DNA of 64,000 nt, taken from contig JAAYEQ010000048.1 of the NCBI GenBank assembly GCA_012728655.1, positions 51,328 through 115,327 on the forward strand, in the 5' to 3' direction. A program made the translations under genes and the position numbers. A model generated the notes under the pieces. It saw only the letters and a list, made by a program, of their open reading frames with translations, did not search any database and was not told the origin of the DNA. Shown here one piece after another: positions 1 through 64,000 of this stretch (position 1 is its first letter; every line of letters begins with the position of its first letter). This DNA is from Syntrophomonadaceae bacterium. GTDB lineage: Bacteria; Bacillota; Syntrophomonadia; Syntrophomonadales; DTU052.

Positions 1-1
1 T

Positions 2-2410
2 ACCAGGAACCCGGCCCGCCTGGGTTCATTAAAGGGACTGGAAGAACGAAACTGTGATTTCGTGGTCTTCGATCACCATCCGGACGGTCCGAATGATATT
101 CACGGGGTCATTAACGAGGTCCATGTGGTGGGCGCGGTGACCACCGTTCTGGTGGAGAAGATACGGCAGGAGGACATCCCGTTGACCCCTTTTGAGGCCA
201 CTATTCTGGCCCTGGGGATCTATGAGGATACCGGCAGCCTGCTCTTTACTTCCACGACTTACCGTGATGTGGAAGCTGTGGCTTATCTGTTGCGTCAGGG
301 GGCCGACCTCTCGGTGGTGGCCAGTTTCATGGAAGAACCGTTTTCTGATGAACAGCGGCAACTGCTGCAGAAGCTGCTGAATGACGTCCGGCACTACCGG
401 GTTAACGGCCTGGATATCGTTCTGGCTGCCGGTGCTGAAAAGGGATTTATACCCGGGCTGGATGTGGTTACTTACCATCTGATGGAAGTGGTTGCCGGTG
501 ATGCGATATTTGTGATGGTGATAATGCAGGGCAAGGCTCAAGTGGTGGCCCGGAGTCGGACCCCAAACATTCAGGTAAATAAGATCCTGTCCCCGCTGGG
601 GGGCCATGGACATGAAACGGCGGCTGCAGCGGTGGTCAGGAATCCTGATTTAAAGGTGATCGAGAGGGAGATTCTGGAGCAACTGGCTAAGAACACCGGC
701 AAAGCGATGTCGGCACGCGACATAATGTCGAGCCCGGTGAAGACCATACCGGTGGACGTGACCATGGAAGAAGCCGGGAAAATTATGCTCCGCTACGGGC
801 ATACCGGCATGCCGGTGATTGACGGGGAGCGTTTGGTGGGAATAATCTCACGCCGGGATGTGGATAAGGCCATGATTCATAATCTGGGACACGCCCCGGT
901 TAAGGGATTTATGACCCAGGAAGTGGTCACGGTCACACCGGATACCGGGGTGGGGGAAATCCGCAGGATCGTAGTAGAAAAGGATATCGGGCGCGTGCCG
1001 GTGGTGGAAGGAGGGCGACTGGTCGGGATTGTGTCCCGTACGGATCTGTTGCGCACCATGCACGGTGACCAGTATCCCGAGGACCATGCGGTTATGTATA
1101 ACCGGGGTGAACACGGATTGAATCGCAATTACCGCGATGCTCTGGAGAGTCGCCTCCCCAAACGAATTAAGGACATCCTGAAGACGGCGGGGATGATAGG
1201 CGACGACATGGGAATAAACGTTTACTGCGTGGGGGGGTTTGTCCGGGACCTGCTGCTGCAGGTTAAGAACTTTGATGTCGACCTGGTGGTGGAAGGGGAC
1301 GGGATCGAGTTTGCTCAAAGGCTGGCAGAAACGCTGGGCGGGAGAGCCCGCTCCCATGAAAGGTTTCGAACCGCGGTGGTTGTGCTGCCGGACGGGTTCA
1401 AGATCGATGTGGCCACCGCCCGCACCGAATACTACGAATTCCCAGCCGCCCTGCCGAAGGTGGAGAGATCTTCTATTCGAGAGGATATGTACCGCCGTGA
1501 CTTTACCATCAATACAATGGCAATCTGCTTGAATGCCCAAAGATATGGAGAGATGATTGACTATTTCGGCGGGCAGCAGGACCTGGAGCAGGGACTGATC
1601 CGGGTATTGTACAACCTGAGCTTTGTGGAGGATCCTACGCGGATTATACGGGCAATCCGTTTCGAAGCCCGCTACAAGTTCCGCATCGAGCCGGATACAC
1701 TGCAGATGGCCCGTTATGCAGTGCAGCGCCGGCTGCTTAGGCACCTGTCTTACAAGCGGATCCGGCAGGAACTGATACTGATCCTGGAGGAAAAGGACCC
1801 GGTGCCGGCTCTGCGCCGCATGGAAGATATCGGGGTATGGCAGTACGTGCTGCCCGAAGTCGATTTGAACGAAAAGATGAGGTATACGCTGAGCCGGGTG
1901 CCGCGGGTACTGGGATGGCTGGCGGAGAGGGAATTGGGAACCGGAGTTCGTCCCTGGGTGGTATATATGGAAGTATTGTGTTCCCAGTTGGACCAGTCCA
2001 AGCTGCAATCGGTGATTGACCGTTTTCACTTTGACCGGAAGACCGCACAATCCCTGGCCAGGATAAGGGATGTTATGGAACTGGCTCGGAACTTTCAGCG
2101 TAATGAGCAAATGCCTTTCAGCCAGCTGGACCTTCTCTTACGGGATTACTCCATGGAAAACATCGTTTTCTTCCTGCTCTGCCTGGAACGGGAGTGGGCA
2201 TGGGAGAAAGCGGTAAAGTATCTGGAACTGGTCCGGGATGTTAAGGTAGAGATGAACGGCAATGATCTGAAAAGAATGGGGATAAAGCCCGGTCCCCTTT
2301 TCAAGGTGCTGCTGGATAAATTAAGGGCGGCGCGCCTGGACCGGGAGGTCACCTCATACGAGGATGAGGTGAAGCTGGTGCGTAAGTGGATGGAGGATGG
2401 TTTATGTTAG
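2..2410 (+). CDS. cca: DHH/DHHA1-CBS-CBS-nucleotidyltransferase fusion (tRNA CCA- or A-adding enzyme); 5' end lies before the window
   Basis: Frame open from position 2. DHH motif (FDHH), GIYEDTG, GGHGH, two CBS repeats, class II NTase motifs VGGFVRDLLL..DVDLVV, RRDFTIN and EDPTRIIR. Confidence 0.9.
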   Translation, partial: TRNPARLGSLKGLEERNCDFVVFDHHPDGPNDIHGVINEVHVVGAVTTVLVEKIRQEDIPLTPFEATILALGIYEDTGSLLFTSTTYRDVEAVAYLLRQGADLSVVASFMEEPFSDEQRQLLQKLLNDVRHYRVNGLDIVLAAGAEKGFIPGLDVVTYHLMEVVAGDAIFVMVIMQGKAQVVARSRTPNIQVNKILSPLGGHGHETAAAAVVRNPDLKVIEREILEQLAKNTGKAMSARDIMSSPVKTIPVDVTMEEAGKIMLRYGHTGMPVIDGERLVGIISRRDVDKAMIHNLGHAPVKGFMTQEVVTVTPDTGVGEIRRIVVEKDIGRVPVVEGGRLVGIVSRTDLLRTMHGDQYPEDHAVMYNRGEHGLNRNYRDALESRLPKRIKDILKTAGMIGDDMGINVYCVGGFVRDLLLQVKNFDVDLVVEGDGIEFAQRLAETLGGRARSHERFRTAVVVLPDGFKIDVATARTEYYEFPAALPKVERSSIREDMYRRDFTINTMAICLNAQRYGEMIDYFGGQQDLEQGLIRVLYNLSFVEDPTRIIRAIRFEARYKFRIEPDTLQMARYAVQRRLLRHLSYKRIRQELILILEEKDPVPALRRMEDIGVWQYVLPEVDLNEKMRYTLSRVPRVLGWLAERELGTGVRPWVVYMEVLCSQLDQSKLQSVIDRFHFDRKTAQSLARIRDVMELARNFQRNEQMPFSQLDLLLRDYSMENIVFFLLCLEREWAWEKAVKYLELVRDVKVEMNGNDLKRMGIKPGPLFKVLLDKLRAARLDREVTSYEDEVKLVRKWMEDGLC

Positions 2411-3036
2411 ATTTGCCAAGTATTCGAGAGTTGCTGATAATACTTCCGGGGCTGTTAATTGCGCTGGCCTTCCATGAGTATGCCCACGCGCGGGCGGCTG
2501 ATTATCTGGGAGATGATACGCCCTACTACCAGGGGAGGCTGACCGTGAATCCCCTGGCGCACATCGACTGGCTGGGTTTTTTCATGCTGCTGCTGGCGAA
2601 GTTTGGCTGGGCCAAGCCGGTGCAGGTTAATCCCCTTAATTTTAAAGGCGTTGATATGCGGAAGGGGATGATGCTGGTTTCGCTGGCGGGTCCCGGCATG
2701 AACTTCCTCCTGGCCATAGTAACGGCCGTAGTGATGAAAATTGTTTATTCCCTGCCTCATACCGACAACACGGTTATTGCCATGACTCTATTGCAGCCGC
2801 TCCTTCTGTACAACGTGGTTCTTGGGGTCTTTAACCTGATACCGGTTCCGCCCCTGGACGGATCCAAGATCCTGGCCGGGATACTGCCCGACAGCCAGGC
2901 GGTTGTGCTTGACAACCTGGAGCGTTATGGGCCCATAATCCTGTTGGTGCTGGTTTTCTCCGGGCTGATTGGCACGATACTGTGGCCGATACTCAATGTC
3001 ATTCTCGGATTCCTCAGCAACTTCATCTTCGGGTAG
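2404..3036 (+). CDS. Site-2 protease family (M50) membrane metalloprotease
   Basis: HEYAH zinc motif, NLIPVPPLDG motif, hydrophobic segments; ATG 2404 after GGAGG. Confidence 0.9.
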   Translation: MLDLPSIRELLIILPGLLIALAFHEYAHARAADYLGDDTPYYQGRLTVNPLAHIDWLGFFMLLLAKFGWAKPVQVNPLNFKGVDMRKGMMLVSLAGPGMNFLLAIVTAVVMKIVYSLPHTDNTVIAMTLLQPLLLYNVVLGVFNLIPVPPLDGSKILAGILPDSQAVVLDNLERYGPIILLVLVFSGLIGTILWPILNVILGFLSNFIFG

Positions 3037-3049
3037 ACGGAGGCCGGGA

Positions 3050-3772
3050 ATGGGTTATTCGGTCAAACTGGATAATTACGAGGGACCGCTTGATCTGCTG
3101 CTGAAGCTCATTGAACAGAACCGGGTTGATATCTATGATATCCCCATCGCCAGCATCACCGATCAGTACCTGGCGGCCCTGGAAACCATGGCCGAGGTGG
3201 ATCTGGAAGTACTGGCCGATTTTCTGTTGATGGCGGCCACTCTGATCAATATCAAGACCCGGTTGCTGCTGCCGCGTCCGCAGGTGGAGCAAAGCGCGGA
3301 GGATGAAGAGGATCCGCGGCACGACCTGGTTAACCGGCTGGTGGAGTATCGTAATTTCAAGGCCTTGGCCCGGATGTTGGAACAGAGATACGAAGGGAGT
3401 GTGCCCCGGGTCTATTTCCGCGAGCCCTGGGATCTGGAGCCGCAAAAAGAGGTGCGTGCAACCCTGGCCCAGTTGGTCCAGGCGTTCAGGAATGTCTGGG
3501 ACCAGAAAGAAGAGCCCGAGATACCGGTCAGGCTTCCGGAAGGGGATATCGACATTCATGAGAAAATGCAGGTTATTGAAGAGAGCTGCCGCAAGAGGCG
3601 ACACCTGACATTGCAGGAGCTCTTTGCAGGTGCAGCCAGCAGGAGAGAGGCTTTGGTGCTCTTTTTGGCCCTGCTGGAACTGATACGATTGGGGCGGGTG
3701 ACCGCGATTCAGCCCGAACCGTTCGGTGTGATATCGATCATGAGAACACGGAGCCCTCAAGATGCTGATTAG
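3050..3772 (+). CDS. scpA: Segregation and condensation protein A
   Basis: YEGPLDLLLKLI..VDIYDIPI N-terminus and FLALLELI C-terminus; GGAGG before ATG 3050. Confidence 0.95.
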   Translation: MGYSVKLDNYEGPLDLLLKLIEQNRVDIYDIPIASITDQYLAALETMAEVDLEVLADFLLMAATLINIKTRLLLPRPQVEQSAEDEEDPRHDLVNRLVEYRNFKALARMLEQRYEGSVPRVYFREPWDLEPQKEVRATLAQLVQAFRNVWDQKEEPEIPVRLPEGDIDIHEKMQVIEESCRKRRHLTLQELFAGAASRREALVLFLALLELIRLGRVTAIQPEPFGVISIMRTRSPQDAD

Positions 3773-4286
3773 AGAAGAGTTGAAAGCCGTTATTGAGGCC
3801 ATCCTCTTTGTCCGGGCCGAGGCCGTTTCGGTGGAGGAGATAGCGCGGATTACCGGTGCTGCCCGGGAGGATATCTTAACCTTATTGACCGAGCTTGCTC
3901 TGGAGTATAATGAAAGGAAAAGCGGTATTGAGATTGTGTCCGGAGACGGTGGCTTCCTCATGTGCACGCGTCCCGAATACCACGAGTATGTGCGGGAGTC
4001 CGGAGCCGTACAGGCGGCCCGGCTGTCGCAGGGGGTGCTGGAAACCCTGGCGATAATCGCTTACCGGCAGCCGATTACCAGAGCCGAGGTGGAAGCGATA
4101 CGCGGGGTCAGAGCGGATCGAGCCCTGCAATCCCTGCAGAAGCGGGGTTTGATTAAGGAAGTGGGGAGGAAGGATGCGCCCGGAAGGCCGGTGATGTACG
4201 GTACCACCGAAGAGTTCCTGAAGTTGTTTGGATTGACCAGCCTGCAAGACCTGCCGGCAGTGCTCGAGGAGGATAATGATGACTAG
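3762..4286 (+). CDS. scpB: SMC-Scp complex subunit ScpB
   Basis: IEAILF, LETLAIIAYRQPITRAEVEAIRGV, GRP..YGTT..FL..FGL; follows scpA. Confidence 0.95.
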   Translation: MLIREELKAVIEAILFVRAEAVSVEEIARITGAAREDILTLLTELALEYNERKSGIEIVSGDGGFLMCTRPEYHEYVRESGAVQAARLSQGVLETLAIIAYRQPITRAEVEAIRGVRADRALQSLQKRGLIKEVGRKDAPGRPVMYGTTEEFLKLFGLTSLQDLPAVLEEDNDD

Positions 4287-4818
4287 GTCTTTGGAAGAGG
4301 AGATTATGATAAAAGCGGCCGAGGTTCGCGGCACCGCCAAATATATGGCCAGTATTGAAGACCTGGTGGAAGAGAAAATACGCAAGGCCATGGAAGCGGG
4401 GGCTTTTGACAATCTGAAGGGTAAGGGGAAACCGCTGAACTTGCAGGAGAACCCCTTTGAACCCCCGGATATGCGGATGGCCAATAAGATCCTCAAGGAC
4501 GCCGGGTTTTCACCTTACTGGATGGAGCTGGGCAAGGACGTGGACGCCGCGATTGAGAAGTTCTGGAAGGAGGTTGACAAGTTCATAGCCCTGCAGCGGA
4601 TTAAGGGTGACAGCGATAAGAAAAGCCCGCACATGTCCCGGAAGAGGATGGAGCAATTTCTGAAGGAATCAGAGGAAAGGCTCAAGGAGATCAACCGCAT
4701 GATTGACAACTTCAACTGTCACTGTCCCATGTGGTGGCTGGGACGGGGGCGGCTGAACATTAACCGGGAAATGGCCAAAGTCAGGGAGAGGATTTTAGGA
4801 GCAGCAACGGATCAATAA
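4276..4818 (+). CDS. DUF1992 (DnaJ-related) domain protein
   Basis: EEKIRKAMEAGAFDNLKGKGKPL..ILKDAGFSPYWMEL is the DUF1992 signature. Confidence 0.8.
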   Translation: MMTRSLEEEIMIKAAEVRGTAKYMASIEDLVEEKIRKAMEAGAFDNLKGKGKPLNLQENPFEPPDMRMANKILKDAGFSPYWMELGKDVDAAIEKFWKEVDKFIALQRIKGDSDKKSPHMSRKRMEQFLKESEERLKEINRMIDNFNCHCPMWWLGRGRLNINREMAKVRERILGAATDQ

Positions 4819-4974
4819 AGGTCAGGCGAGTACGAGCCGAGGGAAAAATCCCCATTTATGTTATCGGAATATAATTACGGAAAACCTCATTTTTTTACTG
4901 AAACTATCGTGATACATGAGCAGGGCTGATGTATAATAAAAAAGATGTTGTTGACCGGATTCTGATTGCGGGCG

Positions 4975-5064
4975 TTTTCACATCGGGATGATGTGCAAAA
5001 CAACCGGAGTGTCCCGGAAAGATAATGGACGCACCGTGTTTTCACATCATCATGATGTGTAAAT
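4975..5064 (+). promoter_or_regulatory. Two copies of the palindrome TTTTCACATC-N5-GATGTGNAAA upstream of the liv operon
   Basis: 4975-5000 and 5039-5064, 64 bp apart, downstream of TATAAT at 4932-4937. Confidence 0.6.
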
Positions 5065-5089
5065 CAAATTTATGAAAAGGAGGACAAAG

Positions 5090-6268
5090 ATGAGAAAGGG
5101 TGTTTTGAGAAGGCTGTCGGTTTTTGTGCTGATGGTGTTCGTCCTCGGCATTGTCGTCGGTTGCGGGGGAGGTGACCAGAAGACCGGTGATGGGGACAAG
5201 ATCAATGTAGGTCTCAACGTTGAATTGTCCGGCGGTGTTGCCAGTTACGGGACCAACTGCCGGGATGGCGCAATGCTGGCGATCGAAGAAATCAACGCTG
5301 CCGGCGGGGTGCTGGGGAAACAGCTCAACCCGATCGTAAGAGACTGCAAGTCCCTGGCCGACGAAGCCATGAGTGTTAGTGCGGCTCTGGTCGATGAGGG
5401 GATCGTAGCCCAGATAGGTCCGCTGACCAGCAGTAATGTGCAGGGCAGTACACCGGTTTTGATGGACAACGGTATTCCGCTTATTGCACCTGCCGCTACC
5501 GCCCCCAACGTGACCGTGGACGAGAAGACAGGGGAAACCTTGAAATACATTTTCAGGGTATGCTTCATCGACCCCTTCCAGGGAACCTTGATGGCTGAGT
5601 TTGCAGCGGACAATCTAGGTGCCAAGACGGCGGCCATTTACAAGGACGCCTCCACCGATTACGGTAAGGGCCTGGCGGAATACTTCAAGAAGACCTTTGA
5701 GGCCAAGGGCGGAACCATTGTAGCCGAAGAAGGTTTTGTCAAGGATGACCGTGACTTCAAAGCAGCCCTGACCAGGATCAGAAGCAAGAACCCGGATTTC
5801 ATTTATGTACCCGGTTATTATCAGGAAGTGGCTCCCCTGATCAAGCAGGCTCGTGAGCTTGGGATTACCGCTCCCATGGGTGGCGGAGACGGATGGGATT
5901 CTCCGGACATGGTATCGGTGGCCACCGCTCCGAATCTCAACAATACTTACTTTACCAACCACTATTCTTCCCAGGATACGGATCCTAAGATTGTTGCCTT
6001 CGTAGAAGCCTACAAGGCCAAGTACAACAAGGAACCCGATGCCTTTGCAGCCCTGGGTTACGATGCCGTACAGCTGCTGGTACAGGCTATTAAAGATGCC
6101 AACAGTACCGATCCGGTAAAAATAGCCGAGGCCCTGGCAAACATTAAGGACTTTGAAGGAATTACCGGTAAGATGACCATTGATGAGCAGCACAACCCGG
6201 TTAAAGCAGGGGTTATAATAGAGTTCAAAGACGGTAAACAGGTAATGAATACTCGGATCCAACCTTAA
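5090..6268 (+). CDS. livK: Branched-chain amino acid ABC transporter substrate-binding lipoprotein
   Basis: Lipobox IVVGC, AIEEINAAGGVLG, FRVCFIDPFQG; AAGGAGG RBS. Confidence 0.9.
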   Translation: MRKGVLRRLSVFVLMVFVLGIVVGCGGGDQKTGDGDKINVGLNVELSGGVASYGTNCRDGAMLAIEEINAAGGVLGKQLNPIVRDCKSLADEAMSVSAALVDEGIVAQIGPLTSSNVQGSTPVLMDNGIPLIAPAATAPNVTVDEKTGETLKYIFRVCFIDPFQGTLMAEFAADNLGAKTAAIYKDASTDYGKGLAEYFKKTFEAKGGTIVAEEGFVKDDRDFKAALTRIRSKNPDFIYVPGYYQEVAPLIKQARELGITAPMGGGDGWDSPDMVSVATAPNLNNTYFTNHYSSQDTDPKIVAFVEAYKAKYNKEPDAFAALGYDAVQLLVQAIKDANSTDPVKIAEALANIKDFEGITGKMTIDEQHNPVKAGVIIEFKDGKQVMNTRIQP

Positions 6269-6277
6269 CAACAAGAG

Positions 6278-6311
6278 ATGGCAACTGGAGAATCCCTTCT
6301 CCAGTTGCCAT
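6278..6311 (+). terminator. Perfect 15-bp hairpin between the binding-protein and permease genes (partial terminator or mRNA stabiliser)
   Basis: ATGGCAACTGGAGAA-TCCC-TTCTCCAGTTGCCAT followed by a short T run. Confidence 0.7.
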
Positions 6312-6340
6312 TTACCGTTTACAAAGGGGAAGTGGCCATC

Positions 6341-7222
6341 ATGCTCGAATTTTTGCAACAATTGGTGAACGGTTTGTCTCTGGGGGCCATATATGCCTTG
6401 ATTGCCCTGGGCTACACCATGGTATATGGAATCATTATGCTGATCAACTTTGCTCATGGCGACATAATGATGGTTGGCGCCTTCGTGGGCTTTTATTCCA
6501 TCACCTTACTGGGTACCAACATTGTGATGGCCATGATATTTGCCATGATAGCCTGTGCGGTTCTGGGTGTCCTTATTGAGAAGATTGCATATCGTCCCCT
6601 GCGCAAGTCCACCCGTATAGCTGCGCTGATAACGGCCATTGGTATGTCACTGTTTCTTGAGTACATGACCATATTTCTGATCGGACCTCAGCAAAAGGTA
6701 TTTCCCCACTCAGCTTTTCCGCATAAAGAGTATGATTTAATGGGACTGCTCATTACCAACAAAGACATCTTTATTATCATATCCGCCGTGGTCCTGATGC
6801 TCATACTCCAGTACATCATTAAAATGACCAAGACTGGAAAGGCCATGCGTGCAGTGTCGGTTGACCGCGAAGCAGCGGTCTTAATGGGTATAAGTGTGGA
6901 CAAAACCATCTCCATAACCTTCGCCATCGGTTCAGCTCTGGCGGCAGCCGCGGGGGTTATGGTAGGTGTTTATTACAATACAATCAACCCCTTGATGGGA
7001 ATTATTCCGGGCTTAAAGGCCTTTGTCGCAGCCGTGCTGGGAGGAATAGGAATTATTCCGGGAGCCATGGTGGGAGGATTTGTTATGGGCATCCTGGAGA
7101 CCTTTGTCAGCGGATACGGCAGCAGTCTGTATCGTGATGCGGTGGCTTTCGGCGTACTTGTCCTCATTCTCCTGATAAAGCCCACAGGTCTTTTCGGCAA
7201 GGATACCGGCGAAAAAGTGTAG
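6341..7222 (+). CDS. livH: BCAA ABC transporter permease
   Basis: QQLVNGLSLGAIYALIALGYTMVYG..INFAHG; GLKAFVAAVLGGIG. Confidence 0.93.
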   Translation: MLEFLQQLVNGLSLGAIYALIALGYTMVYGIIMLINFAHGDIMMVGAFVGFYSITLLGTNIVMAMIFAMIACAVLGVLIEKIAYRPLRKSTRIAALITAIGMSLFLEYMTIFLIGPQQKVFPHSAFPHKEYDLMGLLITNKDIFIIISAVVLMLILQYIIKMTKTGKAMRAVSVDREAAVLMGISVDKTISITFAIGSALAAAAGVMVGVYYNTINPLMGIIPGLKAFVAAVLGGIGIIPGAMVGGFVMGILETFVSGYGSSLYRDAVAFGVLVLILLIKPTGLFGKDTGEKV

Positions 7223-8182
7223 GTGAGCAAGATGCAGGAAACAAAGCACAAATTGATCCGTTTTTGTGGCGAGGTACTTGTACTGGTGGCTTTGTTCACC
7301 GTAATTCAGTATTTAATAACTGCCGGGATGCTGGATATGTACTACCAGATTAACCTGACCTCAATGTGTATTAATATTATCCTGGCAGTGAGTTTGAACC
7401 TGATAAACGGCTTTACCGGGCAGTTGTCCCTGGGACATGCGGGTTTTATGGCCGTCGGTGCATACTCGTCAGTGATAATGACCCAGTTCCTGGGACAGCC
7501 ATTTGCAATCGGTATCCTGGCAGCCTGTGCGGCGGCTGCGGTAGCCGGATTTATCATTGGCGTGCCCACACTGAGGCTTAAAGGAGACTACCTGGCGATT
7601 GCCACCCTGGCTTTTGGTGAAATCATACGGGTGGTCCTGATGAATATTGATTATGTGAACGGGCCGGCCGGCATAGTCGGGATTGACAAACTTACCACCT
7701 GGCCTTTGCTCTACTGGTCCATGATCATCACCATACTGGTGGTGGTGAACCTGATTAACTCCAGTTATGGCCGCGCCATCGTGTCAGTTCGCGAGGATGA
7801 GGTGGCGGCGGAGTTAATGGGCATTAATACCACCAGGTACAAGGTAATAGCCTTTGTGATCGGGGCCATGTTTGCCGGATTGGCCGGGGCCCTGTATGCC
7901 CACTTCTTCTATATTATCAAACCGGAAACTTTCAACTTCCTGAAATCGTTTGACATTCTGGTTATGGTGGTTCTGGGCGGCCTGGGCAGCACCACCGGGG
8001 CTATCATTGCCGCCATCTTTATCACGGTGTTGACGGCGGCACTGCAGTCGTTCCCGGCAATAAGAATGATTCTGTATGCGTTGATCCTAATTATAGTAAT
8101 GATCTACCGCCCCCAGGGCTTGATGGGCAATAAGGAGTTTGGCCGGGAGACGTTAAACCGGATTTGGGGTGGAAGAAGATGA
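7223..8182 (+). CDS. livM: BCAA ABC transporter permease
   Basis: SLNLINGFTGQLSLGHAGF, LRLKGDYLAIATLAFGEI; start may instead be ATG 7232. Confidence 0.93.
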   Translation: MSKMQETKHKLIRFCGEVLVLVALFTVIQYLITAGMLDMYYQINLTSMCINIILAVSLNLINGFTGQLSLGHAGFMAVGAYSSVIMTQFLGQPFAIGILAACAAAAVAGFIIGVPTLRLKGDYLAIATLAFGEIIRVVLMNIDYVNGPAGIVGIDKLTTWPLLYWSMIITILVVVNLINSSYGRAIVSVREDEVAAELMGINTTRYKVIAFVIGAMFAGLAGALYAHFFYIIKPETFNFLKSFDILVMVVLGGLGSTTGAIIAAIFITVLTAALQSFPAIRMILYALILIIVMIYRPQGLMGNKEFGRETLNRIWGGRR

Positions 8183-8946
8183 TCCTGCTGGAGACGAAGA
8201 AACTGAATAAGTCATTCGGAGGCTTGAGCGCAGTACTCGATTTTGATATTTACCTGAAACAAAAGGAACTGGTCGGGCTCATCGGTCCCAACGGCGCAGG
8301 CAAGACCACGGTTTTTAACCTGATAACCGGGGTATACAAGCCGGATTCGGGCAATATCATTTTTAACGGTCAGGACATTTCCGGCCTGGCGCCCCATACC
8401 ATATGCGCCCGTGGCATTGCCCGTACTTTTCAGAATATACGGCTCTTTAACGACCTGACCGTCCTGGACAATGTAAAGATAGCCGCCCATAAGAATGTGC
8501 CCTACGGATTTTTGAGCACGATTTTTCGAACTCCGAGTTTTTTCCGCGGCGAAAAACAGATCGAAGAGGATGCATTAAGGTATTTGGAGATTTTCAAGCT
8601 GGATAACAAGAGGTATGAACTGGCCAAAAACCTGCCTTACGGCGAACAGAGGCGCCTGGAGATTGCCCGGGCGATGGCCACCCAACCGACGCTGCTGATT
8701 CTCGATGAACCGGCGGCGGGGATGAATCCCCAGGAAACCAGGGAACTTATGAAATTGATTCAGACGATCAGGGAAGATTTCAACCTGACCATACTCCTGA
8801 TTGAACACGATATGTCCCTGGTGATGGGAGTATGCGAACGCATTTACGTCCTGGATTACGGGCAGATCATTGCCGAAGGCCTGCCGGAAGAAATCAGGAA
8901 CAACAAGGAGGTTATCGAAGCTTATTTGGGAGAGGAGGTTGTGTGA
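8179..8946 (+). CDS. livG: BCAA ABC transporter ATP-binding protein
   Basis: Walker A GPNGAGKT, LPYGEQRRLEIARA, LDEPAAG. Confidence 0.93.
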   Translation: MILLETKKLNKSFGGLSAVLDFDIYLKQKELVGLIGPNGAGKTTVFNLITGVYKPDSGNIIFNGQDISGLAPHTICARGIARTFQNIRLFNDLTVLDNVKIAAHKNVPYGFLSTIFRTPSFFRGEKQIEEDALRYLEIFKLDNKRYELAKNLPYGEQRRLEIARAMATQPTLLILDEPAAGMNPQETRELMKLIQTIREDFNLTILLIEHDMSLVMGVCERIYVLDYGQIIAEGLPEEIRNNKEVIEAYLGEEVV

Positions 8947-9651
8947 GTGCTTCAGGTTAAGGAGATCGATGTATACTATGGTGCCATCCACGCTCTGAAG
9001 AAACTGTCCCTGGAGGTGGAACAGGGCAAGATCGTTACCCTGATCGGAGCCAACGGAGCCGGCAAGACCACCACTCTCAAAACCATCTCCGGCCTGCTCA
9101 GGCCGGCGAGCGGAACGATAACCTACAAAGGTGTGGATTTGACCAGGGTGCCCCCGGAAAAAATTGTGGGGATGGGGATTTCACAGGTTCCTGAGGGACG
9201 GCGGGTCTTTGCTCCGATGACGGTGCAGGAAAACCTGGAGATGGGAGCCTACCTGCGCAAAGACAAAAAAGAAGTGCAGCGCGACATGGAGCTGGTTTTT
9301 GAACGCTTCCCCCGCCTGAAGGAACGGCGCAAACAGTTGGCCGGGACCTTGAGCGGCGGTGAGCAGCAGATGCTGGCCATCGGGCGTGCTCTTATGGCGA
9401 GGCCGGAACTCATGCTGATGGACGAACCGTCTATGGGACTGGCCCCGCTCCTGGTGAGGGAGATTTTTGAGATAATAAAGGACATCAACTCTCGCGGGAC
9501 CACGATTCTTCTGGTTGAGCAGAACGCGCACATGGCATTGTCCATTGCCCATAAAGCATATGTGGTTGAGACCGGAAGCATCGTTCTGGAGGGTACTCCG
9601 GAGCAGCTTATGAACAGTGAAGAAGTCAAGAAAGCCTACCTGGGCGGCTAA
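8947..9651 (+). CDS. livF: BCAA ABC transporter ATP-binding protein
   Basis: GANGAGKT, LSGGEQQMLAIGRALM, DEPSMGLAP. Confidence 0.93.
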   Translation: MLQVKEIDVYYGAIHALKKLSLEVEQGKIVTLIGANGAGKTTTLKTISGLLRPASGTITYKGVDLTRVPPEKIVGMGISQVPEGRRVFAPMTVQENLEMGAYLRKDKKEVQRDMELVFERFPRLKERRKQLAGTLSGGEQQMLAIGRALMARPELMLMDEPSMGLAPLLVREIFEIIKDINSRGTTILLVEQNAHMALSIAHKAYVVETGSIVLEGTPEQLMNSEEVKKAYLGG

Positions 9652-9690
9652 CTGGGACCGGGGGTAGGCTGCGAAGGAGGGACGGTAACG

Positions 9691-10359
9691 ATGAAAGTTA
9701 AAAACCGGATGACGGTTAACCCCCTTACGGTGACACTGGATACCAGCATCCACGAAGCGATGTCGATGATGAAGAACAACAACATACGCCGCTTACCGGT
9801 AGTTGATAATGGCAAGGTGGTGGGCATGGTCACCATCGCCGACCTGAATCAAGCCAGTCCGTCTTCAGCTACCACCCTGAGCAAACACGAGCTCAAGTAT
9901 CTGCTGGCGAAGACCAAAATAAAGGACATCCTTCCCAAGAACCAGAAGGTAATCAGTATCGGGCCCGAAAACTATATTGAAACCGCGGCCAGGATAATGC
10001 GGGAGAACAAGGTCAGCGGCCTGCCGGTAATCGATGATAACGGCCAACTGGTGGGAATAATAACTGAAACCGACCTCTTCGATGCCTTGATTGATGTCCT
10101 GGGTGTTACCAAGGTCCACAGCCGGATTGACTTTTATACCGCCGACCGCCCGGGTACGGTGGCCGAAATCACCACCATGATTGCCGAAAAAGGCAAAAAC
10201 ATAGTAAACCTGGTAGCCTTCTACGATAAAAAGAGGGATATGTACAAGATGGTTATCCGTCTGGAGGAACTGGACTGCCAGGATGTAGTCGACGCCCTGA
10301 AAGAACGAGGCCTCGAAGTGGAGTCGGTCATCATTAAACAGGAGGGTGCGGACTGGTAA
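9691..10359 (+). CDS. acuB: CBS-pair plus ACT domain protein (AcuB-like)
   Basis: Two CBS repeats, SPSSATTLS, C-terminal DRPG ACT domain. Confidence 0.8.
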   Translation: MKVKNRMTVNPLTVTLDTSIHEAMSMMKNNNIRRLPVVDNGKVVGMVTIADLNQASPSSATTLSKHELKYLLAKTKIKDILPKNQKVISIGPENYIETAARIMRENKVSGLPVIDDNGQLVGIITETDLFDALIDVLGVTKVHSRIDFYTADRPGTVAEITTMIAEKGKNIVNLVAFYDKKRDMYKMVIRLEELDCQDVVDALKERGLEVESVIIKQEGADW

Positions 10360-10378
10360 GCAGAAAAAGACTGCTCCC

Positions 10379-10420
10379 AAGGCTGTTCCCCGTCCCGCAG
10401 GATGGAGGACAGCCTTTTTT
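10379..10420 (+). terminator. Intrinsic terminator of the liv-acuB operon
   Basis: AAGGCTGT..CCGTCC-CGCA-GGATGG..ACAGCCTT followed by a T run. Confidence 0.7.
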
Positions 10421-10531
10421 ATGGCCTGGTCGCGGGTGGTTGGAACTGACAATAGCCTGGCGAATTCCAGCGGGACGGTAAAAACACTTTAGCCGGATAT
10501 CGGGATGCCAACCCGGCCGTATGGTCCCTGA

Positions 10532-11842
10532 TTATCCGGCAATCAGATTGGGCAGGAACAGGGTGATCTCCGGGAAAATCATAAGCAGAGCGATACAAAC
10601 TACGATCGCCATCAAAAAAGGCCAGACGCCCTTGAACATTGTTTCCAGCGGTATATCCGGTACTACTCCTTTAAGGATGTAAACATTCATCCCAACCGGC
10701 GGGGTTATTACCCCCATGGCCACCACCAGTACGATGATTACCCCGAACCAAATCGGATCGTAGCCCAGGGTATCAACCGCTACGGGGTAAAAAATGGGAA
10801 TGGTCAGCAGTACCAGAGCCAGGGCGTCAATAAAACAGCCCAGGATCAAGTAAATGAAAAGGATAATGGCCATCACCAGATAGGCCGGCAGATCAAGCAT
10901 GGCCGTCCAGGAAGCCAGCTCGAAAGGTATTCTGCTTACGGCCATGAAGCGGCCGAAAATAACTGAACCCGCAATTAACAGCATGATCATGGCGGTGGTT
11001 CTGGTGGTATCATAAAGGGAGTTCTTGAATCCATCCCAGTCAATTGATCTCCCCAATAAAGACACCAACAGAACCCCGGCGGCTCCGACCGCACCCGCTT
11101 CCGTGGCCGTAAACCAGCCGGCGAAAAGGCCGCCCATCGATAGGGCGAATACAAGCAGGACTTCACCCAATCCGCCTTTCAAGCTGTCCAGCCTTTCTCT
11201 CCAACTGAACCTGGGACCCGCCGGAGCGAGGTCCGGATTAATACGAGTAAGAACCATAATGGTCAATTGGTACAGCACCATCAGGAGAATGCCGGGGAGG
11301 ATTCCCGCGATAAACAGTTTCCCGATTGACTGCTCGGTGGCCATTCCATAAACGATAAAAACGACGCTGGGCGGAATAAGTACCCCCAATACCCCGCCGG
11401 CGGCAACACTGGCTGTGGCCAGGGAATTGCCATATTTGTATTTCTTCATTTCCGGGAGGGCGATGGCACCCATGGTAGCGGCGGTGGCTGTATTGGAACC
11501 GCAGATGGCGCCGAATGCACCGCAGGCAAACTGGGTGGCGATAGCCAGTCCTCCCCTCCAGTGTCCGATTAGTTTGTAAGCAAAGGTATACAATCGGGTT
11601 CCAATCCCGGAGTAATAGGCCAGGAAGCCCATCCAGCAGAACATGGCGATAACGCTTAAGCTGTACGAAGAAAAACTGCTGAAAATCTCCCGTACCACCA
11701 TGGTCATGGCGGATGAGGCGGAGGTAATGTAACTGAACCCGGCAAAGCCCACCAGGGCCATGGCGAAGGCTATCGGCATCCGCAGAATTATAAGTAAAAA
11801 GAAGAACAGTATTCCGAGCAATCCTACGGTTAGAGAATTCAT
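10532..11842 (-). CDS. dctM: TRAP transporter large permease
   Basis: Many TM segments; GVLIPPS, FTATEAGAVG, ITPPVGMN motifs. Confidence 0.93.
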   Translation of the reverse strand: MNSLTVGLLGILFFFLLIILRMPIAFAMALVGFAGFSYITSASSAMTMVVREIFSSFSSYSLSVIAMFCWMGFLAYYSGIGTRLYTFAYKLIGHWRGGLAIATQFACGAFGAICGSNTATAATMGAIALPEMKKYKYGNSLATASVAAGGVLGVLIPPSVVFIVYGMATEQSIGKLFIAGILPGILLMVLYQLTIMVLTRINPDLAPAGPRFSWRERLDSLKGGLGEVLLVFALSMGGLFAGWFTATEAGAVGAAGVLLVSLLGRSIDWDGFKNSLYDTTRTTAMIMLLIAGSVIFGRFMAVSRIPFELASWTAMLDLPAYLVMAIILFIYLILGCFIDALALVLLTIPIFYPVAVDTLGYDPIWFGVIIVLVVAMGVITPPVGMNVYILKGVVPDIPLETMFKGVWPFLMAIVVCIALLMIFPEITLFLPNLIAG

Positions 11843-12324
11843 ACTACCAGCTTCCTTACCGTATTTAAAAGTCTGTACAATACAACCGCCGCCAATGCCA
11901 GCAGACCCGTCCCGATGATTGCCAAAACCGGCGCCAGGGGGATCTGGGTGGTGGGGAACACCGTACCGGTTGCGTACATGGTTTGGGCATACTCAAACAT
12001 GAAGACGGCTGCAATTGCCCAGAAGGCAAAGGAAGCGAAATTGGTAATCATGTCGAGTAATCCGCCCACCTTGACCGGCAGCTTTTCCACGAAGTAATCC
12101 ACGGCGATATGGCCGTTGCGGATCGCACAATTGGCCAGGGCCAGAGCGATAGTCAGTGCGGTCAGAATCATCACGTAATCCATAATGCCGGTTATGGGTT
12201 GCTTGAACACGCTGCGGAGGATTATGTTGAGCACCACCACCGACATGGTCAAAACCACCGATATCGCAGCCAATATATCCAAAAACCGGCTGAGGATCTC
12301 CACCCCGCGTTTAAACCGGACCAC
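11839..12324 (-). CDS. dctQ: TRAP transporter small permease
   Basis: Four TM segments, GHIAVD motif, between dctP and dctM. Confidence 0.88.
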   Translation of the reverse strand: MVRFKRGVEILSRFLDILAAISVVLTMSVVVLNIILRSVFKQPITGIMDYVMILTALTIALALANCAIRNGHIAVDYFVEKLPVKVGGLLDMITNFASFAFWAIAAVFMFEYAQTMYATGTVFPTTQIPLAPVLAIIGTGLLALAAVVLYRLLNTVRKLVV

Positions 12325-12343
12325 AAAAATCCCTCCTTATCCG

Positions 12344-13429
12344 CTATTTATACTGGGCGTTATACTTGTCGGCCAGAGCTTTTACGGTATCGAGGATTTC
12401 CTTGCCATTGAGGCCCAGCTTTTCCATGGCCTCAATATACTCCTGCTGCACCGGCGTCACCAGCTTTATCCACTGCCGGATCTCTTCATCGCTCAGGTTT
12501 ATAACCTGCATGCCTTCTTCCTCGACCGCATACTTCAGAGCCGCCTCATTCTGTTGGTCCCACAGTCCGCTGGCAATGTCGAAATACTCTTTGTTTACTT
12601 CCTCGATCGCCGCCTGATCTTCAGGTTTCAGAGAATCCCATACCTCTTTGTTCATGGTTACAAAGAACAGGGTGTTGTAGAGGAAGGGAGTTATGGTGAT
12701 ATATCTTGTAACCTCGGCCTGTTTCCATCCCTGCAGTACTTCAATCGGTCCCAGATTGCCCTTGACCACGCCCTTCGACAAGGACTCGTAGGCCTCGGAT
12801 TGGGCCATGCCCACCGGGCTTGCACCCAGGGCGGCCAGGGTCTTGGCGCTAAGCCCCGTAGCCCGGATCTCCATCCCCTTAAGATCCGAAAGTTTGCTGA
12901 CCGGTGTTTTGGTGAAGAGGGCTCCGGGGCCGGTGGTGAAAACCATCAGCAGCTTGGTATCCTGGATCTCCGCCGGGTTCAATTCCTGTATACCTTCCCA
13001 GGCCACCCGGCTCGCTACCTTGGAATTGTTGTAGATGATCCCGGGCAGCTCAAATACTTCCAAAACCGGAAACCGGCCTCTGGTATAAGAAAAACAGGAT
13101 ATACCGATATCACAAACCCCGTTGACAACGCCGTCGTAGATGTCATTGGCCTTGGCCAGCGTTTCCTGGGGATAACTGACGATTTTAACCCGGCCGTCAG
13201 TGGCTTTTTCAATTTCCTTTGCCCATGGTTGAACCAGCTCGGTTTCAATGGGGTGGCCGCTGGGCCAGAAGTGCGCCAGTTTCAGTTCCAGCGGTTTGCC
13301 GGCCGCATCCTGATCGACGGCCGATGAAATGCCGCAACCGGCGGTTCCCAACAGCAGAATGCCGGTTAACGCGATTACCGCCAGTGCCAGCGATGTTGAC
13401 CTGGGTCTTGCACCTGATTTGCCTGCCAT
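12344..13429 (-). CDS. dctP: TRAP transporter substrate-binding lipoprotein
   Basis: Lipobox TAGC, LKLAHF, IEKATDGRVK, DLKGMEIR, EAYESLSKGVV; AAAGGAGG RBS. Confidence 0.9.
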   Translation of the reverse strand: MAGKSGARPRSTSLALAVIALTGILLLGTAGCGISSAVDQDAAGKPLELKLAHFWPSGHPIETELVQPWAKEIEKATDGRVKIVSYPQETLAKANDIYDGVVNGVCDIGISCFSYTRGRFPVLEVFELPGIIYNNSKVASRVAWEGIQELNPAEIQDTKLLMVFTTGPGALFTKTPVSKLSDLKGMEIRATGLSAKTLAALGASPVGMAQSEAYESLSKGVVKGNLGPIEVLQGWKQAEVTRYITITPFLYNTLFFVTMNKEVWDSLKPEDQAAIEEVNKEYFDIASGLWDQQNEAALKYAVEEEGMQVINLSDEEIRQWIKLVTPVQQEYIEAMEKLGLNGKEILDTVKALADKYNAQYK

Positions 13430-13461
13430 TTGTTGGTCCTCCTTTTGGATTTTGACAAAAT

Positions 13462-13610
13462 AAAAAAACTCCCGTAGGAGTTAACACTGACACCACCACA
13501 CCAACAGCCCGCAATGGGCCCAACGTGCGGCTCCGTATGCCTACCGTGCTAACCTTCCTACCCTTTTTTAAAATATGGACAACCATCCTACGCCTCAAGG
13601 GCAACCTACT
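13462..13610 (-). promoter_or_regulatory. Attenuator-like 5' leader of dctPQM (terminator and overlapping antiterminator)
   Basis: Minus strand: AACUCC-UACG-GGAGUU plus U run just before the RBS; GUAGGA(AG)GUUAGCAC can pair with GUGUUAACUCCUAC. Confidence 0.6.
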
Positions 13611-13615
13611 TTTTC

Positions 13616-13644
13616 ATAATAGCAAAAGTGCCGCCGGAAATGAA
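13616..13644 (-). promoter_or_regulatory. sigmaA-type promoter of dctPQM
   Basis: Minus strand TTCATT-N17-TATTAT with extended -10 TG. Confidence 0.65.
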
Positions 13645-13877
13645 GAGGTTATGTTTATTTTTCCTCACCTAATTTGTATGCTCTATAGACCGGTTGTTTT
13701 CCATCACGAATTTCAGAAAGATTTGCCGTCCTCCCATGTCTTAAATCTTACCTATTCCCTGAATGCAAGGTTGCGAGGTTTCGGTTAAAAGATAATATAA
13801 TATTTTAGGGGATTGTGTATTAATTTGGAATAACGGCATTTAACTAATTATTACAAAAACAGATAGGAGTAAAGCAA

Positions 13878-15347
13878 ATGCTAACCGGCGAGATTCGCAA
13901 TAAGGTTGACAAGATATGGACCGATATATGGGCGGGAGGTATTACCAACCCGTTAACCGTTATTGAGCAGCTTACATATCTGATGTTTATCCGGTCGCTG
14001 GATGAGAAGGAACTGGAAAACGAGAGAATGGAGGCTTTGACCGGGGAACCCATGCCGAAAATCTTCCCCCAAAACGAAGCCGGACAGTCCATGCGCTGGA
14101 GCAAGTTTAAAAACAAAGACCCCCGCCAGATCTATGATATCATCCAAAACAGAGTATTCCCGTTTATAAAAGAAATGAACGGTATCAACAACTCTGCATT
14201 TTCCCGCTATATGCAGGATGCCATGTTCCTGATCCCCACACCCCAGGTACTGCAGAAGATTATCACCGGCTTGGAGGAACTCTATGAACACGATATCAAA
14301 GACTTTGATATGCAGGGGGACCTCTATGAATACATGCTGAGCAAACTATCCACTGCGGGTCAAAACGGCCAGTTCAGGACTCCCAAACAGATCCGCGACA
14401 TGATGGTCCGCCTCCTGGCGCCGACACCTAATGACAAGATCTGCGACCCAGCCTGCGGTACAGCGGGATTCCTGGTTTCATCAGCGGAGTATATAAGGGA
14501 AAAATATGAGTTAGAGATGACATCCAACCAGTGGGAGCATTTTTCAGGGCCGATGTTCACCGGCTTTGATACCGATCGGACCATGTTGCGCATATCGGCT
14601 ATGAATCTGATGCTCCACTCCATCACCCAGCCCCGCATTGAGTATATGGACAGCGTTTCCAAGCAAAATACCATCGACTCGGCCTATGACATAATCCTGG
14701 CCAACCCGCCCTTTAAGGGTACTGTCGATGCGGAGAGCATTAATGAAAATCTGAAGCGGGTATGTAACACCAAAAAGACAGAGCTGTTATTTGTAGCGCT
14801 CTTCCTGCGGATGCTCCGCAAGGGCGGGCGCTGTGCCTGTATCGTCCCGGACGGTGTTCTGTTCGGCACCACCAAAGCCCACAAGGCCCTGCGCAAGGAA
14901 TTGGTCGAAAACCATAAACTGCAGGCGGTCATCTCCATGCCCAGCGGGGTTTTCAAACCTTATGCCGGGGTCAGTACCGCCGTCCTTGTGTTCACCAAGA
15001 CCGGGGCTGGTGGGACCGAGAAGGTTTGGTTTTACGATATGAAGGCTGATGGCTACTCCCTGGACGACAAGCGTACCCCCATCGAGGCGAACGACATCCC
15101 CGACATCATTGCCCGTTTCCACAACCTTGAAGGTGAGGTAGACCGCAAACCCACCGAGCAGAGCTTCCTGGTGGACAAGTCGGCCATCGTCGCCAATGAC
15201 TACGACCTATCGATCAACCGCTACAAAGAGTTCGTCTACGAAAAGGTGGAATACGACCCGCCAGCGGTGATACTTGACCGCCTCGACAAGTTACACCAGA
15301 ATATTGCCTCCAAAATGGAGGAGTTAAGGGGGCTTATCGGTGGGTAA
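13878..15347 (+). CDS. hsdM: Type I R-M N6-adenine methyltransferase subunit
   Basis: GQFRTP, DPACGTAGFL (motif I), NPPF (motif IV). Confidence 0.95.
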   Translation: MLTGEIRNKVDKIWTDIWAGGITNPLTVIEQLTYLMFIRSLDEKELENERMEALTGEPMPKIFPQNEAGQSMRWSKFKNKDPRQIYDIIQNRVFPFIKEMNGINNSAFSRYMQDAMFLIPTPQVLQKIITGLEELYEHDIKDFDMQGDLYEYMLSKLSTAGQNGQFRTPKQIRDMMVRLLAPTPNDKICDPACGTAGFLVSSAEYIREKYELEMTSNQWEHFSGPMFTGFDTDRTMLRISAMNLMLHSITQPRIEYMDSVSKQNTIDSAYDIILANPPFKGTVDAESINENLKRVCNTKKTELLFVALFLRMLRKGGRCACIVPDGVLFGTTKAHKALRKELVENHKLQAVISMPSGVFKPYAGVSTAVLVFTKTGAGGTEKVWFYDMKADGYSLDDKRTPIEANDIPDIIARFHNLEGEVDRKPTEQSFLVDKSAIVANDYDLSINRYKEFVYEKVEYDPPAVILDRLDKLHQNIASKMEELRGLIGG

Positions 15348-16515
15348 GTGGGAGATGGTGAAGTTGGGGGAAGTTACAACAGTCGTTTCTGGTTCAACTC
15401 CAAAAACATCAGTAAATGAATACTGGAATGGAGAACATAATTGGGTCACACCTGCTGAATTGAATGATTCAGTAATTATGGTGTACGAGACTGAACGAAA
15501 AATTACTAATAAAGCAATAGAAGATTATAACTTAACACCGTTACCTTTAGGGACAGTATTACTTACATCACGAGCTCCTATAGGCAAGGTTGCAATAGCA
15601 GGGGTTGAGATGTATTGCAACCAAGGCTTTAAGAACATAATTTGCTCAGATAAGATACACAATAAATATTTGTTTTGGTTTCTAAAAGGAAGAACCGATT
15701 TCTTGAATTCTCTTGGCAGAGGTGCAACTTTTAAAGAGATTTCAAAATCAATTGTAGAGCAAATTCAGGTGCCTCTCCCTCCCATCGAAACCCAAAAGCA
15801 AATTGCCAAAACCCTGGATACAGTAGCCGAACTGCTTGCCATGCGCAAACAGCAGCTTGCAGAGTTGGACAATCTGATCAAATCCACCTTTTACGATATG
15901 TTCGGCGACCTGGAACACAATTCGTGTGGTTGGGAAGAAAGGCCATTAAAGGACATTGCTGAAATTGTATCCGGTATTACTAAGGGCAGAAAGCTCAGAG
16001 AAACCGAGACAAAAGTCATTCCATATTTAAGAGTGGCTAATGTTCAAGATGGATACCTTGACTTGACAGATATTAAATATATCGAAGTCGCCGATTCCGA
16101 AATAGAAAAATATCGCTTATTTAAAGGTGACTTGTTAATGACCGAAGGTGGAGATCCCGACAAACTTGGCCGTTGCGCCATATGGAACGAAGAAATACCA
16201 TTTTGTATTCACCAAAATCACATTTTTAGAGTTAGGCTTGACCAAAAACGCGTTCTGCCCGAATATGCATGTTTCTTGATTCAAAGTCCTTATGGCAAAA
16301 AATACTTTTTAAAAGCGGCTAAACAAACTACCGGGATTGCGTCTATCAACTCGAAGCAAATAAGCAACTTCCCATTATTGATTCCTAATATAAAGCTGCA
16401 AACTAAATTCGCCGAAATAGTTACCAAGTTCGAGGAACCAAAAGCCATGGTGCAGAAGGCCATTGATGAAACCCAGTACTTGTTTGACAGCCTGATGAGC
16501 GAGTATTTCGATTGA
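15340..16515 (+). CDS. hsdS: Type I R-M specificity subunit (two TRDs)
   Basis: WEMVKLGE, PLPPIETQKQIA conserved regions; two variable AT-rich TRDs. Confidence 0.93.
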   Translation: MGKWEMVKLGEVTTVVSGSTPKTSVNEYWNGEHNWVTPAELNDSVIMVYETERKITNKAIEDYNLTPLPLGTVLLTSRAPIGKVAIAGVEMYCNQGFKNIICSDKIHNKYLFWFLKGRTDFLNSLGRGATFKEISKSIVEQIQVPLPPIETQKQIAKTLDTVAELLAMRKQQLAELDNLIKSTFYDMFGDLEHNSCGWEERPLKDIAEIVSGITKGRKLRETETKVIPYLRVANVQDGYLDLTDIKYIEVADSEIEKYRLFKGDLLMTEGGDPDKLGRCAIWNEEIPFCIHQNHIFRVRLDQKRVLPEYACFLIQSPYGKKYFLKAAKQTTGIASINSKQISNFPLLIPNIKLQTKFAEIVTKFEEPKAMVQKAIDETQYLFDSLMSEYFD

Positions 16516-16531
16516 CTGCGGGGTAAGGCGG

Positions 16532-19500
16532 ATGCCAGGAAACTTTGACTTCCTGAAGGAACAAACAGAATATGCATTGTTCGCCGACGCCTGTATCGAA
16601 GCGGAGCGGGTGTTGGCCACATCGCCGGCGCTGGCGGCGGCAGGCTGCCGCAAAGCCTGCGAACTGGCGGTGAAGTGGGTATATGCGGCGGATAACACCA
16701 TCAATATGCCCTACCGGGATAACCTGCAGTCATTGATTCATGAACCCTCGTTCCGGTTCGCCCTGGATGAGAAGACCTGGAGCAAGCTCCGCTACATCAT
16801 AAACCTGGGGAACCTGGCGGTCCATACCGAAAAGAACATCAGCCGCAGTGATGCCATGCAGTCCCTGGCCTTTTTATTCGAGTTTGTGCAGTGGATTGAC
16901 TATTGTTTTGGTGCCAACTATGAAGAGCGACGCTTTGATGAAAGCCTGGTTCCTTCCGAATCCGTGTTCATCGATGAGTCAAAGCTCAGGGAGCAGCAGG
17001 TCCTGATCGAGCAGAAGGAATCCGAGATTGAGCGGCTGCAGGCGCAGATCGCAGCGATGAGTGAGCGGTTGACGGCTGCCAAGGAACGGCACAAGGAACA
17101 GCGCCGGTTCACCCCGGAGGATATCTCCGAGTTTAAGACCCGCAAAAAATACATTGATGTGGAATTGAAGCTCATGGGTTGGGTGTTTGGGGATGATGTG
17201 CAGGAGGAAGTAGAACTTTATGGGATGCCCAATCCCGAGGGGAAAGGCTATGCCGACTATGTACTGTATGGCAGAGACGGGCTGCCCCTGGCCGTTATCG
17301 AGGCCAAACGCACTTCCAAAGACCCAAAGACCGGCACCCAACAGGCCAAGCTTTACGCGGACTGCCTGGAGAGGATGACTGGACAGCGACCCATTATGTT
17401 TACCACCAACGGCTTTGAAACCTACTTTTGGGATGACGTAACTTCACCCCAACGAAAGGTCAGCGGCATCTTCTCCAAAGCCGACCTGGAAAAGCTGATG
17501 AACCGCCGCAGGGAGCGATTGCCCTTAAACGAGATACCTATTGATGATAAGATAACTGACCGCTACTACCAGAAAGAGGCCATCCGTGCGGTGTGTGAGA
17601 GCATTGAATCCGGGCACCGCAAGGCTTTGCTGGTAATGGCGACCGGTACCGGCAAAACCCGAACCGCTTCCAGCCTGACCGATGTGCTTTCCCGGGGCGG
17701 GTACGTAACGAACACCCTGTTCCTGGCGGACAGAAGAGCATTGGTGGGCCAGGCCAAGGACGAGTTCAAGAAACACCTGCCGGATATGTCGCTTTGCAAC
17801 CTGTTGGATAACAAGGACGACCGATCGGCACGCATCGTTTTTTCCACCTACCCGACCATGCTTAACGCTATCGACACGGCTCGGAATGAAAAGGGCGAGC
17901 GGCTCTTCACCCCGGCCCATTTTGACCTGATTATTGTTGATGAGGCGCACCGCAGTATATTTCGGAAATACCGGGCCATCTTCGAGTACTTTGACGCCAT
18001 TCTGGTCGGTCTGACTGCTACTCCCAAAGACGAGGTGGACCGCAATACCTACGACTTTTTTGAGATGGAAAAGGGTGTGCCCACCTATGCTTATGAATAT
18101 GAAACCGCAGTTGAGAAAGACCATGTCCTGGTCCCTTATTACAATATCGAGGTGAGAACCAAGTTTCTGGAGGAAGGCATCGTCTACGATGAGCTTTCTG
18201 ATGAAGACAAGGCGCGCTATGAAGAGGATTTTACCGATGAGGAAGGCGGTATGCCCGAATTTATCCCTTCCCCGGCGCTGAATGAATATATCTTCAACCA
18301 GAACACGGTGGACATGGTTCTTGAAGAGCTGATGACTAAAGGAATAAAGGTGGCGGGCGGTGACCGGCTGGGGAAAACCATCATCTTCGCCCAGAACAAA
18401 AAACATGCCCAGTATATCGTTGAACGGTTTGATAAGCTGTACCCGCAGTACAAGGGACGTTTCGCCAAGCGTGTGGTTTATGATGATGCCTATGTACATA
18501 CCATCATTGATGACTTTAAGGTTGCCGATAAGGAACCCCATATTGCGGTATCCGTGGATATGATGGATACAGGCATTGATGTCCCGGAAGTTGTCAACCT
18601 TGTGTTCTTCAAACGGGTGCGGTCGAAGACGAAATTCTGGCAGATGATTGGCCGAGGTACCAGGCTGTGTCCCAACCTGTTTGGTGAAGGGCAGGATAAG
18701 ACTCACTTTCTTATCTTCGACTACCTTGGAAACTTTGAATTCTTCCGTGTTCACCAGGAGGGTCTGCAGGGCAGCGAAGGCCAGAGCCTTTCGGAAGCCA
18801 TTTTCACCAAACGGGTTCGGTTAATCCATCACCTTCAGAACTCGGCTTATGTTGACCAATCATATCAGGAGATCCGTACGGGATTGGTCGAGGCGGTCCT
18901 GCAGCAGATAAACATGTTGAATCCCGACCTGATATCGGTCAGGCTCAAGCTGCAGTATGTTGAGAAATACAAGAAGCGCGAGGCTTTTGTATACCTGTCC
19001 GACCTTGACAAACGCGACCTAATCGTCCACCTGGCACCGCTGGTCTTTATGAATGACCCGGATGAGTATGCCAAACGATTTGACAACTTTATGTACGGTC
19101 TGATGATTGCCCAGATTGAAGGGCTGGGCCAGTTTAAAAAGGGCAAGAAGCAGTTGGTTGATATCTGCTCGAGTCTCGCGCAGCGGATAACCATTCCGCA
19201 GGTCCAGGAGAAAATCGGGCTTATCAATACCATTATTACTGAAGAGTTCTGGCAGGCTTCCGATATCTTGAACTTCGAACAGGTGCGGGTAGAGCTGCGG
19301 GATCTGATCAAGTTTATTATAGATGACGGCGGTACCCGCCCCATATACACAAACCTAACCGATCTTATCCTTGAGTTTAAGGAAGGGGATAGCTTGGCCC
19401 CTGCCTACACCTTCGAAGACTACAAACTCAAGGTTAACCGATACATCGAAGAAAACCGTGACAAGCTATGTATTTACAAACTGAGGCATAATACCCCGCT

Positions 19501-19879
19501 CAATGCTCTGGATTACAAAGCCCTGGAGCATATCTTCACCGGTGAATTGGGCACGGCCGAGGATTACCAGCGGGAATTCCAGGACACGCCCTTTGGCCTC
19601 CTGGTGCGCAGGATTGCCAAGCTGGATTATGAAGCAGCCTGTGAGGCTTTTTCCCAGTTCATCAATGACCAGTCACTCAACCAGGCACAGATCGTCTTTG
19701 TCAAAAAGATCATTGACTACATTGTACAGAACGGTTATATGGAAACTCCGTCCCTGCTCATGAAGCCCCCATTCGACCGTCCGCAGAGCTTTATCAAGCT
19801 CTTCGACAGTTCCAAACAGAAGCAGATCATCGAGACGGTGAAAAAGATCAAGGACAACGCGGTTAAAATAGTGGGATAA
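16532..19879 (+). CDS. hsdR: Type I R-M restriction subunit (DUF4145-like N-terminus, nuclease, DEAH helicase, EcoEI-type C-terminus)
   Basis: ADY..IEAK nuclease motif, MATGTGKT, DEAH, QMIGRGTR. Confidence 0.95.
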   Translation: MPGNFDFLKEQTEYALFADACIEAERVLATSPALAAAGCRKACELAVKWVYAADNTINMPYRDNLQSLIHEPSFRFALDEKTWSKLRYIINLGNLAVHTEKNISRSDAMQSLAFLFEFVQWIDYCFGANYEERRFDESLVPSESVFIDESKLREQQVLIEQKESEIERLQAQIAAMSERLTAAKERHKEQRRFTPEDISEFKTRKKYIDVELKLMGWVFGDDVQEEVELYGMPNPEGKGYADYVLYGRDGLPLAVIEAKRTSKDPKTGTQQAKLYADCLERMTGQRPIMFTTNGFETYFWDDVTSPQRKVSGIFSKADLEKLMNRRRERLPLNEIPIDDKITDRYYQKEAIRAVCESIESGHRKALLVMATGTGKTRTASSLTDVLSRGGYVTNTLFLADRRALVGQAKDEFKKHLPDMSLCNLLDNKDDRSARIVFSTYPTMLNAIDTARNEKGERLFTPAHFDLIIVDEAHRSIFRKYRAIFEYFDAILVGLTATPKDEVDRNTYDFFEMEKGVPTYAYEYETAVEKDHVLVPYYNIEVRTKFLEEGIVYDELSDEDKARYEEDFTDEEGGMPEFIPSPALNEYIFNQNTVDMVLEELMTKGIKVAGGDRLGKTIIFAQNKKHAQYIVERFDKLYPQYKGRFAKRVVYDDAYVHTIIDDFKVADKEPHIAVSVDMMDTGIDVPEVVNLVFFKRVRSKTKFWQMIGRGTRLCPNLFGEGQDKTHFLIFDYLGNFEFFRVHQEGLQGSEGQSLSEAIFTKRVRLIHHLQNSAYVDQSYQEIRTGLVEAVLQQINMLNPDLISVRLKLQYVEKYKKREAFVYLSDLDKRDLIVHLAPLVFMNDPDEYAKRFDNFMYGLMIAQIEGLGQFKKGKKQLVDICSSLAQRITIPQVQEKIGLINTIITEEFWQASDILNFEQVRVELRDLIKFIIDDGGTRPIYTNLTDLILEFKEGDSLAPAYTFEDYKLKVNRYIEENRDKLCIYKLRHNTPLNALDYKALEHIFTGELGTAEDYQREFQDTPFGLLVRRIAKLDYEAACEAFSQFINDQSLNQAQIVFVKKIIDYIVQNGYMETPSLLMKPPFDRPQSFIKLFDSSKQKQIIETVKKIKDNAVKIVG

Positions 19880-19920
19880 TGCGTTAAGTGCAATGTTTCT
19901 CAAGGCAAACAACCGCTTAG

Positions 19921-20117
19921 AATAATCGCTGATCTCTTTCGCGCCCATCAGGCAGGCATAGTGCCCCTGATAATAGACTTTGACCGGGACTACGGCCAAT
20001 CGCTGAAGAGAAGACAGGTAGGTGTCCTAGTTGGATACGAATTCAGGGGAAATGGTATTGGGACCGAAATAGACCCCGGCTGCTTCGCCGGCGATCAAGA
20101 TTTTTTCGTGCGGCAGG
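19921..20117 (-). pseudogene. Decayed internal fragment of the MBL-fold gene at 21031-21954
   Basis: Aligns without gaps to 21246-21442 (about 88% by hand count); translates LPHEKILIAGEAAGVYFGPNTISPEFVSN*DTYL.. with a TAG at 20027-20029; no start or end. Confidence 0.85.
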
Positions 20118-20255
20118 CAATATTGGTTGTGTTTGCATTAGGTTTTAACAACATCTCATTAAGGAAACAACAGTATTGAGGTGTGAAAATTAGCGAAATA
20201 TAACATGGATTTGGAGCGAAGAGATTGTGCGTAGCTTGAACGGAGGTGAACACAT

Positions 20256-20999
20256 ATGAGGAAGCTATCACCGTCAATTGGTATTTATGTGGGCTTGGTC
20301 ACAACCCTGGCCTTTCTGGCAACGGTCAGCACCTTTTTGCCGCAGGGCACATACTTGCCATTGCAGGAACTTCCCGCCTCCAAACCGGTAATTGCCCTGG
20401 TAAATGCATTAACTATGCTGGTTCTCTATGGGGGACTGGGATACATCGGATTAAGGCTCGCGCAAAAAGTGGGGTTTGCCGAGGTATGGGATGCCGAAGT
20501 ATCCAACCGGCAAAGGTTTCTAATCCCTGCATCAATCGGAGTTGGCCTCGGGATATTTTTTGTCCTCGCGGATGCCGTATTCAGCCGCCTTCACTCGCTG
20601 GGGCCGCTCCCTCATCCCCCGTTTCCCACTTCGCTGGTGGCTTCGGCTGTGGCCGGTATTGGAGAAGAGATAGTTTTCCGCTTGTTTTTCATATCCTTTT
20701 TTACCTGGCTTGTATCCCATGTGATACTGAAAAAGAAATGGGAAGTCGAGGTATTCTGGGCGGTTGCAGTTTTTTCAGCCTTGGCCTTTGCTGCAGGTCA
20801 CATCCCCTCAGTCATGATTCTTTCAGGTTTGAATATGGTAAATGACATGCCCTTTGCACTGTTGGCCGAGATTTTCCTCCTCAATGGGGTCTTATCCCTT
20901 TTTGCTGCTTATTACTTCAGAAAGTACGGTTTTCTCGCTGCTGTGGGCATACATTTTTGGACCAATATAATCTGGCATGTTGTTTATGGATTGTTCTGA
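20256..20999 (+). CDS. CPBP/CAAX-protease-like intramembrane glutamic endopeptidase
   Basis: EEIVFR, FAAGH, AVGIHFWTN motifs; multi-TM; GGAGGTGA RBS. Confidence 0.85.
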   Translation: MRKLSPSIGIYVGLVTTLAFLATVSTFLPQGTYLPLQELPASKPVIALVNALTMLVLYGGLGYIGLRLAQKVGFAEVWDAEVSNRQRFLIPASIGVGLGIFFVLADAVFSRLHSLGPLPHPPFPTSLVASAVAGIGEEIVFRLFFISFFTWLVSHVILKKKWEVEVFWAVAVFSALAFAAGHIPSVMILSGLNMVNDMPFALLAEIFLLNGVLSLFAAYYFRKYGFLAAVGIHFWTNIIWHVVYGLF

Positions 21000-21030
21000 T
21001 CAGGGACGGATTTCCCGTTTGCCTGTTTAT

Positions 21031-21954
21031 TTAGGTTGATTCTTGCTTCTTCTTTGCTGCCAGATTGGCCACCCGGGCTTTTAAATTCAACAGATATGTA
21101 GCCTCCGGCTGCTTAAGTTCCTGGTTGCCGTCAAACTGTTCCGCTTTCACCCGCTGAACGACACGCTCAATCGAACCCTGTTCCTCATCAAGCAGTTCGT
21201 ATACCCGTTCCTTGAATCGCATGGTTTCGCGAAGAGATTGCTCAAAATAACGCCTGATTTCTTCCTCGCCCACCATACAGGCATAGTGCCCCTGACAATA
21301 GACTTCGACCGGGAGCACGGCCAATCGCTGAAGCGAGGACAAATAGGTGTCGTAGTCGGACACGAATTCAGGGGAAATGGTGTTGGGACCGTAATAGACC
21401 CCGGCTGCTTCGCCGGCGATCAAGATTTTTTCCTGCGGCAGGTAAAAACTGTGGTGATCCTGGGTGTGCCCCGGAGTTGCCATAACCTCCACCGTGGTCC
21501 CGTCTCCCAGATCAAACACCTGCCCATCCTGAAGCTCAATATCGACCTTAAAAGGAGAGAAAGGCTCATTAACCAGATGATCCTCAACCCCCGGAATCAC
21601 TGCACGGATCTCGCCTGCGGCCGCCTCATTCAGCTCTCGGATTAGGGCCAGGGCATTGGGTCGTCTGACTACTTCGGCTACCAAAGCGGATGCTGCGACC
21701 TTCATGTCCGGGAAGGCCTTTTTCAGGGTGGATACCGAGCCGCAGTGGTCCCAGTGGGAATGAGTAAGGAACAGTATGGAGGGCTGACGATTGCCAAGCA
21801 CGGATTTTATGGCCTCAACGTAGAGTTTTCCCGCACAGCTTAATCCGGCATCGAATACTGCCGGCTGCGGACGATCGAGAAGAAAAACCGGAAAGTCCGG
21901 GTGTAAGAGATAATAAAGCTTATGTTTGATGTGACCGCTTTTCCTGATTACCAT
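21031..21954 (-). CDS. Metallo-beta-lactamase-fold hydrolase
   Basis: THSHWDH, TPGHT, QGH metal ligands. Confidence 0.88.
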   Translation of the reverse strand: MVIRKSGHIKHKLYYLLHPDFPVFLLDRPQPAVFDAGLSCAGKLYVEAIKSVLGNRQPSILFLTHSHWDHCGSVSTLKKAFPDMKVAASALVAEVVRRPNALALIRELNEAAAGEIRAVIPGVEDHLVNEPFSPFKVDIELQDGQVFDLGDGTTVEVMATPGHTQDHHSFYLPQEKILIAGEAAGVYYGPNTISPEFVSDYDTYLSSLQRLAVLPVEVYCQGHYACMVGEEEIRRYFEQSLRETMRFKERVYELLDEEQGSIERVVQRVKAEQFDGNQELKQPEATYLLNLKARVANLAAKKKQEST

Positions 21955-22206
21955 GAAGAAACCTCCTGAGCAGGACTGCTGTTATAGGAAAAAGAAACCT
22001 GAATAAATGGTAATAGACCAGCCCGATCCTTACAACCCCAATGTATTGGATAATGGCCGGTCTGGATTAATAATTGCCCCATATTATGAGGTTTTTGCGA
22101 GGACCCTGGGTCAGGACACCCATTTTCTGTGCCGGGAAACTGATAAAATATTATAGAAGCTGGGGGATACAGTGAATGTCCTGATTATAGAAAGGAATGG
22201 AGCTAT

Positions 22207-22650
22207 ATGAATACCGAAACGCAAAACCTGGGGATTGATGAACGGCTTTTTTGTGATATTCTGTCCACCGCTGAACACAATACCGCTTTGCACACCATGG
22301 GGATAAGCATTACCTACCTGGGACCGGGAACGGCTGGACTAAAGATGTTTTGTGACCCCAAATTCTCCAATCATATGGGATCCATTCACGGTGCCGTAAT
22401 CGCCGGTCTGATTGACAATGCGATGGGATTGTCCATGGAGTCCAGCGGCAGAAGAGGCGTGACTTTGGAGATGAGCATAAACTACATAGCCCCGGTCATG
22501 GAAAACACAGTGGTTACCGCTGAAGGACGCGTAGTTTATGCCGGAAAAAAGACGGCGGTAATTGAGGCCTCATTGTTTACCGAAAACGGCGAACTTGCCG
22601 CCAAGGGCAAGGGCACTTTCTATTTACGCCCCGAAACGAACAACGGTTAA
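22207..22650 (+). CDS. PaaI-family hotdog thioesterase
   Basis: N..G.IHGAVIAGLIDNAMG, TLEMSINYIAPV. Confidence 0.88.
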   Translation: MNTETQNLGIDERLFCDILSTAEHNTALHTMGISITYLGPGTAGLKMFCDPKFSNHMGSIHGAVIAGLIDNAMGLSMESSGRRGVTLEMSINYIAPVMENTVVTAEGRVVYAGKKTAVIEASLFTENGELAAKGKGTFYLRPETNNG

Positions 22651-22734
22651 ATCCATACTGTGTGATATCCGGGAATTGGTCATAAAGCCGTGCTGCGACC
22701 TTTGCCTGCGGGTCTTCGATTCGCGGTCCTGAAG

Positions 22735-22764
22735 GTATAATGTCCAAGATTATCAGAAAACATA
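22735..22764 (+). promoter_or_regulatory. sigmaF-like forespore promoter of ytfI
   Basis: GTATA-N15-AGAAAACATA. Confidence 0.45.
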
Positions 22765-22792
22765 GGAAAAAATCGGCGCGAGTGGAGCAGGT

Positions 22793-23476
22793 TTGTTAAA
22801 GTGGGCTGTAATCGGCTTTGCTCTTTTCGTCTTCTTGCTGCTGGCCGCCGTCATCAGGGTCCTGGTGGAATTCCGGATCGGGGTGGAGGATAGCGGGCTG
22901 CGTGTTGAAGTCACCCTGGGGCCAAGGCTCTTTCGAAAAGAATTGTCCCTGGAAGAGCTTATAACCGGTCTTAGCCGCGGTGGTTCGGACTCGGGGCGGA
23001 TGAAAGCGGGAGAAGCCGAAACCATTAAAGGTCCGGAAGCGGACCGTCCGCATACGGCCTCCCGGGATATCCGCAGGCAATTAAAACAGGGTATGATGCT
23101 GCGCCGCGAAATCAAACGGCGGCCCTGGTTGTCACGGATGACAAGATCGGCGGTTGAAATAAGAATAATAAGATGGCGGAGCGTTGTAGGACTGGACGAT
23201 GCTATGCACACCGCTCTGACTGCCGGTACCCTCTGGATTATCAAAGGGTGGATTCTGGCTCTGCTGTCCTGCCTGAGCAGGCTTCACCGCCCCCAGATCG
23301 AAGTGATCCCCGCCTTCGACGGCCGGAGGGCGGAGAGCACTCTACACTGTGAGATTTCATTGCGCCTGGCGTACCTGGTGGTAATAATGCCGGCGATATA
23401 TTTTTTGTATCGTCGAACTTCATCCCTCTTTGACGGTTCCCGAAGAGTGGAGACCGAGTACGCAACCGGTCTATAA
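22793..23476 (+). CDS. ytfI: DUF2953 sporulation protein (YtfI-like)
   Basis: N-terminal TM, VGLDDAMHTALTAG motif, position near gerW. Confidence 0.75.
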   Translation: MLKWAVIGFALFVFLLLAAVIRVLVEFRIGVEDSGLRVEVTLGPRLFRKELSLEELITGLSRGGSDSGRMKAGEAETIKGPEADRPHTASRDIRRQLKQGMMLRREIKRRPWLSRMTRSAVEIRIIRWRSVVGLDDAMHTALTAGTLWIIKGWILALLSCLSRLHRPQIEVIPAFDGRRAESTLHCEISLRLAYLVVIMPAIYFLYRRTSSLFDGSRRVETEYATGL

Positions 23477-24034
23477 TCTTAGGCCCGAGTTCAACAAAAG
23501 CTTGCGCAAGGCTTTGCGTGCCCGGTGTATCCTTACCTCTACGTTGGCCTTCTTTATTCCCAGGATGTCCGCTATTTCCTGATTGCAGAAATCCATCTGA
23601 TAACGCAGGATCAATATAACCCGGTAGTTCTCGGGCAGTTCATCCACGGCGTTCCAGATATGCCGGGTCAATTCCTTTTGTTGCAGAACTGTAAGGGGAT
23701 TGGTATTGCTCTGCCGGCTGTCGGTCGATTCCAATGCGGATTCATCGGAAAAGCCGAAGTTGGTTGGCCTCCTGCTGCGCAGCCTGCTGATACAGGCGTT
23801 CAGGGTGATGCGGTAAAGCCAGGAGGAGAACTTTTTCTGGGGGTTGAACTGATGGGCTTTACTGTATAAGGTAGTGAAGACCTCCTGGGCGATATCCTCG
23901 GCTTCCTCCTTCTGTCCCATCATGCGGTAAGCGGTTTTGTATACGGTCTTATGATATCGGTTGAGCAGTATCTCAAAGGCTTGGGTATCACCATGCCCAA
24001 GCTGAACCGCCAGGGTTTCATCGGGGATGTCCAT
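23471..24034 (-). CDS. ECF sigma-70 family sigma factor
   Basis: Region 2 AEDIAQEVF..FSSWLYRITLN and region 4 EIADILG..VEVRIHRARKAL; GGGAGG before ATG 24034. Confidence 0.9.
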   Translation of the reverse strand: MDIPDETLAVQLGHGDTQAFEILLNRYHKTVYKTAYRMMGQKEEAEDIAQEVFTTLYSKAHQFNPQKKFSSWLYRITLNACISRLRSRRPTNFGFSDESALESTDSRQSNTNPLTVLQQKELTRHIWNAVDELPENYRVILILRYQMDFCNQEIADILGIKKANVEVRIHRARKALRKLLLNSGLRL

Positions 24035-24148
24035 TGCTTCCTCCCAATGTAATGGCAATGCCGGAGTTTTACGGAGAGATTTCTGCCTTTATCAAGTATA
24101 CAGTAAATAGGACGGTAGGTATATAAGAAATTGGCGAGGATTGGCACT

Positions 24149-24178
24149 GCATAGCGGCGGGAGAAAAGGCTCATATTA
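24149..24178 (+). promoter_or_regulatory. sigmaG/F-like promoter of gerW
   Basis: GCATA-N18-CATATTA. Confidence 0.6.
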
Positions 24179-24212
24179 TGAATATCCATTCTTAGAACAA
24201 GGAGGCAATTTC

Positions 24213-24626
24213 TTGGAGAACACCGGAAGTCATCCCATTGAGAACTTAATGAATACCGCCATGGAAAACATCAAACAAATGATAGATGTAAACACCGTTG
24301 TGGGGAATGCGGTCGAGACCAAAACCGGCGCCGTAATTATACCCATCTCTCAGGTCAGCTGCGGTTTTGCCGCCGGCGGTGCCGAGTATGAGACCGCTAC
24401 CGCCACTCAGGTTCAGGGGGAAGGATATTTGCCCTTTGGCGGCGGCAGCGGTGCCGGGGTTTCGGTAAAACCGGTGGGATTTCTGGTGGTCAAGGATAAT
24501 GACGTTCGCCTTTTGACCGTTAAGGGCAACCAACTGGCGGAACGGGTGGTGGATCTGACCCCTCAAATACTGGAGAAGATCGAAGCCTTGATGAAAGGAC
24601 GGCAAAAGGAAGTACCGCTGTCCTAA
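24213..24626 (+). CDS. gerW: GerW/YtfJ sporulation-germination protein
   Basis: HPIENLMNTAMENIKQMIDVNTVVG, PFGGGSGAGVSVKPVGFLV; GGAGG before TTG 24213. Confidence 0.92.
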   Translation: MENTGSHPIENLMNTAMENIKQMIDVNTVVGNAVETKTGAVIIPISQVSCGFAAGGAEYETATATQVQGEGYLPFGGGSGAGVSVKPVGFLVVKDNDVRLLTVKGNQLAERVVDLTPQILEKIEALMKGRQKEVPLS

Positions 24627-24689
24627 CCTAAGTCCCGCTATTACCCTGTATGGCTGTCACCGCTCTGCTGGCAAAGGGTTCTAATTTTG

Positions 24690-24733
24690 GACTTCCCCTC
24701 ATAGCCTACAAAAAAAGGTTATGGGGGGAAGTC
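24690..24733 (+). promoter_or_regulatory. 18-bp hairpin sequestering the spmA RBS; sigmaE-like -10 (CATAGCCT) in its 5' arm
   Basis: GACTTCCCCTCATAGCCT pairs fully (2 G-U) with AGGTTATGGGGGGAAGTC; ATG at 24735. Confidence 0.7.
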
Positions 24734-24734
24734 T

Positions 24735-25322
24735 ATGCTGAACTATATATGGCTGGCCTTGCTCCTGTCGGGAATTGCAGTCGCCGCCATAAACGGAAAT
24801 ATTGAGGTGGTGACCCAGACCGCACTGCAGTCGGCCAACGATGCGGTGGCTATTTGCATCAACCTCATTGGGGTTATGTGTTTATGGCTGGGAATAATGC
24901 GCATCGGGGAAAAAGCCGGCCTTATCGAAGCCCTTTCCCGATTGGTCCGGCCGATTATGGTGCGGCTGTTTCCTTCTGTTCCATCGGATCATCCGGCTCT
25001 CGGAGCCATCATAATGAACCTGTCCGCCAACATCCTGGGTTTGGGTTCGGCGGCTACCCCCTTTGGGCTAAAAGCCATGCAGGAACTGCAGAAGTTGAAC
25101 GGTGGTCGCAAGCAGGCATCCGAGGCGATGTGCACCTTCCTGGCACTGAATACCTCGTGCATTACCTTGATTCCCGCTACCATAATCGCGGTACGGGTCA
25201 ATTTCAATTCCGCCAATCCCACCGAAATTGTGGGCCCAACCATTTTTGCCACCGGTTGCTCCATGATTATGGCGGTCCTGGTTGACTACCTGTTCCGCCG
25301 GGCCAACCGCAGGACGATCTAG
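24735..25322 (+). CDS. spmA: Spore maturation protein A
   Basis: MLNYIW, ANILGLGSAATPFGLKAMQELQ. Confidence 0.93.
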   Translation: MLNYIWLALLLSGIAVAAINGNIEVVTQTALQSANDAVAICINLIGVMCLWLGIMRIGEKAGLIEALSRLVRPIMVRLFPSVPSDHPALGAIIMNLSANILGLGSAATPFGLKAMQELQKLNGGRKQASEAMCTFLALNTSCITLIPATIIAVRVNFNSANPTEIVGPTIFATGCSMIMAVLVDYLFRRANRRTI

Positions 25323-25324
25323 CC

Positions 25325-25861
25325 ATGTTCTTGTCCATACTTGATGTAATTTCCCGTTGGGCCATACCGATGCTGCTTTTCCTGGTGCCGCTTTGGGGAA
25401 TTATAAAAAAGGTTCCAGTCTATGAAGCCTTTGTCGAAGGAGCCGAGGAGGGCTTTGGCGTCGGGATCAAGATTATACCGTTCCTGGTGGGGATGCTGGT
25501 ATCCATTTCGGTTTTTCGGGCCTCCGGAGCTTTGGATGTCGTCAGCCGCGCATGTGAACCCCTGCTGGTGAGGCTGGGTGCTCCGGCGGAAGTGCTGCCG
25601 CTGGCTTTCATGCGCCCGCTCTCAGGGAGCGGTGTTCTGGGTATGGCTACCGAATTAATGAAGACATTTGGACCTGATTCGTTTATCGGCAGGCTGGCCA
25701 GCACCATGCAGGGTTCCACCGATACCACTTTCTATGTGCTGACCGTCTATTTTGGTTCGGTAGGCGTTTCCAGGTACCGTTATTCGGTAATAACCGGGCT
25801 TGTTGCCGACATTAGCGGATTGATTGCCTCAATATACATATGCAATGCTCTCTTTCGCTGA
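25325..25861 (+). CDS. spmB: Spore maturation protein B
   Basis: VYEAFVEGA, MRPLSGSG, GSTDTTFYVLTVYFGSVG. Confidence 0.93.
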   Translation: MFLSILDVISRWAIPMLLFLVPLWGIIKKVPVYEAFVEGAEEGFGVGIKIIPFLVGMLVSISVFRASGALDVVSRACEPLLVRLGAPAEVLPLAFMRPLSGSGVLGMATELMKTFGPDSFIGRLASTMQGSTDTTFYVLTVYFGSVGVSRYRYSVITGLVADISGLIASIYICNALFR

Positions 25862-25941
25862 AGGAGGCTCGTATATAAAAAAGTTTGACCTCCTGGTCCC
25901 AAAAATTTTGTATAGTTAATAATAGATTCTGTACTGGATAT

Positions 25942-25968
25942 ACAGGAAAACTTTGTGAAATATCGAAT
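25942..25968 (+). promoter_or_regulatory. sigmaH-like promoter of the chemoreceptor gene
   Basis: ACAGGAAAA..TCGAAT (AGGA-N17-GAAT). Confidence 0.55.
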
Positions 25969-26006
25969 TTATTCATAGGAACACGAAATAAGGGGGAGGC
26001 GGAGCA

Positions 26007-26864
26007 ATGGCTAATGTAGCGATAGTTGGGGCCGGAAAGGGAGGTACATCAATTCTGAAAGCTTTTGCCGGAATTGCCGGTATAAACGTGGTTGGCATAT
26101 GTGATGTCAATCCCGATGCTCCCGGGATGAAGGCGGCGCGTGAACTGGGTGTTCGAGCATTTACGGACATCGAAGGAATTATCAGTCAGAGCGACCTCGA
26201 TGTAATCTTTGAAGCGACGGGAAACGAAAAGGTCAGACAAACCATTGACGAAAAGAAGAGTGATCATACCGCCCTGATTGACTCCCACGCCGCCAACATC
26301 GTGATGATGCTGGTCGAGTCACGTGAGGAGATGATAAACAAACTGCACGTGGAAGCGGAAAACCTCTCCCGGACCGCGGAGAAACTGGCTCAGACCGTTG
26401 CCGAGGTGGGTGCGACGGTGCAGGAGGTGGCGGCTTCCGCAGTCAGGATTGCCGACCAGGGGGCTCAGTTAATGGAATCTGCCAACATAGCTCAGAGCCA
26501 TCTGGGCGAGACCGGGGAGGTACTGGATTTTATCCGAACGGTTGCCCAGCAGACCAAGCTCCTGGGACTTAATGCGGCGATTGAAGCCGCCCGCGCCGGG
26601 GAGCAGGGACGCGGTTTTGCCGTCGTTGCGGACGAGGTGCGCAAGCTGGCGGAAGACAGCACCGCATCGGTGGAAAGGATCGCCCCTGTTTTGGACAATA
26701 TTGAAAAATCCATGCAGACTATAATCAAAGGCGTGGCCGAATCCGGGGAAATAACCCAGAGACAGGCGGCTTCAACAGAGGAGGTTTCAGCCAACATCCA
26801 ACGGGTGCAGGAAATGGTTGATTCACTGGCCCGGCTGGCCAAGAACCTGGCTGAAATCAGCTGA
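26007..26864 (+). CDS. Soluble methyl-accepting chemotaxis protein with N-terminal Rossmann (NAD-binding-like) domain
   Basis: [17 protein letters not shown]-terminus; [31 protein letters not shown] hairpin tip; no TM segment. Confidence 0.85.
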
Positions 26865-26953
26865 TAACCAACAGGGATGAAAACCCGCCATACCCGGCAA
26901 GCGCTCAGGTGAATTTCATATGGCTTGTATAAAGAATTGATGCTGAAAGGAAG

Positions 26954-27700
26954 ATGGAGACGAGATTAGCCAAGGCTTTGGCCCGGGCAGGGATAAGTTC
27001 CCGAAGAAAGGCAGAAGAGTTGATAAAGCAGGGATTGGTTACGGTAAACGGCAGGGTGATAACGGAGCCGGGTACGGTAATTGATCCGGATTCCGATGTG
27101 GTTAGTGTCGATGGAAAGCCGATTTGCCGGGAGAAAAGTGTTTATCTTCTGCTGAACAAACCGGCCGGCTATATATCAAGCGTGAAGGATGATCGCGGAC
27201 GAAAAACAGTGCTGGACCTCCTGCCGGATAGAAAAGAGCGGCTCTTTCCCGTGGGCCGATTGGATTATGATACCCGCGGGCTGCTGCTGCTGACTAATGA
27301 CGGCGATTTTGCCAACCTCATGTCCCACCCTCGTTATCGTATCGCCAAAGTGTATCATGCTCGGTGTCGGGGTAAGGTTGCTCCGGAGGCAATAAATAAA
27401 CTGCAACAGGGAATTCTATTGGATGGGGAGCCCACTCTTCCGGCGCGGGTGAAGGTGCTGAGACAATCGAAGCAGGAAACCCTGTTGGAGATTGAACTCC
27501 ACGAAGGGCGTAAGCGACAGGTCAAAAGAATGATGATGGAAGTAGGACACCCGGTAATTGAACTGATGAGAGTAAGATTCGGCCCCCTTGATCTAAAGGG
27601 GGTGCCGGAAGGGAAGTACCGGTTATTGACCGATGATGAGGTCGAGACGATGAGACGGCTGGCGCTCGGAAAGGTGGATTCCCGGCATCGGCAGGGATGA
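26954..27700 (+). CDS. rluB: rRNA pseudouridine synthase (RsuA/RluB family)
   Basis: S4 domain SRRKAEELI, GRLD catalytic motif, EGRKRQVKRM. Confidence 0.9.
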   Translation: METRLAKALARAGISSRRKAEELIKQGLVTVNGRVITEPGTVIDPDSDVVSVDGKPICREKSVYLLLNKPAGYISSVKDDRGRKTVLDLLPDRKERLFPVGRLDYDTRGLLLLTNDGDFANLMSHPRYRIAKVYHARCRGKVAPEAINKLQQGILLDGEPTLPARVKVLRQSKQETLLEIELHEGRKRQVKRMMMEVGHPVIELMRVRFGPLDLKGVPEGKYRLLTDDEVETMRRLALGKVDSRHRQG

Positions 27701-27842
27701 TCCGACTTGCCGCCAAAACACCGACAGGCTGCAGATTCGAATCGGTAATCAACATAAATATTTGGGCTGTAAGCCGGCGCATCTCCATGGTTCGCAGGCC
27801 GGGGCTCTGGCCGCCGGATTTGGCGAATGATTTCAGAGTTTT

Positions 27843-27870
27843 GCAGGATTTGTGCCGGTGCAAGGAGAAT
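27843..27870 (+). promoter_or_regulatory. sigmaH-like promoter
   Basis: GCAGGATTT..GGAGAAT (AGGA-N18-GAAT). Confidence 0.5.
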
Positions 27871-27908
27871 TAAGGTCAGACTCGGACATCCTTGACGGGA
27901 GGGATTGG

Positions 27909-28373
27909 GTGAGGTCCATAATCAATGAGGAAGAGACGGTTGGTAAATTGAAGCTGCGGGTGAGATTTGATTATAAAGGTTGGGCCAAACCAAACCGCTT
28001 TCCTTTCAGGTCAAAGAGTGTGGAAGAAATTGCAGAACAGACCAGGGAACAGAAGGTAGCGCTGCTGAGGAATGTCCCGGTGCAGGGCATCCAGGTCGAC
28101 GAGATAATTATGAACGATGAAGTGTACACAGTGTATGATGAACTCAAGGGTGTGACGGTGGGATATGCGCCGGTTTGGATCGAGTTTACCGCCGATTCCC
28201 TTGAAGACGCGGTTCACTTTGTCATGAAAGAGGAATTCCGCAAAGTGGAGATAATTGAACCCAGTCACCTCACTTTAAACAAGCTGGACATTGAACGATT
28301 ACTGTTCAGGGTTAATGAAGAACTGAAGGCCTACAAAGCCTATATTGAAAGGAAGCTTGAGTATTGGAGATAA
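27909..28373 (+). CDS. Hypothetical cytoplasmic protein
   Basis: Protein-like ORF with GGGAGGG RBS before GTG 27909; no family recognised. Confidence 0.7.
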   Translation: MRSIINEEETVGKLKLRVRFDYKGWAKPNRFPFRSKSVEEIAEQTREQKVALLRNVPVQGIQVDEIIMNDEVYTVYDELKGVTVGYAPVWIEFTADSLEDAVHFVMKEEFRKVEIIEPSHLTLNKLDIERLLFRVNEELKAYKAYIERKLEYWR

Positions 28374-28467
28374 CTGCCAGTCCGGGAAGGCCTGCTTAAA
28401 AACTAAAAGTGGTGTTATTTCGGCCGCGCTTGTCTGCGGTCGAATTGTATTCAAGGGGGAGTAAAGA

Positions 28468-29214
28468 ATGAACAGGGAGCGCTTGCGCCAGATCCTCCAG
28501 GACCTGGCAGACCATAGGCTGTCGGTGGATGAAGCAATGGATGCCCTCAAAATCCTGCCGTTTCAAGACCTGGGATACGCCAAGCTTGACAATCATCGGG
28601 CACTGCGTGACAACTTTCCGGAAGTGATCTATTGCCCCGGCAAAACCCCGCAGGAGGTGGCCGAATTGGTTGCCCATCTACACCAAGCCCGGCAGAATGT
28701 GATCGCCACCAGGGCCGATGCGGAAACCTATCAAGCCGTGGCCCAAGCGGTGCCCCAAGCGGAGTATGATGAGCGCTCGCGCATGATAACAGTGGTCAAC
28801 AACCCGGTCTCCGGGTTGGGTACCGTGGCGGTTATCACGGCTGGAACCGCGGACATCCCGGTGGCGGAGGAGGCCGCCCGCAGTTTGGAGATAATGGGGG
28901 CCACCGTTAACCGCATTTATGATGTGGGGGTAGCCGGGATCCACCGGTTATTGGAGCGGATCAGTGACCTGAACCGGGCTCAGGTGCTGGTGGTGGTCGC
29001 AGGCATGGACGGTGCCCTGCCCAGTGTGGTGGGGGGATTAACTTCGCGTCCGGTTATTGCCGTGCCGACCAGTGTGGGTTACGGTGCCAACTTCGGCGGC
29101 CTGTCCGCACTCTTAACTATGCTCAATTCCTGCGCCTCCGGGGTTGGGGTAGTCAATATCGACAACGGCTTCGGTGCCGCCGCCCTCGCTTGTGCCATCC
29201 TCAACAGCAGATAG
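28468..29214 (+). CDS. larB: LarB / PurE-like carboxylase (nickel-pincer cofactor biosynthesis)
   Basis: FPEVIYCPGKT, AGTADIPVAEEA, VAGMDGALPSVVGG, NSCASGVGVVNIDNGFGAA. Confidence 0.9.
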   Translation: MNRERLRQILQDLADHRLSVDEAMDALKILPFQDLGYAKLDNHRALRDNFPEVIYCPGKTPQEVAELVAHLHQARQNVIATRADAETYQAVAQAVPQAEYDERSRMITVVNNPVSGLGTVAVITAGTADIPVAEEAARSLEIMGATVNRIYDVGVAGIHRLLERISDLNRAQVLVVVAGMDGALPSVVGGLTSRPVIAVPTSVGYGANFGGLSALLTMLNSCASGVGVVNIDNGFGAAALACAILNSR

Positions 29215-29301
29215 TGCTTTCTCCGCTGCCGCCATTTCTGGGATAAATTGACCGGGGGAGTCATAACATAGTGGTGAGACTCTCAATGGGGCTGATTCCG
29301 C

Positions 29302-29787
29302 ATGAATATAATGGACGAGATCGGCAAAAGGGCGGTTCGGATGCTGATTTTCAGCTTTGTCGCCCTGATTATTGTCCAGGGTCTGATGACCAATGACGGT
29401 ATCCGGTTTTATTTGAGCCTGGGAGAGAGGCTGGAAGGTCAGGTGGCATTGGTTGAAACCGCCGCCGTTACCGAAGCGGACGCGATTACGGAGATCCCTT
29501 GCAGCACCTCTTCACCGGGTTATATTTGTTTGGAACTGCAGGATTATACCCATCTTGACCGGGTGCGGATTTTGATAAATGGTCGAGAGGTGGAAAGAAT
29601 GTCTTCCAGTCGGGTTAAGCTCTATGTTACTGCCGGAGATGTGTTGGAGATTGACACCACGGCTTATAACCATCCCATCACCCTGAAGATCACCGGCGCC
29701 AGCTCCAATCTGGCCTTTCCTCAGGAGGGTATGACCTTTACTTCCCATCAAGCGGTGACCATGGTGGGCAAGATCATGGTCAAGTAA
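29302..29787 (+). CDS. Hypothetical membrane-anchored protein
   Basis: N-terminal TM helix followed by a beta-rich region. Confidence 0.65.
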   Translation: MNIMDEIGKRAVRMLIFSFVALIIVQGLMTNDGIRFYLSLGERLEGQVALVETAAVTEADAITEIPCSTSSPGYICLELQDYTHLDRVRILINGREVERMSSSRVKLYVTAGDVLEIDTTAYNHPITLKITGASSNLAFPQEGMTFTSHQAVTMVGKIMVK

Positions 29788-29851
29788 ACGCTGTACAGGC
29801 GCAGGCTTGTTGTTTAAACTGGTAGATAAGAAACGTGAGTGGGGGACTGGG

Positions 29852-30271
29852 ATGATGAGCGAGGCTGGAAGCAAGAAGGTTGCCACCGCAGCCATTAAAA
29901 TGGCTCTCACCACCAGCAGACAGGAAGAATCACAGCTTAAAAAGGATTTGATGAATGAAGATATCCGGGCCGCAGCGGTTGATTATGGAGGCGAATTCAT
30001 CGGCTCTGTCGGCAAGATCGTGGAAAGGGCGGTAGTGGCCGCCAAGCGCGAGGGGGTCATCAAGGATACTCATCCCGATGAGGGAGCCATTGCCGGCGCC
30101 ACCCGGGAGGCGGTCAGCCAGATTATGCCCAAGGCCCTGGGGCTTAACATTGGAGGGAAAATAGGCATTGCCCGGTACGGAGATCATATCGGGGTTGCCG
30201 TCTTCATGGGTATTGGACTGCTGCACCTGGATGAGGTGGCCATTGGCCTCGGCCATCGAGCGGTTCCCTGA
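29852..30271 (+). CDS. hutP: HutP-family RNA-binding protein
   Basis: IVERAVVAAKREGVI..EGAIAGATREA..GGKIGIAR..IGLGHR. Confidence 0.88.
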   Translation: MMSEAGSKKVATAAIKMALTTSRQEESQLKKDLMNEDIRAAAVDYGGEFIGSVGKIVERAVVAAKREGVIKDTHPDEGAIAGATREAVSQIMPKALGLNIGGKIGIARYGDHIGVAVFMGIGLLHLDEVAIGLGHRAVP

Positions 30272-30367
30272 TCAAAGGCCGGTTTGAAAGAGCCGGTGGC
30301 GGATTGTGCTGTAATATAAGGATAAAACAGGAACTGAGGATTAAGACAGCCAGGAGGCAGAAGGTCG

Positions 30368-30727
30368 ATGGTTAGGGGAATCCGCGGGGCCATCACCGTA
30401 ACCGAGGATACACCCGAGGAGATCGTCGCGGCTACTCAGGAGATGCTGAGGGCGCTGATGGATAGGAACGGTTTTACGGCCGAAGACGTGATCAGTGCCA
30501 TATTTACCGTTACCCCCGATATCACATCCGAATTTCCCGCACGTGGTGCGCGCCTGATGGGGTGGACCCGGGTGCCCCTGCTTTGCAGTCAGGAGATGCC
30601 GGTTCCCGGAGCCCTGCCCCGATGTATCCGGGTGCTTCTCCATGTGAACACGGATAAATCACAGGCCGAGATCAAGCATGTCTATTTACGCGGGACGGGT
30701 GCCCTGAGGCCGGATCTGGCGGATTAA
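30368..30727 (+). CDS. aroH: Chorismate mutase, AroH class
   Basis: VRGIRGAITV, FPARGAR, LPRCIRVL, LRPDL. Confidence 0.93.
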   Translation: MVRGIRGAITVTEDTPEEIVAATQEMLRALMDRNGFTAEDVISAIFTVTPDITSEFPARGARLMGWTRVPLLCSQEMPVPGALPRCIRVLLHVNTDKSQAEIKHVYLRGTGALRPDLAD

Positions 30728-30788
30728 GCCAATCTCCGGCTGCAGTCAATTCGGCTTTCGGGTATCTCCGGTCAAAAGGCTGTTTAAC

Positions 30789-31607
30789 TTAACATGTGTA
30801 GATTTCCGGACGCCGGTGTTTGAGCACCGGTATTTCTTTTCTCACCTGATCTACTGCCTCCAGATCGATCCTGGCGGTAATCAGTTCCTCGCGGCGTCCG
30901 GCCTCGGCGATCACCTTGCCCCACGGATCAACTATCATCGAGTGCCCATAGGCCGGGTAAACGCCGCCCGGGGTGTTGGCGGGACTGGCGGCCAGAACGA
31001 AAACCTGGTTGTCAACCGCCCGGGCGCGCAGCAGGATCTCCCAGTGCAGGGGACCGGTTACCTGGTTGAACGCGCCGGGGTAGATGATGACCTCGGCTCC
31101 CTGCAGGGTCATGGTCCGGGCCAGTTCGGGAAAGCGGAGATCGTAGCAGATGGCAAGCCCCATCCTGCCATGAGCGGTGTTGAAGACGGTAACGTCCTTC
31201 CCTGGAGACAGAGTATCCGACTCAAAAAAGGTGATGCCTCCGGGGATGTCCACATCAAAGAGGTGCAGTTTTCGATGCCTGGCGATCATTTTTCCCTCGG
31301 GGCTGAATACCATACTGGTGTTGAAGATCTGTTCCCCGTCTCGCTCCGGTATGGAACCCGCGATCAGATAGATGCCGGTTTCCCGAGCCAGTTCACTCAT
31401 GCGCATGGAGGTGAGTCCGGGAATGGGTTCGGCATAAACCGGAAAATAATGCCTGGCGTAGGGGCAGTTGAACATCTCCGGCAGGACTGCCAACTGACAG
31501 CCCTCAGCGGCTGCCTCTCTTATCATCCGGGCGGCTGTCGCCAGGTTGAGTTCTTTGTTGTCGACAACCTCCATCTGGCATATACCCACATTCAGAATTC
31601 TGGCCAT
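30789..31607 (-). CDS. Carbon-nitrogen hydrolase (Nit2 / omega-amidase-like)
   Basis: LPEMF, HRKLHLFD, ICYDLRFPE catalytic triad motifs. Confidence 0.9.
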   Translation of the reverse strand: MARILNVGICQMEVVDNKELNLATAARMIREAAAEGCQLAVLPEMFNCPYARHYFPVYAEPIPGLTSMRMSELARETGIYLIAGSIPERDGEQIFNTSMVFSPEGKMIARHRKLHLFDVDIPGGITFFESDTLSPGKDVTVFNTAHGRMGLAICYDLRFPELARTMTLQGAEVIIYPGAFNQVTGPLHWEILLRARAVDNQVFVLAASPANTPGGVYPAYGHSMIVDPWGKVIAEAGRREELITARIDLEAVDQVRKEIPVLKHRRPEIYTC

Positions 31608-31799
31608 ATCCTTCACCTCGCTGCCGTATCGAGAAGCGTTCCCGATTCATGGTCATATTTTATATCCTAAACCATTTGTCAGTCGACATGGCTGCATTTT
31701 TAAGTCAACCCGTTGCTGCAGTTTATATGCAAAGCGGAGATAACATTGTCACTGTATTTCTCCAATGTCTACTGCTAAAATAACCATGGAGGAATTATC

Positions 31800-32624
31800 G
31801 TGAAACCATATCGATTGGCAGCAAGAGACGGAAAAGACACCATCATTGAAATCGTCGGCAACGACGGTTCCTGCCTGATTGGCGAGGGATACTGCACCAT
31901 TATAGCCGGTCCCTGTGCGGTGGAATCCGAGGATAGCATTCTCACCGCCGCCCGCCTGGTAAAGGAGCTGGGAGCGCATATCCTGCGGGGAGGCGCCTTT
32001 AAACCCCGCACCTCGCCCTATTCTTTCCCGGGACTCGGGGTGCACGGCCTTGAGCTCCTGGCTTTAGCCCGCAAAGAAACCGGCCTTCCCATTGTTACCG
32101 AGGTTCTGGATGTCCGGGATATTGACCGGGTACTGGAGGTGGCGGATATCGTACAGGTGGGAAGCCGCAATATGCACAACTACCCTTTGCTGCGGGAATT
32201 AAGCCGCTGCAAAATTCCCGTGCTCCTGAAACGGGGGTATGCGGCCACAGTGGAGGAATGGCTGCTGGCCGCCGAGTATCTCATGGCCGGCGGCAATGAA
32301 CAGGTAATCCTGTGCGAGCGGGGAATCCGAACCTTTGAGAATATGACCCGCAATACCGTTGATATCGGAGTGGTGCCGCTGCTCAAGGAACTGAGCCACC
32401 TGCCGGTGATCGTTGATCCCAGTCATGCCACCGGCAAGTGGCAGATGGTCAGGCCGGTGGCCAAGGCGGCCATCGCTGCGGGGGCGGATGGGCTGATGAT
32501 CGAAGTTCATCCCCATCCCGAAACGGCGCTTTCGGATGGAGAGCAATCCCTGAACGGCGGCAACTTCAGCCGGCTGATGGACGAAATCCGGGCCCTGGCC
32601 CGCCTGGAAGGCAAGAAGATGTGA
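31800..32624 (+). CDS. aroF: DAHP synthase type I-beta, catalytic domain only
   Basis: [27 protein letters not shown]; lacks the N-terminal regulatory domain. Confidence 0.88.
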
Positions 32625-32750
32625 GTCCAAAAGAGGAACCGTTGCAAGCAGATTCCAGTCTGTGGTATTCTTTAAACTGTAGTTGGGCATATGAATAAAA
32701 GTATAAAGCAAGGTAGTATGGTAGGACGGTGGGAATAATAGACATTTAAG

Positions 32751-32781
32751 AAGCGTCTGGTTCTTGCCTGGGCGCTTTTTT
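32751..32781 (+). terminator. Terminator-like hairpin in the leader of aroF2-tyrA-aroA
   Basis: AAGCGTCTGG..CTGGGCGCTT plus TTTTTT, about 30 nt before the ATG. Confidence 0.55.
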
Positions 32782-32812
32782 GGTATTCCCATCTCCGGAA
32801 AGGAGAATTTGC

Positions 32813-33820
32813 ATGGTAGTTGTAATGGAGAAAAACGCCAGCAGTGCCGAGATTGAACAGGTTCAGGAACGACTGCGCCAAGCGGGGTTTAAGATCCACC
32901 TCTCCCAGGGGGTGGAACGGACCATAATCGGCGCCATCGGTGACCGCAGCCAGGTGGACCTTGGCTTTCTGGAAGCACTCCCCGGGGTGGAAAAAGTGGT
33001 GCCGATTATGAAGCCTTTCAAACTGACCTCCCGTGAGTTTAAGCCCGATGATACGGTAGTTACGGTGGGAGACCTGAAAATCGGCGACGGGGGGATTCAG
33101 GTTATTGCCGGTCCCTGTGCGGTGGAGTCCCGGGAGAAATATCTGGAAGCGGCGATGCTGGTCAAAGAGTCCGGAGCCACCATGCTGCGCGGAGGGGCTT
33201 TCAAACCGCGAACTTCGCCTTACAGTTTTCAGGGGCTGGAAGAGGAAGGACTCAAGATCCTGGCCGAAGCCCGGGAATTGACCGGCCTGCCGGTGGTAAC
33301 CGAGGTCATGGACCAGCGCAGCGTTGAGTTGGTAGCCCGTTATGCGGATGTTCTCCAGATAGGTGCCCGCAATATGCAGAATTTCTTTCTGTTGCGGGAA
33401 GTCGGCAAGATCGACAAGCCGGTGGTTTTGAAACGCGGGCCCTCCGCCACCCTGGAGGAGTGGATCATGGCGGCCGAATACATAGTTTCCAGCGGAAATC
33501 CCCGGGTTATTATGTGTGAAAGAGGGATCAGGACCTTCGAGACCTATACCCGCAACACCCTGGATCTCAGCGCCATTCCGGCTCTCAAACGGCTGACCCA
33601 TCTTCCGGTGATAGTGGATCCCAGTCACGGTACCGGCAAGTGGAGGCTGGTGGAGCCGATGGCTCTGGCTGCGGTGGCAGCCGGATGTGACGGGCTGATG
33701 ATTGAGGTGCACCAGAATCCGGCGGAAGCCCTGTCGGATGGCCCCCAGAGTCTGACGCCGGAGAATTTTGCTCACCTGATGAACCGGCTTAATAAGTTTT
33801 TGCAGAATGGGAGAGTGTAA
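32813..33820 (+). CDS. aroF: DAHP synthase type I-beta with N-terminal ferredoxin-like/ACT regulatory domain
   Basis: [22 protein letters not shown]-terminus plus catalytic motifs; AAAGGAG RBS. Confidence 0.92.
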
Positions 33821-34900
33821 ATGGCCGCCAGGGTAGCTATATTCGGGTTGGGGATAATCGGGGGTTCCCTGGGGTTGGCCCTGAACCAGGGTAAGGATAT
33901 CGAAGTGGCAGGGTACGACCGGGATCCGGAAACCATGGAACTGGCCCTGCAGATGGAAGCTGTAAACCGGACCGGCAGCCTGCAGGAGCTGTCCGCTTGG
34001 GCAGATTGTATCTTCCTCTGTACGCCGATCAACACCCTGGCCGATATCGCCAGGGAAGCGGCCCGGTTTTGCCGGAAAGGCTGTCTTTTAACCGATGTGG
34101 GCAGCACAAAACAGGACATAGTCCGGGTGTTCGACAGCTTGGCCGAAATCGGGCTGCGCGGGGTGGGCGGTCATCCCATGGCCGGTTCAGAGCGCAAGGG
34201 GATAACGGGAGCCGATCGTTACCTGTTTGAGAACGCGGTTTATGTTTTGACCCCCGGCAGCAATACCCCCCCGGATGCGCTGGAGGACCTGAGTTCGCTG
34301 TTACGGCCCACCGGTGCGCACATAATTACCATGGATGCGGAGAAGCATGACCGCCTGGTCGCCATGGTCAGCCACTTGCCCCACCTTGTTGCCAGTGCCC
34401 TGGTGAGCATGCTGCAGGGACAGGATGAAGCTTTAACCCTGGCCGCCGGGGGTTTTCGCGATACCACCCGGGTGGCCAGCGGGGATCCGGAACTCTGGAC
34501 TGAGATCCTCCTTTCGAACAGCAGTTTGCTGGCCGAACAGTTGGAGTCATTTATCGAGCGGCTCACCCGTCTGAAGGGTGTTCTCCAGGACCGCAGATCC
34601 GCGGAATTGCATGAATTTTTGAGTAACGCCAGGGGGATAAGAGAGGCCATGCCTGCTAAAAGAAGGGGTCTGAGCCTGGCGGAACAGGAACTGGTCTGCA
34701 TCGTACCCGATAAACCGGGAATGATAGGCGCTCTCGGCAGCTATCTGGGGGAAAAGGGTATTAACATAGCCGATATTGAGATACTGCGAGTCCGGGAAGG
34801 CGATGGCGGTACCATCCGCATCGGCCTTAGCCGTGAAGAGGATGGGCCGGCCGCGGTTGAAACCCTTCAGTCCCGGGGGATCAAGGCCTGGTTGCGATGA
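33821..34900 (+). CDS. tyrA: Prephenate dehydrogenase with C-terminal ACT domain
   Basis: GLGIIGGS, DVGSTK, GGHPMAGSE, SHLPH, DKPG ACT. Confidence 0.92.
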   Translation: MAARVAIFGLGIIGGSLGLALNQGKDIEVAGYDRDPETMELALQMEAVNRTGSLQELSAWADCIFLCTPINTLADIAREAARFCRKGCLLTDVGSTKQDIVRVFDSLAEIGLRGVGGHPMAGSERKGITGADRYLFENAVYVLTPGSNTPPDALEDLSSLLRPTGAHIITMDAEKHDRLVAMVSHLPHLVASALVSMLQGQDEALTLAAGGFRDTTRVASGDPELWTEILLSNSSLLAEQLESFIERLTRLKGVLQDRRSAELHEFLSNARGIREAMPAKRRGLSLAEQELVCIVPDKPGMIGALGSYLGEKGINIADIEILRVREGDGGTIRIGLSREEDGPAAVETLQSRGIKAWLR

Positions 34901-34968
34901 TGCCAGGGACCGGAGCCGTTTATTGTCGAGGTTAATCCGGTTTGCAAGCTATTTCAGGAGAGATGAAC

Positions 34969-36255
34969 ATGGAATTTGAGTTTAAGAGTTTGGGCTCACT
35001 GCGGGGAGAATTGAAGGTGCCGGCAGATAAGTCGATTTCTCACCGTGCCGTTATTCTTGGGTCTTTGGCCAAGGGAGAGAGTGTGGTTCACAACATCTCT
35101 TGGGGAGAGGATGTTAAATCAACCATACGCTGCATGCAGCAGTTGGGGGCTGAGATTGTCCAGGATAAAGAGGTGACGCGAATCCGGGGCAAGGGCTTTG
35201 ACGGTTTGTCCGAACCCAAGGATGTTTTAAACTGCGGCAATTCCGGGACCACAATGCGGCTTTTGGCTGGAGTTGCGGCTGCCCGACCATTTCTGACGGT
35301 TTTAACCGGAGACGAATCACTGCGCCGACGGCCCATGGCCCGGGTTGTGGAACCCCTGTCAATGATGGGGGCGATTATCTGCGGCCGTGAAAACTCGCGA
35401 TTGGCTCCCCTGGTGATCCGGGGCGGAGAGCTCAGGGGTATCGAGTACCACCTGAAGGTGGCCAGTGCCCAGGTGAAATCCGCCATTCTGCTGGCGGCCC
35501 TGGATGCTGAGGGAGAAACGATTATCCGGGAAAACATCATCTCCCGCGACCATACGGAAAGAATGCTGCTTGAGATGGGAGCGAATCTTGAAAGGGATCA
35601 AAATGAGATACGCCTGCGGGGACCCTGTGAACTGGACGGCAGGGAGTGGAGAGTTCCCGGCGACATCTCCTCCGCCGCCTTCTGGCTGGTGGCGGCAGCC
35701 ATAGTTCCCGGTTCGGAAGTGCTGGTGCGCGATGTCGGGGTTAACCCTACCCGCAGCGGGGTATTGACGGTGCTTAAGAATATGGGAGCCGAAATACGCC
35801 TTGAGAATTACCGGACAGTCGGCGGTGAGCCGGTAGCCGACATCCTGGTTAAACATTCCGGGCTGCAACCGGTTGAGATTGGCGGCAGCATTATCCCCTC
35901 CCTCATTGATGAGATCCCGATTTTGGCCATTGCCATGGCCATGGCCTCCGGTACTTCTGCCGTCAGCGATGCCGGTGAACTCCGAACCAAGGAATCGGAC
36001 CGCATTGCGATGATCGTTTCCATCCTCAACCGGATGGGGGTGGAGGCTGCCGAGACCCCCGACGGGTTCATCGTTCATGGACAGGGGAAAATACCTGGGA
36101 ATTGCCGGTTGTCGGCCGGAGGCGACCACCGCATCGCCATGGCATCGGCGGTGTCCGGGCTGGCAGCGGAAATGCCCGTTACGGTGGAGGACTTCAACTG
36201 CGTTGGCATATCTTATCCGACCTTCCTGCAAGACCTGCGGCACCTGACCGAATAA
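34969..36255 (+). CDS. aroA: EPSP synthase
   Basis: DKSISHR, GNSGTT, SAQVKSA, KESDRI, DHRIAM. Confidence 0.95.
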   Translation: MEFEFKSLGSLRGELKVPADKSISHRAVILGSLAKGESVVHNISWGEDVKSTIRCMQQLGAEIVQDKEVTRIRGKGFDGLSEPKDVLNCGNSGTTMRLLAGVAAARPFLTVLTGDESLRRRPMARVVEPLSMMGAIICGRENSRLAPLVIRGGELRGIEYHLKVASAQVKSAILLAALDAEGETIIRENIISRDHTERMLLEMGANLERDQNEIRLRGPCELDGREWRVPGDISSAAFWLVAAAIVPGSEVLVRDVGVNPTRSGVLTVLKNMGAEIRLENYRTVGGEPVADILVKHSGLQPVEIGGSIIPSLIDEIPILAIAMAMASGTSAVSDAGELRTKESDRIAMIVSILNRMGVEAAETPDGFIVHGQGKIPGNCRLSAGGDHRIAMASAVSGLAAEMPVTVEDFNCVGISYPTFLQDLRHLTE

Positions 36256-36417
36256 AGGTTTCAATATCACCGACTCCTTGTCTGATTCGACTTTATGGCA
36301 GAAGAATGCCGTCTTTGGTCGTATTATTATGCCGGGACGGTTCCGGGTTGGTGTTGTTAATTGGGAGGAATATGCTAAAATGATTGAGAACATCTGAAGC
36401 GAACGGGGTTTCATACC

Positions 36418-37074
36418 TTGAAGATAGCCATTGACGGTCCGGCCGGAGCAGGAAAGAGCACAGTCGCCCGGCGTGTAGCCAAAGAACTGGGCATTCTTTA
36501 TATCGATACCGGTGCCATGTACCGGGCCCTGACCTGGAAAGCATTGCAGCAAAAAATCGATTTATCCGCACCGCAGGAACTGCATCAACTGGCTGCAGAT
36601 ACTGTGATTGATATACAAGACGACGGTGAAGGTACACGCATCTACTGTGACGGTCGGGAGGTTACCAACGAGATTCGAAGCCCTGAGGTTTCCCGTATGG
36701 TTTCGGTGATAGCCGCCGATGATAAGGTTAGAGAGATTATGGTGGAAAAACAGCGTGCTATTGCCTCTCGCAACGATGTGGTGATGGACGGACGGGATAT
36801 TACCCATTGTGTGCTGCCGGATGCGGAATACAAGTTTTATCTCACTGCATCCCTGGATGTTCGCACCAGGAGACGCGGCCAGGAATTGAAGAATCAGGGT
36901 TATGAAGTTGATCTGGAACAATTGAAACGGGAAATTATGGAAAGAGACCAACTTGACATGAACCGGAAAGTAGGTCCATTGATGATTACCCCTGATGCGA
37001 TGGTTATTGATACCAGCGATATTGACTGCGAAAGCGCTGTCCGGCGTGTTTTGGATATTGTCAGGGAGGGGTAA
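36418..37074 (+). CDS. cmk: Cytidylate kinase
   Basis: IAIDGPAGAGKST, DTGAMYR, MDGRDI. Confidence 0.95.
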   Translation: MKIAIDGPAGAGKSTVARRVAKELGILYIDTGAMYRALTWKALQQKIDLSAPQELHQLAADTVIDIQDDGEGTRIYCDGREVTNEIRSPEVSRMVSVIAADDKVREIMVEKQRAIASRNDVVMDGRDITHCVLPDAEYKFYLTASLDVRTRRRGQELKNQGYEVDLEQLKREIMERDQLDMNRKVGPLMITPDAMVIDTSDIDCESAVRRVLDIVREG

Positions 37075-37079
37075 TTTTT

Positions 37080-37673
37080 TTGCTTTATTCTTTTTTGAAA
37101 AAAATTGTGTCGGTGCTCTTTTGGATAGGCCGGGTCAAAGTGGAAGGGAAAGAGAATTTTCCTTCGGAGGGAGCGGTGATCGTCGCAGGCAACCACCTGG
37201 GCTTTTGGGATCCGGTGGTGGTAGCGGCATTTATCGACCGACCGATTCATTTTATGGCCAAGGAAGAACTGTTCGAGCATGCGTTGTTGGCCAAGTTTTT
37301 GCGCAAACTCAATGCTTTTCCGGTTAAGCGGGGTAGTCCGGATCGGACGGCTCTGAAAACAGCCTTAAATATCCTGGCCGAGAACAAGGTGCTGGGGATG
37401 TTCCCTGAAGGCACCCGCAGCAAGACCGGTGAGCTTTCGAAGCCGCAGCACGGCATAGCCATGCTGGTGCTGAAGAGCAGAGCCCCGATAGTGCCGGTGA
37501 TGTTTATTGGCACCCAGAAGATTTTCCCCTGGGGATGGTTTTCTCCGGTGGTGGTAAAGATCGGCAAACCGATTTCGTACGAAAAATACTATGATGCCAA
37601 ACTGTCTACCTCGCTGCTGGAAGAAATTAGCCGGGATATTATGGACAAAATATCAGTTCTCAAAGCATCCTGA
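37080..37673 (+). CDS. plsC: 1-acyl-sn-glycerol-3-phosphate acyltransferase
   Basis: NH..WDP, FMAKEELF, FPEGTRS. Confidence 0.92.
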   Translation: MLYSFLKKIVSVLFWIGRVKVEGKENFPSEGAVIVAGNHLGFWDPVVVAAFIDRPIHFMAKEELFEHALLAKFLRKLNAFPVKRGSPDRTALKTALNILAENKVLGMFPEGTRSKTGELSKPQHGIAMLVLKSRAPIVPVMFIGTQKIFPWGWFSPVVVKIGKPISYEKYYDAKLSTSLLEEISRDIMDKISVLKAS

Positions 37674-37723
37674 GGCAGGAAATTCGTCGATAAGATGAGA
37701 ACTTATAATCTAGGCAATGCGAG

Positions 37724-39724
37724 GTGGAAATCTTGCATATATATCTGGCTGACCACGCCGGGTTTTGTTATGGGGTAAAACGGGCGGTCGACCTGGCATT
37801 GAATGCACCGGCGGAAGAAGGTCCCTGGTATACGTTGGGACCCTTGGTGCACAACCGGGAGGTTGTGGGTTTTTTAGCGGATAAGGGCATTGCTTCCGTG
37901 GATGATATCGATGAGATAACCGACGGCGGCGTGATTATCCGCTCCCATGGCATACCTCAGGAGGTTCAATCGGAGATTGAATCGCGAGGATTGAGGATAA
38001 TCGATGCCACCTGTCCCCATGTCAAGCAGGTCCAGGAACTGGCTCAAAAGCTGGTCGATGAACACTATCAAGTGGTGATTGTGGGAGACAAGGACCATCC
38101 CGAAGTCCAGGGGATCTGGAGCCGGGCAGGCAATAACTCCCTGGTTGCCCGCATGCCGGAAGATGTTGCCGATTTGCCGCCCTGTAACAAAATTGCCGTG
38201 ATCTGCCAGACCACAATTCAGGAAACGGAGTACCGGCAGGTTGTACAAGCACTGATTTCGCATGCAAGGGAGATCAGGGGATATAACACCATATGTAATG
38301 CCAGTTTGAAACGACAAGAGGCTGTCGCCGAACTGGCAGGTCACGTCGATCTGATGATAGTTATTGGAGATCGCAAAAGCTCCAATACCAGGTCTCTGGT
38401 TAAGATCTGTGAAGACAGAGAGGTTGCTACCTATCAGATAGAAACCGCTGAGGAGCTCAGGCCTGAATGGTTTGAAGGGAAGAAAGACGTGGGTGTTACT
38501 GCAGGTGCTTCTACTCCAGATTGGGTAATTAAGGAGGTATTGAGTCGGATGTCGGAGCTGGAGAGCAATGCAGCACAGGATGAACAAGCTTTAAACACCA
38601 GCAGTAACCAGGAAGAAACATTTGCCGAACTCGAGGCGGAGATGGCCGAGTTCATGAAGGAAGTCGAGAGGGGTACCATCCTCAAGGGACGTGTGGTTCA
38701 CATTGGCCCGGACGAAGTAATGGTAGATGTCGGCGGCAAGTCTGAGGGAATCATTCCTTTAAAGGAACTCTCCCTGCACGAGATTAGTTCTCCCAGTGAG
38801 GTAGTCGCAGTAGGCGATGAGATCGATGTGATGGTTTTGCGCTGGGATGATGATGGTACCATTCTGGTTTCCAAACGCAGGGTTGACCAGGAACTCGCCC
38901 TCGATGCCCTGGAGGCGGCGGCAAGGGAAGGAACTCCGGTTTCAGGCAAGGTGATAAAAACCATTAAAGGTGGTCTCCTGGTAGACGTAGGGGTAACCGG
39001 TTTCTTACCCGCTTCCCAGGTTGAAGAAGGTTTTGTCCGGGATCTGGAAAAGTATGTCGGGCAGGAATTGACTTACGAGATTCTGGAGTTCAACCGTCAG
39101 AAGCGGAGAGGTTCCCAGGTTGTCCTTTCCCGTTCCCGCCTACTTGAAAAGGAGAAAGAAGCCCGGAGAAAACAGTTCTGGGATGAGATAGCCGAGGGAC
39201 AAATCAGGAAAGGCGTAGTTAAGAGGATTACCGAATATGGCGCCTTTATCGACCTGGGCGGTTTTGAGGGACTCTTACACGTATCCGAGATCGATCACGC
39301 CCGGGTAGCGCGACCTGAGGATGTCCTGACTGAGGGAGAAGAGATTGAGGTATATGTGCTGGGGGTCGACCGTGAGAACGAACGGGTCTCCCTGAGCCGG
39401 AAGAAGGTTATCCCCAGTCCCTGGGAGAGGATCGCAGAGAAGTTGACGGTGGGCGAAGTCGTGACCGGTACAGTGGTTCGCATCGCGCAATTCGGAGCTT
39501 TCGTAGAGTTGGAACCCGGTATTGACGGGTTGGTCCATATTTCCCAACTGGCGGACAGGAGAGTGGCGAAGACCGAAGATGTGGTTCAGGTTGGGCAGGA
39601 AGTCAAGGTCAAAGTCATCAGCATGGATACCGAAGCCAAAAGGATAGGCCTGAGCATTAGGGAAGCGGAACTGGAGGCGGATAAAGAAACTGTGGCAGCT
39701 TACCTGGAGAGCCAGGATGATTAG
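37724..39724 (+). CDS. ispH: Bifunctional HMBPP reductase / ribosomal protein S1
   Basis: AGFCYGV, DATCP, TICNA, SSNT, GVTAGASTP, then four S1 repeats; start may be TTG 37733. Confidence 0.93.
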   Translation: MEILHIYLADHAGFCYGVKRAVDLALNAPAEEGPWYTLGPLVHNREVVGFLADKGIASVDDIDEITDGGVIIRSHGIPQEVQSEIESRGLRIIDATCPHVKQVQELAQKLVDEHYQVVIVGDKDHPEVQGIWSRAGNNSLVARMPEDVADLPPCNKIAVICQTTIQETEYRQVVQALISHAREIRGYNTICNASLKRQEAVAELAGHVDLMIVIGDRKSSNTRSLVKICEDREVATYQIETAEELRPEWFEGKKDVGVTAGASTPDWVIKEVLSRMSELESNAAQDEQALNTSSNQEETFAELEAEMAEFMKEVERGTILKGRVVHIGPDEVMVDVGGKSEGIIPLKELSLHEISSPSEVVAVGDEIDVMVLRWDDDGTILVSKRRVDQELALDALEAAAREGTPVSGKVIKTIKGGLLVDVGVTGFLPASQVEEGFVRDLEKYVGQELTYEILEFNRQKRRGSQVVLSRSRLLEKEKEARRKQFWDEIAEGQIRKGVVKRITEYGAFIDLGGFEGLLHVSEIDHARVARPEDVLTEGEEIEVYVLGVDRENERVSLSRKKVIPSPWERIAEKLTVGEVVTGTVVRIAQFGAFVELEPGIDGLVHISQLADRRVAKTEDVVQVGQEVKVKVISMDTEAKRIGLSIREAELEADKETVAAYLESQDD

Positions 39725-39769
39725 CAACCATAAGGTGTTGCTCACTGTTTGAAGAAGGAGGGTATTAAA

Positions 39770-39997
39770 GTGCCATTCTTCGATTTTAAGTGCGAGAAGT
39801 GTGGACACCAGTTTACCCTGCGGGTTTCCAATGAAGAAAAGTCCAAGGTTAAATGCGAGAAATGCGGGCATTCCCGGGTAATTCAATTGTTGTCGCCCTT
39901 CTTTGCACCCGGGAGCAAAGCCGACTCCGGCCGTCGGGTAATGCCGGGGCCAAATTGTGAAGGATGCAGCAGCGCAGGGATGGGATGAGGCCTATAA
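39770..39997 (+). CDS. FmdB-family zinc-ribbon protein, candidate selenoprotein (UGA 39986-39988 = Sec, then Gly-Leu-stop); ends at 39988 if UGA is a stop
   Basis: MPFFDFKCEKCG..CEKCG..NCEGC; AGGAGG RBS before GTG; SECIS-like hairpin follows the UGA. Confidence 0.8.
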
Positions 39998-40022
39998 AGC
40001 TGCCGGTCTGGCAGCTTTTTTT
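39996..40022 (+). promoter_or_regulatory. SECIS-like hairpin that doubles as an intrinsic terminator
   Basis: AAAGCTGCC-GGTCT-GGCAGCTTT plus T run; loop begins 16 nt after the UGA. Confidence 0.65.
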
Positions 40023-40107
40023 GTATAATGAGCCAAGAGCTTGGTCACCAAGAACATCTTCACCGCCGGAGTTTTTCTATGGTGGAGGAAAGAGCCGGGT
40101 AGTTGTT

Positions 40108-40731
40108 ATGTCTAAGAGCAGGAAAGTAAAAGCGTCCGGTATTGTACTGGCCGGTGGGCGCAGTACCAGAATGCAAGTCAATAAGGCGTTCACTGAGGTC
40201 GGGGGACTGAAACTGATTGATAATGTCCTGGGCAAGGTATCCGAGGTCTTCGATGAGGTGATTCTGGTCACCAATGACCCGGAAAGCTACTTTTGTTACG
40301 CCGACGAATCAGTCCGCATTGTCAGCGATCTTATTCCCGGCAAAGGGCCGCTTTCCGGGATACATGCCGGTCTATATTGCGCCCGTTATGACGTGACCCT
40401 GGCGGCAGCATGTGATATGCCGTTTCTGAATATGGATCTGGCCGTGCATATGATTGATATGCTCGGAGACCACGATGGCGTAGTTCCCCGTATTGGAGAG
40501 TATTTCCAACCGCTGTTCGCTGTATATACCAGACGTTGCCTGCCGATTATTGAAGAGTCGCTTCTGCTTGACCGGCTTAAACTGAGCGACATTTATGAGT
40601 CCCTCGATATCTTATATGTTAACGAGAAAGAGATCCGCAGGTTTGGGGATCCGGCGGTGATCTTTTATAATATCAACAACCGCGAAGACCTCAAGCATGC
40701 TGAAGGTTTGGTCAAGAAGGTGATCGTATAA
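40108..40731 (+). CDS. mobA: Molybdenum cofactor guanylyltransferase
   Basis: IVLAGGRSTRM..NKA, GPLSGIHAGL, ACDMPF, NIN..EDL. Confidence 0.9.
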   Translation: MSKSRKVKASGIVLAGGRSTRMQVNKAFTEVGGLKLIDNVLGKVSEVFDEVILVTNDPESYFCYADESVRIVSDLIPGKGPLSGIHAGLYCARYDVTLAAACDMPFLNMDLAVHMIDMLGDHDGVVPRIGEYFQPLFAVYTRRCLPIIEESLLLDRLKLSDIYESLDILYVNEKEIRRFGDPAVIFYNINNREDLKHAEGLVKKVIV

Positions 40732-41774
40732 GGTCTCGCCGCAAGCTCGAACACCTGAATATTGCACGCCGGTTGGATGAACACCCGTATACCAGCGGAC
40801 TGGAGGATGTTCACCTGGTTCACAACTCGGTTCCCGAACTTGACCTTGATGAGATTGATACCGCGGTGACATTTCTGGGTCGGAAACTGTCCCTTCCCCT
40901 GATCATCAATGCCATGACCGGGGGGATCAAAGAGGCATTGGATTTCAACCGCGATATCTCGGAATTGGGAGTGCAGTTTAATATCGGGATCGCGGTCGGT
41001 TCCCAGACCATTGCGCTGGAAAACCGGCAACTGGCCGAGAGCTTCAAGATTGTGAGAAAAGTGAATCCCGGGGGTCTTATTCTGGCCAATGTAGCCGCCA
41101 ACACCGAACCGCAGATGGCGGTCAGGGCGGCGGAGATGATTGAGGCCAACGGCCTGCAACTGCACCTCAATGTCCCGCAGGAACTGGCCATGAGAGAAGG
41201 GGACCGCAAGTTCAAGGGTCTTAAGGATAACATTGCGGAGATTGTACGCATTTCACCGGTGCCGGTAATTGCCAAAGAGGTGGGCTTTGGAATGAGCCGG
41301 GAGACCGCCAGGCAGTTGTTTGACCTTGGGGTGCATATCCTCGATTTGGGCGGGCGCGGGGGCACCAACTTTATCGCCATCGAACAGGCCCGTTCGGGTG
41401 TTCTGGCGGATGAGTTCACTTCGTGGGGAATACCAACCGCAGCCAGCATTGCCGAGATCAGTTCTCTCAATCTCCCCCTGCAATTGGTTGCTTCCGGGGG
41501 GATCCGGGGAGGGCTGGAGGCCGCAAAGGCCCTGGCCTTGGGAGCCGATATAATAGGAATTGCCGGCCGTTTTCTTCGGGTCTGGAGCGAAGAAGGGAAA
41601 AAAGGCTTGGAAGAGGAGATTGAGCGTTTTAGGTATCATCTGAAAGCGTCCATGTTGATGACCGGTTCCAAAACCCTCACTGAATTGCGCCGTACGCCGC
41701 TGGTCATCGGCGGATCCACCGCCCACTGGCTGACAGCCAGAGGTATCGATGTCTCGAGGTGGGCCAGGAGATAG
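40728..41774 (+). CDS. fni: Type 2 isopentenyl-diphosphate delta-isomerase (probable AUA start at 40728)
   Basis: RKLEH, INAMTGG, GSQ, QLHLN..QE, KEVGFG, GGTNF, WGIPT, SGGIR. Confidence 0.92.
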   Translation: MRSRRKLEHLNIARRLDEHPYTSGLEDVHLVHNSVPELDLDEIDTAVTFLGRKLSLPLIINAMTGGIKEALDFNRDISELGVQFNIGIAVGSQTIALENRQLAESFKIVRKVNPGGLILANVAANTEPQMAVRAAEMIEANGLQLHLNVPQELAMREGDRKFKGLKDNIAEIVRISPVPVIAKEVGFGMSRETARQLFDLGVHILDLGGRGGTNFIAIEQARSGVLADEFTSWGIPTAASIAEISSLNLPLQLVASGGIRGGLEAAKALALGADIIGIAGRFLRVWSEEGKKGLEEEIERFRYHLKASMLMTGSKTLTELRRTPLVIGGSTAHWLTARGIDVSRWARR

Positions 41775-42028
41775 GAACCCGCGGCATGCCATACAGAAGG
41801 GCAATGGCATACATAAAGCTGCCATTGGCATGCTATGAAAACGAAGCTTGCCATGGGGGTTTAGTCCCCCCTCTTTATTTCCCAGTCTTTTTCAGAATTA
41901 TTGCATCCTGCTTTATCGCCGAAGTCATGAGCAAAGCTTCCCTGGACAAATTCCCCGCCATCAATTATTATGACATCAAGAAGCGACAAAAATCGATAAA
42001 ATTTGCGACACAGTGGAGGTAGGGTGAG

Positions 42029-43378
42029 ATGCGTACCTATCTTAATGAATACCGTGAAAAACGCGTGTCCGATTTCGAGGCCGCTTCAATGGTAAAGTCC
42101 GGGAACACCGTGGTTTACGGTCCTTTTTTGGCCCGTCCGATAGATTTCGACCGGGCTCTCGCCCGTCGCCGGGAAGAACTGCGCGATGTCCACATCTACT
42201 GGGCGGGAGGGATGACCCCGACCGAAAGCGTGATGTCTGATCCCGGGCAGGAACACTTTGTCGGCAATGTATGGTTTTACGGAGCCGCCGACCGGGTGCT
42301 GGCCGACAAGGGTTTGGTTTACTTTGACCCCGCAACCATGGGAGAGATCCAGGAGGTGATCGCCCGCCCCGAGTTCAATATCGACATCTATGTGCAGCAG
42401 GTAAGTCCCATGGACGAGCATGGCTTTTTTTCTTTTGGATTGACCAATGTCTACTGCCTGGAGGCCTGTCTGAAAGCGAAGAAGGTTATCCTGGAGGTAA
42501 ACCGGAACATGCCCCGCCTTTTCGGTGGAGCCGAGGACAGCGTTCACATTTCCATGGTGGATCATGTTATTGAAGGCAGCAATTCTCCAATCTTTGAACT
42601 GCCGCCTCCTAAAACCCCAACAGTTGAAGACCAAAAGATCGCTGAACTGCTGCTGCCGGAAATCCCCGACCGCGCCTGCCTGCAGTTGGGAATCGGGGCT
42701 TTGCCTAATCTGCTGGGGGAGCTGATCTGTAAGGCCGGGCTCCGTGACCTGGGGATCCATACCGAGATGTTTACCGATTCCATGAGGACCATGTTTGAGG
42801 CCGGCATCGCGACCGGTCGTTATAAGAATATCGACCGCTGCAAGATGGTCCTGTCCTTTGCCATCGGAACCAGGGATACCTATGAATTTTTGCGGGAAAA
42901 TCCTTTGATCGCCACCTATCCATGCCGTTACACCAATGATCCCTACATTATCAGTCGTAATGAGCGGGTAGTCTCAATTAACAACGCCCTGTCGGTCGAT
43001 CTCTTTGGTCAGATAAATGCGGAAAGCTCCGGTACCCGCCACATCTCGGGGCCGGGAGGACAGTTGGAATTTGTGCAGGGAGCACGGCTTTCCCCGGGGG
43101 GCAAGAGCTTCCTGTGTCTTAACAGCACCTATACCGACAAAGCAGGGCGCAGGCATTCACGCATTGTTCCCACGCTGGCCGCCGGCAGTGCGGTGACCAC
43201 TCCTCGCGCTTCCGTTGACTACATTGTCACTGAATACGGTATGGCGCGGCTTAAAGGGCTCCCCACCTGGGGACGGGCGGAAAGCCTAATCAATCTGGCT
43301 CATCCCGATTTTCGGGAAGACCTCATAAAACAGGCGCAGGAAATGAAAATCTGGCGCCGCAGCAACCGGATTGAATGA
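42029..43378 (+). CDS. Acetyl-CoA hydrolase/transferase family CoA-transferase (butyryl-/4-hydroxybutyryl-CoA type)
   Basis: [49 protein letters not shown]. Confidence 0.9.
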
Positions 43379-43441
43379 GAAAAGAGGCAAGTTTAACTCG
43401 GCAAGGTAGTACCTGTACCTGGTGGATAAAAAGCCGGGCTT

Positions 43442-44209
43442 TTACGCCCGGCTTGCATGTTCTTCTTCGCCAACCTCAACCCGGGCTTCCGGATCGAAGG
43501 GATTGGTCCGCACTGCCAGTGAAAAGAGGTAAGGATAATTCTGTTTGAGGTGGAACAGGTAATCGATCCATTGCTCGTTCAGCAACAGGTATACTCTCCT
43601 GATGTCCCGGCTCAGATGTTCGCGATCCCCGCGCGTAAGGTTTTGTAAATCCTTGCGCAAATCAAGTTCCTCAAAGAGATGAAAAATCGCCAAGAGCAAC
43701 TGGGAAAAGCGCTCGCTTTCCATTAGATTGTCATTTCCCATCAAGCTCAGGAGGTATTCGCGTTTGACGATTAAAAAGTCCCGGAGCTCAATGAGAGCGG
43801 CTGTGCTCATCTCAAGTCGAGGAACAATTTCCTGGAGGGCCTTCCGCAGACGATTAAAATCTGCCTTGGTCCAGGTATCGCTCATCCTGTGCTCCGGCTT
43901 TACCGCATGGGAATAATTTGCGGCCAGGGACTTCACCAGGTCCGTTCCCACCTCATGAAAAAAGGACCCGATGATGAGATGCATCCTTTCCGCTCGTTCC
44001 GCTTCTTCCCGGCGGTGTATCAGCCTTTCAAAGACAACTGCCACCAGGAATACATCTATGGGCAGGAAGGCGAGATCGATCAGGAAGTGATGAAAAATAA
44101 AATCGACATCGTGAAAAAGGACGTAAAACAGGGCATAGACAGCAGCGGATACTAAGAAGAATGCCAATCCTAATTGTATAAACCATTTGAAATTACGGCT
44201 GGCTTTCAT
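43442..44209 (-). CDS. Hypothetical membrane protein (two N-terminal TM helices)
   Basis: DLAFLPIDV..IGSFFHEVG..YPYLFSLAVRTNPF; function not recognised. Confidence 0.75.
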   Translation of the reverse strand: MKASRNFKWFIQLGLAFFLVSAAVYALFYVLFHDVDFIFHHFLIDLAFLPIDVFLVAVVFERLIHRREEAERAERMHLIIGSFFHEVGTDLVKSLAANYSHAVKPEHRMSDTWTKADFNRLRKALQEIVPRLEMSTAALIELRDFLIVKREYLLSLMGNDNLMESERFSQLLLAIFHLFEELDLRKDLQNLTRGDREHLSRDIRRVYLLLNEQWIDYLFHLKQNYPYLFSLAVRTNPFDPEARVEVGEEEHASRA

Positions 44210-44384
44210 TCCTTATCCTTTCAGGTGCCGGAGCACGCTATGCTGATTTTGAATACGACTGCAACGGACCCATGACTCTCAATCTTAAGCGGTCCCGGGG
44301 GGCGTGCGGTTTGTGCATTCCCGGACCGGGACCGTTCCATTACTCTTAACCGCTGATTGTTACCAGCTCGTTGATCACGCAACC

Positions 44385-44975
44385 CTAGTAAGTTTCAACA
44401 AATACTTCGAAATAAGCCTGGGGATGCAGGCAGGCCGGGCAGACCTCGGGTGCTTGCGGACCTTCGTGGACATAGCCGCAGTTGCCGCATTTCCAGGCTA
44501 CCGGGGTATCCTTTTTGAATACCTGGCCATTCTCGATATTGGCGGCCAGTTTTTGATACCTAATATCGTGGCGTTTTTCTGCCAGGGCGATCATCTTAAA
44601 GGCGGCGGCAATCTGGGGGAACCCTTCTTCCTCGGCAACTTTGGCGAACTCAGGATACATATCATGCCACTCCTCATATTCGCCTTTGGCCGCTGCCTTC
44701 AGATTGTCCAGAGTTGTTCCCTGAGCAATCGGGAAAGAAGCGGTAATTTCAAGTTCAGCCGGCAGCTCATCGCCCAGACCTTCGAGCAGGAACTTCCAGA
44801 AGCGCTTGGCGTGTTCCTTTTCGTTGTCGGCGGTTTCAATAAAGATGTTCTTAATCTGTTTGTAGCCTTCCTTGTCGGCAATAGAAGCATAGTAGGTGTA
44901 ACGCATGCGTGCCTGTGATTCTCCGGCGAAGGCTTTCATAAGATTGATTGCGGTTTTGGTACCTTTCAAATTCAT
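44385..44975 (-). CDS. rbr: Rubrerythrin
   Basis: AFAGESQA, EKEH, EKRH di-iron motifs; WKCGNCG..CPAC rubredoxin domain. Confidence 0.95.
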   Translation of the reverse strand: MNLKGTKTAINLMKAFAGESQARMRYTYYASIADKEGYKQIKNIFIETADNEKEHAKRFWKFLLEGLGDELPAELEITASFPIAQGTTLDNLKAAAKGEYEEWHDMYPEFAKVAEEEGFPQIAAAFKMIALAEKRHDIRYQKLAANIENGQVFKKDTPVAWKCGNCGYVHEGPQAPEVCPACLHPQAYFEVFVETY

Positions 44976-45083
44976 AAATTAATACCTCCCCATGTTTTTA
45001 TTCGACAATTATGCACTTGGGTTAATCGCTGACAGACCGGGTAATGACAAGCAACCGGTATTGATCAGGGTCATGCTTGGATT

Positions 45084-45665
45084 TTATTTTTCAAAGTTGG
45101 CCTGAACAAAATCCCAGTTGATGATGTCCCAGAACTTTTCTACATAGGCCTGTCTCGCATTGCGATAGTCAATATAGTAGGCATGTTCCCACACGTCGCA
45201 GGTAAGCAATGGTGTTTTTCCTTCGGTTATGGGGTTGCCGGCATTGCTGGTACTTACGATTTCCAGCTTGCCGTCGCCGTCTTTGACCAACCACGCCCAG
45301 CCGGAACCAAAAGTCCCAACCGCCGCCGCTATGAACTTTTCCTTAAAGGCAGCCAGGGAACCGAAATGCTCATTTATGGCTTCGGCCAGTTTTCCGGTCG
45401 GACCCCCGCCTCCGTTGGGACTCATGCAGTTCCAATAAAAGGTGTGGTTCCATACCTGAGCGGCATTATTAAATATGCCTCCCGATGACTGTTTGATGAT
45501 GTCTTCCAGAGTCATATCCTCATAGTTGGTTCCAGCAATCAGCTTGTTGAGGTTGTCAACGTAGGCTCGGTGATGCTTTCCGTAGTGGTAGTCGATGGTT
45601 TCGGGGGAGATTACCGGACTGAGAGCTTCTCGTGAATAGGGTAATTCCGGTAATTTATGTTCCAT
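45084..45665 (-). CDS. sodB: Fe superoxide dismutase
   Basis: [16 protein letters not shown] (Fe-type AAQ), DVWEHAYY. Confidence 0.93.
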
Positions 45666-45720
45666 TCGTAAACACCTCTTTCCCTCTTGTTCTTGAATCA
45701 AGGTGGACTTGTTAATGTGA

Positions 45721-45749
45721 ATTTTACTGCAACCATAATCTTATAGCAA
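45721..45749 (-). promoter_or_regulatory. sigmaA promoter of sodB(-rbr)
   Basis: Minus strand TTGCTA-N17-TAAAAT. Confidence 0.65.
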
Positions 45750-45862
45750 GAATTTGCATCCTGATAATGCTACATCATAACCGACAGTCTAAACACTGAC
45801 GACCGTGCGGTCCCGGAAGTCAACAGGGTAAAAATCCGCTTGCGCTCTTGAGCCGACTTCCT

Positions 45863-46561
45863 CTATTTCAACTCGATCCAGGTGGCTCGGGCCCGGGCAT
45901 ACAGCTCACCGGTTGCGGAAAATACGGCGGTGCCGGCGTACAGTTTCCGTCCCTCTTCGCCGATCTTCCAGCCGACGACGATGCAGGGGTCCCCGGCTCT
46001 CATCCTGTGGATGATGTCAACCGCAAGTGTTCCCAGGACAATCACCCGCAGCTTTTCGGCGAAAACAGCCCAGGCTCCCGGACAATCCAGGGCGGCGCAT
46101 ATTATTTCATCGCGGACAATCCCGTTGCTGTCGGTTAGAGATGAATCGGGAATCCAGGGTGCTGCCACATAGTTGCGGCCGGGAACCGGACCGGCAAAAA
46201 TCCTGAGCCCGTCACCTGGCTCCCGTTGAGGACCGCAGACAAAGCAACCGGGGAAGGCATGCCTGTCAAAGATTTCGGGTTTTGGAGCCGCCTGCCGGGC
46301 TTCGTCCATGGTGGGGGGATCCGGTACCTCCATGTCGACGGTGGCGGCGGTTGCCCTGGCGACCAACTCTTCGCCGCGCAATAACAGGTAATGATAGCCC
46401 TCCTGTTTTACCGTCAATGGTACTTCAAGCGGGGGAGGTGATAACAGTCTTACTTCTGCAGGGTAACCCACAAAGTTCGCCAGCATTCCGCAGGAATAAC
46501 CGCCATTGCCGGAGGTGGGCGGTCCGCAGAATCTGCGGTTGATAATGATGTGCTCGTTCAT
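45863..46561 (-). CDS. Double hotdog-fold thioesterase-like protein
   Basis: RFCGPPTSGNGGY, CFVCG..GDGLRI, AALDCPG; GGAGG RBS. Confidence 0.7.
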   Translation of the reverse strand: MNEHIIINRRFCGPPTSGNGGYSCGMLANFVGYPAEVRLLSPPPLEVPLTVKQEGYHYLLLRGEELVARATAATVDMEVPDPPTMDEARQAAPKPEIFDRHAFPGCFVCGPQREPGDGLRIFAGPVPGRNYVAAPWIPDSSLTDSNGIVRDEIICAALDCPGAWAVFAEKLRVIVLGTLAVDIIHRMRAGDPCIVVGWKIGEEGRKLYAGTAVFSATGELYARARATWIELK

Positions 46562-46717
46562 GCTGCCTCCAATTGCTCGATGAGTTTTAAGAGTAAATTC
46601 TCTTAGTCCGGGCATAATCCTGCCCATTCCGAGTGCCGCCGCGGTAGGATTGAGTTTCTTTAGGGGGAAGTCCCGGCGAAATGGAAGACTTTTGTGCCAG
46701 TGTTAGAAAACAGGGTG

Positions 46718-46769
46718 TTTATCCGATAAAAAATGATAGAATAACTTTAAGAATAAAATATCCGGTATC
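46718..46769 (+). promoter_or_regulatory. Extended -10 promoter of the acyl-CoA dehydrogenase flanked by two operator-like boxes
   Basis: TTTATC-C-GATAAA (46718-46730), TGnTAGAAT (46734-46742), AATATCCGGTATC (46757-46769). Confidence 0.5.
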
Positions 46770-46794
46770 AGAATTACTGTTTAGGAGGTAGAGC

Positions 46795-48504
46795 ATGTCA
46801 TTATTGCTTAATCCCAAAAAATACGATCATCAGTGGCCTGACAAGAAAACCCAGGATATCTTTTTAAAGACGATTGAGTTCTTTGAGAGAAAGGGTTTAA
46901 AGAGCATTAAAGAGGATGACCAGACCCTTCGCTGGTACGATGACTTCGTCCGTTTCATAAAAGAAAACGAGATCTTTGCCACCCTCTTGACCCCGTCCGG
47001 ATATGGTGACCCGGATTCCCGCTTCGACCTCTCCCGGGTCTCTCTTTACAACGAGATCCTGGGATTCTACGGCAACCAGTATCAGTACGCTTACCAGGTC
47101 AGCATTCTCGGGGTTGGACCCGTCTGGATGGGTGACAATGAAGGGCTCAAACACAAACTGGCCCGGCTGCTGAAGGAGGGCGGATTGTTTGCCTTCGGTC
47201 TTTCCGAAAAGGAACACGGAGCCGACCTGTACTCCAATGAGATGAAACTTTTTCCGCAGGGTGACGGGACCTACCGGGCCAACGGCAGCAAGTATTACAT
47301 CGGAAACGGTAACGTCGCTTCTTTAGTATCAGTCCACGGCCGCTATGCCGATACCAATGAGCATGTCTTCTTTGCTGTGGACAGCCAGCACCGCAACTAT
47401 AAACTGGTCAAGAAGATCAACACCCCCGGAGTTCGCAACGCCTTCGTGGCGGAATTTGAACTGATCGAATATCCCATCACCAAGGACGACATCATTTCCA
47501 GCGGACAACTGGCGTGGGATTCATCGCTCTGTACCGTAAATATCGGCAAGTTCCAACTGGGGTTCGACTCCATCGGGATATGCACCCATGCGTTCTATGA
47601 AGCCATAACCCATGCCTCCAACCGCATTCTCTACGGCAAACCCGTAACCAACTTCCCGCACATAAAGACCTTCTTTGTTGAATCCTTCACCCGCCTTAAC
47701 GCCATGAAGCTCTTCGCCTTGAGGAGCCTGGACTACTTCCGGGCCGCCTCCAACGAGGACCGGCGTTATCTCCTCTTCAACCCCATCCAGAAGATGAAGG
47801 TCACCAGGGAAGGGGTCAGGGTTATAGAAATGCTGCTTGACGCCATAACCGCCAAGGGATTCGAGCAGGATACCTACTTTGAAGCAGCGGTCAGGGAAAT
47901 CGGCATGATACCGCGCCTGGAAGGAACAGTCCATGTGAATATCAATCTGGTTGTAAAATTCCTGCAGAATTACTTCTTCAACCCGGTTGAGTATCCGTAT
48001 ATTCCAAAGCGAGACGAACCCGGCAACGACGAATACGTGTTCAAGCAGTACACCGGAGGTCTGGCCAAGGTGCGCTTCCCGGACTACCGCCTGGCCTACG
48101 AAGGCGTAAACCTGCCCAACGTCAACATCTTCAGAGAGCAGATCGAATTGTTCAAGGACCTGATGAGCAACGCCAGTCCAACTCCTGAGCAATCCAAACG
48201 GGTTGACTACATGCTGGCTTTGGGCGAGATGTTTACCCTGATCGTTTATGCCCAGTTGATCATGGAGAACTGCAAGATCTACAATATCGATGACGATCTT
48301 ACCGACCACATCTTCTACTGCTTGGTACGTGACTTCTCAGGTTACGCTTTGAACCAGTTGACCAACTTTGAAAACTCCCCCGAGCAGAAGAAGTATTTGC
48401 AGAAGATTGCATTGACCGAACCGGACATCAACCCGGCCCGGGAAATGAGGCTCTGGAAAGACCAAGTCTCAGTCCTCAACGGCGCTTACGAAATGAATCC
48501 GTAA
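46795..48504 (+). CDS. Acyl-CoA dehydrogenase (long FadE type)
   Basis: FGLSEKEHGAD, NGSKYYIGNG, RLEGT; AGGAGG RBS. Confidence 0.9.
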   Translation: MSLLLNPKKYDHQWPDKKTQDIFLKTIEFFERKGLKSIKEDDQTLRWYDDFVRFIKENEIFATLLTPSGYGDPDSRFDLSRVSLYNEILGFYGNQYQYAYQVSILGVGPVWMGDNEGLKHKLARLLKEGGLFAFGLSEKEHGADLYSNEMKLFPQGDGTYRANGSKYYIGNGNVASLVSVHGRYADTNEHVFFAVDSQHRNYKLVKKINTPGVRNAFVAEFELIEYPITKDDIISSGQLAWDSSLCTVNIGKFQLGFDSIGICTHAFYEAITHASNRILYGKPVTNFPHIKTFFVESFTRLNAMKLFALRSLDYFRAASNEDRRYLLFNPIQKMKVTREGVRVIEMLLDAITAKGFEQDTYFEAAVREIGMIPRLEGTVHVNINLVVKFLQNYFFNPVEYPYIPKRDEPGNDEYVFKQYTGGLAKVRFPDYRLAYEGVNLPNVNIFREQIELFKDLMSNASPTPEQSKRVDYMLALGEMFTLIVYAQLIMENCKIYNIDDDLTDHIFYCLVRDFSGYALNQLTNFENSPEQKKYLQKIALTEPDINPAREMRLWKDQVSVLNGAYEMNP

Positions 48505-48610
48505 TTGCCGGTTTCTCGTGAAATCAGGATTCCGGGTCGTTCAGGGGGATCCGGTTTCCCAAGCCGTAAATGGGCGGCAGCAGTCTGAAAATCGATATCG
48601 TTACAGAAAT

Positions 48611-48642
48611 GAGCCATCGGGATGCCCGGTGGCTCTATTTTT
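48611..48642 (+). terminator. Intrinsic terminator after the acyl-CoA dehydrogenase
   Basis: GAGCCATCGG-GATGC-CCGGTGGCTC-TATTTTT. Confidence 0.7.
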
Positions 48643-48774
48643 GTGGGAAGTCGGGTAAATGAAGTCTGTTGGCGAGGATTCATCGCTTTCAAAACCTGGA
48701 CCACCTCGCTCATCGGGTGGTGTACAATAGTGTTGTTACCGAAGGGTAAAAAAACTGAACGGAGGGTGATAACG

Positions 48775-49203
48775 GTGTGGAAGGAATTTCGCGACTTTGC
48801 TATGAAGGGTAATATGATTGATCTGGCTATAGGTATTATAATCGGAACTGCATTCGGTAAAATCATTACCTCGCTCGTGAACGATGTTCTAATGCCCCCG
48901 ATCGGAATGCTGCTGGGAAAAGTCGATTTTTCCAATTTGTATATAAACCTGTCGGGTGAGCAATACCCATCTTTGGAAAAGGCGGTTGAAGCGGGCGCAC
49001 CTGTAATAAAATACGGTTTGTTCCTCAACACCGTAATAGATTTCTTAATAGTGGCCTTTGTGATATTTCTCATTATCAAACAGATCAACAAGTTTAAGAA
49101 GGAGGAACCGCCTGCTGAGCCGACCACCAAAGATTGCCCGTTTTGCTGGTCACAGGTTTCGATTAAAGCTACCCGCTGTCCCCATTGCACATCTGAACTG
49201 TAG
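48775..49203 (+). CDS. mscL: Large-conductance mechanosensitive channel with C-terminal CxxC..CxxC zinc ribbon
   Basis: [46 protein letters not shown]; GGAGG before GTG 48775. Confidence 0.93.
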
Positions 49204-49270
49204 TCTTATCCAATTGCTCTCCCGCAAAAAACCGGAAGGATTAATCGGAATCGCTGTACTAATAGCAAAT

Positions 49271-49298
49271 AAAGCCACCGGGATGACCGGTGGCTTTT
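49271..49298 (+). terminator. Intrinsic terminator after mscL
   Basis: AAAGCCACCGG-GATGA-CCGGTGGCTTTT. Confidence 0.75.
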
Positions 49299-49359
49299 CA
49301 TTTGGCTGCAGGCCGCCAATCATGCCCAAAGAACATCCCTCTCGTTGCCCGGGATGGTG

Positions 49360-49389
49360 GTATCATTCCTCAATCAGCAGGGAAATCTA
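49360..49389 (+). promoter_or_regulatory. sigmaF-like promoter of DUF1614-spoIIP
   Basis: GTATC-N15-GGGAAATCTA. Confidence 0.5.
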
Positions 49390-49418
49390 ATTCCATCACA
49401 GTGGAAAGGAAGATGGAG

Positions 49419-50138
49419 ATGCTTCAATATCCGTTGGGGTTACTGACCCTGCTGGCAGTATCGATACTCATCTATTTTGGCGTCGGACACCGGGTGTTGG
49501 ACCGTCTGCGGCTGAGTGACCGTGCCGCTCTGGGAGTAATCGCGGCCATAATAGTAGGCAGCTTTATCGATATACCTGTAACGAGTCGACTCAATATCAA
49601 CCTGGGGGGAGTGATCCCCATCATCCTGGCCGTCTATGTCCTGGCAGGTGCGGGGAAAGCCTATGAGTGGATAAGAGCCGTGGTTGCCGCCGGTGTAACT
49701 GCTGCCATCCTGTTGCTGGTGAGCAGGGTTTTGGGTGCCGAGCCGGAGCAGATGTTCATCGATCCTATCTACATCTATCCCCTGGTGGCCGGAACCGTGG
49801 CCTACATTGCCGGGCGATCGCGCCGTGGTGCCTTCTTTGCGGCGGTGATGGGGGTATTTGCCCTTGACGTGGGGCATTTTATCTGGCTGCTGCGAACCGG
49901 CAATCCCGGGGTGGTGAACCTTGGCGGCGGCGGAGCCTTTGACGCTCTGGTTCTTTCCGGTATTCTGGCGGTACTGCTGGCGGAAGGTGTCGGTGAAATC
50001 CTGGAACGGGTTCAGGGAGGCCCGGAGGTGGAAGGGCGGCCCGAGGAACTGGTGAAAAACCTGCGGGAACCGCAACCGGAGCCGGCCCGTAAACCGGTAC
50101 CCGAACAAGATGCGGAAAGGAATGAGGACGGTGCTTAG
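49419..50138 (+). CDS. DUF1614 membrane protein
   Basis: GSFIDIP, NLGGVIP, LGGGGAFDALVLSG; multi-TM. Confidence 0.8.
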   Translation: MLQYPLGLLTLLAVSILIYFGVGHRVLDRLRLSDRAALGVIAAIIVGSFIDIPVTSRLNINLGGVIPIILAVYVLAGAGKAYEWIRAVVAAGVTAAILLLVSRVLGAEPEQMFIDPIYIYPLVAGTVAYIAGRSRRGAFFAAVMGVFALDVGHFIWLLRTGNPGVVNLGGGGAFDALVLSGILAVLLAEGVGEILERVQGGPEVEGRPEELVKNLREPQPEPARKPVPEQDAERNEDGA

Positions 50139-51183
50139 AAGGCTTGCGATAGTTTCCATCCTGCTGGCGGCTCTATGGAACCTGTCCGCCGATGCGGCCA
50201 TGGGCGCTTATGAACATGAAAGAACCGACGGCGGCTATTACACCCTGGTGGATGAAGAAGGGAAGATCCTGACCAAAACCGCCCTTCCGGTTTACGAGGG
50301 TGACGAGTTCATAACCCCGGACAACCGGCGGTTCAAGGTGGCAAAGATTGAAGGGGACACCTGCCGTTGTACCCTGGTGGGGGTAGAAAAAATGCCGGAA
50401 GTAAGAGCCGAGGTTCATGGGAGTTCAGGAATAGTGGGCTTGACGCCGGTGATAGCCAAAAACCGCGGAACCATCGGTATCTACTGCACGCACAGTGATG
50501 AATCGTACATCCCCTCTGACGGCAAGGAGAGTATCAGCGGTCGGGGAGGAGTCTATCAGGTGGGAGAAGCCCTGCGGGACGCCCTGAAATCTCAGGGGGT
50601 GAATGCGGTACTGGACAAGACCTCTCACAACCCCCATGATGTCAACGCCTACAGCCGTTCCCGCCGCACTGCGACCAAGCTGTTGAAGCAGGGATGTGTG
50701 GGACTGGTGGATATTCATCGGGATGCGGTACCGGCGGACGTGTATGCCGCCCGGGTTAACAGCCAAAAGGTTACCCGGGTCAAATTGGTGGTAGGGAAAC
50801 AAAACCCCAATATGTCATCGAATCTGGAGTTTGCCAAAAAAATCAAAGCCTATATGGACGAAAAATGCCCGGGGCTTTCGGCGGGGATATTCCTGGGCAG
50901 AGGCAGCTACAACCAGGACCTGTCTCCGAGGTCGATACTGGTTGAAGTAGGTGCGCATACCAACAGCAGAGAGGACGCCCAAAGGGGAATTGAGATGTTC
51001 GCGCAGGTACTCCCCGATGTCTTTGGCGTTGAAAGTGCCCAGGACGGCGATGCCACCCCGCTGGTCAATGTAGCGGCGGGCGGAAACCAGCGCAGTGACT
51101 GGACTGCGGCCTTGCTTATCCTGCTGGGAGCCGCTGTTGCTTACGGGGCGTACATCGCTATAAACCGGAAAAAGACCAAGTAG
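50122..51183 (+). CDS. spoIIP: Stage II sporulation protein P (cell-wall amidase/endopeptidase)
   Basis: IYCTHSDESY, AYSRSR, DIHRD, YNQDL, LVEVG; N- and C-terminal hydrophobic segments. Confidence 0.88.
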   Translation: MRTVLRRLAIVSILLAALWNLSADAAMGAYEHERTDGGYYTLVDEEGKILTKTALPVYEGDEFITPDNRRFKVAKIEGDTCRCTLVGVEKMPEVRAEVHGSSGIVGLTPVIAKNRGTIGIYCTHSDESYIPSDGKESISGRGGVYQVGEALRDALKSQGVNAVLDKTSHNPHDVNAYSRSRRTATKLLKQGCVGLVDIHRDAVPADVYAARVNSQKVTRVKLVVGKQNPNMSSNLEFAKKIKAYMDEKCPGLSAGIFLGRGSYNQDLSPRSILVEVGAHTNSREDAQRGIEMFAQVLPDVFGVESAQDGDATPLVNVAAGGNQRSDWTAALLILLGAAVAYGAYIAINRKKTK

Positions 51184-51267
51184 GACGGCTTGGCCAAAAC
51201 CAGGAAACTAACCGGCCGGTTTCAGTCATCATGGTTGGAGCCGGCTGTTGTTAATGAGGCGGAATTT

Positions 51268-51735
51268 ATGAAGATTATCTATCACTGTTTCGGCGGCTCA
51301 CATTCTTCGGTCACCGCTGCTGCCATCCATCTCGGCTTTTTACCGACCAATCGCATTCCTTCCTTTCACGAGTTAATGGCATTGCCACACTTCGATAAAA
51401 CCCCGGGCGATGTGTACGGGGTGATCCGGTTTATGGGGCGCACCGGGGAAGGTGACGAGGTCTACGTCCTGGGAAAAAAGAACCTGGGAAACAGGATGGA
51501 CCGTATACTGATAGGACTGGCCGAACTGCTGGGAGTGAAAGACCGGGTGGTGGTAGTAAATACCATGCGTTATGTGAATCTATTTATGATGGTCGGAGGG
51601 TTCCTCTCCCGCCGGCTGGGATTGGTTTCCCTGGGACGGCCGATCCTGGTTTGGGGAACCCGTTTGGCGTTTCCTCACTTGGTGCGGGCGGTGGAGGAGG
51701 TAAAAAACGAGATAAGGCGGGGGGAAGAGGAATGA
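51268..51735 (+). CDS. DUF3189 family protein
   Basis: MKIIYHCFGGSHSSVTAAAIHLG..GGFLSRRLGL..GRP. Confidence 0.85.
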   Translation: MKIIYHCFGGSHSSVTAAAIHLGFLPTNRIPSFHELMALPHFDKTPGDVYGVIRFMGRTGEGDEVYVLGKKNLGNRMDRILIGLAELLGVKDRVVVVNTMRYVNLFMMVGGFLSRRLGLVSLGRPILVWGTRLAFPHLVRAVEEVKNEIRRGEEE

Positions 51736-52229
51736 TAATCCTGTTGGTTGGGACCACCGGTGTACACCATACCCTGGTGGCCGCGCACCTTTACCTTAAA
51801 AAAAACATATCCGCAGGGGAATTTGCCCACCTGGACGGTTACTGTGACCTCTCCCTTGAAGGCAGCGGGTTTCCCATAGCTATCGGCTGCGATGGTTACG
51901 GCAATAATGTTTACACCCTGGGATTGGGGCGTCTGGTCGAGATCGGCAACAGGGCCATCAACGGTTTCAGCCAGATAATGGGATTTGATTCCTCACAACT
52001 GCTGATCAGAGAGCTGCGCATACCGGGTGATCTCGACATCTGGGCGGCATCCAAAGCCAATTGGATGCCTATGGGAATGGGCAACGCCATTAACCGCCTG
52101 GTTGCCGACCGTGTCATTTCCCGCGAGTTTAAACGGATAAAGTCCGAAGCCTTAAGGCTCACCGAACAGGTTGCATTGCTGCAGGGAGTATCGGATAATA
52201 TGACCGGGTTGGGGTTTAAGGCGGGCTGA
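51732..52229 (+). CDS. Divergent DUF3189-like protein
   Basis: GTTGVHHTLVAAHLYL, G.DGYGNNVYTLG resemble the upstream paralog; ATGA overlap. Confidence 0.65.
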   Translation: MIILLVGTTGVHHTLVAAHLYLKKNISAGEFAHLDGYCDLSLEGSGFPIAIGCDGYGNNVYTLGLGRLVEIGNRAINGFSQIMGFDSSQLLIRELRIPGDLDIWAASKANWMPMGMGNAINRLVADRVISREFKRIKSEALRLTEQVALLQGVSDNMTGLGFKAG

Positions 52230-52322
52230 TGCGGCCAACCCCGGATGAGGGATGGTGGAGCAGCACTTGACCCATCCGTGGTTTTGCCGGATAATGTGGT
52301 GGATATCCTGATTGGCGGGGGA

Positions 52323-53684
52323 ATGAACTTGGGCAGAAAGGGCGCCATAATTGCCAGGGTGATGCCGGGCAGCATCGGCGAGGAAATGGGTATTGAACCG
52401 GGAGACCGGCTTCTGTCAATAAACGGCAAGACGGTTGATGATGTCCTGGACTATTCTTTCCTGGCCGACGACGGCTACCTGGAGGTTGAAATCGAAAAAG
52501 CCGACGGGGAAATCTGGGTTCTGGAGATCGAAAAGGATTACGGGGAGGGCCTGGGGCTCGAATTTGACGAGGTAGTTTTCGATCGCATCAGGTCGTGTGC
52601 CAACAAATGCCTGTTCTGCTTTGTGGACCAACTGCCCCCGGGTATGAGGAAAACCCTTTACGTCAAGGACGACGACTACCGGCTCTCCTTTCTCTACGGC
52701 AACTTTATCAGCCTGACCAACCTTCGCCAACGAGATTGGGACAAGATATTGGGAATGAGGCTCAGTCCTCTTTATGTTTCGGTACATGCAACCGATCCCG
52801 ATATCCGGGCCCGGATGTTCGGATCCGAGAAAGCCCGGAAGGTGATGCGCGACCTGAAACGGCTGCGGGATCATGGTATCGAGGTGCATACCCAGATCGT
52901 CCTCTGTCCGGGCATCAATGACGGCAGGGTTCTGGAACAGACGATAGATGACCTCAAATCGCTGTGGCCGGGGGTAAGGAGCGTAGGGATTGTCCCGGTG
53001 GGGATAACCGGTTATCGTGAAGGCCTGCCCCCGCTGAAACCGGTTACCAGGGAGTTGGCCCTTGAACTTATTGAACGGGCGGAAAGGTGGCAGATGGAGT
53101 TCCGAAAGGATCTGGGGGTTGGTTTTGTTTACCTGGCGGACGAGTTCTTTATCATGGCCGGGAAGGGTTTCCCGGAACCGTGGTATTATGATGATTATCC
53201 CCAGCTCGAGAATGGTATTGGGCTGGTTGCGAGTTTTCTGGAGGAACTGCGGGGTCTCCTGGCAGGGTTGTCGGAAATTGAGCCACCGGATGAGCCGACC
53301 TATGTTGTATGCGGCCGTTCAGCTGAATCCATGTTTGCCGATGTGGTGCGGATGCTTCAGCCGCTCGGGATCGAACTCCGGATTATACCGGTTACCAATC
53401 ACTATTTCGGGGGGCGGGTAACGGTAACCGGCCTTCTGACGGGACAGGATATACTCCGGGCGCTGGAGAGGCGCTACGAAGAGAAGCGTATTCTGCTGCC
53501 CAAGACCGTACTGAGGGACGGCGGAACCGTACTGCTTGACGACATGACGGTATCGCAACTGGCTGCAATGTCCGGGGCTGCAATTGAGGTAGTGGACCCA
53601 ACCCCGAAAGCCATGTTGGATGCCATACTCGGCCGGGCCTCACGGAGGCGGCCAAACAGGAGGGAAAAATGTCAAAACCAGTAG
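52323..53684 (+). CDS. PDZ plus radical-SAM protein (DUF512)
   Basis: PDZ-like [38 protein letters not shown]. Confidence 0.9.
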
Positions 53685-54994
53685 TGGCGATAGTCGGCCG
53701 ACCCAATGTCGGCAAGTCTACCCTTTTTAACCGGCTGGCAGGAATGAGAAAGGCAATCGTCGAAGATATCCCCGGTGTAACCAGAGACCGCATCTATGAA
53801 AAGACCGAGTGGGAAGGTCGGGAGTTTATAATCATCGATACCGGCGGTTTCACTACCGGGAGTGAGGACGGGCTGGCCGCCGAGGTGAAGAAACAGGCCC
53901 AACTGGCCATGGAAGAGGCCGACGTTATTGTAATGGTGGTCGATGCCCGGGAAGGTCTGGTTCAGGAAGACGAGGCTATTGCCGAAATACTGAGAAAGAG
54001 CCGCAAACCGGTGGTCCTTGCCGCCAACAAGGTGGAAGATTTCCATAAACAGACGCAGTATTATGAATTCTTTTCTCTGGGATTGTCGGACCCCATTCCC
54101 ATTTCGGCGGCTCATGGTCTCAACATCAGCGATCTGCTGGATGAGGTGGTCGCCAATTTCCCGGAACCGGACGAAGACACCCCGGACGAGGGGCTGGTCA
54201 CCCGCATCGCGGTGGTCGGCCGACCCAATGTGGGCAAATCGTCGCTGGTGAATGCCATCCTGGGTGAAGAACGGGTCATAGTCAGCGATGTTCCGGGTAC
54301 CACGCGTGATGCGATTGATACCCCTTTTGAATATGGGGGAAACCGTTATATCCTGATTGATACCGCGGGAATTCGCAGGAAGACCAAGATTTCCGTTTCC
54401 ACCGAGAGATACAGTGTAATGCGGGCGTTCAAGGCGGTGGATCGGGCCGACGTAGTGCTCATAATAATTGATGCCACTGAAGGAGTCACGGAACAGGACC
54501 AGAGGATTGCCGGTTTTGTTCACGAGCAGGGGCGGGCGTCGGTGATTGTGGTCAACAAGTGGGACCTGGTCACTAAAGACGCCAAAACCATGACGCTCTA
54601 TGATCAGGATATAAGAGAAGACTTGAAGTTTATGGCCTACGCTCCCATCCTGTACGTTTCGGCTCTGACCGGACAAAGGGTGCACAAGATTTTGGAACTG
54701 GTTGATTTCGTGGCGGAACAGCACTACACCAAGGTACAAACCTCGGAATTGAACCGGGTGATCAACGAAGCCCTGCTGCTCAACCCTCCACCGGGAGCCG
54801 GGAAGAAAAAACTCAAGATTTATTATGCGACCCAGGTCAAGACCGGACCGCCAACCTTTGTTTTATTTGTGAACGATGCGGACTTGTTGCATTTTTCGTA
54901 TCTCCGGTATCTGGAAAACACATTGAGACAGGCCTTCGGCTTTGAAGGGTCACCCCTAAGGCTGATACCGCGACAGCGAGCGGGCAAGGAGTGA
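53669..54994 (+). CDS. der: Ribosome biogenesis GTPase Der/EngA
   Basis: Two GRPNVGKS G-domains and C-terminal KH-like domain. Confidence 0.97.
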
Positions 54995-55590
54995 TGCTGA
55001 TGAAAGAGCTTTTGCTGGTAATCGTTTGTTACCTGATCGGTTCCATACCTTTTTCCTACATAGTCAGCCGGCTGTTGGGCAAGGTTGACATCCGGAAGAC
55101 AGGCAGCGGGAATGTCGGGGCTACCAATGTCTTGCGTTCAGCCGGTTTGGTTCCGGCCCTGCTGGCGGTGACCGGCGATATCCTGAAAGGCGTTTTCGCC
55201 GCCTGGCTGGCAACGGTTTTGGGCGGAGGCATCCTCCTGCTGCTGTGCCCTTTGGCCGCGGTGGTTGGGCACTGCTATCCGGTATACCTCGGATTCCGAG
55301 GCGGAAAGGGTGTGGCCACCTCCACCGGAGCTCTGCTTTTTTTGACCCCTTATTCCATACTCTGCCTGTTTTTTGCCTTTGTCATTGTGGTCGGATTGTC
55401 CCGCATCGTATCCCTGGGTTCGCTGACCGCTGCCGTTTTTATCCCCTTCGTGACGCTGTTTCTTTATCCCCGGCAACCATTCGTCATCATTCTCACCTTT
55501 CTCCTGGCAATCCTGGTGATCTACCGTCACAAGGACAACATAAAGCGCCTGCGTGAGGGCAGGGAACCCCGGATAGGAGAGAGAGTATAA
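54991..55590 (+). CDS. plsY: Glycerol-3-phosphate acyltransferase
   Basis: [32 protein letters not shown]. Confidence 0.95.
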
Positions 55591-55591
55591 C

Positions 55592-56599
55592 GTGAAAAAG
55601 GTGACTGTAATCGGAGCGGGAAGCTGGGGGACGGCTCTGGCGGTCTTGCTGGGGGGCAACGGGCACCGGGTCACACTGTGGGGGAGAGAAGAGGACGGAG
55701 TCGAGGAGACGGCCCGCACCCGGGTCAACGCGCGTTACCTGCCCGGAGTAATCATCCCCGACGAAATTGATGTTACCTCTGACCTTGACTACGCCCTGAG
55801 CGGGACGGAAATACTGGTTCTTTCGGTTCCCTCCCAGGCCTTGCGTTCAGTTCTCCGGCGGATTGAGAACCGGGTCGGTAGCGATGCGGTTATTGTGAAC
55901 ACCGCCAAGGGACTGGAAATCGGAACTCAGCTGCGCATGAGCCAGGTGGTGCGCGATGTCTGGGGGCCCGATACCGAGAAAAGGTTTGCCGTTCTATCCG
56001 GTCCCAGTCATGCAGAAGAGGTAGGACGCCGGATTCCCACCGCCGTGGTTGCCGCTTCATCTCACCCGCCGGTAGCGCGGCTGGTGCAGGATGTGTTCAT
56101 GTCTCGCTGTTTCCGGGTATATACCAGTGATGATGTTATCGGCGTGGAAATGGGCGGTTCCTTAAAGAACATCATCGCTCTGGCCACCGGGATCAGTGAG
56201 GGCCTGGGTTTTGGCGACAATACCAAGGCGGCGCTTTTGACCCGGGGCCTGGCGGAAATAATCCGCATGGGGGTGAAGGTGGGAGCACGGGCTCAAACCT
56301 TTTCCGGCTTAAGCGGACTGGGAGATTTGGTGGTAACCTGCAACAGCCGTCACTCGCGCAACAACCGTGCCGGTTTTCTCATCGGCCAGGGTCACAAGCG
56401 GGAACAGGTTGTGGAAATGATAGGTATGGTAGTGGAAGGCATATCCACCACCCAGGCGGCTTTTGAGATGTCCTGTGAAATGGGGTTGGAGATGCCGATC
56501 ACCAGCATCGTCTACCAGGTTCTTTTTGAAGGGCAACCGCCCGGCCCGGCGGTTTGGAAGCTGATGGAAAGAGACAAAAAGCAGGAAACCCTGCCGTGA
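55592..56599 (+). CDS. gpsA: NAD(P)H-dependent glycerol-3-phosphate dehydrogenase
   Basis: GAGSWGTAL, LSGPSHA, LKNIIA, GLGDLVVTC.S..SRN. Confidence 0.95.
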   Translation: MKKVTVIGAGSWGTALAVLLGGNGHRVTLWGREEDGVEETARTRVNARYLPGVIIPDEIDVTSDLDYALSGTEILVLSVPSQALRSVLRRIENRVGSDAVIVNTAKGLEIGTQLRMSQVVRDVWGPDTEKRFAVLSGPSHAEEVGRRIPTAVVAASSHPPVARLVQDVFMSRCFRVYTSDDVIGVEMGGSLKNIIALATGISEGLGFGDNTKAALLTRGLAEIIRMGVKVGARAQTFSGLSGLGDLVVTCNSRHSRNNRAGFLIGQGHKREQVVEMIGMVVEGISTTQAAFEMSCEMGLEMPITSIVYQVLFEGQPPGPAVWKLMERDKKQETLP

Positions 56600-56602
56600 A
56601 GA

Positions 56603-57100
56603 CTAGTTTGCTTCAATAACCAACTGATAAAAGTGGACATCATGCCACCGGTCAAACTTGAACCCCACCTCCTTAAAACAGCCTGCCAATTCAAATCCGA
56701 ACTTGCGGTGAAGCCTTATACTGGCCTCATTGTCGGCGGTGATCCCGGCAATTATGGTGTGGTACTCAAGCTTTTTTGCTCGCCGCAGTATCTCCCGCAT
56801 CAGTTCGCTTCCGATGCCCTGACTCCAATGTTCGGGGTCAATATATATTGACAGTTCGGCCGAACGCGAATAAGCGGCCTTGTCCCTGAAACTGCTCAGA
56901 CAACAGTAACCCACAACCCTGCCGTCGAGTTCGGCCACAATCAACGGGTATTTGCCGCGGTGTTGGTTAAACCATTCCAACCGTTCTTCTAATGTTTTTT
57001 CCTCGATATCAAAGGTTGCCGCCAGGTTTTTAACCGCGTAATTGTATATCTTCAATATCGAAGGCAGATCGCTGATGACTGCATCTCGGATATGGAGCAC
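56603..57100 (-). CDS. GNAT N-acetyltransferase (phosphinothricin/YncA type)
   Basis: IYNYAV..ATF, QGIGS, NEASIRLH..FGF..VGFKF; AAAGGAG before GTG 57100. Confidence 0.88.
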   Translation of the reverse strand: MLHIRDAVISDLPSILKIYNYAVKNLAATFDIEEKTLEERLEWFNQHRGKYPLIVAELDGRVVGYCCLSSFRDKAAYSRSAELSIYIDPEHWSQGIGSELMREILRRAKKLEYHTIIAGITADNEASIRLHRKFGFELAGCFKEVGFKFDRWHDVHFYQLVIEAN

Positions 57101-57331
57101 GCCGTTTTCTCCTTTCATACATACTGGTACTCGTTCAACGCTGTATTCACTAAACTACAGTATAAACCATCGACTGAAACATGCCCAAACGCATCCGGGC
57201 ACCGACAGGCGGCCGCAAACAACAAAAACGAAATCAGGACATGCCGCTGGGCGACGGCTTGTATTGAGCAAACATCATGAAAAGGAAGAGGGGGAGAAAG
57301 GTGGGAACGTCCACAATTTTTTCAAGCCTGG

Positions 57332-57360
57332 TTATATTAATCTCTGTTGCTCCATATATT
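57332..57360 (+). promoter_or_regulatory. sigmaE promoter of spoIVA
   Basis: TTATATT-N14-CATATATT. Confidence 0.65.
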
Positions 57361-57455
57361 TGTACTGTTAACGAGATAAGTTGCATAAAAATAGGCAAGG
57401 TCGCCTGCAGGAGAGGGAAGCTTCTTTAAGAGAATTAACCGAGGAGGGAATAATA

Positions 57456-58934
57456 GTGGAGGGAAACAACATCTTGAGAGATATCGCCGAAAGAACTGGC
57501 GGCGATATTTATCTGGGGGTTGTTGGACCGGTTCGTACAGGGAAATCCACTTTCATTAAACGGTTCATGGAACTCATGGTCATTCCCGGCATAGAAGACT
57601 TTTATGAGAGGGAAAGGGCCAAGGATGAGCTGCCCCTTAGTGGAGCCGGGCGAACTATAACGACAACCGAACCGAAATTTGTGCCCAATGAGGCCGTGGA
57701 GATCAGCATTAAGAACGGCCTGAAGGCCAGGTTTCGGATTGTTGACTGCGTCGGATACGCCGTTCCAGGAGCGCTGGGGTACGAAGAGGACGAAGAACCC
57801 CGTATGGTACGCACTCCCTGGTTCGAATATGAGATACCGTTTGAAGAGGCCGCGGAGATAGGAACCCGGAAGGTTATCGAGGATCACTCCACCATAGGCC
57901 TGGTAGTAATTACCGATGGGTCCATCTGCGATATCCCCAGAAGGAATTATCTGGAGGCAGAGGAAAGGGTAATCAGGGAGCTTCAGGAGCTGGAGAAGCC
58001 CTTTATCGTTATTCTTAACTCCACCAGGCCTTATACGGAAGAGGTTCACGAGCTGGCCCAGGAGTTGTCGGATACATACGGGGTAACGGTGGTTCCGCTT
58101 GACTGCCAGCAGATGTCCAAGGAAGACATCTATCACGTCCTGGAGGAAGCCCTCTATGAATTCCCGGTACAGGAGGTTAATATCAGTCTGCCCAAATGGG
58201 TTGACGAAGTTGAAGAAGACTTCTGGCTCCGCAGCAGGATTGAGAGTTCTATCCGGGGGATCCTGGAAGACGTAAGAAAAGTCCGGGACATTGACACGGC
58301 ATTGAACAAACTGGCGGACATCGAGTACATCAGTCTGGTGACCATAAAGGAGATGAACCTGGGTACCGGGATAGCCTCAATTGACCTGGCGGTCCCGGAT
58401 GAACTGTATTACCAGGTGCTGAGCGAGGTAAGCGGTTTTGAAGTGCAGGGAGACTATGATGTCATGCGGCTGATGCGAGAACTGGCGGTGGCGAAAAAGG
58501 AATATGACAAGGTGGCTTCTGCGCTGGAGGAGGTCAAAACCACCGGGTACGGGGTGGTGGCCCCCAGCCTGGAGGATATGTTCCTGGAAGAGCCCGAATT
58601 AATACGCCAGGGAAGCCGTTTCGGAGTACGCCTTAAGGCGAAGGCTCCTTCGCTGCATATAATTCGAGCCGACATCTCCACGGAGTTGACCCCGATAATC
58701 GGGACCGAGAAGCAGACTCAGGAACTGGTCCGCTACATGCTCGACGAATTCGAGGAAAACCCGCAGAAGATCTGGGAGTCCAATATCTTCGGCAAGTCCC
58801 TCCATGACCTGGTGAGGGAAGGTATCCAGAACAAGCTGCAGGGGATGCCCGAAAATGTCCAGCGTAAACTCTCGGAAACGGTCAGCCGTATTGTCAATGA
58901 CGTCAGCGGAGGACTCATCTGCATCATTATCTGA
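57456..58934 (+). CDS. spoIVA: Stage IV sporulation protein A
   Basis: DIAERTGGDIYLGVVGPVRTGKSTFIKRFM; C-terminal GGLICIII. Confidence 0.97.
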   Translation: MEGNNILRDIAERTGGDIYLGVVGPVRTGKSTFIKRFMELMVIPGIEDFYERERAKDELPLSGAGRTITTTEPKFVPNEAVEISIKNGLKARFRIVDCVGYAVPGALGYEEDEEPRMVRTPWFEYEIPFEEAAEIGTRKVIEDHSTIGLVVITDGSICDIPRRNYLEAEERVIRELQELEKPFIVILNSTRPYTEEVHELAQELSDTYGVTVVPLDCQQMSKEDIYHVLEEALYEFPVQEVNISLPKWVDEVEEDFWLRSRIESSIRGILEDVRKVRDIDTALNKLADIEYISLVTIKEMNLGTGIASIDLAVPDELYYQVLSEVSGFEVQGDYDVMRLMRELAVAKKEYDKVASALEEVKTTGYGVVAPSLEDMFLEEPELIRQGSRFGVRLKAKAPSLHIIRADISTELTPIIGTEKQTQELVRYMLDEFEENPQKIWESNIFGKSLHDLVREGIQNKLQGMPENVQRKLSETVSRIVNDVSGGLICIII

Positions 58935-58968
58935 TGGCACTAAGATGCTTGCATGATGACTTCAAATT

Positions 58969-58994
58969 GCCGGCGCAAGGCCGGCTTTTATTTT
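58969..58994 (+). terminator. Terminator after spoIVA
   Basis: GCCGGC-GCAAG-GCCGGC-TTTTATTTT. Confidence 0.6.
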
Positions 58995-59069
58995 CCCTAC
59001 ATGATACCTATGGAGGAATTATTTGTTGGCAAGAAGAAGATTACATTAGAACATAGTAACACTATGTAG

Positions 59070-59441
59070 GTGATGGATGTGGCTCCGGCGAGAAGACTGG
59101 TTTTCCTGAAAAACAAGGAAGTAAAATTCGAGAAGCAGATCAACACCTATATAATGGACACTCAGTGCAAAGTGTTGGATGTGACCATGCTTGAATGGGA
59201 CCGTATCGATCGACTGTACTACCTGGGAATGGTGGTTGAAGAACAGATGAAGTTTTTCCGCCAGAATTGTCTGCTGCTGGAACAGCGACGTCCAGATGAC
59301 CTGACCAAGGACCTTGATGACTTTTCCAGCGTTATGTCCAAAGCCAAGGATGTAGACTACAAGATCGATTTCATCAAAACCTTTGCCCTGATGACCCCCA
59401 GAGGCCTCCGCTATTACGCCTTCGTGTTCTATGAAGACTGA
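59070..59441 (+). CDS. Hypothetical protein
   Basis: Protein-like 123-aa ORF; no family recognised. Confidence 0.65.
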   Translation: MMDVAPARRLVFLKNKEVKFEKQINTYIMDTQCKVLDVTMLEWDRIDRLYYLGMVVEEQMKFFRQNCLLLEQRRPDDLTKDLDDFSSVMSKAKDVDYKIDFIKTFALMTPRGLRYYAFVFYED

Positions 59442-59529
59442 TGAGGGGCATGATATAATGGTGATGGAGTTTTTCCGTACAACGGGGTGTACATAGGGGT
59501 TTGGCCCACTTTTTCAACATGGTGATTGT

Positions 59530-59952
59530 ATGAAGAACCGGCAATCCAAAACCCTGTTAAAGGAAGCCATCACACTGATACCCAGACTGCTTCGCCTGCT
59601 GGCTAAAACCGTCGGTGACCGCAGGCTTCCCCTGAATCAAAAGCTTCTGTTGCTGGGAACCATTCTTTATGTGCTGTCACCCCTGGATCTTATGCCGGAC
59701 TTCATTCCGTTCACGGGGCAGGCCGACGATATACTCCTCCTGGCCATGGTAATCCTGACCATAATGCAGCAGGTTGGAAACTCCGTTTTTCAGGACCGGT
59801 GGAACGATCGGCAGAGCCTTTCCGATTTGGCCCGTCGGATTCAGAAACTGGCCTCCTCTTTTCTCCCTTCTTCCGTTTATGAACGGATCGTAAAAGATTC
59901 CGGCTATCGCGACGACGTTATCGATGTCAAGTATTACGTCCACGAAGACTGA
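59530..59952 (+). CDS. DUF1232 (YkvA-like) membrane protein
   Basis: YVLSPLDLMPDFIPFTGQADD. Confidence 0.85.
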   Translation: MKNRQSKTLLKEAITLIPRLLRLLAKTVGDRRLPLNQKLLLLGTILYVLSPLDLMPDFIPFTGQADDILLLAMVILTIMQQVGNSVFQDRWNDRQSLSDLARRIQKLASSFLPSSVYERIVKDSGYRDDVIDVKYYVHED

Positions 59953-59982
59953 GCCGGAAGGTTTGGCGTTTTCAAAGCGGGC

Positions 59983-60014
59983 GGGGCGGGCGTTAACTCG
60001 CCCGCCTTCGTTTT
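59983..60014 (+). terminator. Intrinsic terminator
   Basis: GGGGCGGGCG-TTAACT-CGCCCGCCTT-CGTTTT. Confidence 0.65.
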
Positions 60015-60240
60015 GTACTGGGCAGCACCGGCGGTCCGGACCCCATTGGGGTAGTGTATCACGTCCCGGTTCCTCCATGTCTCCGATACGGACTTGCGAT
60101 CTTGTCTGCTTTGCCCTTGATTTCACGGAGCAAAGTTCTTGGTTGCAGCGTCCGCTCGGTGGAGTAACCGCACCTTTTGGCATGATGTGAACCCATGCTG
60201 TTTCCGCGTCGAAAAAAAGCTTACCCGTGGTAGATTTCTG

Positions 60241-60288
60241 TGCTATAATGTCCACCGAGTGTAGAATAAAATCCATCACGGATAGACA
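60241..60288 (+). promoter_or_regulatory. Extended -10 promoter with two imperfect TGTCYAY-N5-RTRGACA boxes (candidate ThrR operators)
   Basis: TGcTATAAT 60241-60249; boxes at 60249-60267 and 60270-60288. Confidence 0.5.
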
Positions 60289-60294
60289 GCGGGG

Positions 60295-60744
60295 ATGGGC
60301 TTGAAGAAGGAAAAGAAGTTTTATCTGGTAAGAGAGGATATCCTTCCAGAGGCTATTCTCAAGACGGCTCGGGCCAAGGAGCTTATCGCGCAGCGAGGTG
60401 CGGTTCCGGTTACCGAGATCCTGGAGCAGGTAGGGATTCCGCGCAGCACCTTTTACAAGTACCGGGATGGGGTTTTCTCCTTCCTGGATACCCGGGCTAT
60501 GAGGATAATCAATCTTTCTCTGGAACTCCGGCATGAAGCCGGTGTATTATCCAAGGTGTTGAATTACGTGGCCTCCCAGTCCGGGAACATCCTGACCATC
60601 AACCAGGGTCTGCCCCTGGGAGGAACGGCCAACGTGACCATATCGGTCGATGTGGAAGACCTGCGGATTGGAGTGGAGGAATTGTTTTCCGGGCTGGACA
60701 GCATCGACGGCGTACTGAAAACTGAACTCATCGGTAGAAGCTAG
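60295..60744 (+). CDS. thrR: ThrR/PheB-like HTH-ACT transcriptional regulator
   Basis: FYLVREDILPEA..RSTFYKYRD..NILTINQ; upstream of hom. Confidence 0.85.
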   Translation: MGLKKEKKFYLVREDILPEAILKTARAKELIAQRGAVPVTEILEQVGIPRSTFYKYRDGVFSFLDTRAMRIINLSLELRHEAGVLSKVLNYVASQSGNILTINQGLPLGGTANVTISVDVEDLRIGVEELFSGLDSIDGVLKTELIGRS

Positions 60745-60755
60745 GAGGATGAGAT

Positions 60756-62048
60756 ATGATTAATGTTGGTTTAATCGGATGCGGTACTGTAGGCAGCGGG
60801 GTTGTCAAATTGCTGGCTCAAAACAAGGACATTATTGCCCAGCGGGTGGGGCAGGAGGTTGTCATCAAAAAAATCCTGGAATTGGACCGTTCCAAGGTCT
60901 ATGCGCTGGGCCTGGGAGACGATATCATTGCCGAGAGCATAGACGAGATTCTGAGCGATGATATCGACGTGGTTATCGAGCTGATCGGCGGGATTGAACC
61001 GGCGAAAACATATATTCTGCAGGCGCTCCGGCGCGGCAAGGGTGTGGTATCGGCCAACAAGGACCTGATCGCCAGCCACGGCCGGGAGATTTTTGATACC
61101 GCGGAGGAACATGGGGTTGACTTCTATTTTGAGGCCAGCGTCGGCGGGGGTATTCCCATCGTGTTTCCTCTGAAGCAATCCCTGGCCGGCAACCGCATCA
61201 AGGAAGTAATCGGCATCCTGAACGGTACCACCAACTACATTCTTACCAAGATGTCACGGGAGGGACAGCCTTACGAAAAGGTCCTCCAGGAGGCCCAGGC
61301 CCTGGGTTATGCCGAAGCCGACCCTACTTCGGATGTTGAGGGCTTTGATGCCGCCCGTAAAATAGCGATACTGGCTTCGATTGCTTTCAACAGCCGGGTT
61401 ACTTTTGAGGAGGTGTATGTGGAGGGGATCACCAGGATTACCCCGCTGGATATCAAATATGGACGGGAACTGGGCTACGAAATAAAACTCCTGGCCATCG
61501 CCAAAGAGGAGGAGGACGGCATACTGGTCCGGGTACATCCGGCATTTATTCCGAATGATCATCCCCTGGCCGCGGTCAGCGGGGTTTATAACGCCGTTTT
61601 TGTACGGGGAGACGCCGTGGACGACCTGATGTTTTACGGTCGCGGTGCCGGGCAGATGCCGACGGCCAGCGCGGTGGTGGGAGATCTGATGGAAATCGTG
61701 CGCAATATTACGCGCAAAGACACGGGGCGCATTTCCTGCACCTGCTATGAAGAAAAGAGGGTCATCCCTACCAGCAGCCAGCGGGCCAAGTTTTATATCC
61801 GCATGCTGGCGAAGGACCGTCCGGGAGTACTGGCGGGCATCGCCGGGGTGATGGGGAATCATGAGGTCAGTCTGGCTACCGTCTTGCAGAAGGATACCAA
61901 TAACGGATTTGCCCACTTGGTCTTCATTACCCATGAGGTCAAGGAATCAAATCTTCGTGACGCCTTGACTGTTTTGAACGGAATGAGTATCGTGGGGGCT
62001 GTGGAAAATGTAATCAGACTTGAAGGAGTGAAAGACTATGGAGAGTAA
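60756..62048 (+). CDS. hom: Homoserine dehydrogenase
   Basis: [33 protein letters not shown]-terminal ACT. Confidence 0.95.
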
Positions 62049-63102
62049 GGCCGGCTGGCGAGGAATTGTCGAAGAGTACCGGGATTTCCTTCCCGTCAAT
62101 GAAAACACCCCGGTGGTTTCGCTGCAGGAGGGGAATACCCCGCTGATATTTGCCCCCAATTTGTCTGACATGGTTGGGGCCGAGGTTTACCTCAAGTTTG
62201 AAGGGGCCAATCCTACCGGATCCTTCAAGGACCGGGGAATGGCAATGGCTATGAGCAAGGCCAGGGAGGACGGTGCCGAGGTGGTTATGTGCGCCTCAAC
62301 CGGCAACACTTCAGCATCGGCTGCGGCTTATGCCGCCCGCTGCGGTATGCGATGCGTAGTTCTGATACCCGAAGGCAAGATTGCCCTGGGCAAACTGGCC
62401 CAGGCTTTGATATATGGGGCCCAGGTCCTGGCGGTAGACGGCAACTTTGACCAGGCACTGACCATAGTGAGGAATATTACTTCCCGCTACCCGGTGACTT
62501 TGGTCAATTCCATCAACCCTTTCCGCATAGAAGGGCAGAAGACGGGCGCATTTGAGATCTGCGACCGGCTGGGGCGAGCCCCTGATTACCTGGCGATTCC
62601 GGTCGGGAACGCGGGCAATATAACCGCTTACTGGAAGGGTTTTTGCGAGTACCATGAGCGGGGCATGGTTGAGAACCGGCCTCGAATGCTCGGCTTCCAG
62701 GCTGAGGGTGCGGCCCCGATAGTCCGGGGTGAGGTGGTGCCCAATCCGGAAACCGTAGCCACCGCGATCCGCATCGGGAACCCGGCGAGCTGGAAACAGG
62801 CGGTAAGAGCCTACCAGGACTCGGGCGGCTCGATCTCGGCAGTCACGGATGATGAGATCCTGGAGGCTTACCGGCTGGTGGCCAGGAAGGAGGGCCTTTT
62901 TGTGGAACCGGCATCGGCGGCTTCCGTGGCCGGGGTTTTGAAGCTCAGCAAGACCGGACAGTTCAAACCGGATGATAAGATTGTATGCATAAACACCGGG
63001 CATGGTTTGAAGGACCCGGACAATGCGATAAAGACTGCAGCCGTGACCCCGGATGTTGTACCCGCGGACGAAGCCGCGGTGCTCAAGGCCATCTTTGGTT
63101 AA
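62038..63102 (+). CDS. thrC: Threonine synthase
   Basis: [37 protein letters not shown]. Confidence 0.95.
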
Positions 63103-63158
63103 GATGCCGGGGTTTTAATCGCAGAAACGTTGTACAAAACGAAGGAGTGAATGGTAGG

Positions 63159-64000
63159 ATGGGGCTGGTTGTACAGAAGTTCGGGGGGAGTTCCGTAGCG
63201 AATACTGAAAGAATAAAAAACGTGGCCGCCCGGGTGATAAGCGAGCGGGATCGTGGCAATCAGGTGGTGGTTGTGGTTTCGGCCATGGGTGATTTGACCG
63301 ATGAACTCATAGAGCTGGCGCACCAGGTCGGGAGCAACCCGCCGGAACGGGAGATGGATATGCTTCTGACTACCGGAGAACAGCAGTCGGCGTCTCTGTT
63401 GGCCATTACGCTCTGTAACATGGGATACCCGGCCGTATCGCTGACAGGATGGCAGTCAGGGATTATGACCGACTCGGTTCACTGCCGGGCGCGGATTACG
63501 GATATAAAACCCGACCGCATAATCGAGGAACTGAACCAGGGCAAGGTGGTAGTAGTGGCCGGATATCAGGGTATTTCTCCCCGGGGAGACCTGACCACGC
63601 TGGGGCGGGGCGGTTCGGATACTACGGCGGTGGCTCTGGCGGCTGTGCTTAAAGCCGATATCTGCGATATATATACCGATGTTGACGGGGTTTTTACAGC
63701 CGATCCGCGGATCGTGAAAGATGCAAGCAAGCTGGACGTTGTATCCTATGATGAGATGCTGGAACTGGCGAGTCTGGGCGCCGTGGTACTGCAGCCGCGG
63801 GCAGTTGAGTTCGCCATGCAGCATAAAGTCAAAGTACAGGTGAGATCGAGTTTTAAAACGGAAACAGGCACGCTGGTAATGGAGGCGGACAAGATGGAGA
63901 ATAACCGAGTTGTAAGCGGTGTGGCCCACGATCTGAACGTGGCCAAAGTGGCTTTGTTTGACGTACCCGACCGGCCCGGAATTGCGCGGGCCGTATTTAA
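63159..64000 (+). CDS. lysC: Aspartate kinase (runs off the window end)
   Basis: MGLVVQKFGGSSV, VVVSAMG, TTLGRGGSDTTA, TDVDGV read directly; absent from the ORF track because it has no stop in the window. Confidence 0.93.
   Translation, partial: MGLVVQKFGGSSVANTERIKNVAARVISERDRGNQVVVVVSAMGDLTDELIELAHQVGSNPPEREMDMLLTTGEQQSASLLAITLCNMGYPAVSLTGWQSGIMTDSVHCRARITDIKPDRIIEELNQGKVVVVAGYQGISPRGDLTTLGRGGSDTTAVALAAVLKADICDIYTDVDGVFTADPRIVKDASKLDVVSYDEMLELASLGAVVLQPRAVEFAMQHKVKVQVRSSFKTETGTLVMEADKMENNRVVSGVAHDLNVAKVALFDVPDRPGIARAVF

Follow-up and report, generated by a model that had tools for sequence, protein, structure and literature searches.

A predicted selenocysteine codon close to the C-terminus of an FmdB-type zinc-ribbon protein in Syntrophomonadales, with a SECIS-type hairpin past the stop codon

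The window analysed here is a stretch of 64,000 nucleotides from the genome of a Syntrophomonadaceae bacterium (order Syntrophomonadales; assembly GCA_012728655.1, contig JAAYEQ010000048.1). It contains a short gene for which an earlier note, made from the letters of the window, had proposed an FmdB-type zinc ribbon ending in a UGA-encoded selenocysteine (Sec). The features of the locus are as follows.

37724..39724, plus strand: ispH-rpsA fusion, upstream, a conserved neighbour in the order
39755..39761, plus strand: Shine-Dalgarno-like site (AAGGAGG in the sequence), 8 nt 5' of the GTG start
39770..39997, plus strand: whole gene including the UGA predicted to be read through, for a 75-aa FmdB/Ruc-type zinc-ribbon protein with the tail C63-x2-C66-x6-U73-G-L; stop TAA at 39995-39997
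39770..39901, plus strand: N-terminal zinc ribbon, residues 1-44, with C8, C11, C29 and C32; AlphaFold pLDDT 85-88 over residues 1-40
39902..39994, plus strand: predicted flexible Gly/Ser-rich tail with Cys63, Cys66 and the predicted Sec73; pLDDT 44-54 over residues 41-75
39986..39988, plus strand: in-frame UGA, predicted Sec codon
39996..40018, plus strand: SECIS-type hairpin of 9 bp, loop GGUCU at 40005-40009, nearly all in the 3' untranslated region
40016..40022, plus strand: U7 run after the G+C stem, a putative intrinsic-terminator-like tail by its sequence shape
40108..40731, plus strand: mobA-like gene, downstream, given as context

The frame opens at GTG 39770 and runs for 72 codons to ...NCEGCSSAGMG, after which come TGA (39986-39988), GGC, CTA and TAA (39995-39997). 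This end, and the position of the gene between ispH-rpsA and mobA, are exactly as the earlier note had read them. A type 2 IPP isomerase gene is also found among the neighbours. The protein belongs to the FmdB family, scoring 52.3 bits against TIGR02605 (cut-off 31.3) and 47.1 against PF09723 (cut-off 34.4). Its ribbon carries two N-terminal CxxC motifs, 17 residues apart, whose four cysteines (C8, C11, C29 and C32) are invariant in 53 orthologs. In the AlphaFold model, residues 1-40 form a ribbon predicted with confidence and residues 41-75 a tail of low confidence. Among named relatives, the nearest bear the labels Syntrophothermus sp., Syntrophomonadaceae and Syntrophomonadales. A Foldseek search of the PDB with the ribbon model returned weak, generic zinc-ribbon and zinc-finger matches, none at E <= 0.001; PDB sequences searched by profile gave generic zinc ribbons and zinc fingers only, and the ESM Atlas gave FmdB/Zn_ribbon_8 clusters only. 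NCBIfam 20.0 was found to hold no selenoprotein model for the read-through protein, and an Rfam search gave no match near the gathering score.

A hairpin follows the UGA. Its stem arms, AAAGCUGCC (39996-40004) and GGCAGCUUU (40010-40018), enclose the loop GGUCU (40005-40009) and are followed by UUUU. The 9-bp stem starts inside the TAA stop, and 16 nt separate the UGA from the loop; stem, loop, spacing and U run had all been described before and were confirmed in the sequence. The 45-nt stretch from the UGA onwards has a folding energy of -14.7 kcal/mol (z -2.28, equalled by 1 of 200 shuffles), and the hairpin alone one of -13.5 kcal/mol. The bacterial SECIS consensus calls for a loop of 3-9 nt with G in its two opening positions and then G or U, a stem of 4-16 bp, a spacing of 16-37 nt and an energy below -7.5 kcal/mol (PMC13188914). 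As scored by a script written for this analysis, the hairpin falls within that consensus in loop, spacing, stem and energy; the 16-nt spacing lies at the lower edge of the published range, which counts against it. It differs from the consensus in lying past the stop codon instead of in coding sequence, and in carrying an A-tract and a U7 run in the manner of an intrinsic terminator (PMC13188914). The position past the stop leaves the stem free of coding constraint. As a measure of chance, a G(G/U)-loop hairpin at 16-24 nt was found behind 6 of the 608 predicted genes of this genome that end in TGA, 18 of 835 that end in TAA and 5 of 551 that end in TAG, as counted with a gene caller of our own which missed the short zinc-ribbon gene. 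Among the six TGA genes are an MvhD-like gene with an in-frame TGA and a second Sec candidate, described at the end.

The genome encodes the machinery for Sec insertion. selA, selB, tRNA-Sec and selD were found on one contig (C12), all above cut-off, as the proposal of a Sec codon had called for, and selD itself contains an in-frame TGA. So do three formate dehydrogenase (FDH)-type genes, FdhA and two more. Genome-wide motif and coding-score screens for selenoproteins were noisy; FdhA, the two other FDH-type proteins, SelD, and an HdrA-like and an MvhD-like protein were accepted. The latter two, named from motifs (G000:C16:17121 and C16:18725, plus strand), have in-frame TGA codons and G-led hairpins and are predicted further selenoproteins of this genome. 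The fdhA SECIS, GCC-GGUCU-GG, lies 18 nt after its UGA, and its apical letters are identical to those of the hairpin described here. Other G-led SECIS-like hairpins of the genome stand 17 nt (selD) and 20 nt (the mvhD-like gene) behind the UGA.

A search of the order gave a match in 57 of 60 genomes, at 59 loci; 56 proteins were read, and removal of two that represent another paralog left 54 orthologs, in which, as in every phylum and metagenome count below, kin are not independent. Homologs with Cys aligned to the UGA, which the earlier note had named as a mark of Sec, were sought and found: TGA stands at the site, followed by 2-4 codons, in 37 of the 54 orthologs, and in 12 a TGT or TGC codon is aligned to it, with the same short tail. 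The other orthologs have a Cys-richer tail (three), no Cys (one) or an apparent frameshift (one). TGA and Cys forms were found side by side within single genera (genome pairs G009/G007, G037/G047, G029/G027 and G020/G053). The second stop of the 37 UGA forms is TAA in 19, TAG in 14 and TGA in 4, and the codon after the UGA varies synonymously, Gly being written by all four of its codons. Of the Gly-Leu tail proposed in the earlier note, the part that stood is the presence of 1-4 residues before a variable stop; the letters are not conserved (G-I, A-I-R, G-x-R-F, A-R and others). The upstream rpsA gene ends in TGA at only 2 of the 36 UGA loci where its stop is readable, and the UGA is therefore not fixed by stop-codon habit. 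The G(G/U) loop is present in 34 of the 37 UGA forms, the exceptions being G031 (AUUU), G023 and G040 (both UUG).

Counting against the Sec reading, 14 of 16 non-TGA orthologs lie in genomes that still have selA. In its favour, no sel gene or FDH was found in G053, which has a Cys form. G050 (92% complete) counts against it, having a UGA form although no selA, selB, tRNA-Sec or selD was found there. The sel genes of G050 are likely on a missing contig, because its three FDH-type genes carry in-frame TGA. In a quick tree of the 45-column ribbon, which is mostly unresolved and cannot date the origin of the UGA form, Cys forms stand among UGA forms. Two orthologs (L045:1714-1762 of G044 and L054:397-445 of G039) have a second TGA three codons after the first (U-G-I-TGA-Y-TAG), where their relatives have G-x-R-F/Y. 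Double read-through may occur in these two; the second TGA is probably a stop, because the loop is only 12 nt away. The apparently frameshifted ortholog (L076 of G046) seems to change frame after the ribbon; read in the other frame, it would have the ending of the Cys form in its genus.

A profile built from this order matched 212 of 301 Bacillota genomes, with 413 matches in all; phylum counts were taken from the best 150 of these, and the 142 best outside the order were read. Outside the order the matches divide into Cys-tailed paralogs, with a CxxC end and any stop, and forms ending in F-G/S/T or GG. With the groups defined by protein ending alone, TGA follows the protein end in 40/40 F-[GST], 33/33 GG and 15/70 CxxC cases among 194 Bacillota rows (best 150 of 413 matches). 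In total, 95 UGA forms were counted, 37 in the order and 58 outside it (phylum counts from the best 150 of 413 matches), with L108 (G322) and L196 (G136) taken as UGA forms and L198 (472 aa, unrelated) left out. Conservation of the loop, a point on which the earlier note had staked its reading, was borne out in the same best 150 of 413 matches: a G(G/U)-loop hairpin at 16-24 nt was found in 86 of the 95 UGA forms (shuffled mean 0.9, maximum 3), and nine fail the test. The 58 forms outside the order use 43 different stem arms (best 150 of 413 matches), so structure and loop are kept while the stem letters change. Under the published bSECIS model, with the hairpin alone at or below -7.5, 72 of the 95 UGA forms fit, and 87 do so at -5, compared with 1 of 17 Cys-tailed paralogs ending in TGA (all from the best 150 of 413 matches).

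The UGA form also follows the Sec machinery. selA was found in 93 of the 95 genomes with a UGA form (best 150 of 413 matches), and the 20 classified loci from 21 selA-less genomes include a single UGA form among those best 150 matches, in G324, which lacks selA but has selB, tRNA-Sec and selD. A distant, high-G+C subgroup was used to scan metagenomes; 80 of 546 loci, without taxonomy, were kept, and 79 of these were read. TGA followed by 1-4 codons was found in 48 of these, and the hairpin in 43 of the 48 compared with 2 of the 31 others. Among database proteins, the same cut ending is seen under the labels Acidobacteria, Fibrobacter, Desulfomonile and Desulforamulus, judging from protein ends alone.

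With the sel genes, the Sec/Cys pairs, the conserved loop on changing stems and the loss of the form in genomes that do not use Sec, the UGA at 39986-39988 is very likely read as Sec, giving the tail CxxC-x6-U-G-L as first proposed. By the standard bacterial route, SelB-GTP-Sec-tRNA would bind the GGUCU loop with the ribosome positioned at the UGA, the G+C core of the hairpin starting 11 nt after that codon; two further codons would then be read before TAA ends the protein. When selenium is absent, the UGA would act as a stop and yield a 72-aa form. The fuller reading, of a zinc-ribbon gene whose UGA is decoded through the hairpin 16 nt on and whose tail is likely a Se-S redox switch, is judged highly probable from sequence comparison.

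As to the tail, a Cys is kept in all 95 UGA forms among the best 150 of 413 matches, in 91 before the Sec, and the four forms without a Cys before the Sec are exactly the four with one after it. This suggests a Se-S redox arm. Sec73 would pair reversibly with a tail Cys and be recycled by thioredoxin and thioredoxin reductase, and the Se-S pair would sense or buffer oxidation for the four-Cys zinc ribbon. The distance from Cys to Sec varies from 2 to 14, and a single tail Cys is found in 37/95 Bacillota UGA forms (best 150 of 413 matches) and 36/48 metagenome forms; variable spacing and frequent single Cys are more easily reconciled with a flexible Se-S pair than with a metal site. Thiol-redox genes (TrxR, Trx, DUF1462-like and CoA-disulfide-reductase/rhodanese) lie within ~1.5 kb of 22 of the 58 UGA forms outside the order and of none of 74 Cys-tailed paralogs, in the best 150 of 413 matches and with queries that were themselves drawn from the neighbours of UGA forms. 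The 22 loci represent 13 families, and thioredoxin-system neighbours are commoner than mobA among UGA forms outside the order (best 150 of 413 matches). A redox neighbour is absent at the locus of this genome, and only 4 of the 48 metagenome forms have one. An arm recycled by thioredoxin is somewhat more likely than not from these patterns, and a redox arm is favoured over a second metal site, a chaperone trigger or a role in cofactor maturation.

A second metal site would also take the UGA as Sec, with Sec73, Cys63 and Cys66 binding zinc, an Fe-S cluster, copper, mercury or similar. This is conceivable though unlikely. Cys-tailed paralogs have four tail cysteines, as Cx2Cx4Cx2C or Cx4Cx2Cx2C, in 55 of 75 cases, two or three tail cysteines are present in 58 of the 95 UGA forms (both from the best 150 of 413 matches), and in many forms of the order Sec occupies the last Cys position. 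However, a separate site would need more ligands than the forms with one tail Cys noted above possess, the distance between Cys and Sec is variable, and the tail is unstructured in the model.

Ruc (Rv0991c) presumably belongs to TIGR02605, going by the description of that model. That the protein is a holdase chaperone of the Ruc type, switched on by oxidation and with its Sec tail serving as a sensitive trigger or reset, would not exclude a redox arm and is distinctly unlikely. Ruc has the same layout as the protein described here, a four-Cys zinc ribbon of ~50 aa (CxxC-N17-CxxC) followed by a disordered C-terminal region, and its oxidation releases zinc and switches on holdase activity (PMC7448276). 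It differs in that its description mentions no Sec or conserved tail Cys, its tails being hydrophilic and without conserved residues, in the shortness of the tail here, and in its link to chaperone genes (PMC7448276), which were not found among the recurring neighbours within 1.5 kb here. The likeness to Ruc was drawn from its description, and a second FmdB-family paralog of this genome may be the closer Ruc relative. This paralog (G000:C47, ~15147-15450, plus strand) has 100 aa, a long charged tail and an FKGSGFY motif, and ends at TGA without a short tail.

The earlier note had also tied the gene, speculatively, to Se/Mo formate dehydrogenase maturation through its mobA neighbour, and this link proved weak. 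That the Sec protein serves molybdenum/tungsten cofactor or FDH maturation together with MobA is improbable, even though 33 of the 37 UGA forms in the order have mobA behind them, mobA-like genes come after FmdB-type genes with other kinds of tail in 9 more genomes outside the order, and this genome has the three TGA-containing FDH-type genes. mobA was found within ~1.5 kb of only 3 of the 58 UGA forms outside the order (best 150 of 413 matches), and a mobA match near none of the 48 metagenome forms. Within the order mobA also stands behind Cys and non-Sec forms, so the linkage tracks the rpsA locus and not the Sec state; moreover, G008 has lost mobA from the site, and a terminator-like site separates the zinc-ribbon gene from mobA. 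In one other family (L131, L133, L171, L183, L210 and L239) an FmdB-type ribbon lies between rpsA and mobA; its Cys tail is longer (C..C....GCGKY) and lacks a Sec signal, and a UGA form is retained elsewhere in some of these genomes. In the spacer before mobA of the window, a possible second stem (CUUCACCG ... UGGUGGAG, 40059-40089) was seen by eye, covering a GGAGG 18 nt before the mobA ATG. Further on, 4.4-5.7 kb downstream (44385-45701, minus strand), are what we take to be rubrerythrin-like and superoxide-dismutase-like ORFs.

The hairpin also has the shape of an intrinsic terminator, its G+C-rich stem being directly followed by the U-run (6-bp core, -10.1 kcal/mol, UUUUUUUG). It is the sole terminator-like site in 39600-40200; since shuffles yield 0.5 +/- 0.8, the scan alone is no evidence. 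A U-run, defined as 5 or more U in 8, follows the hairpin in 32 of the 37 UGA forms in the order, compared with 9 of the 58 in other Bacillota (best 150 of 413 matches) and 1 of 47 metagenome loci. With an A-tract before it and a U-run after it, the hairpin of the order is likely also an intrinsic terminator behind rpsA and the zinc-ribbon gene. Against this, the U-run is rare outside the order, a co-oriented mobA begins 110 nt after the stop, and just 8 of the genome's 58 terminator-like sites are found 12 nt or less from a stop. RNA contigs from four digester metatranscriptomes cover parts of the gene at a depth of 2-14, with a contig gap over the hairpin in one run, and contigs cannot show ends. 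A promoter scan near the gene found none; a TATAAT at 40024-40029 has no -35 element and is not conserved in the genus. That transcripts really end at this hairpin is, from its sequence, fairly probable.

Whether one stem could serve both purposes is informed by the forms that have lost one of them. The stem is kept in 13 of the 17 non-Sec forms of the order, but just 3 of these 13 also have the G(G/U) loop, and in G009 the UGA and loop are kept and the U-run is lost. Loop and U-run thus behave as separable traits on one stem, and a double role fits this lineage only. Such a role, SECIS and terminator in one hairpin, is plausible within this order. One job would precede the other, with termination on the nascent RNA and SelB binding on the finished RNA. 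In Bacillus subtilis, terminators are reported to lie hard against stop codons and transcription outruns translation (PMC7858274), which would let the two occur in turn. A single literature search turned up no description of a bacterial SECIS that doubles as a terminator.

An ordinary stop at this UGA, with the hairpin as an intrinsic terminator only and a 72-aa protein ending in ...GMG, is very improbable: the textbook shape of hairpin and U7 run, the stem persisting in non-Sec orthologs, the UGA form of G050 with its undetected sel genes, and the database copies of the UGA type, which all end at the UGA with no returned protein carrying U, would suit it, but the TGA is fixed whereas the rpsA stop and the second stop vary, it aligns with TGT/TGC, the G(G/U) loop and its distance of 16-24 nt persist on changing stems, with U-runs rare outside the order, and the UGA form is almost confined to Sec-using genomes.

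With the UGA taken as Sec, the protein can be set beside known selenoproteins. Two GOS reads carrying a CxxU motif are the source from which FmdB-family (TIGR02605/COG2331) selenoproteins were predicted (PMC2398784), and Sec in this family has been tabulated as U/CxxU (PMC9312934) and UxxU (PMC13188914); the latter source counts different Sec positions as different subfamilies. The GOS proteins share the domain family, and their Sec was likewise deduced from UGA/Cys pairs and a bacterial SECIS. In the present form, by contrast, the ribbon cysteines are invariant and Sec lies 1-4 residues from the C-terminus, the GOS position being known by the listed motif (PMC2398784). The catalogued CxxU or UxxU motif is absent from the protein of the window, whose nearest Cys is 7 residues before the Sec, and CxxU spacing occurs in 1 of the 95 UGA forms (best 150 of 413 matches). 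The C-terminal form is absent from the 2026 table of 119 families in PMC13188914, and neither literature searches nor look-ups of terms in PMC12013277, in PMC13326102 and in the SAO paper on bioRxiv found it, BSepDB being outside their scope.

SaoC, which ends in Cys-Sec-COOH, is a further case of a C-terminal Sec cut off by annotation, with a GGU-loop SECIS past the stop (bioRxiv 10.1101/2022.07.06.499078). As described there, it differs in belonging to an unrelated lipoprotein family of the SAO operon, with a terminal CU motif in 3/52 members. As an analogy in how it works, selenoprotein S carries its Sec near the end of a disordered tail and has a partner Cys upstream of it (Cys174-Sec188); it is an unrelated ER membrane protein that uses a eukaryotic 3'-UTR SECIS and machinery (PMC3628699).

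It is quite possible, if short of an even expectation, that these are widespread, uncatalogued tiny selenoproteins, each a zinc ribbon with a SelS/TrxR-like Sec arm recycled by thioredoxin and cut in every database, and that in this order one 27-nt element serves as SECIS and terminator, with natural variants that lack the loop or the U-run. A common selenoprotein subfamily would thereby be added to anaerobes, with 95 Bacillota genomes (best 150 of 413 matches) and 48 metagenome loci. Standard searches miss it because only 1-4 residues follow the UGA. The Sec would mark the tail as the reactive part, which offers a handle on the poorly understood FmdB/Ruc family. In addition, a SECIS in the 3'-UTR, without coding constraint, would show the minimal bacterial signal as any stem with a G(G/U) loop at 16-24 nt.

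The same screen gave a second hidden C-terminal Sec candidate, outside the window (G000:C44:24555-24767, plus strand; locus L247:1501-1713), which suggests that the annotation blind spot is general. This candidate of 68 aa belongs to no Pfam or NCBIfam family and ends in ...LAIKCVT-[TGA]-R-stop, with the hairpin AACCCUCU-GGU-GGAGGGUU 17 nt after the TGA. No Cys homolog was seen among its 14 homologs in 60 genomes. Of these homologs, 13 end in TGA, one residue and a stop, and the single TAG-ending homolog has no Cys. Their stems differ and their loops are mostly GG or GU. In 12 of the 13 a Cys stands three residues before the TGA (CxxU-x-COOH), and distant ones end in C-N-R.
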